From assembly GCA_000934665.2 (NCBI GenBank), contig JYFJ02002649.1, positions 1 to 53,205 on the forward strand: a DNA stretch of 53,205 nt. The letters are read 5' to 3'. This DNA is from Catajapyx aquilonaris. Lineage: Eukaryota. The position numbers were made by a program, and so were the translations under genes. Within the stretch, counting starts at the first letter, position 1. Each line of letters begins with the position of its first letter. Below the pieces are notes generated by a model, which did no database searches, had not been told where the DNA came from, and was given only the letters and a program-made list of their open reading frames with translations. Shown in pieces: positions 1 through 53,205 of the stretch.

Positions 1-1
1 C

Positions 2-292
2 ACCAACTCGTCCATCAGTGTCAATCCTGTGGTGCCTCATGTTCCAAGCTTCTTCCTGATGGACCCAGCGTCCCAACTGGTTAAGATGCTACAACTTTTG
101 AAGGACCAGGAGGTGTCGGATCTGCAGAAGGAGGCTCTGGACTCTGTGGCGGATTTTCTGGTGCAGACCAAGAAGGACGGAACAAACGCCTCGCTGTTGG
201 AGCCCATCTTGTCCTTTCTTCCCAACATCTTCCAAGGGTTTGGCCTTTTCGCATTGGTTTTACTTGAAGAAGGATTCAGTTTCTCGGGATGA
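2..292 (+). CDS. Secreted helical protein family member 1 (last exon only, 5' end outside window)
   Basis: The frame is open from position 2 (TNSSISVNPVVPHVPSFFLMD...EEGFSFSG*). It aligns end-to-end with the C-terminus of the 414-830 exon (LMD, PIxSFLP, QG, EAFTFAG vs EGFSFSG). AATAAA lies at 309-314. Confidence 0.8.
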   Translation, partial: TNSSISVNPVVPHVPSFFLMDPASQLVKMLQLLKDQEVSDLQKEALDSVADFLVQTKKDGTNASLLEPILSFLPNIFQGFGLFALVLLEEGFSFSG

Positions 293-413
293 AGTGTGTT
301 CAGCTCCCAATAAAATGTGATTGTGATTTCAAGTTTTTGATTTAATTGGAGGTACACCCTATAGCGAACGACGAGTAAAATGCGATATTACAAGTAAAAA
401 CTGATTTATTATT

Positions 414-1244
414 TTATCCAGCAAACGTAAATGCTTCAGTGAGTACAGCAGACAAGAACGTGCCAAGACCTTGCATGACTGTAGGCAAAAACGATGAGAT
501 CGGTCCAAATAGTCTGTCTTGTATGCCGACGTCCCTCGATGTCTGTATGAAAGTGGATAAGACATCCAGGGCATTCCTTTGGTCCAGAGGTATGTTGTCC
601 GCTCTCAAGATTTCGCTCATCTTTAAAAACTGCGTGGGTAAGTCCATCAACACTAGCTGTGGCAGGTACGCCATGACTCCGGACAAGTTGAGGGAGTTGT
701 CCACAAGACCCCTGACAAACACATCGACAGAGTTTGCCACCTGGTCATTGACGAACCCTGACTCGGTGACCATTGTCTGCAAGGTGTTGATGGTGTTGTT
801 GCGTACTGCTTGCTCCAAGCCTGAACTGATCTGTAGGAGGAAGGACATGTCAGATGTCAAACAGAACAGTTAGTATCGTTTCGTGACGTACCGTAGGATT
901 ATTGTTCAGAAACTGCTGAACTCGTGTCGTGTTGCGGAGGGAGTTTGCAAAAGCACTGCCCAAAAGTCCAGCCAAAAAGGGCCTTCGACCATCAGTTCTT
1001 GTTTCTGAAGTTTTCAGGGTCTCATCTGCAGGCATACACTGGCGACACAAAATTATATCACATTGTAATTCAATAAATGCAATTTGTTAAGTGCAAAATT
1101 TTGGAACGCATGATTATTTCTATCAGTCTCAAACTGCTATAATAGCAGCTGTGTGTAAGACCAAAGTTAATATAACACTGTCCTACTACTTACATTCGCC
1201 AATGAAAATGTCAAAATGATGAACACCGTGGACTTCCGTGCCAT
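414..1244 (-). CDS. Secreted helical protein family member 2 (~204 aa, 3 exons)
   Basis: Exons are 1244-1194 (MARKSTVFIILTFSLAN, signal-like), 1038-892 and 830-414. Both introns are GT-AG, phase 0. Minus-strand AATAAA lies at 410-405. Confidence 0.85.
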
Positions 1245-1749
1245 CGTGGTCTGTTGCAAATATTACAATACACAAGTACCCAAAACATACCGGTATATAT
1301 CCCAGCAATTTACGTCATTACCCGGAAAATAGTGTTACAAAATCTGCAAAAGCAAATTGCAGAGAGGTTATGCGATAGGAAAAAGTTTCGCACTGATGGT
1401 AATTCCCGGTTTGAAACAATCAGCAATCATTGTGTAATAATGTCACAGTCTGTTAGCTTAGTTCGGGTCGATATATACGGTAATATATGCAAGTTGTGCC
1501 CTACATATCAGTAATGTCAATGATACTGTTTTTTGGAATAATTTTCTGCACATATACAGGCCTGTAGTGTTCAAAATATTGAGGTAGAAAATTGAGTCAG
1601 AAATATTATTTATTATTTTCGTATGATATTGCAGGTTGGATATTTGCAGAGGAAAATTTGTTAAAAATTATTGTAATCATGAAGTTCTGTTTTAATCACT
1701 GTTTTTATTTTGGTCCAACAACGTTACATGCCATGTGATACGTGGCGAA

Positions 1750-2318
1750 TTAAAGGTCAATATCCTCAATGACATCCACAATCCCTCCAATCATCTCAGA
1801 CATCCCAGCCACCAAATCAGGCGTCTGCCTAACAATGTCCGTAACTTGCGCCAAGTCCACAGAGCTGAATATGTCCAGCATGGCATCCATGGCTTCAAAC
1901 ACAAACCGTGGTTCCCTCAGATGCAACTTCTTACGAAGCAATACCAAAAAATTAACCAGCTGTTCTTCCTTCGGTTGCTCCATAAGAGTAGATAGGTTTT
2001 CAACAACACCGCTGTAGTCCAATGTATGTTCCTGGGTGGCCTTGATTAGATCCTTGATGTACCTGCTGTTGGCATGTAATTCCTCCATGTCCACTGAGGT
2101 CAGGGCAACCAGAAAATGGTACAGGTTGTCATTTAGTTGAGATTCTACCTTGCTGTACAGATTCTTTTCTTCAGCACCTTCTACTATGTTGGCAGCTTCC
2201 TTATTAGGAAACGCCTAAGAAACAACCGTTAGTGTTACCAATATTGTTTTCAAACAGTGAGACTTACCTGGGATGAGTGCTGAAAAGCTAGGAATGCCAA
2301 AACGAATAGCACCTTCAT
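1750..2318 (-). CDS. Secreted helical protein family member 3 (~171 aa, 2 exons)
   Basis: Exon 2318-2268 encodes MKVLFVLAFLAFQHSSQ and ends at a GTAAGT donor. Exon 2214-1750 starts AFPNKE. Minus-strand TATAAA lies at 2366-2361. Confidence 0.85.
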
Positions 2319-2793
2319 GATTCGTACTTCGGATGTAACTTAGGTAGTGGCAATCGGGGGTTTATATTAGGCAATATATATCCGGAAATACTGGGATTCC
2401 CAGAAATGATGCTACATAGTGTCCCATTTCCCCCCCACGTGTCTAAACAAAAGCTCAAAGTTGGTATTGAGGGTGACATTTATTCTCGTTTGGAGACAAT
2501 ATTCACATGAATATGAAAGTGGGTATTACCCTACAATTACAATGAGAATGATGGCTTGTTTAAAATGGTATGTACACATGCGGTTTTTACCAAGGGGAAG
2601 TACATAAAAAATGACAATATAGCGTCGCAACAGTGTAACACTCTGGTAACTACTTGACTCTAGTAATTATCATCAGAATTTACAAGCAACAATAAAATGT
2701 AACAATTCGCATGTCGTCGTCATCACGCAAAGTTCGGATAGAAAAAAAAGGCAACAATACTAATACTGAATCATGGTTGTGAGCACATTGCCA

Positions 2794-3516
2794 TTATTCT
2801 TCCTTGTCCTTCTTCTTGTTTGACCCTCTTCCCAGGATGTCCCCAACTCCCCTCAAGATATCAGAAAGTCCCTCCAGAAGATCCGGACTGGCATCCACCA
2901 AATCCTCCAAGAAATCCAGGTCCAGGCTGTCGAAGAAGTCGAACATGTCCTCAATCTCGTCAATGAAGAACTTGGACTGACGATGACCACCACGTCCTCT
3001 TCTCAGCAGCTGGAGAAACCCTAAAGTACGACCAGCTTTGCTACGTTGTCTCATCAGACCTGGAAGGCCCTGGAGAACCACATCGTAGTCGGCCACAGAC
3101 GAAGATCCCTGGAGAAGCTGCTGGAGCTGACGTGAACTTCGACGCACCTTTTCAGGTCCTCTTCTGCTCATGTCGGACAAAAACCGAAGGAAGTTCTGGT
3201 TCAGCCTGTCCTTCACACGTTGATCTTCAGAGCTTCGTTTCTCCAAGTGGTGTTCATTCCCCAACGATTTGGACTCCGACAACTATAAAGACAATGCACC
3301 CCTCGTTACTGCTATGGTAAGCCACTTAGCCAGATAGTTTTATAGTCCATTGTGTCCGACTATGCCTAACTAGGTTAAGCCTGAATAATAAGGAGTGTAC
3401 AAGTAGGGCTCAATAGCTACGTGACTAACAATAGTGAAACATATTTAAAAAATAATACTCACATGACTGATGGTGATGGCACAAATAATAGCCAGAACAA
3501 TGTGCAGAGCAGACAT
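2794..3516 (-). CDS. Secreted helical protein family member 4 (~180 aa, 2 exons)
   Basis: Exon 3516-3463 encodes MSALHIVLAIICAITISH and ends at GTGAGT; the second exon is 3282-2794. It is similar to member 3 (LNQNFLRFL/LNDNLYHFL; SPDLLEGLSDIL/TPDLVAGMSEMI). Minus-strand TATAAA lies at 3635-3630. Confidence 0.85.
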
Positions 3517-5319
3517 GTTGGGCGCACTTGACAGTGAAACTGAGTGTTGGGCAAGAGGTGGACACTGCTTGAAGAGTACCTTTTCCCGCACTTTCACTGA
3601 ATGGTGACCATGGCCTCTGTCTTGGGCGATTTATATGTGCAGCCAGGTCCGCCTAGTAGGAAGCCAAGGAAAACGGAAGCTACCAAAGAGAAACGAACCA
3701 ACTCCTCCCACCATACCTTTTTTTTCGGTGTTTTTGTCTTTATAAGGATGTTCTCCTTAGAAGGAAGAATTGCGTCCATTGGATGGCAGCTGAATACTTG
3801 ATTACCACTTATCGTGACCGGAAACTTTTCGTACGGCTTCGAGGATTTTTTCCATTCCAAGTATTCTTCAATGTTCCTGCATCCGTGCCAGTTTTAACCG
3901 GTATTGCGTAATTCTGATCCACAATTACTATAGGTGATTTCCTTCCGCATTTTGGAGTTATGAAGATTTTCAGTTTTGAAGAATCATATTTGACTTTCAA
4001 TTCGACGAAATCCTGTTGCACAACGTATAACCAGTGTAGATGTATACACTTTTCTTGCATACTAATGATTTTTTTGGGAAATCGTACTGTTGTAATACAT
4101 CATAGGTGCAGCCATTAAGAATATTAAGTGCCACATTTTGTATACATTTCTGCAGCTAAAGGTGGTGAATAAAATGTTATAATTATTGGCGAAATAATTT
4201 ACGTTCAGCAGTGGACTATTTGGAGGCCATTAAATGGCAATAACACTATATGACAAGATAAATTCAATCAATGACAATCCATACTACTAGCCCCATAAAT
4301 AAGTAAATAAATAAAGCAGCTTTTGTTTATGCCAACAACATGTACTTTTATTCAAAAAATATTCAAACCTACATACACTTATGTCAACTGGATACTACAA
4401 TAAAAAAATAATGACACGCAATAAAAAATTATGAAAAATGCTTCTCATGAATAATCTCATTATCTGTTTCATGATCAGTCTCGTTATTGGCATTGACCAG
4501 ATACTCCAAGTGCACGTAACTCGTTTGTTGCAACACATCTGATGCAACCCATATTGTAAACCAACAAAACCTGCTCTTGAAAATGACTGTTTTTTTTTTC
4601 CTCACCACCCCGGCTCCCTTGAACCTCCCATCTAAACAATAGATTGAGCAACTGTTATGATGCCCAACTCCCTAGTTGCACCTTCCGGCAATACACAAAA
4701 GCAATGATTTGTACCCCATTTTGACATCTCGAAAAACTTGAAACTTTCCAATCATGTTTCGAACCACACGCTACACCTAGGGTATGACACGATGTCGGAA
4801 GCGGAACATATATAGAACAATTAATTGATCAGAATTCATCTGGAAAACAGCCGGTACAGTCGCATGTGTATTATGCAGGCATGTTATTCAACAACCACCT
4901 TTCTCCTCTTCCGTCAGGATTGCGCAACAACCATGGTAATAATCAAACACGTGAACAATCCCACTGACACACTTGGACAAGCCAGAGCCTGTAGGTGTAG
5001 TTGAACCCTGCTGGGCCAATTTACATGTGAAAGTATGACGGAGAAAGTGAAAGGAGTGTGTGGTGCTTTGGGAGGAATTACTGCACCGGATAGACACCCT
5101 GTTATGTCGATATAGTCCACAAAAATTAAGCCTGGTTTTGTCAGGATGATCGGAAGTTGGCGGAAGAGAAATTCGAGAGAGCAGGTTCTTGATGACAGGT
5201 ATTGGACAATCGTTTGTTGAACTTGAGGTGTCCTACTTTTTCCTGATGGAAAACACGACAAGGGTCAGAGGTAAAAATGTATACTAAGGTGAGATCATTT
5301 TATTAGGTCGACAATGCAA

Positions 5320-6207
5320 CTAACTGTAGCTGTACAGAAGGTAGTCTTCTTCTTCTTGAGTGAGTCGCACTTGGTTTAGGGCATCGAGTAGGTCTGGTAC
5401 TAGGTCGTCGGTACCACTCTGCTGGCTGCCACTCAGGGAACCACTGAGGGAACCACTGTAGGAACCACTGAGAGAACCTTCTTCTTCCTTCTTCTTGTTG
5501 GACTGTTGTTTCAATGCGGCCAGGGACACTATCAGGTTCTTGATGTACTTGTCGCTGTCACGGTCTCGGTCGCGTTCGGATCCTCTGGAGCTGAGGGAGT
5601 CGATGAGGTCAACGGCGTCTCTGGCACCGTCGAACAGGTCAGGCACGATCTGGATGATGCTGTTGACCAGCTCCAGGACGTCTTTAGCCTCCACGTCCTT
5701 AGATAGGTTCTCCAAGAAACCAAGGAACAATCGAGGACGACGGTTGTTGCTGTGGCCCAAGACGTTCAGGATGCCTACCAACTGACCAAGTCCTGGTTAC
5801 ATCACTGTTCGTTACTGAGAGAATAAGCCATACTTGCCTGCTCAGCCAGGTCCGATTTGGCAAAAGCGCTGAGCTGCGGAACAGCCGAAGAGATGTCGAC
5901 CTCACCGTCGTTGATGGCATCACGCAGTTCTTTGAGGGTCAGTCGAAGCTTACGGGCAGCTGGGTGCTTCAAGTCCATCAGAAGGTCGAACACCTTGATC
6001 AGGTTGGTCTTCACTGCAGAAGCCACTTTTTCAGTCAGTAGTTTCTTGGCTTCCTCTAGTTTTTCAGGTGCAATTTCCCGTCGAGACCTGGGCAGGCTCT
6101 GTGTAAGGACAATTAGTTTCAGGACTTCCAACTTAAATAGGGGGTAATCTTACGTGAGAACAGGAAATGCAGAGCAGAAGACACACGAGGACGATTTTTG
6201 TCGCCAT
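5320..6207 (-). CDS. Secreted helical protein family member 5 (~258 aa, 3 exons, Ser/Gly-rich tail)
   Basis: Exons are 6207-6154 (MATKIVLVCLLLCISCSH), 6098-5838 (SLPRSRR...LAEQ) and 5781-5320. The second intron is probably GC-AG. Minus-strand TATAAA lies at 6258-6253. Confidence 0.8.
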
Positions 6208-6550
6208 CCTGGAGCTGCAGCTAACTGTATCCGACCATGGATTCCGCAGAGATTTATACCCGTCCGGAAGTGAGGAAGTGTCCATCGGAAACAATGGTGG
6301 GCAGCTCTTGATGTTGGTAATCACAGGGTTTGCAAATCGGAAGCTGCAGATAATTGTTGCCCCCGAAAGAAACATTGTCAACAGGTCGTTAATCCGTTGT
6401 CGTCATCCTCCAAGTTTCCAAACACGAGCCGCATTACAGCTGACCTCAGCGCACCCAGTCTATATTAGCTGCCCACACTACGGCATGAGGAATGTCGCAA
6501 ATGTTGCAACCATCATCTAAAGGTGTACATTTCATACCAGACTGCTCAGG

Positions 6551-6927
6551 ATGTTGAGGCTGTACGGACTCACATTTCTAGCCACACTGGTACTGTCAGA
6601 GGTAAATAATTATGTGGACATTGTTGTCATATCCTGATTAAGGTCTCTTCGCAGCTTGCTCCTCAGCCTCAGGTGTTGGAACAAGTTCTGAAACCCAGCC
6701 TTGAAAATGGGACCCAAGTGTCGAAGAAACCTCTACTGACATTCGCCTTCCTTCCTGGAGGCTGGCCCTCGATGGACCACCTCAGAAGACTCTTCCTGGA
6801 CAACCCAGTGTTCCGACTGAGCCGAGCGGTCAACCGGAGACGCGGAAACAGTCCTGGACATGACGGGGACGGGAAGTGGATCTACAGTGCCCATAATGGA
6901 AGGTCCATCAACGGGATGAGATCATAA
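6551..6927 (+). CDS. Small secreted peptide precursor-like protein (~107 aa, 2 exons)
   Basis: Exon 6551-6601 encodes MLRLYGLTFLATLVLSE. A GT-AG intron at 6602-6654 leads to exon 6655-6927, in frame with the listed ORF. AATAAA lies at 6946-6951. Confidence 0.65.
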
Positions 6928-7009
6928 TTGTATCCTCAAAGGAGTAATAAACATGTTGAAACATGGTTTGAATTGGCGCCATTTTAATACGATAGTTGGA
7001 CGATACCAC

Positions 7010-7051
7010 TATCGATATCGGCGACTACCGTAATAGTTTAAATATGGCGGC
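7010..7051 (+). promoter_or_regulatory. Candidate housekeeping promoter elements of ERMARD (DRE TATCGATA and YY1-like ATGGCGG)
   Basis: TATCGATA at 7010-7017 and AATATGGCGGC at 7041-7051 lie about 180-210 bp upstream of the ERMARD start. Both motifs are short. Confidence 0.4.
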
Positions 7052-7221
7052 CCCCATTTAAAATGTTGGATTTTTTTAACGATAAAAACAACCTGTGTAA
7101 GTGTGTATGTACACATCTGTATTTATTTTATGTAGCATGTAGCCTAGCTGTGTTGCCTACTACTTGAAGCACATTGTTGCTGTACCGGTACCATTATTGT
7201 TGGAGTATGGTATGACCCAAG

Positions 7222-9358
7222 ATGTGGAAAAGGATGGAGACTTATTTGTCACCGAGGGTCAAGTATTTGCTGGTGGACATTGGGCAGGATGCGGGTGAGG
7301 AGGACATGTCGCACATGTTCACAAGCAGGCGCACCTTCAGGTGGTCTGAAGTTCAGAGTCTGATGGGTTCGTGTAAGTTGTGTGGGTTTGTATGGCATCC
7401 TGCAGTATTAATCAGTATTGTGTTAAAATTAAGGCCAGTGCGCTGACAATGAGAAAAGATGGGAAGAGGCAACGAGACAGATTACGCCACTGCTGAGGGC
7501 GACGGAGAGGATGTTGGGCGAAGCTGATTCCCATGGACTTGATTCGCTTGTTGAGCTGTGCAGTTGGACACATGAGACTGATCTGGTTAGGAAGTGCTGC
7601 GGATTAATATTGGAGCCAGGGACAACTGGGCTGTTGGAGGCAACTCTGCTGCTTACATCTCTTTTGGAACGATCGCTTGGAAACGTAAGCGTTGTAATCA
7701 TACTCATGGCATATGATTTTAGTTGCAAAGAATATTCATGAATAGCCAAGAGAAGCTGCATTAATTTGAAGAATTTCAAGCAAACTTGAATTACCTCAAT
7801 GCTAGTTTGCAAGCAAGCACTTGCATTTTTTTCATTTGCTGGGAAAAGTGATTACTACAACCAGCTCTTGCTACAACCAAATACAGCCTAAACCTATTTT
7901 TCATTTCTGTTCATAACAGGTGTTCCTAATGAAAGGTAGGCAAGTTCCATCGCTTATTCGAGACCTTCTGGCCACTCCAGAACTTGCCGACATTTTTGGA
8001 CAAACTCCTGTAAGTCAGAAGTGTATCCTGGCAGTGCAGGCCTCTAATGTTTTCCTCTTGAACAGATGGAATTCCTGCAAGTTTTGATGGGGTCACCACT
8101 GTCGCTCAACCTTCGAAATGTGACCTGGCATGGATTCATTCACCCTGGTGAAATCCTTCCTCACCTACCATGCAGTCTGATCCTAGCAGCAGCCTCGCTG
8201 GGAGAATTAATCCTTGGTGCATCCATCCCTCGACGGGAATACATATCATTTCCTCAAGCATCCGTCTTGGAGATGCCAAAAGTCACTGAGGAGGAAGCCA
8301 ACGTAATTGTGAACTTGCTGGACCCAGATGTTGCAAAAGTGGCATTGAGATATTTCTGGGACCACCAGTATGGTTACTGCTTGGTGCTGCTACTTCCACA
8401 ACTAGAACACCTGCTCCGTTGTGTGTTTGCTGCTCAGAATGGCTGCCCTGAACGTGTCTTAACTGCTGAGGCAACCAGTCTGTACACTACTTTAGATGAA
8501 ATATTGGCAGAGAAAATTTTTGACAATGTTAACCAAATTAGGACATTTGTGGGGGATAGTACACTCGAGTTGTTGCTAGACTTGTTTTCATATCCTGATG
8601 GTCCAAGGATACGGGATAGGATAAGCCATGGCGAGTACAACTTGGAATGTGTGCCTGCAGAAGTATGCAATGCTGTTGTCATAACTACATTACTTGTGTG
8701 CACCAAAGTGTCAGGAGAGACATGCAAACACTCAGGAACATACAAGTCATGTTTTCACTACAGTTGCAGAGCAAGAGATGCCATTGCAAATTCCTGGCAA
8801 GATCTGAACCAGTGCCGTGTCACATTTCCAACTGCAAATGAGTTTCAATACAGTACTGTGAATTTGCAATGCTACGTGACCGCCCTTGATCAACAAATAA
8901 GTTTGTTGAATTCACAAAATGTAGAAGAGGCACTGCTAAATGCTAACATGGAGACATTATATAGGTCAAAGCATGAATCGAAAGTGTTGAATGCACTTAC
9001 TCAAATTGCAGGACATGTTAAAACCATATCAGGACATGTGAAAAGTGGCATGGAAGAAAAATACAGTGCGCTTAAACAGAACCAGTTACGCCCCAGGCAT
9101 AAAGTGACGTACAAACACATGCTGGAAGTTGTTCCCATTCTGCAAGTGTGGCTCAAAATAGTAACAGTCACCTGTGCATATCGCTGTGTCCACGTAAACA
9201 GCAACAACTCTGAAACACATCAGCAGGTAATGAAAAAACTGAAGTCCATATTGAAGCGTGTAGAAAACCTGGTTTCATTTACGAATCCCTCCAAAAACAG
9301 ATGGAAGGAATGTCACTCACTAATTACATCAGAGTATGTTATTGGACAGAGCTCCTAG
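7222..9358 (+). CDS. ERMARD: ER membrane-associated RNA degradation protein (ERMARD/C6orf70, DUF4209)
   Basis: Exons are 7222-7372, 7434-7684, 7920-8009 and 8066-9358. Motifs include TYLSP, LERSLGNV, LNLRNVTWHGF, LLPQLEHLLR, AEATSLYTTLDEIL and GPRIRDRISHGE. Confidence 0.9.
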
Positions 9359-9461
9359 ACTTGAATCACAACATAAAAATATCTACCAGCTATAAATTAA
9401 ATACACGGGATGTAGCACATGACTGTGCTGTGCTGGAGTCCTTGTAAAAACACAAGTACGA

Positions 9462-10245
9462 TTAGTCTGTCTTCATACGTTTCACTGGTGGTTCACTATT
9501 CCTCGAGTTTGAGTTTGAATCTTCGGAGAATCCAAGTTGGGTAGAAGAGAAGTCAGTGGGACCCTGGGAGTCGCTGGCCAGTGAAAAACCTGTCAACACA
9601 ACAAACAATAATTAGTGGCACATTAAGAAATGAAATATTTTTTCATTGTGAATCTAATGTCCTTAACCTTCAAGGCACAAATAAATACTGTTGAATTCAC
9701 CTTGAATTATTATGGACCCTTGGTCACGTATAACAACTTTATTGCAAAAAAAATTGTTTACGTGCATATTTCGTGAGTCTTTTTCATCAATATTAGTTAA
9801 GAAAAACCTGCTTCCTTACTGGTGTTCGAGTCTTCGCCTGCCAATGCAGCCCTGAAGCTGGCAGCAGCAGACGCCTCGGCCGCCTTCTTCCCAATGTTCT
9901 CCTTATTGGACTGGTCCTTACCCTTCTTCTTCTGCAAAATGTTCCAAAAACATGTTACGCAACAAAGCAACAACTGAATGACGGACGTGTCATATGTGAC
10001 CCACCTGCTCTCCCAGGGACACAGGCACCCACTTGTAAATCTTCATGGTGGTCTCTCCAATGGTCACCCACTTCTTCTCCCTGGAAGCAACGGTCATAAT
10101 ATGAACTGAACACTGATGATCCCAATGAAAGGGTGTGGACATCATATACTGACCAGTGCCTGACCTTGTCCACCACTTGCATGACCCTCTTGATGTCATC
10201 CTTGGCCCTGCTCCGGGTCTCAGCTCGCACGGATCTAGACATCAT
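9462..10245 (-). CDS. BCL7: BCL7-like SWI/SNF (BAF) subunit
   Basis: The conserved N-terminus reads [49 protein letters not shown]. Exons are 10245-10154, 10080-10005, 9931-9820 and 9589-9462. Confidence 0.95.
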
Positions 10246-11048
10246 CTTGACGGCCGGACTACCCCGCTTCAACCACAGCAGCAGGCCAGAGAAAGAACTG
10301 AAGGTCTAAAAGGGGCGGACAAAAAAATCCAGCAGCAAAATTTCCAGAGAAAAATTGAGACCACAACACCCGCTCCCCCAAGCGGCAATTCCCACAACCA
10401 GCTGGTGACGCCTTCAATAAAAAGCGTAGCTGCTGCAAAATAGCAGCGACTTCGATAACCGCGATTATATAGAGTTATGTACTCTACAAATACAGAGGAA
10501 TGCTGGAAACAAATGCGTACAACCTTTGCCAACATTTTATTCATATTACATTTGTGACGTAAAAAGCAAAGTGGGTGTCAGATCCGCTCAACCCAAGGTC
10601 AAAAGCGCTACTTTTATACGACACGCTCCGGATGTGGTCGCAACACGTTGACACAAGGGGCGCCTAGTGTCTCGGCAATCATGTTATTTTCAGACGTGAC
10701 TAATTTTGGGTCAACCAAATTCCATATGCACTGGGTATAGATCATTGAAAATATTTTCAGTTTTACAGCTTCAATTGCGGTGCAGTGCATTTCACCTTGG
10801 GGTTGCGCAGAATGACAACCTTACTTCAATTGGCTCTCAGGGAAGCCTGAAATTCTACAGTGTTACAACAAAATACTGCTGTGGAATGAAATGCAACTAG
10901 CCTAATCTCCAAGTTATAAAAGAAAATGTAAAAGCAACAGTCACTCCATTGATGCCTGCAACAGACTGTAGAGATAGCCGACAATGATCGTAAGAGCTTT
11001 TTTTCTTTTTTTTTTTTGGGGGGGGGGGGGNGGGGGACCAGGTCTCGA

Positions 11049-14000
11049 CTATGAGAGGTAGAGACGGTGGTAGTCGTTGGCTCCAAAAGCAGCGTTGCAC
11101 TTGGGGCACTTCCTCTGGCGCGTCTCGTACCTGGTGCGCAAACAGTCAAAGCAGAAGACATGGAAGCACTTGGACAGTACTGCGTCTTTCCTCTTGACTT
11201 TGCATGACGGACAGGTCAGTATGTCCTTGTACTCCCGTATCTCCTCCATCATTACCTCATCTGCAGTACCAGCCATTTCGATCTTTTTCAGACGTTCAAG
11301 CTTGCGCCGCAGCTGAGCTATTTCCTCTTGCAACCGCTTTGTCTTATACGCTTCTGCTTCAAGAGCGCTCGTCTTCTCTGCTACTACCTGCTGTGCTTCT
11401 TTCACTTGAGCATGGTACTTTTCTGTAACAAGTTCATGACCCTAGTAAATCCATATTTCAGACAAATGTGTGCAACCTTACCTAGATGCAGCTTGAGGTC
11501 AGCGGCTGATTGTGCCGACTCAATGGCCTTCCGCTTGTGCATCTCGAGGGCTTGTTGTCTCACACTCAGCTCCTTCTCAGCTGTGGCCAAGGTGTTCTGG
11601 AGGAAGCGCTCCTTCTCCTCCAACTTTCTCACCACCTGGTTCTGTGCCTCCACCTGTGTTGTGAGGGTATTGACCTGCTCTATAAGAATGTCCTTCTCCT
11701 CCCGGGCCAGTTTGTGAAGCTGGTTGGACTTGATGCGTTCAGACATGAGTTTGAAGTTGGCATCATCCTTCTCACGAAGCTGTTGGATCAGTCGTGAGTT
11801 TTGTTCCTGCATGTCTTCGAAGGCTTGGCCCGTGACCTCCATCTCATTCAACAGGGCTTCTTCTTCTTGCTTCTGGGCTGCCACCTGCCGCTGAAGCTGA
11901 TGAACCTACAAATTAATTTAACATTACACATTGAGTTAAGGGCACTAACTTAAGAGTCTGGTTAATAAGTAATGATTTGTTTTTTAAAGAGCAATACCCC
12001 ACACCACACCTGCTCCTCCTGCTGCTTGATCTTCCTCAAGGCATCTTCATCCGCAAGCTTTTTACGCTCCTCTCGTTTACTCTCCTGCAGCTTCTTAAGC
12101 TGGGAACGAAGATCCTCTGTCTCGGCTCGAGCCTTCTTCTCGGCAGCCATCAGTTGAACTTTGTCCCGTTGCTCTTTCCCCACGCCCTTGTACATGTCCA
12201 GTAGAAGCTTCAGCTCCTTCTGCTCATTCAGGGCCTTCCTAGAAGGAGCAATGGGAGAATTAGATGTTACAATGTATTAATTAAGGCAGACAGGGATTAA
12301 ATCGGTGGAGGCCCCTGGGAGGATTTAGCCCTCCCATCAATTTTCCAAGAGCCAGCTGCGCACTGAATACAATTTATTGTTCATCGTCCAACAACCACCT
12401 CATAGCATTTACAATGAACCAGGAATCTAACCATCCACTCACTTGAGTTGCGCTTTCAGGTCACGAATCATCTCAGATTCGGCTGCTCTGGCCTCCTTTA
12501 GCCTATGAATCTCCTTGTCTCTGTGGTCCTTCTCGACCTTCACCTCTCTCTTCACTTCTTTCTTCACAGTGGCAGTAGAGGCTGACGATGTCTCTCCCTT
12601 CTCCTTCTTCACTGGTGACTGTGTCCTCTCTTTGTCACTTGACTTCTCACCACTGCCTGTGGCACCACTACCACCTCCTCCCCCACTGGTTGCACCTCCA
12701 GCCCCAGCAGCATTACCTCCTGCTGCGCCGCTTCCAGCTGCAGCCAGCACTCCTTCTTTAGAATCCGCTTCCTCTCCTTCGCCATCCTCTTCCTCCTTCT
12801 TGACCATGACTGTTGCGTTGCTGTTGGCTTGTGACACTGCTCCACTACTTGTTGCCGCACCGGATTGCCCTCCAGCACCAGATTCCTCCTTCACCTGCAC
12901 TGCTGCTCCCCCGCTTCCACTGCCGCCACCACCACCAGCTGATGCTGCTTCCTTCTCCTCCTCCTTGATGGCAGCCTCAGCAGCCATCTCTTTTATCTCA
13001 GCCGCTTGTTGTTGTTTCATATGAGCCTCATCCAGCTCCTTCTTCAGCTGTAAAGGATTGTAAAAGTGTTGAGCAAAAGCTGCAGCAGTTCTAGATTGAG
13101 AGTGATAAAGGAAAGGGTTGGTCTGGATTTGCAACCATATGCATCTCTCAACTTAGCTGCTACTTCAGTACTCAAACCATTAAGAAGAGCATGGGCTATT
13201 AAATAACATCGACAAAAATTGTTGGAAAATGAGAAGTCATGTTTTCTCATTTTGCCTGAAGACAGACATCCCAACATCCCGTATCCACTTGAACATCTTC
13301 GTGTACTACATAATCAAGCTGACAGAAAGGCAACTATTATAGTGGAATCTATGACATAATCTACGGACAAAATTAACAGTCTCTTCAGATGCAGCCACCT
13401 GCAAGAGTTCCAATACAATGTCACCCAAATATCTCGAGTCCAAAAACCACGTAACATGGCAGATGCACTGGTCAGTTCAACTAACTGCTCTAAAATGCTC
13501 ATGTCATTGCAAAATTATACTGCCACTAACTAGAAATTATTTAAATTGGCTCTTCTCCATGGGTGGCACTGTTAGATCTGAAGGCCTGATCACAAGTATT
13601 TCAATCAGAAATCTGAAAAGGGTTGATATTCATGTCGGATTAAATCTTCCAAACTATGGGCTGGATTCTTGTGGACTAATATGAAAGGAGGAAAATTGGC
13701 GTTTAGGGATCAAGGGAAGTGGCATTTTGATGGAAAACTTCGATGACAAGTACAGAGGAGCAGGGAAGCGTAGTGAACTCACCCCACTAGGATGGGACAA
13801 TAGGAACCAATGCTACATGCTGGCAAAGGACAGTGTGGCTCCAGAAAGCGTGGAGAGACTGTGCTGTAGTAATTCCAACTACAGCATTAGCAGGAGCAGG
13901 ATAGTGTGTGGTAAAACATGGGGGTAGATTAGCCTTCCACGTTTGGCACTTGCAGCCAATTAACACGAGCTCTGACCCACCTGCAGCTTACACGGATGCA

Positions 14001-17000
14001 ACCCCGCGTATATTCAGCATGCCTGAATGCCACTTTTTCGGTTATGGAGGTACGACGTCACTTTTACAGCAACTTGGTAGCCACAGGGGTAAAGTCCACA
14101 AGCATCGAGCTTTATATCACTGATGAAATTGCAGTGTAACCAATACTACAATCATTTTCTGTCCAGCATTTACGGTTATATCAATCTTGTCAACAGGCTC
14201 TTGCATATTCATAAGGAGGGAAGGAAGGCTTCAGGAAAAATAAAAACAAATGAGATGAAAATAAATAAGACACATTGTGGACCGTGAACCGGACCCTGCA
14301 GATGTCGTTGTTGCAGTCCTTGTACCGCTTCTTGTATCGATGAATCTCTCCTTTCAGCTGCTGGTTATGGTTCTGCAAAGAGGTGATGAGGTGCCGCATC
14401 TCCCGATTGATGGGTCCTGTTTGCTCATTGGCTGCTAAGTTCTGCTCAAATTCAATGCGCAGCATTTCATACTCTTTTCGCACTTGAGCTAGCATGTCCT
14501 CCAGCTGGATCACCTCAGTTCTAAGCTTTTTCTGGGCCAAAAGCTCTTCGCTCTCCATCTGCTCAATCTGACGCAAATGGGAGTTCTTGCTGGACTGGAG
14601 CTGCAGACGAGCATCCTCCAGCTGAGTCTTCAGCTGCATGGACTCATTGTACAGCACTGAAAACTGTGACTGGAGGCATTTGTACTCGGTGGTCTCAACA
14701 ATGACTGACTCGGGCAGCTGGCGGATGTCCATCTTGAGACGCTCAACGTCCTTCAACGCATCCCTATGCTGTTGGTGTAGCTTCTCCAGTTCCTGCAGGC
14801 GGTTGGTGGCCAGTTCACGCTGCTCCTCAACATCTTTTTGGAGCTCCTCCAGTTTTTTCTGGCTGACTGCATTGCTGTTGCTAGCGCCTGCTCCAGCCTT
14901 GGCTGCTGGGGTGGGAGCAGCAGAACCCTTGTCGTCTCCATGGGACTGTTGGCACGCCTTCACCTTTTCCATAGCTTCCGCCAGGTGGTGCTCCAGCTTG
15001 TCATTGCGTTGCTGAGCTTTCTGCAGTTCATACTGAAGGTCATCCAATCGGTTCTGCAGCTCAGCATTCTCCGTCTCCTTTGCAGTCACCTGAATCATGC
15101 AAAAATGAGGTATTAACATATTATTCCTCTAACAATGAATTGCTTTATTTCAAGTAACTGCAGGTACAGAACTTCAAACTAGAAGGCAACATGTTGCACT
15201 GCAGTTTTGTGTGAAACTCCGACATGGGATGCATGGCTTACCTTTTCCTGCAGCTCAGCCATTTTGAGAGAGATGAAGTGGTGCTTCTCATGGAGGGAGG
15301 TGTTGAGAGTCTGGAGATTGCGATTTTCTGCCTGAAGCTCCACATTCACTTGCCGAATGGTCTCATCTAGATTGGGTGGTTGAGTGGTTGTCGATTCCCC
15401 TCCGCTGCCACTGTTACCATTCTCATTTACCTCCCCTTTGAGGACCATGGTTATTTTCTCATTGCGTTGCATCAGCCTATCAAATGCCTGGATAATCTTG
15501 GCCACTGCCCGTTTGGAAACTTGCACCCGATTTGCCAACTTCTCATCCAGCTCCTCCTTATCCCATGTGGACAGCTGCATCAGAAATGATGTTGTGGCCT
15601 CGCTCTCATCTGGTTCGAGAAAGAATTAGTATCAGCATTAGCAGCACATGCCACACACAGTGTTGATGTGAAATAATAATTTGCCTGTACGCTGTGATCA
15701 AACAAATACAGTTGAATCCGAATATAACAGCCTCAGCTGTAACAAACTTTCAGTTAAAACATACTCGAAAGGCTGGCCCCGGCAATCTTCCATACGGCCC
15801 TATGTATTTTCACTCCCGCTATGACATACTCATTTTCACCTCACCTCGGTTATAACAGACCATTTCTTGGCCCCTCAATGGAAAATATGCTGTTTTTGAT
15901 TACTCAGCTTCCTTTCCCATGAGAGGAAAGCACTGAATACTGGAGTGGGGGGTGATTTTCCCACCTGTCACTGACCAAACAATTGCCAAAAAGGTCAAAA
16001 TTATTATTTTTCCTGTATATTCGGTAAGAACAAGATGGAAGAAGAAAAATACTTATCTTTTTTTTTGTCCTGCCTAAGTAGTTATGAGTGAGCTAATTAT
16101 GTATGTTTGCGGGCAGTTTCATTAATCAGTATGCAGTTGTATGCTTTATTATATTTATTTATAACCGAAGCAGGTTGGCATAGTAGATAAGGCGTCCGAC
16201 TGCTAATCGGGAGGTCCTGGGTTCGAATCCCGGGGCCGGCAACCCTGACCGGGGTTTTCTGTGGTTTTCCACGGTCTTTCTGGGATAATTCCGGGGTCGT
16301 GTCCGTATAATAGGCCACAGCCGCTTCCTTCCTTCCCTATCCTAGGAGGTTGAAAGGCAATGCTGGGCCAACCTCCTTAAATATCAATTATAAAGTATGC
16401 TTTAAGCATATGAAAGCAGAAAACTTGCAATTTTGTTGCAAAAGTGGCTATTTGGCTATAACAGACCTTGGTTATAGCATACTTTCTTTCATGGTCCCTT
16501 GAAGTCTGTTATATCCAGATTCAACTGTATATAAAACGAAAGTTCCCTCAATTTACAGCCATTGAGAAGAAATCAATTTTGATCTGCTCCAACCTCGACT
16601 CCAACAATAAGTAATGCTGCAGCAATATTATTTTATTTGCTATTAATTTCTGCGTGGCCTGACCAGTCACCAGAAGAGTCATTGTAATGGTCATATGAGA
16701 CGGCTAGGCAGAAACTAGGTCGCTGGCTACCCCATTTCTGGGATTACGCCGGGATGTTATGAATGAATGAATGAACATTCCTAGACCTAAAAACCTGCAC
16801 AGCAGAAATAATACAAAAGTTATGATAAAACTTACTTTTAGTTTCAGATTCATCGGCCGTCTCTGCATCAAATCTCTGGAGAAGGACGCGTATGTCCTCA
16901 TTGAGTTGGTTCCAGTATCGGTTGATGACATTAAGCACAGCATCGTCCTGTGTCTGCCTCTTCTCTAGTTGCTCAATTCTTTGGCGGAGATCATTTTCGG

Positions 17001-17300
17001 TGCGAACTCTCTGTTCTAGACGCTGAAAGTGACATAAACCAAATGATATATAATATCTATTGTCAACTTGAGTTCAACTTTGACACTATGTCCCAAATCA
17101 GTTTCAGTCTCAACCATGCATCTGTGGAATCCCAGACATACCTGAGCCAACTTCTTGTTTTGGTATTGCAGCACCTTCATGTCCATCTCCTCAAGTGTGG
17201 AGACAGGCCCAATGCGTAGAGGCTCAAACTGGACCTTCTTAAACGGGGGCTGGCCACTGCTCCCCGCCTCAGATGCATCATCTGCTGGGCGCTTGGACAT
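11049..17300 (-). CDS. Bre1: E3 ubiquitin ligase Bre1 (RNF20/RNF40 family, H2B monoubiquitination)
   Basis: Eight exons: 17300-17142, 17022-16836, 15609-15242, 15089-14295, 13047-12443, 12238-12010, 11905-11482 and 11422-11049. Long coiled coils, the motif [19 protein letters not shown] and a C-terminal RING (CPSC...CFHVFCFDC...CPKC) are present. Confidence 0.97.
15709..16527. mobile_element. TA-flanked MITE (Tc1/mariner-pogo type) in a Bre1 intron, containing a SINE
   Basis: Imperfect terminal inverted repeats TA|CAGTTGAATCCGAATATAACAG ... CTGTTATATCCAGATTCAACTG|TA. A similar end is seen at ~21905-21940. Confidence 0.7.
16164..16342 (+). mobile_element. tRNA-derived SINE, family A
   Basis: It has a tRNA-like head with A/B boxes (GGTTCGAATCC) followed by a body ending GGCCACAGCCGCTTCCTTCCTTCCCTATCC. 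The same sequence recurs at 47895-48199 and 38555-38707. Confidence 0.8.
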
Positions 17301-19268
17301 CTTTCCTTCGTCTGAAGGCTACAATCAGTGGTCAGATTAAAATTCAACAATTCAAATAACTTTTCCCCTTTCCCTTCACACATAACTAAGACATCTTAAA
17401 ACTTAAATGATAATATATGTAACATTGGGTTCATAGCTGGCAAAAAAACTGCTTAATATTTAAGTTTATTTAGTGAATAGACTGGTTGATAATAATGAAC
17501 ATTGTTTCATTACTATTACATTATTACTACTGTTAATATTAGCGTAACAGACTATGGCAGCAGATATGTAACTTTATTACTGATGTCACAGAAAGACAGA
17601 ACATTTTGTACTGCATGTTACACCAAAAGTACATTTTCTGACCATGATTACGTTGGACAAATTGATTAGTTGTCTGTAGTTGTCTGAGCTATTGGCGAAT
17701 GGCAAACCAAAATCGGCTAAGTGAAATTACACTATAGATCAGCGCGGCAGTTTTGTGGTGCTAATTACTACAACATCATTCTAAGAATTGGCATCGAATC
17801 AGTAACAGAAACTGTTTCCTGAAATTTATGTGATGTAACTTTACAGGTGCCATGTTTGTTTACTAAACATGAAGAAGTGTAGAAGTACATGCAAATGTCG
17901 ATGTCCAGCTTTTAACTACTTTTCTTTTCAACTACTGTAACCTTCCACAACTCGAAGGTTTCTTCTGTTCCCTTGCAGATTAGCATTGTGAAATTCCTGC
18001 TCAATCTCTACCATCTGCCAACCACCTTGAAAATGTTAACATGTCAACACCAGGTTCTTCATCAGCAACGCCTCTACACTTCCAACTGAAATCATCTTTG
18101 ACCCATACCTTTGGGCCATACTTTGCGCAAAGAGCCTAATACGCCTTGCAAACCAGCCTAATCCCTCTTTGTCCATATGCCCATTGACCCTCCTTCCCCC
18201 CTGACACCGGGCCTCCTTCCTTACCCACTCTGTGACCTTTGCCCCTTCGTGCCATACCCTCCCCCGATGTGTACCTGTTCCAGCGAGTATCACAAGTCCT
18301 GCCTCGTAATTCGGCGTCGACCGGACGACGACTGCCTGTTCGATGTGGCCATTTTGCTCAGGAGGGGAGGGGAGGGGGAACTCTTCTTCTTCTTTTTTTT
18401 TTATCCCCCTTCGACTCTCCTCCTCACCCCCTCTGCAGCAGCCTAGGGGGCTAATGTCCCCAGCCGGATCCCGTTTGGCTTGTCTGGTGGGGGGCCTCAA
18501 GGAGGAATCCAAGTAGAGGGAGAATCCGGCCTGTAAAAACAATAAGATGAATGGAATATAATTACAGGGAAATTCGATAAGTTACTGAAGGGCGCGTACG
18601 AATGAGAGGCCTTTTGTGTTAGGGCGCGTCCGAATTAATGGCGCTCATTTCAATTTGGAAGATGCAAATTTTTAAAGAGGTTATTCGAACTAAAAAGTGG
18701 ATCGGTATTGCACAGGCGACATGCCTAGTTAACTTACTTGTTAGATGCGTACGACACCACCATGTAAATGCTACTTTTAACTGTAGACATTCCAAGAGGC
18801 ATTGTTGGCATTGCAAGAGATTGCGATGTTACTGTACCGCCAGAAACCTACAATGTCCCTGGTGCTGTCTAGTGTCACAATGCAGCAATTTGATTTTTTT
18901 CAAAAAAGCTACCCGTTGCCAAGGAGTTTGGTTGCCAGGGAGACAGGTGTTTATGTTGACAAGAGGGGTCAATATTTTGTGGGGGAGAAAATTCTTCAGA
19001 TTACAGCAGCACCGTGTTGCGTGCTCCATTTGCAGCATTTTAGGTGAGTTGTTAGTGGACTTAAGCCCTTGCAGAAATACTGCTGGTCATATCTGAAACA
19101 AAGTTCCATGCAGAGAGTCACATTCGGAGTCGAATAACCAACCTGCAACCACTTATAAGCTGTGACGTGAAAGCCACACCCGCATTTCTTTCAGGTGTGA
19201 TCCAATAACGAAATGTTTCCCTTCTAACTACCCACAGATCTGTATAAAGACATCCAAGAGCTGTAATC

Positions 19269-21490
19269 ATGCCTCGTCTGGTGCTTCCCCCTCCTCGCTT
19301 CACGCACCAAGAGTGGGCAACAGCCAACCGCCGCAAGAATGACGCTGCAGAACGTGAGAGAGAATGGGCTGAAAGGGTGGAAGCAGAGTCAGAACGCCTT
19401 CGAGATGAGGCCAAAGAGGTGATGCAGAAGGCAAAGGCGGATGTCAAAAGAAAGTTTGAGCAACGTGTACTGGACCTCCAGCGTTGGAAAGAAGAGCTGA
19501 TCGAGAGAGAGAAGCGCCTTGGACAGGAGATTGAAGATCTAGAGACATATAAACGCAGGATGGAAACAGCCCTAAAAAACTATACGGCAATCATGAAGAC
19601 CACACTGCAGTGCCTGTCCATGCGAGAGCAACGGCTATCTATTGACTTGGTGCATGATGATGTTCAGCGAGAACTGTTGAAGGAGCTGGATGTGATCAAG
19701 GGAGTGGAGGCTGTCCTCACTAAGACCATTGAGGAGACAGAGGAACAGTTGCGGTTGGACAAGAAGGCCCTGTATCACGTACATAATGACCTGAGGGACA
19801 AGGATGAAACTATTAGGATTGACTCTCATGCAGGAATTCTTGATGACTTCAGAGAGGAAGTGGCCCTCACAGATGACCCAAGCGTCCTGAATGAAGGGTA
19901 AATAAAGGCTGTTACACAAATATGGCAGCAAGGGAGTGGAATGGGGAATGAGCAGCACTGTAGCAACCAGTGTCCAAGAAAGTGGATTCCGATAAACAGT
20001 TGCGACCGCTCAGCTGCCCATTCCCCACCTGCTTCCCAGCTGCCAAAAGTCCATCAGGTTTGAACCGAATGATCACACTGCCAGCCGAGCTGTTGCAGTA
20101 GGCTCTGCAGCAGATATTACCATTGCGCTTGTCCCTAGGGGAAATGAAAGCTTATGAATTATTTTAAAAGGCAGGCTGATCACCACAAATACATGAAATG
20201 TTAACAATCCCATTGTTCTTCCTAATACTTCAAGGCGTACAAGCATGAAGGAGTGGGAGAGCTTCACACGCACGAACATACTGAATGCAGACGGGGCACA
20301 CAACGGTTCACGTCAGTTGCGCGTCATGATAGATGGCATCCTGCAGCAGACTTGCCGGGACTTGCAGGTACAGTGCCAGAAGGTCAACTGCGCCTTTGAG
20401 CACAGGATCAAGGAGACTAAGCAGGCCAAGGATAGGCTTGAGGATCAAATTTTTGAGGTATGAGCATGTTGTCATCGCTTACAACTTGTAACTGTACTGT
20501 ACACTTCCTGGTGCTTCAAATCCTTGTACAGGTGAACAAGCGAATCCGCGAGATGGAGTGCAACTTGGAGAAGCTGGACAAGGCTATCATGGAGAAGGAG
20601 AGAACCTTGGCACTGGCCCAGACCCAACTCAAGCAGAGGCGGACAAGGCCCAATGTGGAACAGTCTAGGTAAGAAATAGCTGAGAGAGCTGAGCCACAGA
20701 TTTAAACTTCAACACTGGAAATGTACATGATTTTTAATTTCATTCACTGGTTTATGCCTGGGGGTATTATAACATAACAATAATAATATATTGGCAGGCA
20801 AATGTTATCAAGGTATGGTACCAAATCATGGTAAATAGTGTAACTCTGTTGGACTCTACTGCACAATCTCCAAGTGTTTTCCCAAGCTCAGTTGGTCAGT
20901 GAGAGTACGTTAACGTACACTTGGGAACACAAGTTATGGCCCTTTGCATGATCAGTAGTAAACCCTGAACAAGAGACTAATATGATGCAAATGAAAATGG
21001 TCGACCACTTGTTCAGAATTTACCATTGATCATATTATTATAACGACTCCTTAATATTTCCATTCAGAGTTTTCTCACTCAGCAGGGAAATTTGTGTGTG
21101 TCATATCAGTGCCATCCCAGTGGCGTTATGTGCATATCTGCAGATACATTAGTAAATATTGTGATGTTGCTTAGATTTTGCCACAAGAGTTATTAAAATG
21201 AGAGTACCATACCACTATGACTGGATCCATATAGCTCGTTCACAGAATTTGTCACTTGCTATACATCTAGGGATGAAGTGGAGGCCCGTCTTCTGGTGGA
21301 GGTCCGGGAGATGGAGATAATGATAATGAAGCTGCAGAACCAGGTGCGAGAATCCAAGTCGTCCCTGCGCAACCTCCTCCGCAACTTGGTGTCCATACAA
21401 GATGATTACAACATTAAGGCCAACTCCCTTGATGTCGATGATGTCATGTGCATGTCCATCAGACAAAGTCTTGTCATCGCACCCTACTAA
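19269..21490 (+). CDS. TEKT1: Tektin (tektin-1-like), ciliary/flagellar filament protein
   Basis: Exons are 19269-19897, 20235-20457, 20532-20668 and 21271-21490. Motifs include PPRFTHQEW, QCLSMREQRLSIDLVHDDVQRELLKE and the spliced signature RPNVEQSRD. The paralog assignment is tentative. Confidence 0.85.
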
Positions 21491-21621
21491 TTCGATTTAC
21501 ATTTTACACGTTTATATAGCAATCCACAGGTTAGCTTTTATCTCACAATTTACATGAGAAACATGTAGTAAGAAATTGACAAGAGTGTGGGATTCACTCC
21601 ACATATAAAAACTACAACAGC

Positions 21622-24600
21622 CTACTCTAGTCCTGGATCATTCTCATCGTAGTAGAGAGAGACAATCTCTTGCCTCAACATGGCATCGTTGGGGTACTCC
21701 TGTGCCTTCTCCTTGTTGGGAAGGTAATGACACCCACGGAATGTGTCAAAGTATCTTCCCAGGACAGGGTGGTGAACTTGCATGGGTGGCGTTGCCACTT
21801 CCAAGTTCTCTGCAGAGAAGAAAGAGGATTATAACAAAACTTCTTAACATTATTAGGTTAAGAGTAACGGTTCAGGCGAAGTACAGTTTTTAGGGGCAGT
21901 AAAATACAGTCAATTCAGGATATAATGGATTTCAAGGGACTGCAGTATTCTGTAACCAAGATATAAAAAAAATGCCCACTCTACATCTTACTTTTTATTA
22001 CTAGACCATATCATGTATTGAGGCAAGTATTTGGCACATGCCAATAGAGTAACAGGGCCATTAGGTCAAATTGTGAACTTCATCCATTTCAATATCATGT
22101 ACTTGTCACTTATGAATTACCCTGGGAGGTGTGGTAGCCGAGATGGCAACGTCTCGGCTTGCTGAGTGAAAGGTCCCGGGTTCGATCCCCGCCCGGGGGC
22201 TCCCTTTCGCCTGCATCAGGAGGGTCTCTGACCCGCACCTTGGAGGTATCTGGCAACCTAGCCTCCTGGGGGACTGCACATGACCCGTTTACCAACATTG
22301 CACCTGCACCCGTGTCCCCTCCCCAAAAACCCCCACACCTACCCCATGTCCTTTCGTCCTTGCACAGGTGTTGAAGAAAAATTAGAAAAATAGAATTTTC
22401 AGTGGTTTACCACCCCCTAAAAGAGTACCTTTGTCTCCAATGGGTAACGTAAAAAGCTACAACTTATGAATTACCTAATGTCCTAACTCCAACTAATTAC
22501 AACATTAGAAACCTATTATGTCAATGGTTACCTTGGGCAGCATAACGAGTGGATCCATCCTCCACCAGTACATTGTAGAATGGTTGTTCCCCCTTTTTGG
22601 GGAGGCGATTGACTCCCATCCTTAGTATCCACTCCTGAGATGCTGTGCACCTTGTGTCCCACCCGAATATCACACATGTGTAGTTGTAACGTTTATGCTT
22701 CATTATTAGACCCACTGCGAAGCGCACTGCCTTTTCTGCCTCACTCTCACGTGTCTTTGGCTGTATCTGCATTTAAAAATGGAACTTAGCACCGTATTTG
22801 TTTTAACTTGGTCAGTCACAACTCAGACCTTCAAGCCCTCCTCTCTCTCCTGCTGCATAATCTTCATTTGCTCGGTACATGCATGTATCACGTGGTCCAT
22901 CATACTGCTGCCTTCAAGTTGGTTTTGTTGGAAGTTCTAGGAAGAAGCAATAAAGAGTGATGTGTATAAGACATTTCATCATTTACTGTAACAGGGAAGG
23001 GGTTAATCTGCTAAATTTTTCATAATTACAAGAGAAAAAAAAGTTTTGTTGACGTGACATCCAACCTAAGTCTGTGTAAGAGAAGTAATTTTTTTTCTCC
23101 CAGGAGAAGAAAAACTCATTTCTTTAGCCTAACAGGAGAACATGCCCTACTGCCATTTTAGAAGTGAATTAATACCTGCATATTTTCCACCACCTCTTCT
23201 AAGTTGATGTTGAGGTGCATGTATACACGGGAGAGCAGTAGGATTGAGTCCAGATCGTCAGGTTCCAGTATAAGTTGCATCTGAAGTGCATCCCACAGGC
23301 TGGTGAGACCATCCCCCATGTTCTCCTGTTGGCGTCCCACATGAATAAGGTTGCGTGCCATCCTCTCGCACACCTGGACTGCACCCACTGCAGCGTAAGA
23401 CTCTGGGCTTGGCCTGGAGTTGCACAGTCTCTCACACTGCTTCTCAGAGAGGAGCTTCCCATCATCGTAAGCATCCACATATGTGTACTTCTGCAACCCT
23501 GGAAGGTTGGGGTGTTCCTCCCAGCGAAGTATGAAGTGGGATGGAAAGTTCACGGGTTCCAGATGCACACCCAATTGACGTGCAACAGCTTCATAAAGGA
23601 TGCATAGAGTTATGGGAATACCTTTCCTCAGTTCAACAACCTGTAATGAAAATAATATTATTCAAGACTCATGCCTCATACTTTGGTAGACTGTATAAAG
23701 AGTTGCGTACAGAATGTCACAAATCCATCAGTGGGGAAAAAAAATGAGATATTTCTACCAATGGACAGCTCTTCCTTCAATCCATCTTGTCTGAAATGGT
23801 CGTATTTCAAAACAGCACATAACACATTCATAATACACGTGGAAAAATGAACTGCACAGCAAAACGTCACTCTTTTACGCACTGCATTGCCATTTGGGAT
23901 GAGTAGTGCCAACATGGCGGCACCCAGTATTTGACATTCATCTCACCTTTCAGTGCTTTTCTGGACTTTTGCTGGGCAGGTAAATTAAATAAGGCACGAT
24001 TTCCACTGAATTTGTATTTTCGTCTATATCTAGCTCTACCAGTTCAAATTCTTGGTCCTCCATCAATTTTTTTGGTTAGGTTTATCTCGGTATGAAATAA
24101 ACCGGAATGAATCATATTCTATGAATGTGAATAAACAGGTCTTGGAGTAAAGCCACTAATAAATAAATTATAATAATTAATATAAACAAAGCAAACTTGT
24201 ACAAAATGTTGATGTAATGCCCCTGATTGACGTCAGCTTTATGATCACGTGCCATAAAGGGAATTTTGTTAGTATTTTATAGTAAAACACTTATGCAATC
24301 AAATTCTTCAGAACTGCACATAGCAGGCATTAGGGAGCCTTACAGGATTTGTCTGTGTCAGAAAGTGGCCCATTTTGGTCCATTTGAATAATTATTGCTA
24401 TGTTGAATCAATAACCAGTTCAGTTTGCGTTAAAAAAAAAAAAAAATCAGAAATACCATTATGTTGTGGTTACAACATTTTGAGAATGATGATGTTAGCC
24501 AAATGAATACATTTATTCAGTTTGAGGTTGATTATATGGCAGAGACCATTTTAATTCTTCAGATTATCCTGCATAATTTTGCATATCCAGGCTTTCACTG

Positions 24601-25930
24601 CCTTATTGACAGGAGAATTGGCTGAGAGGCTGCCAATTCAACTCAAAGTTGACACCAATTTCATGCTGCAGGCCAAAGTGACACATATCCATTCTTTTTT
24701 TCAAAAGTTCTCCAATAGGATGTGGTTTTGACAATGACGCTGTGTTGAGCCATAGTGTCTGGGACCATGTCCACATATGGAACCAATATCCAAGCATGTG
24801 TGAAGCTACTAACAGTCACAGCAGATATCATGTCATAGCCAAAATTTCGACTTCATGGACATGTGACGTTCTGTACGGTGACTCTACATTATATACTTGC
24901 CTTGTTAATGTATGAATTTTCTGGTATGTAATAATCATCGTAGTTTCCACTGAACTCCATTTGTTGGTAGAGGACACAGTTCAGGCACTCCAATATTACT
25001 CTACAGTTGGACGAACTCCACCGACTTGAGTTTGAAGCTGCAGTGGAATCACATTGCAGTAACAGTGGATGGTCAGGTTTCCTCTGCCTCACTTCCTCCC
25101 GAACCCGCTCCACCACGTCATCCACAAACTTCTGCAAGCCTGCACATGAGGCATCCAGTGTGGGCTGACACCACCGGGCAACCAAGACTGCTCCGTAAAG
25201 GGTGGTCTGCTCCCCAGGAGGAAGTGCTAGGAAATGTGCCCACTCTTTAGTGAGGTGGATGTGCTGCACATGGCGAATTACCTTCTGGGCATAATACTTG
25301 GGAGTCAGGTTGGCATTGCTGTAGATAAAAGAGAGACGCGGTTAACACACTAATCAGACTGCTCAAGTGCAGGGCAATCAAAACACCACAAACCTGTGAC
25401 CATCATTCAGTATGGACATGAGCTCGTCCATGAGTTGGCTGTAGCCAAACTGATGCTGCTCCACCATAGCTTCAAAGGGTGCAAAGTCTGCCTTGGAAAT
25501 CTCCTCCAGCTGGAAGAACTGGGGCGACATGGTGGCGACAACGCGTCGCACCTCTTGCCCGTTGAATATCCTGCATTTGAATTCTTGCCTCCAATCAACT
25601 TGATGAACATTTGTATATTCAGAAAATAATTTGGGCCACCTGAAAATAATCCGCTTCAGAGTTACACAGACACTCCATTATTTGGGCAAGCCAAAAAACA
25701 AAATCCTTTCTGACTGCCATGCCAAATGAGTGGGCCACTATGCACCTTTGCTTGTACTTGGTCTTCCAGACTTCGTTCCCCTCCGATGCCAGGTGCAGCC
25801 TGGTGCAGGTGGCCCCGAATCTCAGCACATCCCTGTGGTCCAGGGAAGGGCGGCTGAGGATCAGGTCCCAGATCTCGTAAGGGATCCGGAGAACCGGACC
25901 CACCACCTCTTGGCCCAGAACGTCCGCCAT
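21622..25930 (-). CDS. FBXO21: F-box only protein 21 (F-box, transglutaminase-like, YccV/HspQ domain)
   Basis: F-box (LRIPYEIWDLIL...TCTRLH), GIPITLCILY...LGVHLEPVNFPSHF and YccV-type segment (MKHKRYNYTCVIFGWD...QPFYNVLVEDGSTRYAAQENL) are spread over several exons. Confidence 0.93.
22122..22461 (+). mobile_element. tRNA-derived SINE, family B, with target-site duplication
   Basis: The head carries a GGTTCGATCCC B box. A 14-bp TSD ACTTATGAATTACC sits at 22108-22121 and 22462-22475. A homologous copy lies on the minus strand at 38183-38543. Confidence 0.85.
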
Positions 25931-25992
25931 TTTCACTCTAGTAGGCCTGTGAATGATACGGAATAAACCAGGGATGCCAACATGATCATGGA

Positions 25993-28437
25993 ATGGCAGA
26001 CGGAAAAGGACGATGTAAAGGTGTGGGGCACAGTCACTTCAGAGAAAGGGCTGGGATCGTACGTACCATGGACAATGCAGAGGATGTCAATGTCGGAGGC
26101 GTCACCTGCTCAACAACTGGGAAGCAGGTTCGAAAAACTAAGAATAAAGCAACGGAAAAGTTGAAAAGGTGAGTTCTTCTAGCAGACATCCAGACATGGG
26201 CAATAAATGACACTACTGCGTTTACCATCCAGGTACGAAGATCCTGGTCCAGGACTCGTTCCAACCTGCGAGCATGGGCGGCAGAAAGTGTTTGAATGCA
26301 GCAAATTCTCAGAAGAGGATGTGGAACACTTTCATAGAGACTTCTGGAGAAATAAGACTTGGAATATGACCAGGGGAGATTCCTGTCGGCATACATTTTT
26401 GCATGCGGCACGAGGCATGATGACAGCAAGAGGAAGACCTTCGATGCCAAGTATTTTGGCAGGTTGAAGTACTTGGTTCGGATATATGCAAGACTGCTCT
26501 GATTAACATGCTGAACATCAAGAAGTCCCGCCTTCCGACCATCATTAAGGGACTCCACAAGGAAGGTGCAGCACCACGGGATGGTCGGGGGTGGTATCCA
26601 GGGCGATCGTGCGGAAGACTGTCGAGAGTCCGCCGTAAATGCGTCATTAAGTTTATAGGTGCGTGTGTCATTTACTGTGCGGAAAACGAAACTACGATCT
26701 GACGTCACCGTCACACAACAATATGAGTAAACAGTGTCAACAAAAAGAACATTGTTTACTCCTATATTGTTGCATGAGAACAAAATGATGATGTCAGAGC
26801 GTCGTTTAGTTTTCTGCACTTTATGTACCTAAATAGCAGCAGAGCCTGTTCTTTCCATGGCCAAATAATAGGTAGCCGTTTCATACCAATTTCATTTCCA
26901 TTTTATACCCATTACATAAGGGCAAAGTTTGTTTATTTTTTTTGTTTGTCCAGGTTTGGTCACTATGGCAAATAGATGTCCATGGCTATGTAACCTAAAA
27001 TGGCCATGAAATGGACAAACAAACTTTGCCTTTTACACTATAATTGTACAAGATTAGTGGTACTTATGGCATCAAAGAACCCGTTATAAATATCTTGATT
27101 TTTCTCTTTACAGGTAAACTGGAAGCCCGAGAAAGCCATTATGGATGTCAAAAACCTGCCAGATAGTATTACTTGCCAAGTGAGCTGCAGAATATAAAGA
27201 AAATATGGAAGATCTACTCTGACTCAGTGTCAGTGCCGGAGAGCAAACAAGTGTCATACTCTACCTTTCGCAAAATTTTCAATGAGAAGTTCAACCTGTC
27301 GTTGACATCTTCCAGGAGCGATCTGTGTCCCACCTGTACGCTGCTCCTGGAGAGAATCACCTCGGGAAATACAGATGAAGAGAAAGTGTCTTTCATGACA
27401 GAAAAATGTGTTCATGTTTGCGTGCAAAAGCATTTTACGCAATAATGAGGGAAGGTGGCGAAGATCCTCAAACTGTATGTTTAACATTTAGCTGCATGCA
27501 AAATCAGGTGCTTCCGCGTGTCCCGGATCAAGCTGCCTACTACAGTCAGCAACTGCATTTGTTTGTGCTGGGAATTGTTCGTGTCATGAGTGATGGTAAC
27601 ATGGTCAAAGAAAATGTTCACAGTTATGTCTGGTTAGAAAGTGAGGCTGAAAAAGGTAGCTCTGAAATAGCAAGTGCTGTGAATGATAGGCTCATGAAGA
27701 TTGATTACACTGGGAAAGAGAGAATCTTACTGGTGTGTGATGGATGTTCCCGACTGAATAAAAATTCCACTATGTTGAGCATGGTTTGCCAATGGATGAC
27801 GGTTTTTGCACCAAGTCATGTCAAAACATTGGAACTGCTCTTCCCCGTAACTGGGCATTCATTTCTGCCCTCGGACAGGGCTTTTAGTGTTTTCGAGAAA
27901 AGCATTTGCAAACACAAGGCAATAATAGACCCACAGATGTATTGCAACATATTAGGAGAAACGGCAACAGTTCATCGTTTTGGATGTGATAATGACAGTG
28001 GGTGGGTCGCGGAAGACTGGAAGAAGTTTGCAGACGAGCACTGCAAGGCACCTCTTCCTTTCATGGAGACTAAGCGTATTTTCATAATGAGTGGCCACAC
28101 TGTACTTGTCGAAGCAGAACAGAATTATCTCTCCCTTCATAAAATGAATGGGGTGGACATTGCGAAGCATGGACAAGCTTGGAGCAGGCAACCACTTTTG
28201 AAAGCTGTCCCAGTCTCTGTGAATCATTCAAAGTTACATGACGTTGCTGATCTGCTCTTAAAGCACTATGGAGCAAATTGGAAGGACTTGGACACCCTGA
28301 AGTATTATCGGCAATGTATCAAGAAGGCTGACAGTCATGAAGCAATTGAAATGCCTGATCAAGATGAGCAACATGGAATCAGCGCTGCAGAAGGTGAATG
28401 TGCATGCCTCGATGATGAGGTCAGCAACTTTGTTTGA
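25993..28437 (+). pseudogene. Intron-containing DDD/E transposase pseudogene, Sola-like
   Basis: Motifs include ESHY, YLPSEL, DLCPTC, RAKAFY, YYSQQL, DGCSRLNKN and GHSFLPSDRAF. GT-AG introns lie at ~26169-26232 and ~26659-27113. An in-frame TAG occurs near 27164 and a frameshift near 27415. The superfamily call comes from recalled motifs. Confidence 0.7.
26917..27035. repeat. Small inverted-repeat element (MITE-like) in the transposase intron
   Basis: TAAGGGCAAAGTTTGTTT at the left pairs imperfectly with AAACAAACTTTGCCTTTTA at the right. Confidence 0.5.
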
Positions 28438-28694
28438 AATTTTACAGAATCACTGCCAGTTTTTAATTACATAATGTATGATATACAGATGAAAGTCTAA
28501 TGCAGATAGAAATAAAATAAATTGTTTGTACAAATATGGGGTAACACTTGCTTATTTAATGCAATTTACAACTGAGACTTATAATATTTGTGTTAGTAAC
28601 ATATTACAGAATAACTGTTACTTACCATTATATTCCACACATTTGTGCCAATGGGAGTCCAAGAACTTACCCAAACTTATTCAGAGCAGCCAAC

Positions 28695-28751
28695 GAGATC
28701 AGGGAAATTGCAAGAGATCAGGGAAATTGCAAGAGATCAGGGAAATTGCAA
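28695..28751. repeat. Tandem repeat, 19 bp x3
   Basis: GAGATCAGGGAAATTGCAA occurs at 28695, 28714 and 28733. Confidence 0.9.
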
Positions 28752-29263
28752 GGTCGCTCCTATAGTCTCATGGAATATTAATACTATCAAAACAGAATGC
28801 ATGCCATTTTATTCGTGTTTTTAAAACACCACAAGTCATTTTTCATGCAAGTCGAATGTAACTGGCCCACAGTACATAATCAAATGTCATTCCATTTGTA
28901 CAATGTTTCTCTAATACTGATCAGTCCTTAGCAGGACACAATCCTTTGTGAACAAAAGATTACGTTGGATATAGATCACTACAGAGTGCGAAAAAGAATA
29001 TCCATGAGTAAAATGACCTCATACCAGTAAAAAATTTAAAGAGGGTAACAATATTCCCCATTCAGGTAGACATCAGGAGATGGATATCACAGAAAAAGGT
29101 ACCAGTAGCTGTTTAGAATTACTTTTTTTTTGGTCTGGGCCTAAACCAGTTTTGCACCAAAACCAATCATCAACAGTTAATTGTTTAGTTAATCCATCTC
29201 CAGGTGGAAACCTGATGCAATTAAGAAAACGAAGAACAAGTAAAAAAGTTCGATAGTGTAGGA

Positions 29264-32200
29264 TTAACGCCCAGCGTCATATCCTGGAAATAAATTCAGC
29301 AATGCTTTTGAGAGGGCTTCATTCACTTCTATCTTGTATGCCTTCCCCAATTCAAACCGGCAGCAGGGGCAGGTGAACACTTCTGCTTTGAAAGACCGTC
29401 TCAGGCAAGTCTGAAAATAATTCACAGATGAAATGTTACATGAGAGGTGTGGTGTCGCCCATTCAAATGATACAGCCAATTTAAAAAATGAAAACGTGAC
29501 CAATGAGAGGAAATTGATTTGACTCACCCTGCAGATGTTGTGTTTGCACGTTGTGGTGACTGGTTTGCACACCACCTCCTGGCAGCATATGCAGGTGAAA
29601 GTTTCTTCCACCTTTTCCAAGAATTTCTGCTTGCCTTCACCTGCTGCTGCCTTACATCCATCCCAGAGCTTGATGTTGGCCGTATCCTTTTCAGTCAGGG
29701 TGATAATCTCCTCCTCCAGTTCATACGTCAGTGACTTGACCTTCTTTGGGCTTGGGCTCTGGGTCTCCTCAACTGATGCCCGCGTTGATGATCTGGTCCT
29801 CTTGCCCCTTCCTTTCCCTTTCGGTGAGGGCTCATCACTGGAGTCACTCCCTTTGTTGCCCTTCTGTCCTAGTGCCTCCAGGTAACCGTCTGGATACTAG
29901 ACACAAAATAAAGATTTGAAGGTATTTCCATTATCTGTTTGCCTATAATGAAGTGGTGCTTTCAGTATGAAGCCTTCTAATTTATTCAATATTGTGACTA
30001 TTTATTATTGCTATTATGGTAGCTGTTACCTGCCCTCCCTTCAAAATAAATAATACTTGGTGAAAATAATTATATGGATGGAAGCAGGGCAAATGACTCA
30101 CAATCATTTTGAGACCCAGCTCGTTAATCCTTTTCTTCCCTTCCTTGGTCCAAGGAGCAGGGTGAGGATCATCCCTCCGCAGGAGGTATCGCCACACCAG
30201 AAACCCAGACTTGCCTTCTTCTGGCCAGTACTTTACAACCTTGTAAATTCCGTCGTATCTGTACCACAAAAAGTAGACAAAGTGTAAAATACAAGTACTT
30301 GATCACTAATTGAGGCAAATTCAGGCTCATTCAAAAACACCAGTGGCGTTACATTTCAAAACTTATTTTTACAACGGAGTGGATTCTCGTTATCTCCAGT
30401 ATGAAAATATTAAATATTAATAAAAATGTTCTATTTGTGAAATGAAACACATTTTTATTGCACATAGTAGGCCACTGCATTCTTAGAAATTCTATCCTAT
30501 TTTGTTGGTAATAGCTTTTGTTGAAGTCTGAATATGTGCAAATTGTAAATTAAATTGCATCACAGTACAGTTACAAGTGAACTACAGTTAACACCTGCCT
30601 AGTGCCAGGCTATGTCCATATTCCAAGCCTAATCTATAATGTACCCAAGTCATGAACCAGTCTAGCATAGGTAAGCAAAATCGACTGGGATTAACCAAGG
30701 GCGAATTTCATCTAGCCTCGGAGGAATTAGAGGGCAATCCATGTTGTTGGATGCCTCCTGCCCAATTCCAAGGCAAATACAGTACAGTACCAGTATTGTA
30801 TTGTTATAGAGTCTATTATCTTTGACAGTTAATTGTGTTAATTGATATCTTCTTGTGTATCATTTTTAAATTTAACTTATCACACGTATGTATGTTTAAA
30901 AAGTATACTACATACGATTCAGTATTATCCCACAGGTTTCACTGATCTGTGGAGTTGTTTGGAACCAATTACAGGGATAATGGTGGCCCGTTGTATTATG
31001 AGCCTCAAATATCAATTTTAGAAAGCAAGTATCGATGGCACACACCTGTTTCCATCATCAGGGGCATATTTGGAATGCTTCTTGAACTTGTAGTTGCGGA
31101 TGACACGGACAGGCTTGCCTCCTTCCCAATTACTAGCTTCAGCTCCATCCTTAATGTTTAATTTAGCATTGCAGTTCAGTGCTAGAGCCCTGGTTGTAAA
31201 GAATTAGGAACGGCATGTTACACTACCCTCGCAATATAAACTTCTTACTAGTCTTACTTATTGGTTCGGGTAAGTTTCTGATCACAGCTCTGATCAGCAG
31301 TCCTTTTGTTTCCTGACAAGTCCCTCCCTCCAGAGCCAGTGTATGTAAATTCATCACCATCATCAGCATCATCTTCGTATCCCCCTGCTAGAACAATGCT
31401 GTATGCACCATCCTTTTCTGTCCCATGCATGCCAGCAACATGTGGCCGGTGAACTCCAGCTTCTGAGGCTTGCAGACGAAATTTCCAGCTTTGGCCCACC
31501 TCCACCCCAGGTATGGGGCCAAAGTGGTGCGGAGGGATAATGGTGCAAACCTTTGTACGCCCAGCGCAAGCAAATCCTGTGCCCCAATTACGGCTGGACG
31601 TTGTAGTAGATGAGGCCATCTTCTGGCGGCGCTTGCTCTCCTTCAGCTTGGCCCCAGCAGACACGATTTCCCCTGCGTCATTCTTACACTCAGGGCAGAA
31701 CCTGTTTCCAAAGGACCATGTTAGTGGTAGCTTATTTTGAATTTGTTAATCTTAGAGAATATTGTACCAAATAAGCATGGATTAAGCAGGATGCACATTT
31801 TCCTTCATTAATCCTTCATTAATTAACAAGATTTTTGGAGCAAATAGTGCATTAGAGTAGAGGCATGCAGAAACTTTCGATGGATTCTCTCCATGTACAG
31901 TGGTGGCCATAATTATCCTACCTTTTTGTTTTTTGGGCATAACATTTTTCAGAGTTATCCAATTGAGTTGAAAATTTAACGTGCTATGCACAAAGGCATT
32001 TGAAGCGAATGTAAGATTTGAAGAATTTCTGAGTTGTAGAAGAAAAATAAACAATGTTTTTGTTTATTTTTTCAAGTACTTCAAAATTAAACAAAATCTT
32101 CAAACAACCACAAACTGATTGTGGGATCTTCTTCCCCTCTACCGCCAGTTGCTTGTACTTATCAGTGGTACTGGATGCTCTTTTATTCTTCAGATGACCT

Positions 32201-35200
32201 CCCAGATCCTCCCAGAAGTCCTTGATCGGATTGGGGTCCAGAGATCAGCTTGGCCAGTCTGTTATGGCCACCCTGTACTGGTGCAGCCAATGGCTGACGA
32301 TCGCGGAGGAGTGCTTTGGGTTGTTGTCATGCTGGTACAGTAGAGATTGGCCAAAAGCACTCCTTGCATATGGCCACACGACTTCTTGGAGGATATCCCT
32401 GCACACCTCCTTGGTCAAGATACCTACAATTCGGTGCAGGAGATCGATTCCAAGAGAGCTGAAGCAGCCCCAGACTAGAATGGATCCCCTGCCTTGCCTG
32501 TAGGTCGGCATCCAGTGCTTGAGATCGAATTCGTCACCTTTGGGACGATGAACGTAGTCTATGCCATCAGTTCCAAACATCAGGCTCTTTGATTCGTCTA
32601 ACCAGAAGACTTCGCACCACTGTCTCTGTATCCAGTTGAGATTGGGCTGCTTCAGCTCTCTTGGAATCGATCTCCTGCACCGAATCGATCTCCTGCAGGG
32701 ATGTCCTCCAAAGTCATGTGTCCATATGCAAGGAGTGCTTTTGGCCAATCTCTACTGTACCAGCATGACAACAACCCAAAGCACTCCTCCGTGCTAATCC
32801 ACACTTGGCTGTACCAGTAGAGGGTGTCAATAATAGACTGGTCAAGCTGATCTCTGGACCCCAATCCGATCAAGGACTTCTGGGAGGTCATCTGAAGAAC
32901 GAAAGAGCATCCAGTATCACCGACAAGTACAAGCAACTGGCGGTCGAGTGGAAGAAGATCTCACAATCGGTGTTGGACAAGTTGGTCGCCTCAATGCCTC
33001 GCAGATGTCAAACTGTCACCAACGTCAAGGGTTACCAGACTAAAGTACAAGATGTGAGTGATTAGCTTGTCTAATTTTGTAGCATTTGGTTGAGTTTTCA
33101 GAATGTTACAGTTGTTTGAAGATTTTGTTTAATTTTGAAGTACGTGAAAAAATAAACAAAAACATTGTTTATGTTTCTTTTACAACTCAGAAATTCTTCA
33201 AATCTGACATATTCTCATCAAATGCCTTAGTGCATAGCATGTTAAAATTTCAACTAAATCGGATAATGCTGAAAAAAGTTATGCCCAAACAACAAAAAGG
33301 TGATATAATTATGGGCTACTACTGTATGTGTGGGTTTTCTCAGATTTCCCCCATTTCCTTCCACAATCAAAATCCATCTTAAAAAGACCTTAAAATGCCC
33401 CAGCATGCATATCAGGGGTGTCAAGATTAAAGGACAGTGAAGCCTGTATTTCCATGAATTTTTTTAACAATTCTAGCTCGCACTGTTCTCATTCATACCA
33501 TCATGTAGCTCTCACATCAATCTCCTACTCACCATTCATCGTCATCAGGTATTTCCTCTAGTGGTGGGTTCAAGCAGTAAATGTGGTATGGATCATCACA
33601 CTCATCACAAAGCAATTGCTTCGCTGCATCTTGCTTTCCTTGGCAAATCTTACAACCACACTTCCTGCACTTCCTGCCAGGAATATCCCTGCACGCATTG
33701 CATCTAGGGGCACTTGGACGCCTGGACACAGCAGGGGCTTCGATACTGCTCCCTTCACTTCGTTTTAACGTGGGCTCAACCCACAAGACCTCCTTCCATG
33801 ATTTTATCTTGCACCCTTCCATGGCCACATTGTCAGAGCCAGCATGAGCTGTGACCACCAGCTCCTTGTTGGTGCGAGTGTTGGTCACAGAGGTCACTTG
33901 GCACTCATACCAAAAGCCTCGTTCTTCAGGGTTTACCACATTGTAGTTGGCCAAAATTAAGCTTCCTGGATTCAGCTCCTCTAAGGTGGCCATTCTGTGG
34001 GGGCGAGGGCGGACATCCGGAAGGAGGAGATGGTAGTTGTATTCTCCATATCTAAAGAATAAGTGAGGATGAGCAACACACTGCAACTGCCAAATCTTGA
34101 TTTTAACATATGTAAAAGTAGGATGACTGAATAAACACATATCATTAACATGGGCAAGGAAAATCTAGATTTACAGCTGAGGTAATGATCCAACATCAAA
34201 TGTTTACATAACTTACGCATCAAATTTTGTGATATAGATGCATCCATCCTTAAGGTCCTTGTTCAGACCCTGACGCTGCGGCAAAATCTCACCCTTGGGG
34301 TTCTTCTTGATTCGAACTACTACGCCTTCAAACCATGCTCCAAAGCAAGGATCTCGGCAGTCCACCTTATCACCAACCTTATAATACTCGCTCTCACAGT
34401 CTTCTCCTGATTCATCATCATCTGAATCATTATCTTCATCCTATTTCAGAATGGTACAATAAACAACTTGATCAAAAGTAAATGGTACAGTGAAACCTGT
34501 GTATTACGGAATCGCAAGAGACCCTAAAAATTTTCCGTAATGGATAGGTTTCCATATTCAGATCAAGGACATTACTAGAGAGGAAAATGGGGAGAGCAAA
34601 AATAAGCACAGTCTTACCTTCAATATGGTACAAAATCAGTCCACCACACACTTTTTTCCGCGAAATTCTGTGCCTGTTGCGGAAACTTTCCAACCACCCA
34701 TTTGAAACACTAACTTTTGCCATACCAAGTTTTTGGGCTATTAATTTTGCCTATTCTTTTGGACCATCTGCCAGGACACGAGCAATACATTGAACTTTTG
34801 TCAACCCCTTCCTCTTCCCTGACATTTCAAAATTGGACTGAACAGTGAACTGGAAGGCAGGGCACCTACGAATCACAAGTCACAATCTTCTTGGCCCCAC
34901 AAAAATGCCGCATCTCTGTTTCCCAATCAAAAACAGTCCCCTTTCCTCTCTAATATCTTCAAGGTGACTGGTTGATAGCAATTCCAGCAATTAGGAGACA
35001 CAGTATGGTGAAAGGACGGTCAAAAAAGGGTTACTCAGAGGCTTCCTGGGAGGCCCGAGAGTGAACCCAGTTGTAGTTTCTATTTTTGTGACTTGCAGGA
35101 GATAATGTGAACCTTATGATTTCCGTTATGAACGAAGGTTTCCTGTGAAGGGAGACAAAATAATATCCCTTCCGTTTCCGCATTGGGCAAGTTCTGTGCT

Positions 35201-38200
35201 TTCATTGCTCATCAAACTCCTCGTATGTAAATGCACTAACAGGTTTCACATTAAGTTGTACCTTTGAATTCCTCGCCTGATTCTCCTTATCAGAACCTGA
35301 GCTGCCGTCCTCTTCTACTTCTCCATTATCTGTTTTCATCTTCTCATGGTTCTCCTCTGCCTTTTCCTCCCTTTGTTCAATTTTCTGTCGAATCATAACC
35401 TGAATCACATCGTTGAGATTGACCCCATAATCAAACAGCTTGTAGCCATCTTCCAACTGCAAAAGTATACAAACATTATTAGTTTAGAGTTGGCCCTTGC
35501 ACTCTACCACCGCTGTGATCTTCTTCACTGTGCAGAGACTGCCATTTCATATGCAACTCCATGTTAGCTACATTCCCACACTCAAACGAGCCAAATGTCC
35601 ACATCATTATTGAACAACAACAACAAAAATAATGATCAAGATGGTGCATAGGCACTCCCTCTGCACTCTACTGCTGCACTCAGGGGGAAAGTGGTACTAC
35701 TTGCATGTTGGTGATGAGTCACTGCGCAGGCAAAGCCCACCACGACACTATAACCAACGCATGTCTCGCCTCCATTGAAGTGTGCCCCACCCTCCGGAGA
35801 GCAGACCTACTCAGTTCTCTCAGTGTTGAATGGGGAAATTGATAACTATGGTGGCTACATGTACCTAGGCAATGAGTAAACTTGTGAATGGGGTGATTCA
35901 CGCATTGTGAATTCAGTATAATTATGATAATGGTACTGCTCCTAGCATAAAATCAACTAAATGCAGAATTAGAACTCAGGATGTATTTAATCAAGCATTT
36001 GGTCATCACACCACACTCCCATCAACTAAAAGAGGTTCGAGGCAGGGGTAACTTGAGCATGTCTGCGATCAGGCAAAACATTATTTTACTACTTTTAAAT
36101 CACCTGAACATAATCTCCAGTGCCTAAACCTAATTTCCATCTTAGATGAACTGGACACAACCCAATGCTGCATGAGATACAGTCAAAGGGCATAAAACCC
36201 TGGCATGGAATTGAACGTGGCAGTATTGTACACCTTTTTTCACAGATAGCTCCCACCCACATCGCCTTTCCTGGATCACATGTCTTTCAGAATGCCCATG
36301 GCAATAATGCCGGTTCCACACTGGCTTATTTTCTGGCATGGTAAAAATTCCCTAAGGGCTGTCCCATTATTCCAATATTCTCTCCTCTCCCACCTTTCCA
36401 ACATCTAGACAGAGGACAATCTCTGTGGGCTCACCCTGACAAAGTGTGACGAAAGGGCGAATATTGAGCATGCATGGAGGGAGGAACGAATGGGGAAAGG
36501 GCATCATGTGCTGACTTGCACCAAAAAATGGAAATAGGGCTAAATTTTCAAGTCCTCATATGACGTCATGAACTGAATCGGAGAAGCGCTCCACACTGCT
36601 CTTAACGGGGCTACTCCTTGAGAGAAAAGAAGTAGCCCAGTGTGGAGCTGGCTTTACTGACTGTGACATTGGGGTTGGAAAGATGCAAGTTGTTATGAAT
36701 ACATTTGACAGTCTAAGAGACCTAGTAAATTATCACAAGGAAGGCATGACAACACCGCTTTTTTATGAGCCTCATATCGGATTCAGTTATAGTGGTGGGT
36801 GATCCAGAGGGGGGTGGGAGTCAAATTAACACTTAATCACCAACGTGAATCTGCCATACATTGGCTACGACGTGGGGTCTTTACGGACCCCACGCAGTTT
36901 TCATTTTTAAACAAATTTGACTTAATAGCACTAAAGTCATTCTTCCCCGCTAAATTCGGCCTGTATTCTCATCTGTATGTGTAAAAAAATCGATCTCCTG
37001 TGACGATTAGTTGATTCATAAGGGACTTGAGACTCCGTTATCGCACCTTCGTAGCCTTCCAGCTCGATGCCGTAAGTAATGACTTATAACGTAAACATTC
37101 CCAGCTGCAGGGTCTGCAAGATTTTAGTTCCGAGCAATATTTATTGCTGAATAACAACACTCACACTTTATAAAATACAATTTTGCTGTGATGCGTTGTG
37201 ATGTGTTCTCTAAAAAATTATGGACATTGGCTAAGATGTGGGGTATATCTGGACCCCACAGGGACGCTTAGCAGCAAAAAAGTACCGGTAACTCGGCTAA
37301 AAAAAATTCTACTGATGTCAAAATTTTTCATTGGATCGAAGAAAGTATGTCTGAGGAATATAGGCCTGCCATTTTTCAATTCATATAAAATTTATTAACT
37401 GCGATGGTATTAACTACATTGTGGGGTCCAAAAATACCCAACGTTGGTGATTAAGTGTTAAGCAGTGCGTGGGAGCCCCTTCTTAACCCTTAACTACGTA
37501 CGTGGAGCCTGAGCGGTGGTTGGAGCCTCTCAGGCTCCACCTACATAGTTAACCCTTAACTACGTAGGTGGGTGAAACACCTTTAACTACGTAGGTGGAG
37601 CCTGAGAGGCTCCAACGGTATATTTAAATTTATGCTTATCAACTAAATTGTTATATTAGACTTTTCACATACAGAAAGTGCAGTTCAGATCATTAGGCTT
37701 CCGAAAACGTAAAAATCACACTCTGAGTCAGCATATTCTGACAGGGAAAAATGTTTAATTAAAAGGTTACAACTTAGAGCTGCTCTGGCTTCACCTGCAT
37801 AGGGATAGCCTGAGTGGTTAGAGGGACCTGTTCCTCGTTACGAATTTTTTAAAACCAAAGTATACGGACTAAAAAAAAAATTTCTTTCATTTTCATGCTT
37901 AGGAAGGTTTTTCTGACAAAGTCACGGAAGGAGAGTGGAAAATAAAATTCAATGAAAAAGATACATGCGTTTAAATAGTGCTTGGAGCCTCTCAGGCTCC
38001 ACCTACGTAGTTAAGGGTTAAGGGAAATCTGGACAATGTCTGGTACTCCATTTTTGAACCTCTACATGACTGCAGTACCACTCGGCCTCCATTACATAGA
38101 ATTTTACAAACCCCGTTCCTTAATCTGTTCAACTATGACTAACTTCCGCTTGAGTCTGTTGATATAATAATAAAAATAATAAATTTATTTTGTGCTTGTT

Positions 38201-39228
38201 TTTTTTACGTTACCCCGTGATAGGGCCATAGGCCCTTATAGGGGAGTGGAATACCACCATTTTTCCTGCAATTTTCTGCTTTTTCTTCTAACTCCGGTGC
38301 AAGGATGAAAGGAAATGGGGGTAAGGATAGGGATTTTTGGGGAGGGAACATGGGTGCAAGTGCAATGTCTGAAAATGGGTCATGTGCTGTTCCCCAGGAG
38401 GCTAGGTTGCCAGACACCTCCTTGGTGCAGGTCAGAGACCCTCCTGACGCAGGTGAAAGGTAAGTTCCCCAGGCGGGGATCGAACCTGGGGCCTTTCACT
38501 CAGCAAGCCGTGACGTTACCATCACGGCCACCACACCTCCCCCAAAAATAATAATTCATACCCCGTTATCAGCCTATCGGCTCTTTTAGGGGGGAAGTTT
38601 TTTTGTTTTGCCTGGAACTCATTGCTTTCATTTTACTGGGCTTTTTGGGATAGGATAGGGAAGGAAGGAAGCGGCTGTGGCCTATTAATTACGGAAGCAA
38701 CTCCGGATGAGTCTGTTGATATGATAAAAGGGGACTCAAGTTAACTGAAGTGTGACGCAAAATTTGCATACTAACTTATAGTCAACGGTCATCCGAGAAT
38801 TCATTTCTGGAACCTTCTGCTCCATCAAATTTCCATGGTTGCACGAGGCCCTTCTACACGGATTTTTACAGAGATGCATTCTCAAATGTCCGTTGACTCA
38901 AGTTGGTTTGCAAAACGATTGCGCGTCACCCAATGGTTAGGCTTAAATGATGTCCATCACTCAACGGCCATTGAATAAGTTTGAGTAACCAGCATGACGG
39001 TTGAAGTCCCACCCATTTCGTTGTACGGTTGTACCCATGTTTTTTTTTTGCCCCCCTCCCCACGCGGCGTCCCCTCACCTGCTTCCCCTTGAAGAAAAGC
39101 CGTTGCATGTCCGACTCGACGTTCAGCTTCTCCTTCACGAGCCCCCTCAGCTCCTCAATGGTGGTCAGCTTGGAGACGACCAGATGAGCCGTCTCCTTCC
39201 CGTCAATGGTGCGCACCTTCACGTACAT
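29264..39228 (-). CDS. UHRF1: E3 ubiquitin ligase UHRF1 (UBL, tandem Tudor, PHD, SRA, RING)
   Basis: About 9 exons encode UBL ([10 protein letters not shown]...[13 protein letters not shown]), Tudor (GAWFEG; ERGFWYE), PHD ([19 protein letters not shown]), SRA (GVHRPHVAG...GGYEDD...[15 protein letters not shown]) and RING (CICCQE...CKHNIC...CPCCR). Confidence 0.97.
31898..33324. mobile_element. Tc1-like element with ~210-bp TIRs, rearranged into a fold-back, in a UHRF1 intron
   Basis: Ends read TA|CAGTGGTGGCCATAATTAT ... ATAATTATGGGCTACTACTG|TA. Degenerate transposase motifs ([33 protein letters not shown]) are present, the last three on both strands. Confidence 0.9.
34488..35145 (-). mobile_element. 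Degenerate Tigger/pogo-like element
   Basis: A TA|CAGTGAAACC end and a CENP-B-type HTH fragment ([22 protein letters not shown]) on the minus strand are visible. The right end near 35121-35145 is only a weak TIR match. Confidence 0.55.
36830..37457. mobile_element. TTAA-flanked MITE (piggyBac-like)
   Basis: Perfect 17-bp TIRs TTAA|CACTTAATCACCAACGT ... ACGTTGGTGATTAAGTG|TTAA, with internal TGGGGT...GACCCCAC palindromes. Confidence 0.85.
37487..38017. mobile_element. Second TTAA-flanked MITE with reiterated left termini (piggyBac-like)
   Basis: Ends read TTAA|CCCTTAACTACGTA(C/G)GTGGAGCCTGAG ... CTCAGGCTCCACCTACGTAGTTAAGGG|TTAA. The terminus is repeated at ~37487, ~37553 and ~37580. Confidence 0.8.
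38166..38707 (-). mobile_element. 5'-truncated SINE family A with a full SINE family B nested in its tail
   Basis: The outer TSD is TGAGTCTGTTGATAT (38151-38165 / 38708-38722). An inner candidate TSD AAAAATAATAA (38172-38182 / 38544-38554) flanks the family B copy. Confidence 0.8.
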
Positions 39229-39592
39229 CTTGCCCTGGGTGGGTGGGAGGCACTCTCTTGCACCGACCACAGACCCTTCCTGGACACCCTTCGCACAAGG
39301 AATGGCGGGAAAAGCCTCAAAAGCGTCCTGAAGGAAGAAGCCGGGCGCGGTGGGAGGGGAACAGGCGGGGGGGGAAGGGGAAAGAGAGGAAAAGGCGGGA
39401 AGACGCCAGCACTTGCGATCCTGGCGTACGGGAGTGGAAGCTCTTCTCAACCGCCCACATTCAAAACGTGATTGGCAAATCACGTCAGCGTGATTAGAAT
39501 AAACTTTTTCATTTTTAATGCTATTGTCCCCATTGGACTGGGAGGGGGGAGGCAGTAGCCAGGGGAAGGGGCGGAGTCAGTGAACCCGAAAA

Positions 39593-39762
39593 TCGAAAAA
39601 AGTCTTATAGCACGGCTCTGTCTGTCTGTCTGGTCTAGGCGGTCAGGGGTAGGGGGTGGTGGGGGCAGCTAGGGGGCTCGAAAAAAGTCTTATAGCACGG
39701 CTCTGTCTGTCTGTCTGATACCTGTCCCCAGACAGACAGACAGAGCTGTTCTATAAGACTTT
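39593..39762. repeat. Two direct copies plus one inverted copy of a ~35-40-bp unit containing (TCTG)n
   Basis: AAAGTCTTATAGCACGGCTCTGTCTGTCTGTCTG occurs within 39593-39632 and 39678-39717. A near-perfect reverse complement lies at 39729-39762. Confidence 0.85.
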
Positions 39763-40967
39763 ATCCTTTGAAAAAGTCTAAAGGTCACAACTTCCCCACT
39801 ATCAATGTATTTCGTGTGTGTAAACCATAGTGTAAACATGCACAGAACAAATGACACAATAACTTAAATATCAAATGGACCGTTCACAATTTTTTCCACG
39901 TATTATGCAAGCATACAAATGAAGGCAGGTACATCGTAGTTGCTTTAATGACACGACATCAATGCACACACAATAAAATCCTGCCGCTTAGTTTTTTCAG
40001 ACATAAAGGCACTACACCAGAAATGCAGAGGATTTGAAATACAGCGAGTCCCCGACTTAAGTGAGTGGATCTTTCCACAACATTATAATTATGCAAGTTG
40101 GATATTATGTAACTCTGATCATGTTCTTACACTGCACGCATTGGACCTTACAGATCGATGCTGAAGTCGCTGTCCTAGCCAATTGAGGCCAGTTCCAGTG
40201 AAAAAGGATTACTGCGAGACCCAAAAGCAGGTTGAAAATGTGTGTCACATGTAAACTTGGTGAGCAGGTTCGAGTTATCATGAGCCTAAATTTAATGCGT
40301 TCTCTCACAAGTGACAACCAGTCCTGTAGATTTTTTGCAAATGCCTGAAATATTTTAGTCCAACTCTATTGAGTCGAGGACTGGCTGTATAGTGGTAACA
40401 CCTTACATTGTAGGTCCCATTTAACACTGGAATGCACTGAAGATATGTCACTCATTGAAAACAAGACAATAATACATTTCTTCTTGAAATCTACACTTAC
40501 GAAGTCGAGTTATGTGGTATGTTGTGTGTATATTTTAATGTCACCTATACATTAATTCTTAATACTTGCAGCACATACACTAGACCGAGCAAATTGCAAG
40601 AGAGCAATGTGGATCCATCTGCTTTTGACTAGCAGAATTTCAGTCAGTTGCACATGCACTTTTGAAATATTTGGTGAGATCACAAAGTGTAACAGTATAT
40701 CAATTTCACTGTGTTAATGAAAGCTTCTTTCTCCATAGCTACATATCACATTATATACAATATGGACCTGAGCATAATTATGTGCTGCTGAATTGCAAGC
40801 TAAAATATAAATCACATTCTGTACAATATGCAACCCAGCCTCATCCCTATTCTTTATACACGACATTAGTGAATGCTGTTCTATACACGCCTTTGAGATC
40901 CAGATGTCCACTCAGAAGAAAGTGCCGTTGCCTCTAGCTGCACACTAGCACAAAACTACGCACAAAT

Positions 40968-43900
40968 TCACGGTGTGGTCTGTTGTTGAGGCATGTCACT
41001 TGGTGACTCAACAGGTTGAAATCTGTTCGTGTGGACAGGAAATTCCGCAGGAGGATTAGCATTGAGGTCACCACCGTTCACATTGGAATTGGAGTTGCAG
41101 GGTTGGTCCACTGAAGGCAAGGAGGTGTTGATGTTCTGGAGCTCATGTTGAAGTTTCGCCAGTGCTGGGCAGTTGGCCACCACACTGGGTATGCCTTGAA
41201 GTGTCTGTGAAATACCAAGCCACATGTGACTCAATGAACACTAACAGTAGCTATAAAACATACCTCTAGAACATTAGATATGACATCATTGAGCCGCTGC
41301 ACTTCGCTGGCTGTCCAAGTCCATCCATTGTTGTATACTCGCCTTCCCTTGGACAAGCTCGATCTCAGATCTTCCAGTTGCCTGTCTTTGATGTCTAGCT
41401 TTTCATGCAGCTGAGCCATCTGAAACCAAATATTTACATGAATTTTCCTTTCCATAAGTAACTCAAAGGATAAAAGGAGAAGACGACAGTGCAAAAGACA
41501 CCTGTAATAAAAATGAAGTAGCAACTTAAATGATACTAACTTCCTTTTGCAGTGACACTTTATCTCCTTCACTCTCCTTCTCTTCGTGGCCATTTTGCAC
41601 TGAGCCATCTGATGAAGGTGCAGGACTCTTCAATTGTGCCCTCAGATCTTGGATCTGCTGCATCAGTTGCAACCTACAAATTTAAAAAATATTATATCAC
41701 TAATGTGTGACAATATATTGTTATCACCCCAAATATATTCTCCAAAATGTTTACTTTTTTGCACATATCAGTGCAGTTTTCTTATTCTCTGCCCTATTTT
41801 ACATTGAACACACTACTCATGTACAAGTTTCTACTCACTTCTCACTGTGAATTTCATCAATGATACTGTCGTTCTCCAGCTGTATTATCTGCAGTATCCT
41901 GAGTAGCTTGGTGACTGATCTGTCCAGTTCAGCCACCTGATCCTGTAATGTGAATCCTCCAGCATCACCAAATGGTGGAGGCTCTTCCTCCACTGGAAGT
42001 GTCATCTCCACTTCTCGGCTCTCTGGTGAAGGCTGCTCTGGCAGTAGTGGATCATCTCCTAACCCACGTCTCCTCTGAATTGCATCAGAGAGATTCTGCA
42101 GGCTTTCACTTCCAATCAACCTGACGGGCGCAGTACTTGCAGGAGATATAGATGGATCAGTATGCTCTTCTGAACTATGTCCATTGGAAACATGGGTCAC
42201 TTCTGAGATATTTCCATTCGTTTTCAGATCAGGGCTATGAGAATCCAAGCTGGTCTTTGAGGCCCTTGAGAATGGGGAACTGGCTGCATTGTTGAGAGCA
42301 TGAAGGACAGCTGTAACCAAAGATGCGCCCTTCTTGGGAGAGGGTATCTTGAGGATGTCAGTGTCTGGAGATAGCTGAGACTTCTCTGGTTCTATAGGTA
42401 CCACCACCTTGAATTAGGAGAAAAATCAGAATTACTACCTAATTATTGCACTTGTATTCCATCAAGAGCCAACAATAAGCCCACAGCAGAAGTGTAAACA
42501 AAATGTACTTGCCTTCCCTACAGATGGCGTGTCAATTTCCTTCTGAGAGATGGCATACGCCGTCAATAGTTGCTGCACAAGCGTGTCGAGGCGAGCACTG
42601 AGGTCGGAGAGTGAGATGGCCACACTCGAGGCCTCGGCACCCTGCTGCAGCAGCAGGTCGTGTGCCCTCCCCTGCATCCCTGCCACCCTGGATTGCAGGG
42701 TCAGGTACTCGTGCCTGGATGGGATGGAAGAACAAAAAAGTGCCGGCATGTGCGGGTGTGCGCCTCAACTGAGCTGCCCTGAACTTTTACTCTTGCCTCA
42801 CCTACCTGCTAATTTTGCCTCCAGCAGCATGGGTGGGATTGAGGTCAATGTCAGTCTGCAGGTTTTAGCAAATCTCACCCAGTCTGACTTAATCAACAGA
42901 CAATCAAATCCAGACATTAAATTTTGGGATGCAAAATAATTTGAATGCAAAAATAAGCTACTGGAGTTCTGTCTAAATTCATGTCAGTCAATCATCCTAC
43001 AGGTTTCAACCTGATCTAAGAACCTAACCAAATAAAAGACTAATTGCAGTTATTACAAAATGCATGCTCTCACCTTCTCTGCTCACTTATCCTCACCAGA
43101 TGGTGACATTGGGCTTGCTGCTGCTTCAGGTCACTTTCTTTTTGGGCCAGCTTCTCCTTCAGCGAATTAATCTGAAATGAATTCCTCAAAGTTGTTACAT
43201 GTTGAAGTCAATGATATTATCTGCAATCTGGAATGACTATCACGTACCTCATTTTCAGCTTCTTTGAGGGCTTCAGCCATCATGTTCTTCTCTGCTTGCA
43301 TAAAGTCTTGCAGTTCATGGGCTTCACTCTCAGATTCCTGCAGTTGTTGGAACATGGTCTTCTGTGTTGAGGTGCTCTTGTCCAATTCCTTGAAAGGAGT
43401 ACAAAAATATATGATAGGCTATCACAAAGTATCAAAATGGAACAGTAGTTAACTTTCTAACTGAAAACACAGTAAGATTTTTATGAATGAGAACTCCAAT
43501 TCAGGATCGATCATGAAAATTTCCATGGTTCTGGCAGAGCATGTCAAGTCATTTTGGTAGTACTGTGTAGTGTTTTCTAAAAACGTGCTCAAAATGAGAT
43601 ATTTCTTAAAAATTAGTGACTCGACATTAGACATGTTTCACTGTAATTTAGCAACAATAGGCTTATAACCAACTTAATGGTTGTGACATTGCTGGGGTCA
43701 TGATCACAAAATGTGGTTTTAAAAACTAACAAGTAGAGAAATTTGGTTGTATACTCTACCTGTTGTAAAGTTCTGCTAGTGTTTCTGTAGAAGTTGGCCT
43801 CTTCTTGAAGGCTAGCGATCATCTGATTGGACACCTGCAGCTGGTTTTGCAGATCGTGGATATTGTCACTCCGGCTTGTAAATTCTGTAAAAATGTCCAG

Positions 43901-46154
43901 AAAAGATCTCCTCTGAACTTTCAACCGTGGCAGTTTGAATTGTTAGTGCCCATTCACACAGCACGACCACAGGCATACAAGTCATATTCACAGGCATTTA
44001 CATGAGGGTGTGGGACTGGCACGAAGTTTCATGTTATCCCCGATTTTGGTGTTAATCATCATTTACACTACCTCTTTCGACCCCTTCCATACTTTCAAGC
44101 ATGGCCACCACCCTCTGTGCCGTTCTCTCCAGTTCCTTCTGCACCTCGGCCTTCTCAGCCCGCTCTTCCTCCAGAGTGGCGTTCACTTTCTCCAGCTGCT
44201 TCTGGTAAGGCTCACCTTCCTCCTGCAGTTTCCGGTGATCCTCCTGCAGCTTCCTGTGGTCCTCCTGAAGCTTACGATGCTCCTCCTGAAGCTGCCTTAG
44301 CTGCAACTCAAGTCGTGACACATCTCCTCCTTCAGTCTGCACGGCCTGCAAGCACAAATATCATCAAGTTAATAACAACTCTCATTCCAGTGTTCGCTGG
44401 CTCAGCCATGAACAGCCTAAGTAAATCTGAATCAGCAAACAAAATCAACGCACCTGTTCGGAACGGACTGATCTCCAACCCAGCACCACTTGTTCCCCGA
44501 GAGGAGCCTCATTGGTGTCTGCCCCTTTGCCCAAAGCCTGCTGTACATCATCTGATGTCAGCACAGTCTGCACTCCTGCCTCAGCACAAATCAGAGTCCT
44601 CTCCTTTCCTCTGGGAGGCATGGGGGGCATGCATCTTCCTAGGCCTCCACCACGGCTCAGCAGTGAAGTTGCTGTTTTCACCAGGCGAGAATCTTTCGCA
44701 AACCCAAACCAGAACTGCCTTTCCTTGCTATCCAAATCCTCCTTGGTTTTCCAGAAGCGCAACAGACTTGCACGTGTTATGCTAGGCTCACGTGAACCTC
44801 GCTGGTCACCGTTGGTCTTCTTGCGACGTGGTAAGGTTCCGTATTTGTCTAGTGCATTAGGGCGTGAATCAGGGGCGCTGTCAGGCGAGACTCTATCACG
44901 AACTGACACGCTGCGAGACAGCTGAAACCGATCACTTCCTCTGCTATCCTGACTGCTGCTGTCACCAGTATCCTTGCCTTCACGAACTCTCCTTCGCCTC
45001 AGGTTGGGTGCTCTGTCTGGTGGAGTGACATCTGATTGATCACTCTTTCCAGATGATTTTCTTTCCTTGCAGCGGTCTGGTTTGGGTTTTGCAAGCTCCT
45101 TGCAGCGGGCCATGCTTGAGGAACGGGAGGCTGACTTTGCACGTGCCCCAGTCTGATTAGGTTTAGTGGTACCGTTACTCACGCTTTGTGGTGCAGGAGT
45201 AGCAGTGCCACTGCGTGAACGCTCTGGTGTCTTTGAGGCACTAGCACCCCGTTCTTGTCTAGGAGTAGCAGCTTTAGATGATGGCTTTGATGATTTTTGT
45301 GTCGTATCTGTATTAGGCTTTTTAGCAAGTGATGATGGTGCAGCATGTACTATGGTTGTGGCACGCCTTGGTGTGCGTGGTGTTACAGGTGATGAACTTG
45401 ATCCACAAGTGCAGGGTGGTTTTGGATCTGACAATCTTGGCGTTGTCTTTCCAGATGAGCTGCGTCCATTCCTCTTCGGTTCAGGAGTGGTTCGTCGTTG
45501 GTCATGCGCAGTATCTAAACTTACCCGCTTTCCATCTGGTTTGTCTTTTTCAACAATGGCCTCAGTTGAACGACTAACATCACTCTCACTCCCACATTTG
45601 CTGCTAACAATTGATGCCTGAAGCTCCTCGGCACATGAATCAGTCATGGAGCTGAGCATTTTGGTATTGGTCTCCATCTCGTAGTCCATACTGCTGGTCA
45701 CACTGATGATGCTGGTCTCACATGATGCTGACATGAGGATACCATCTAGTGGGAGTGAGATTGGCTCTTGGGTCAAGGTCAGGACAAAGCCATTGGCTTC
45801 CGGATGGTGATCAGAATCCCCACTGGTTCGCCTCGACTTGCTGTCCTCCTTGGGCTTATCTTCCACGCTGCCGTTCATTTTAGGTGCTTGGGGATTGTCT
45901 TTTGATTCTTCACCATTCACTTTGACAGTGTCCGTTTTCTTGTCTTTCGATTCCTCACCATTCACCTTGACAGCGTCCGTTTTCTTGTCTTCATTCATTT
46001 TGGCAGCTTCTACCTTCTTGTCTTCACCATTCATTTTAGCAGCTTCTACCTTCTTCTCGTCACTTTCATCATTGTCGCTATCTCCACCAACAAACACTTC
46101 ACTCTCTTCAAGGTTTTCCAGATTAGCAGACTTTACTTCCGGAGTGGACTCCAT
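40968..46154 (-). CDS. Large protein with a disordered Ser/Thr/Lys/Arg-rich N-terminus and C-terminal coiled coils; family not recognised
   Basis: About 10 exons join in frame: a large exon 46154-~44454, then ~44345-44072, ~43885-43760, ~43388-43248, ~43171-43074, ~42714-42513, 42407-~41839, ~41672-41540, ~41419-41284 and ~41204-40968. Heptad-rich segments are present (LQESESEAHELQDFMQAEK; HLVRISEQRRHE). Confidence 0.8.
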
Positions 46155-47131
46155 CTCACTCTGCTACACCGACATGCCTGGAATGTGAACAGATACCATA
46201 TCAACTATAGATAAAAGAGCGCACATAAAGTGTATAAGGTATTCGGCCTGAGAATAGTACGTCACAATAGGCAACAATGTCAATGGTATATAGCGCTTTA
46301 AATCTTTTGACGTCAGTACTACTCTAAGGCTGAACATATAACATGTTCATGTTTTATACAACACACTTTAGAGCTCCTAATCAACATACCCATTTTCACT
46401 GCATACGGCATAGTGTATAGAGCGTACCTCATCATTTGTGGATCCCATTTGGACATAAATTATTAAAGTCTCAAGGTTACATGTCAAGCACAGGACACAC
46501 CATGATCACCATAAACACAAAAGTGTGGCACAGTACATACATACACCATCCCTTCTCCCATATGATAATGCATGAATAGCCTCTAATCACCAGTCAATGG
46601 TAGTTAATGACCAGCACCCACCATTGCAGGCTTGCACAGCTGCTCTCTACGGCTAGTTCCTACGGCAAGCAGCAGAGTATTGATCCCAGAATATGGCTGG
46701 GGGAAATTCCATTCAGAATAAAAAAAGAAAATGGGGATTCTCACCCAGCTTTCTTCACAACCGTAAGAGAGCCCAGGTAATAATATCAGTCATGTCGCCA
46801 AAAGGAGGTTCTTGACAGTGGAGCCGGAAATTACCTCAGCTAATTTGGGTAATAGTGAGAATTGCCCTACGCTCCTGTGAGCTGCACTCTATTGCCTGAT
46901 GAAAATCTCCAGAGTTCCCACAAGAAAATGTTACCTGCGCCGAGTTGGAAAGACAATGCCGTCCAAAGCTTCAAGCACAATAATTAATTTTTTGGCTGTG
47001 GGAAGAACTGTGCGAAATGCCAGCCAGTTTCATTCGTGCCAGAACTACTCTGCACAATGTTTCAAGCCCAGTAAAAATTACACAAAATGTTTTAAAAATT
47101 GATGAAAAATATGCAAAAAAATATAATTAAA

Positions 47132-48955
47132 CTAGCAGGATACCCGGCGTTGCTCGGGTTATAAAATACTTTTCCATAGGAGTGACTCATTGATTTGGAC
47201 CTTTGCAATACACCTTAACCTGGGCCTCGTCTGGGACTGTGTCCACAGAACAGTGGGAAGGACCAGGTAGTTGGTTGAGGAGTTGTGCGTTGATGAGATT
47301 GCTCTCTCACACAACCAACTGTGCCTCTGGTAGTTGAGGCAAAGATTGGGAAAGACCTTAAATTTTAATTCATCGACAGAGGACACCTTCGTACCGATCA
47401 ATCCCATGTCAACATTTCCTATAGGGCATCGGTTCTAAATTGGCCATTTCCTAATTTCAACAGGTCACATGCAAATTCCTCTGAGTAGTAGTCACCAAGC
47501 AGATAGGTCCTCATGTTCGTAGAGAGATGGAATTTTCTAACATGAGTCCAGAGATAAGAAGACTTTAGGCAAGCTTTTATCTCATCGACTCGTGTGCCTC
47601 GTGGAACAACAGGCAATGTCTGTCTGAAGTCCCCAGCCAAAACCAAAGTTACTCCACCCATAATCTTTTTGCTTTCCCGGATATCCTGCAGTGTCCAGTC
47701 CAGAGCTTCAAAAGCTGCTTTGTGGGACATTGTGCACTCATCCCAAACAATTAACCGGCACTGACTCAAAGGTTGTGCCACCCCGGTACCCTTGCTGATG
47801 TTGCACCTTGCATTTTCCTGTGTAGCTACATTTAGAGGAAGTTTGAATGCTGCATGCGCAGTCCTCCCACCAGGCAAAAGAGTAGATGCTACGCACCGAA
47901 GCAGGTTGGTGTAGGGGTTAAGGAGCCAGACTGCTAATCGGGAGGTCCTGGGATCAAATCCCCGGGCCGGCAACTCTGACCGTGGTTTTCTGTGGTTTCC
48001 CACGGTCCCTCCAGGAAAATTCCGGAGTTGTTTCCGTAATTAACAGGCCACAGCCGCTTCCTTCCTTCCCTATCCCTTCCCAAAAAGCGAAGCAAAAAGT
48101 AAAAAGACAAGAGTTCCTGACAAAAAAAATTTGGGATGAACTCCCCCCCTAAGAGAGCCAATGGCTCTATCACGGGGTAAATTATATATAAAAAAAAAAA
48201 GATGCTACGCCAGAAGAGGCAACCGCAAGTGCAATGTGTTGATCCTGACGAACTTTTCCCAACAACAGATTAGTCACATATGTTTTACCCAGTTCCTCCT
48301 GGTGCACCAAGGAAAAAAACTCCACCTTTCTGATGACTCTGGACATTGTCTACAATATATTGTCGAATAAGCAGATCTATGATCCGGTAGCAACTTTGGT
48401 TCATTAAGAGCAACTTCTCGCGACGTTTTTTTTTTTTTTGTACATATATTAATGAAATGTCGATTGTTAGGGAAGGGGGTGGGGGGGGTGGTTGTGGGGA
48501 AGAGGGTAGGGTGGGGGTGGGGGCATGGAACCAGCATGGAACAGGAGGGGGCGGGCGGATGGAGGAGTGCACGGGAAGGGGGAGACGGACGGGGGCTTTT
48601 TTGGCGGACGAAGAATATATGAAAAGGCCTGGAGGTGGCGGCATGAGGAGAGGGTAATGTGACCAAAGTGGATGTGACCCCGTGGGCCTTGAGAGAAGGA
48701 AGGACCATTTCCATGGCAACTTGTTTATACCAATATGCGGATTATTAGAACAGGGGGCCGAACTCCCAGAGTCCTTTCCGCCTCCTGTGGCCAAGGATGA
48801 CCTCGGAGGTCAATTCCAATGTGCTTAAAACCTTCCCAGTAAAAAACTACCCCTAGTGATACCCCTGGGGCATATGTGGAGGCCTCCGTATGGAACTGAT
48901 GAGGTCACAAAAGACAGACAGACAGACAGATATAGGTCTTAAAATATGTATTAGA
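47132..48955 (-). mobile_element. Non-autonomous Helitron carrying a PIF1-helicase fragment
   Basis: On the minus strand the 5' end is a|TC (48955), followed by (CTGT)n. The 3' end has the hairpin CCCGAGCAACGCCGGG and CTAG|t (47132). Helicase motifs are GAPGGTG (frameshifted), ASSGVASTLLPGGRTAH, LIVWDECTM, LAGDFRQTLPVV and LSTNMR. Confidence 0.9.
47895..48199 (+). mobile_element. Full-length SINE family A inserted in the Helitron helicase
   Basis: An 11-bp TSD AGATGCTACGC sits at 47884-47894 and 48200-48210, with a tRNA head and an A-rich tail. Removing it restores ASSGVAS|TLLPGGRTAH. Confidence 0.92.
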
Positions 48956-49478
48956 TTATGAGATGGTCGAGCCACCAAGTTGTCTGAATGACGCAACTCC
49001 GAGTATTATTATTATTATTTTGCTGCAATGGACTACTACTTGTACTTTGCACATCATCATTATCAGGATCGAACTCTGAATCTTAGGTACTCTCATCCAC
49101 ATCGGTGTCATCAGGCGAAAGCTGAGACACAGCTGCTCGCAGCTGCAACCTACGCGCTGCCATATTTGAAGATGGGGGGTTAGGGCGGTATTGCTGCAGA
49201 AAAGGCATTCATAAAATACTGTATTATAGTGGTGATTTGAAATAAACCAGGGCAGTAGCTTGTTGAATGAAGAATTGAAATTTTACCCCTCCAAAAATTA
49301 GGATGGATTCAATAACTATTCACTGACAGTGAAATAAACATTGAAATAATGCAAAAATATAGTATTACTGTGTGTCGTGTTTGTGTATTTTTAAACTGAT
49401 AATAAGGCATGAGGGAGAACTAAAGTGGCATGAAATAAGAAAATAATTTTTGCGTGTAGCGCACGAGAAGCAATTGTA

Positions 49479-49661
49479 CAGGGCTGGCCCGTGGTGCTGG
49501 CCATATATCGAGGCAACGACTAGCGACATTTTTCCGAAGCGGCAGAAGAAGGAATCTTGCTCGCCCCGTCGCCCGGCTTGTAACATGCTTATCTTCGATT
49601 CCTTCTTCTGCCGCTTCGGGAAAATGTCGCTGGTGGTTGCCTCGATATATGGCCAGCACTG
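49479..49661. mobile_element. Short TA-flanked hairpin MITE
   Basis: 63-bp arms (49494-49556 / 49597-49659) are nearly perfect. Outer ends read TA|CAGGGCTGGCC ... GGCCAGCACTG|TA. Confidence 0.7.
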
Positions 49662-50373
49662 TACAATAATTGTAAGGAATACAACCGGTAACATTATTTC
49701 CTTAAATTACGAGTGAATAGCACATTACTCATTGCATGCATTTTGAACAACACAGGCCTGAACAAATTGCGCAGACATTCTCCATAACGCAGCATAGCAG
49801 TGTTTAGATGCACCTATTGCATAATAAAGTATTATGTGTGTTTTCGGCATGGGAGGGGGATACACAAATGCCAATCAATCTTCGAAGATGACAATGGCCT
49901 ATCGGATGATTGAAACGTACCTTTCCCGGAATTGCACGACCTTGCAAAACAACAGATTTTGACGTTAGAACTAATAGCACCCAGGAGGAAGCTCACTTCC
50001 TCTAATTTAGCGCACCAATGATCTTGCAAGTAACTTACGTCATTTGCGTGTGCTAAATGTCTGTGCGCTTCTTGCGGAGGATAATCAGTTGCGTAGAAGA
50101 TTCTCAACCATGAAGAGGTTCTGTCATCACAAGGATAATGCAGCAAGGTAAACATAACCATATCTATTTACTATACTGGCATTAATTAACCTAGATATTC
50201 CTGTATGGTCAATTTTTTATTATTTGATTTTATTTATTTTAAATAAGCGAGTGAACACAAAGTAACAATTGTACAAGTGTCCTACATATAGGACTCTAGA
50301 TATATCTGTGGTTTTAATGAGGAGCCAAAATATCATTAATTTCGACGTAACTGATTAGAAATTGCCAAAAGTT

Positions 50374-50489
50374 ACAATGGGTTGAATTTTCGTCCCACTG
50401 CTAGTTACTGCTAACTTAACAGTATCAGTTTGTAGGCCTACTGCTAAGTTAGAAGTAACTAGCAGTGGGACGAAAAATCAACCCAATGT
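50374..50489. repeat. ~115-bp near-perfect hairpin
   Basis: GGGTTGAATTTTCGTCCCACTGCTAGTTACTGCTAACTTAACAGTA pairs with TACTGCTAAGTTAGAAGTAACTAGCAGTGGGACGAAAAATCAACCC around a ~14-nt loop. Confidence 0.85.
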
Positions 50490-50823
50490 TGATGATACCA
50501 ATACATAAAAACCAATCCGTGCCGGTTGAGAGCAGACCGGGCTTTCAAGGTTGACCGACTTGCCCTGCAACTTTTGCGCCACTTTTTATCCTTCTTTTAT
50601 ATGCCCTCCGGCCAGTCCCTCTCTCGGGCGCCAATGAGTTAGGCTCTGAGACTCTAGGTGGTGGGTGTGTTGACCAGAAGGAGGAAAATCTGACACTCAA
50701 TTTTTTTTGCATAGTGGGTGAGGTAATTATTATTTTTGCATGATTTATCAAGGCCGAGTTCAGTTTTGCAATTTGAGTTAAAAAATGAAGAAGTGTTCCG
50801 TTCGTGGTCCTATTTTAGAAAAG

Positions 50824-53139
50824 ATGGGGCTTCAATCCAGCAAGGAGCCGTGGAAGAGGAATTGCCCCGTGTGCAGCACAGAGTATGTTTCTTTGTTTGT
50901 ACTTAGGACCCATATGCAAAGTGGTGAAAGGCCCTGTATACGTCACATACTGTCGCCCATTACAATAAGTAGACAATCAGAAACATATATTCGTAAGCAG
51001 TCTGTCTTAAGTGCATGATTACATAAGGTGACATGTAGAGGTCGTGTAAAAAGTCTCGTATATTATTATGTAAGCGTATTAGCAGATTTGGTTACTGAAA
51101 AGGAAGGAGTATTTTTTGTTGTTGTTGGCATCAAAGAGGTTGGCATTACTAGGAAGAACCCTTTGGGCCTCACAGAGTGGCAAAAAACAATAAAAATTTG
51201 ACCGCTAAGCAGGACGGTCCTCTAATTATCGCAAATCTAGAGCATCAACGTAGCAAGTGGGCTTAATCAGACCAATAAAATATTCCAGACTGCCTTTGGA
51301 TAAAAGATCCGATGGCACCACTTCGTGTGTGAAATGTCACACCGTCGTAAGAGACGACTCGCCTTTGACCTCCATCAAGCTGAGGATCAATGGGCGGAAC
51401 TTTACAGGTCAGCGATTCACTCTGTGGGTCATTACTCTGTGTGGTAATTTGATATTATGATTACAGTTGACCAAAGCACGTCTTCACGGATGCGTCTGGT
51501 TGATTTCATTCGAGATGTGGCACAGTTCAAAGGCACCAAAGTGTCATGTCGTGAAGGAGGCTGCGGTGCGTGTATTGTCACCGCGAGGATACCAGACAGA
51601 CCCAGCTTGACCGACAAAATCTGCGCGGTTAACTCGGTATGACCTGATCTGACCTGTCTGAACTTAGATTGACCCACAATAATCCGCAGTGTTTGATTCC
51701 GGTTATGCTGTGTGACGGATGGGACATCACGACTGTCGATGGCCTGGGTGACAGACACAAAGGTCATCATGAGATCCAGAAGCGGCTGGCCCAATTCAAC
51801 GGTTCCCAATGTGGGTTCTGCAGCCCTGGAATGGTCATGATTATGAACAGGTCTGACCGGATTTATCGATTGCATAGTATAAAACCGGATTTATTAACAT
51901 TTTTGTGCAATAGTGTGCAGGAACAGACACCGAAATTTACTATGCAAGATGCTGAGAATAAACTGGATGGAAACATATGCAGATGTACCGGATTTCGACC
52001 TATTTTGGATGCATTCAAATCATTTGCTTCTGACGCCACCCCAGAGTTGCAACAAGAAATTAAAAGAAGATGCGCAGATATTGAGGTAATTGAGTAATTA
52101 GCAAGTCGTAAACACTTTTTACGTATCGTCCTTTTCACACTACCCACATTCGTGATTTCCATTTGAAATGAGGTCTCATTACATGTCATTCACGTTTTTG
52201 CTGTGTTCGTTACTTCCTGAAGCGACTGGTTAGCACGAAAATGTAATTACCGCTTCCATGTATAGGACCTGGGGAAAAATGGGTGCTGCGGAAAACCGGA
52301 GAATTGCCATCGCATGCAACCGGATCCACGACCCCCGATTGAGAACCGTCCTTTGTGGATCCAAGCACGTGATGGAGCACAATGGTTCCGGCCTGCCAAA
52401 CTGGAGGAATTCTTTCAGCTTATGGACCAACTGAAGGACAAGAATGTGCGTCTGGTTGGAGCTCACACAGCCGCCGGTACATAATGCCACCCATAATGTG
52501 TCCCAATATGTCCCAACCTTTATTATGTATTTTCAGGTGTGTTTAAGCACGAGGGTCCGTACGATGCGTACGTTGACCTGAGTGGTATTGCTGAATTGCG
52601 AGAGAGGAAGTTGGACCCATTGACCCTCGGAGGTGGGGTGACAATATCCGAGTGCATGAAAACACTGGAGGAAGCAAACAACCTGAGTAAAGAGTACAGC
52701 TATTTGCCTGCTGTTTTGCATCACATGCAAAAACTGGCCAGTCATGCTATCAGAGATGTAAGGGTTTTCATTACATTGCTGGCTCATTCGTGCGTTTAAT
52801 TCTTAAATTGTGACATAAGAATGGGGGATAATTAGAAGGATTGTTTCAGGTGGGAACGTTGGCAGGAAATATTATGATGAAGCATAGACTTCAAGGATTT
52901 GCATCCGATTTGTTTCTGCCGTTTGAGACAGCTGGAGTGAAAGTTGTTATTGCGTCTAAAGGTGAATGACACGTTAGCTTGAATTACAGACACTGTGATA
53001 CTTACAACTTTTCATTGTTATAGATGGAAATCAGGAGATGACAATGCCCGAGTTTCTTAAAATTGATATGAAAAGTAAACTGTTATTGAGCTTCACTTTT
53101 CCCAAATTGGATGCCTCTTACGTCATGAGGACTTTCAAG
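50824..53139 (+). CDS. Aldehyde oxidase / xanthine dehydrogenase family molybdo-flavoenzyme (5' part; continues beyond the window)
   Basis: 2Fe-2S motifs (GTKVSCREGGCGAC...VNSCL, GSQCGFCSPG, GNICRCTGFRPILDAF) and an FAD domain (AIRDVGTLAGN) are present. Exons are 50824-50882 (inferred), 51289-51407, 51467-51636, 51690-51850, 51914-52085, 52266-~52476, ~52537-52757, 52850-52961 and 53024-53139. Confidence 0.93.
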
Positions 53140-53205
53140 GTGAGAATTTGAGTTATGAAATAGTCGTCTTGCTGCTATTACGTATACTTTATTTGCGCAG
53201 GTTCT

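Follow-up and report, generated by a model that had tools for sequence, protein, structure and literature searches.

The five genes lying between positions 2 and 6207 of the window, a stretch of 53,205 nucleotides from Catajapyx aquilonaris, belong as paralogues to a single unnamed family of arthropods, whose proteins are predicted from sequence and model to be secreted, cysteine-free and all-helical. At least one other animal has the same gene order and orientation. Three of the proteins carry a basic site in the helix 4-5 loop, and in the predicted structure the piece downstream of this site looks like helices 5-7 of a single bundle, which makes it seem to belong to the fold and not to be a free antimicrobial peptide. 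Our preferred explanation, to which we assign a probability of about 0.45, is that the protein belongs to the extracellular matrix or binds lipid, that a convertase clips it in this loop and that the two halves stay together. We regard the gene family, rather than a released peptide, as the lasting result.

Gene models, cluster order and family membership

Positions 5320 to 6207, minus strand: member 5, exons 6207-6154, 6098-5834 and 5774-5320, an open spliced frame of 257 aa
Positions 2794 to 3516, minus strand: member 4, exons 3516-3463 and 3282-2794, 180 aa, C-type
Positions 1750 to 2318, minus strand: member 3, exons 2318-2268 and 2214-1750, 171 aa, C-type
Positions 414 to 1244, minus strand: member 2, exons 1244-1194, 1038-892 and 830-414, 204 aa, D/E-type
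Positions 2 to 292, plus strand: member 1, last exon only, D/E-type, 34% identical to member 2

The spliced models of members 3, 4 and 5 on the minus strand have open frames and GT-AG introns. Subfamilies were assigned with profiles built only from proteins outside the window and with a tree, and both agree with the gene order. Member 5 belongs to the A/B type (26.5 bits with the A/B profile, other window rows at most 3.7) and grouped in the tree with the A/B-type genes of loci L003 and L006 (96/96). Members 4 and 3 scored 39.9 and 40.7 bits with the C profile, and members 2 and 1 scored 107.8 and 45.5 bits with the D/E profile. The cluster at L003 contains genes A, B, C and D on one strand and gene E inverted, which matches the order and the inverted end gene of the window, where members 1 and 2 are convergent, just like genes E and D. 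Genes B, C and D of the cluster also recur at L006.

Homologues P0022-P0032 were found outside the window. The comparison set contained 23 proteins; P0025 and P0026 were left out as near-copies of P0024, P0031 and P0032 as partial calls of L003_C and L004_C, L002 as 100% identical to part of L003, and L001 as the same protein as P0023. Past residue 25, 22 of the 23 proteins have no cysteine and the remaining one has a single cysteine. A hydrophobic N-terminal stretch (KD9 2.2-3.7, by hydropathy and not SignalP) is present in all four complete window genes and in 18 of 18 outside proteins, and the KD19 value of the body stays below 1.6 in 21 of 23.

No named homologue was found, and because the D/E subfamily lay outside the protein-database queries, annotated relatives may be missed. 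The single-sequence search with member 3 returned 20 candidates, none with E ≤0.01, and exact sequence look-ups gave no name except one "hypothetical protein". No Pfam family reached threshold for the seven window exon translations, three homologues or the cluster-gene pieces from the loci, and the PDB sequence searches gave no credible match (the best E values were 0.013, for a designed protein, and 0.24). The ESM Atlas gave two rows for member 3 (0.80 and 0.77) and none usable for P0023, which shows neither novelty nor absence. No paper on the family was found by keyword search, which cannot find an unnamed family. Scans of prokaryote genomes with the D-type pattern confirmed 0 of 31 matches, and a C-type scan of viral contigs gave 0 of 50. 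Of the 249 D-type pattern matches in viral contigs one was confirmed, L008, and we discarded it because it is an alternate frame within a large ORF that we take to be capping-enzyme-like.

The basic site between helices 4 and 5

The candidate processing sites come from motif scans, as the signal peptides come from hydropathy (arrows mark the predicted cut):

Positions 1906 to 1917, minus strand: internal site of member 3, R117-E-P-R120↓F
Positions 2971 to 2982, minus strand: internal site of member 4, R119-Q-S-K122↓F, with the Arg-Gln pair typical of outside C-types
Positions 5731 to 5742, minus strand: internal site of member 5, R118-R-P-R121↓L, in the helix 4-5 loop
Positions 3235 to 3240, minus strand: N-terminal dibasic KR of member 4, followed by Ser
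Positions 6078 to 6089, minus strand: N-terminal RSRR of member 5, beyond the stretch that the first-pass annotation had marked

The first-pass annotation had placed the internal motifs of members 3, 4 and 5 at the same aligned position, and the alignments bear this out, with P1 and P4 in one column in all three MAFFT modes and the shared pattern R-x-x-R/K followed by Phe or Leu. The N-terminal KR and RSRR that it listed were recovered in the motif scan as well. If the motifs were independent, 0.0007 aligned triples would be expected (0.006 within one column), a post hoc figure for proteins that are homologous, tempered further by the 18 of about 160 alignment columns that are invariant. Convertases cleave after (K/R)-Xn-(K/R), where n is 0, 2, 4 or 6, and Phe follows the cut in one of the substrates listed in PMC8310232. 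All three internal window sites fit just the general (K/R)-X2-(K/R) motif, and in member 4 an RxxR motif (RRGR) ends seven residues ahead of the proposed cut. Among the five window proteins a strict R-X-[KR]-R site occurs just once, as the N-terminal RSRR of member 5, where cleavage would take off a short propeptide.

The basic site is kept in orthologues, as assigned from the tree and the gene order, so its loss there, which the first-pass annotation had named as a refutation, did not occur. All 11 outside C-type proteins, the relatives of members 3 and 4, which represent about seven independent lineages, have an Arg-Gln pair 10-14 residues past helix 4, while elsewhere in the same proteins it occurs in 3-10% of 12-residue windows. 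This supports a conserved processing-type Arg. Four of the 11 junctions read KR↓Q. Most of the outside sites are either monobasic or KR, and RxxR occurs in none of the 11, which leaves the protease uncertain. The D/E-type paralogues, members 1 and 2, have no basic site in the loop. In members 3 and 5 the conserved Arg is followed by Glu and Arg, respectively, and not by Gln, which counts against the clipped bundle. Since the conserved junction is R↓Q, the new N-terminus is likely to be Gln and not the FVFEAM, FFIDEI or LFLGFL proposed for the window proteins in the first-pass annotation. In Drosophila Baramicin, as described in PMC8423362, a Gln after the furin site becomes pyroglutamate, and in the relatives the R↓Q cut would likewise leave an N-terminal Gln able to cyclise.

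Alternatively, the loop may never be cut, and its exposed, variable, basic residues could bind an acidic partner or surface while the intact bundle does the work. The strict furin site is absent from the internal loop in all three window proteins and all 11 outside C-types, and the D/E-type paralogues have an Arg near the same column in contexts that look uncleavable (R-I-P, R-L-P). Moreover, 25% of the 12-residue segments of member 4 are equally basic (net +3 or more), so that this protein is basic all along its N half. We nevertheless consider an uncut loop rather unlikely, as Arg-Gln is kept in about seven lineages though the remaining loop is the least conserved region of the protein (0.25 identity), and Arg-Gln pairs are also enriched in the A/B-type proteins, in other loops (13 observed, 3.8 expected). 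In 5 of 23 proteins the loop region, otherwise 38-44 residues long, reaches 165-201 residues through low-complexity inserts of 120-160 residues that are rich in Thr/Pro, Gln or Asn-Gly-Gln-Tyr.

Precursors of peptide hormones typically combine a signal peptide with KR↓Q or R↓Q junctions and a predicted pyroglutamate, and the signal peptide together with the four KR↓Q junctions could indicate a signalling function for the released C-terminal piece, as a neuropeptide-like or reproductive gland peptide. However, the compact C-types have neither a second site that would bound a short peptide nor an amidation signal, the precursor is a folded bundle, and there are paralogues without the site. We judge a signalling role to be very improbable.

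Fold and the piece downstream of the site

The AlphaFold2 model of member 3 from a 19-row alignment reached pLDDT 76 and pTM 0.69, whereas the one from a two-row alignment was unusable (pLDDT 46). The predicted fold of the family would be a bundle of about 130 residues with about seven helices. The cut site is modelled at the end of a coil between helices 82-95 and 103-118 (exon-2 numbering), and the helix following it scores 83-85. All 23 proteins conserve a Pro in the last helix, and helices 5-7 maintain their hydrophobic register across the subfamilies, including the paralogues that lack the site. Identity among nine C-type rows is 0.30 for helices 5-6 and 0.46 for the N half. Counting against the clipped bundle, helices 5-6 are thus the less conserved part, the last helix of member 3 (132-153) is poorly modelled (pLDDT about 48-55) and there are no cysteines to tie the halves together. 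A complex prediction for the N half and the C piece of member 3, run without an alignment, was uninformative (score 0.01, mark 0.34).

The first-pass annotation had described the segment after the site as F-rich, acidic and amphipathic, and acidic it is. The pieces are 51, 58 and 136 aa long in members 3, 4 and 5, with net charges of -10, -12 and -12, and in all 11 outside C-types the core N half has a net charge of 0 to +5 and the C piece of -3 to -10. The N half is +12 in member 4 and +5 in member 5, but in member 3 both halves are acidic (-5 and -10), which also speaks against the clipped bundle. The Phe-rich start is not conserved: in the window proteins the first 13 residues contain three, five and two Phe in members 3, 4 and 5, compared with 0-2 in the outside relatives. 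The amphipathicity is modest and not exceptional within the protein. The hydrophobic moments of these 13 residues are 0.44, 0.52 and 0.47 (shuffle p 0.019, 0.028 and 0.043), yet the same 13-mers rank 32 of 141, 55 of 150 and 49 of 227 among the windows of their own proteins, and for the 18-mers after the cut the shuffle p values are 0.07, 0.11 and 0.57.

These properties bear on the proposal that the site releases an anionic amphipathic membrane-active peptide, antimicrobial or lytic, with the N half as a conserved charge-neutralising prodomain, a logic comparable to that of cathelicidin-like precursors. The conserved basic site, the acidic C piece in all three window proteins and all 11 outside C-types, the better conserved N half and the moments exceeding those of shuffles (p 0.02-0.04) are consistent with it, as are two loose kB-like sites, upstream of members 2 and 3. 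However, these are the only loose sites in 14 upstream regions, where the background is 0.17 per region; strict kB sites were found in 0 of 14, and kB-like motifs are not enriched across the window (82, with 108 expected). A product of the F-rich membrane-active kind is further disfavoured by the R↓Q junction, by the 0-2 Phe in the relatives, by amphipathicity that ranks in the middle of each protein's own windows and by the presence of the same helices in paralogues without the site. The predicted pieces are not short, being 46-58 aa or, in three proteins, 136-188 aa, and in the C-types of L005 and L006 a long low-complexity stretch, instead of the helix, comes after the site. Insect antimicrobial peptides are, according to PMC10059942, mainly positively charged; since anionic peptides exist, the acidic charge lowers the probability of peptide release without reducing it to nothing. 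Overall we find release of such a peptide unlikely; if it did occur, a folded prodomain would be shielding a helical effector unusual in being both large and anionic.

The signal peptide and basic sites are shared with furin-processed insect immune polypeptides, such as Drosophila Baramicin A and the attacin and apidaecin precursors. Furin-released, pyroglutamate-capped immune peptides do occur in Drosophila, and the Gln directly after the Arg in the relatives of the window proteins resembles that of the capped Baramicin peptides in PMC8423362. In the same source, RXRR cuts in Baramicin yield several peptides, partly tandem repeats. The window family differs in having one non-canonical site in the loop of a folded bundle and a predicted acidic product of at least 46 aa, and it shows no sequence similarity.

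A third possibility is that the proteins are soluble carriers of lipids or small molecules with a hydrophobic cavity, resembling TNFAIP8/TIPE or apolipophorin-III, and that this cavity is opened or regulated by the cut. With the better model of member 3, the top four Foldseek rows were all TIPE/TNFAIP8 proteins (E 0.08-0.25, TM 0.40-0.43), which are all-helical domains of similar size, and VIA gave Z 4.5-5.0 for this group (rmsd 4.3-7.1, 116-140 aligned), with TIPE3 at Z 5.0 (rmsd 4.3, 117 aligned). Apolipophorin-III reached Z 4.8 (rmsd 4.1, 109 aligned). These similarities are below significance (E ≥0.08, Z ≤5.0), and the Z values equal those of unrelated bundles, for example LemA and bromodomains. 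No match in the PDB and viral libraries had E ≤0.001, and the best Z among 48,161 chains was 5.6, none reaching 8; a missing match does not prove the fold to be new. TIPE proteins are intracellular, unlike the window family with its predicted signal peptides. Apolipophorin-III and the insect MA/G12 (Bla g 1-type) proteins are arthropod proteins of 150-200 aa that are secreted, helical, amphipathic and poor in Cys, but no Pfam hit to either reached threshold, and no sequence link was found. TIPE proteins possess a lipid-binding cavity, as stated in PMC6219514, and yet we hold a cavity-based carrier to be quite unlikely.

Cluster conservation and the proposed maturation step

Gene clusters that are held together, of which the Osiris genes of insects are the textbook case, often mark a common structural or developmental job. 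The predicted signal peptide and the syntenic cluster of the window family are reminiscent of Osiris, although the analogy concerns genome organisation alone. The family lacks the two-Cys region and any clear transmembrane segment, neither the window exons nor the homologues gave a Pfam hit to DUF1676 (PF07898), and the AQXLAY motif was not seen in the family sequences by eye. Osiris proteins are characterised in PMC3284338 by a signal peptide, a syntenic cluster and variable spacers between conserved blocks, and such spacers are likewise a feature of the window family.

Under the clipped-bundle explanation, the five paralogues have been kept as a tight cluster and are probably made together. 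In the subfamily of members 3 and 4, and in member 5, the conserved Arg of the helix 4-5 loop would most likely be cut by a secretory-pathway convertase or a trypsin-like protease, and the acidic C-terminal three helices most likely remain packed against the N-terminal half, which is usually basic. The cut would then serve to mature a folded protein. These proteins most likely act as co-assembling parts of the cuticle or another extracellular matrix, possibly with lipid binding within the bundle.

A more specific version, which we regard as doubtful, is that the secreted paralogues of this ancient, undescribed cluster, whose helical fold lacks any recognised relative, co-assemble extracellularly and that a convertase cut at the Arg-Gln of the surface loop acts as a switch, giving basic and acidic halves that pair again in the same paralogue or across paralogues. 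The loop would at the same time show species-specific low-complexity inserts. If Arg-Gln were such a maturation switch, one mutation and one N-terminus would offer a direct handle on unstudied arthropod extracellular proteins.

A matrix role is hinted at by composition alone. The hints consist of the low-complexity expansion of the loop, the 68-79% identity between D-type proteins of different loci, and TATA boxes, which 11 of 14 genes have in their upstream 400 bases, compared with a background of 0.15 per 400 bases.

A gene family with a conserved internal order

The cluster at the start of the window consists of five neighbouring paralogues that are predicted to encode secreted helical proteins, m1 to m5:

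m5, minus strand, 257 amino acids
m4, minus strand, 180 amino acids
m3, minus strand, 171 amino acids
m2, minus strand, 204 amino acids
m1, last exon at positions 2-292, plus strand

The four minus-strand genes are open when spliced, with GT-AG introns of 53-180 bases, and every complete gene of the cluster has a short signal-peptide exon. The proteins share 28% (m3 and m4), 19% (m5 and m4) and 34% (m1 and m2) identity, and a Pfam search of their translations returned no family at threshold. Exon 2 of m2 (892-1038, minus strand) encodes an additional segment near the N terminus, at the point where the C-type proteins from outside the window have a coiled-coil-like extension. Besides a stretch that is hydrophobic and weakly cationic, this segment contains RR followed by Pro, which argues against cleavage there. 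The tail of m5 (5320-5500, minus strand) is a C-terminal extension absent from all other family members; it comprises a run of Arg-Asp, a block of Lys-Lys-Lys-Glu-Glu-Glu, repeats of Ser-Gly-Ser-Leu and an end rich in Tyr.

A profile built on m3 and m4 retrieved three proteins at E 0.001 or better from 1.84 billion representatives, a wider profile recovered 11 among 7,961 candidates, and look-ups of these relatives gave no informative names. A metagenome scan confirmed seven loci among 125 pattern matches. One of these, L003, contains five family genes, after which the subfamilies A/B, C and D/E are named; A, B, C and D lie on the same strand and E is inverted. Another locus, L006, contains B, C and D, flanked by unrelated genes. 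The order in the window is m5, m4, m3 and m2 on one strand, with m1 inverted. With profiles built from outside proteins only (reversed controls, 5.0 bits or less), the best score of m5 was to A/B, at 26.5 bits; the C profile was best for m3 (40.7 bits) and m4 (39.9 bits), and the D/E profile for m2 (107.8 bits) and m1 (45.5 bits). The tree placed m5 with A/B (support 96/96) and m1 and m2 inside D/E (96/97), while m3 and m4 were sister to C at 90/84, a placement that was not starred; long branches in the tree were flagged. Since profile assignments, tree and gene orders agree, the genes within the cluster keep a conserved order, whereas the flanks are not conserved. The ratio of A/B to C genes is 1:2 in the window and 2:1 in L003; the gap between m5 and m4 (3520-5320), which corresponds to the place of the second A/B-type gene in L003, contains no match to the family profile.

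The frames in loci L001 and L005 run unbroken from the signal peptide onward, as in spliced transcripts, which suggests that relatives are expressed. Locus L007 (649-1428) encodes a chimera-like member in which a C-type N-terminal segment is joined to a D-type core, linking the subfamilies; its first intron seems to have a GC donor. Locus L004 (1069-1366) has a degenerate partial C-type copy with stops upstream of an intact gene. Upstream of the L003 cluster (1-961, minus strand) are two short frames, one with a signal-peptide-like start, that match neither Pfam nor the family profile. In the full-length C-type frame of L005 (43-1185), the loop behind the Arg-Gln pair spans about 150 residues, with many Asn-Gly-Gln-Tyr/Phe repeats. 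The representative of its 90% cluster is a 40-residue sequence that looks unrelated (P0034), probably a clustering oddity.

On the basis of protein-database searches with profiles from outside D/E, its best-conserved subfamily, the family appears to be undescribed. Keyword searches of the literature, which cannot detect an unnamed family, returned nothing on it in the portions of text that they cover.

The basic site between helices 4 and 5

The first-pass annotation described basic motifs at one aligned position of m3, m4 and m5, and proposed that cleavage there releases F-rich, anionic, amphipathic, membrane-active peptides. The observation is confirmed and the interpretation partly supported. 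The motifs are present, and R-x-x-R/K followed by Phe or Leu falls in one column in all three alignment modes. In their N-terminal parts, m4 also carries KR and m5 RSRR, the latter being the only strict furin site in the motif scan. The internal sites all fit the general convertase motif (K/R)-X2-(K/R), but none is a strict furin site. PMC8310232 records a convertase substrate with Phe after the cut.

Relatives outside the window carry the site in a different form. An Arg-Gln pair lies 10-14 residues past helix 4 in all 11 outside C-type proteins, which amount to about seven independent lineages (four resemble one another at 88% or above, or close to it, and another two at 80%), against 3-10% of 12-residue windows elsewhere in these proteins. 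The rest of the loop is the least conserved region. The pair is retained in m4, and the aligned Arg in m3 and m5 is the first Arg of RxxR. RxxR itself occurs at 0/11 of the outside sites, and KR before the Gln at 4/11. The D/E-types (four outside proteins, m1 and m2) lack such a site in this loop. That the loop is not cleaved at all is a doubtful but serious alternative. Arg-Gln is plausible as a processing signature, purely by analogy, because in Drosophila Baramicin peptides a Gln that follows a furin site becomes pyroglutamate (PMC8423362). Arg-Gln pairs also occur in other loops of the A/B-type proteins (L003 2338-3291, L006 4131-4796; 13 observed, 3.8 expected), often adjoining acidic runs, and are possible further processing sites.

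The pieces downstream of the site are 51, 58 and 136 residues long in m3, m4 and m5, and as acidic as was claimed (net charge -10, -12 and -12). Those after Arg-Gln in the outside proteins, all acidic, are 46-50 residues in nine and 174 and 188 in two. The first 13 residues in the window proteins are more amphipathic than shuffles (p 0.019-0.043), but rank in the middle among windows of the same proteins. The F-rich start is not a family trait: the outside pieces have 0-2 Phe in their first 13 residues, so F-rich N-termini would be particular to this genome. The family differs from furin-released antimicrobial precursors in the type of site and in the length and charge of the predicted product. 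Release of a free anionic peptide that acts on membranes is unlikely. A signalling peptide is very improbable.

Predicted fold and a possible role

The AlphaFold2 model of m3, from a 19-row alignment, is all-helical (pLDDT 76, pTM 0.69), with the basic stretch as the coil that joins helices 82-95 and 103-118. The next helix scores 83-85, similar to the N half, and the last helix about 48-55. The Pro that opens the last helix is kept in 23/23 proteins, and helices 5-7 retain their hydrophobic register in all subfamilies. Between helix 4 and this Pro, 18 of the 23 proteins have 38-44 residues and the other five have 165-201 residues of low complexity. The site region thus behaves as a surface loop of a folded domain. 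The two halves are presumably packed together. Fold searches with this model gave no significant match. The best Foldseek rows were TIPE/TNFAIP8 lipid-binding proteins (E 0.08-0.25), for which a cavity is described in PMC6219514, but their Z scores of 4.5-5.0 were equalled by unrelated bundles, and a lipid carrier is improbable.

We tentatively favour, at a probability of roughly 0.45, a protein that would be secreted, shed a short propiece from its N terminus in the case of m4 and m5, and be cut in the helix 4-5 loop. Its C-terminal helices, which are acidic, would then stay attached to the N half, and the product would serve in matrix or cuticle. The N half is basic or neutral in 11/11 outside C-types, m4 and m5, and acidic in m3; there are no cysteines to fix the halves together. 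The low-complexity inserts, the 68-79% identity among D-type proteins and the presence of an upstream TATA box in 11 of 14 genes suggest that the proteins act in matrix or cuticle. The 14 upstream regions contain no strict kB sites. The family would work like a convertase-processed secreted proprotein, an already known kind. It differs from Osiris, failing three of the five defining features set out in PMC3284338 as well as the combined transmembrane/AQXLAY test.

Genomic setting

The window DNA is compact and animal, with short introns. Frames near the cluster resemble ERMARD, BRE1, tektin and an F-box protein. A UHRF1-like frame is also among the neighbours; the best matches of its exon, in crustacean, insect and mollusc proteins, reach only 35-43% identity, and therefore no close relative is annotated. 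The DNA is likely to be of arthropod origin. The ERMARD-like gene (8048-9358, plus strand; DUF4209, E 1.5e-14) probably has further exons upstream, starting near 6600, and is head to head with m5; no such gene was seen beside the cluster in the examined parts of L003 or L006. Frames at 27379-28437, 32245-32751 and 47419-48809 resemble proteins of transposons, among them a Tc1-like transposase and a PIF1/Helitron-like helicase. At 28702-28749, a 10-base motif occurs three times with a spacing of 19 bases, probably as a small tandem repeat.
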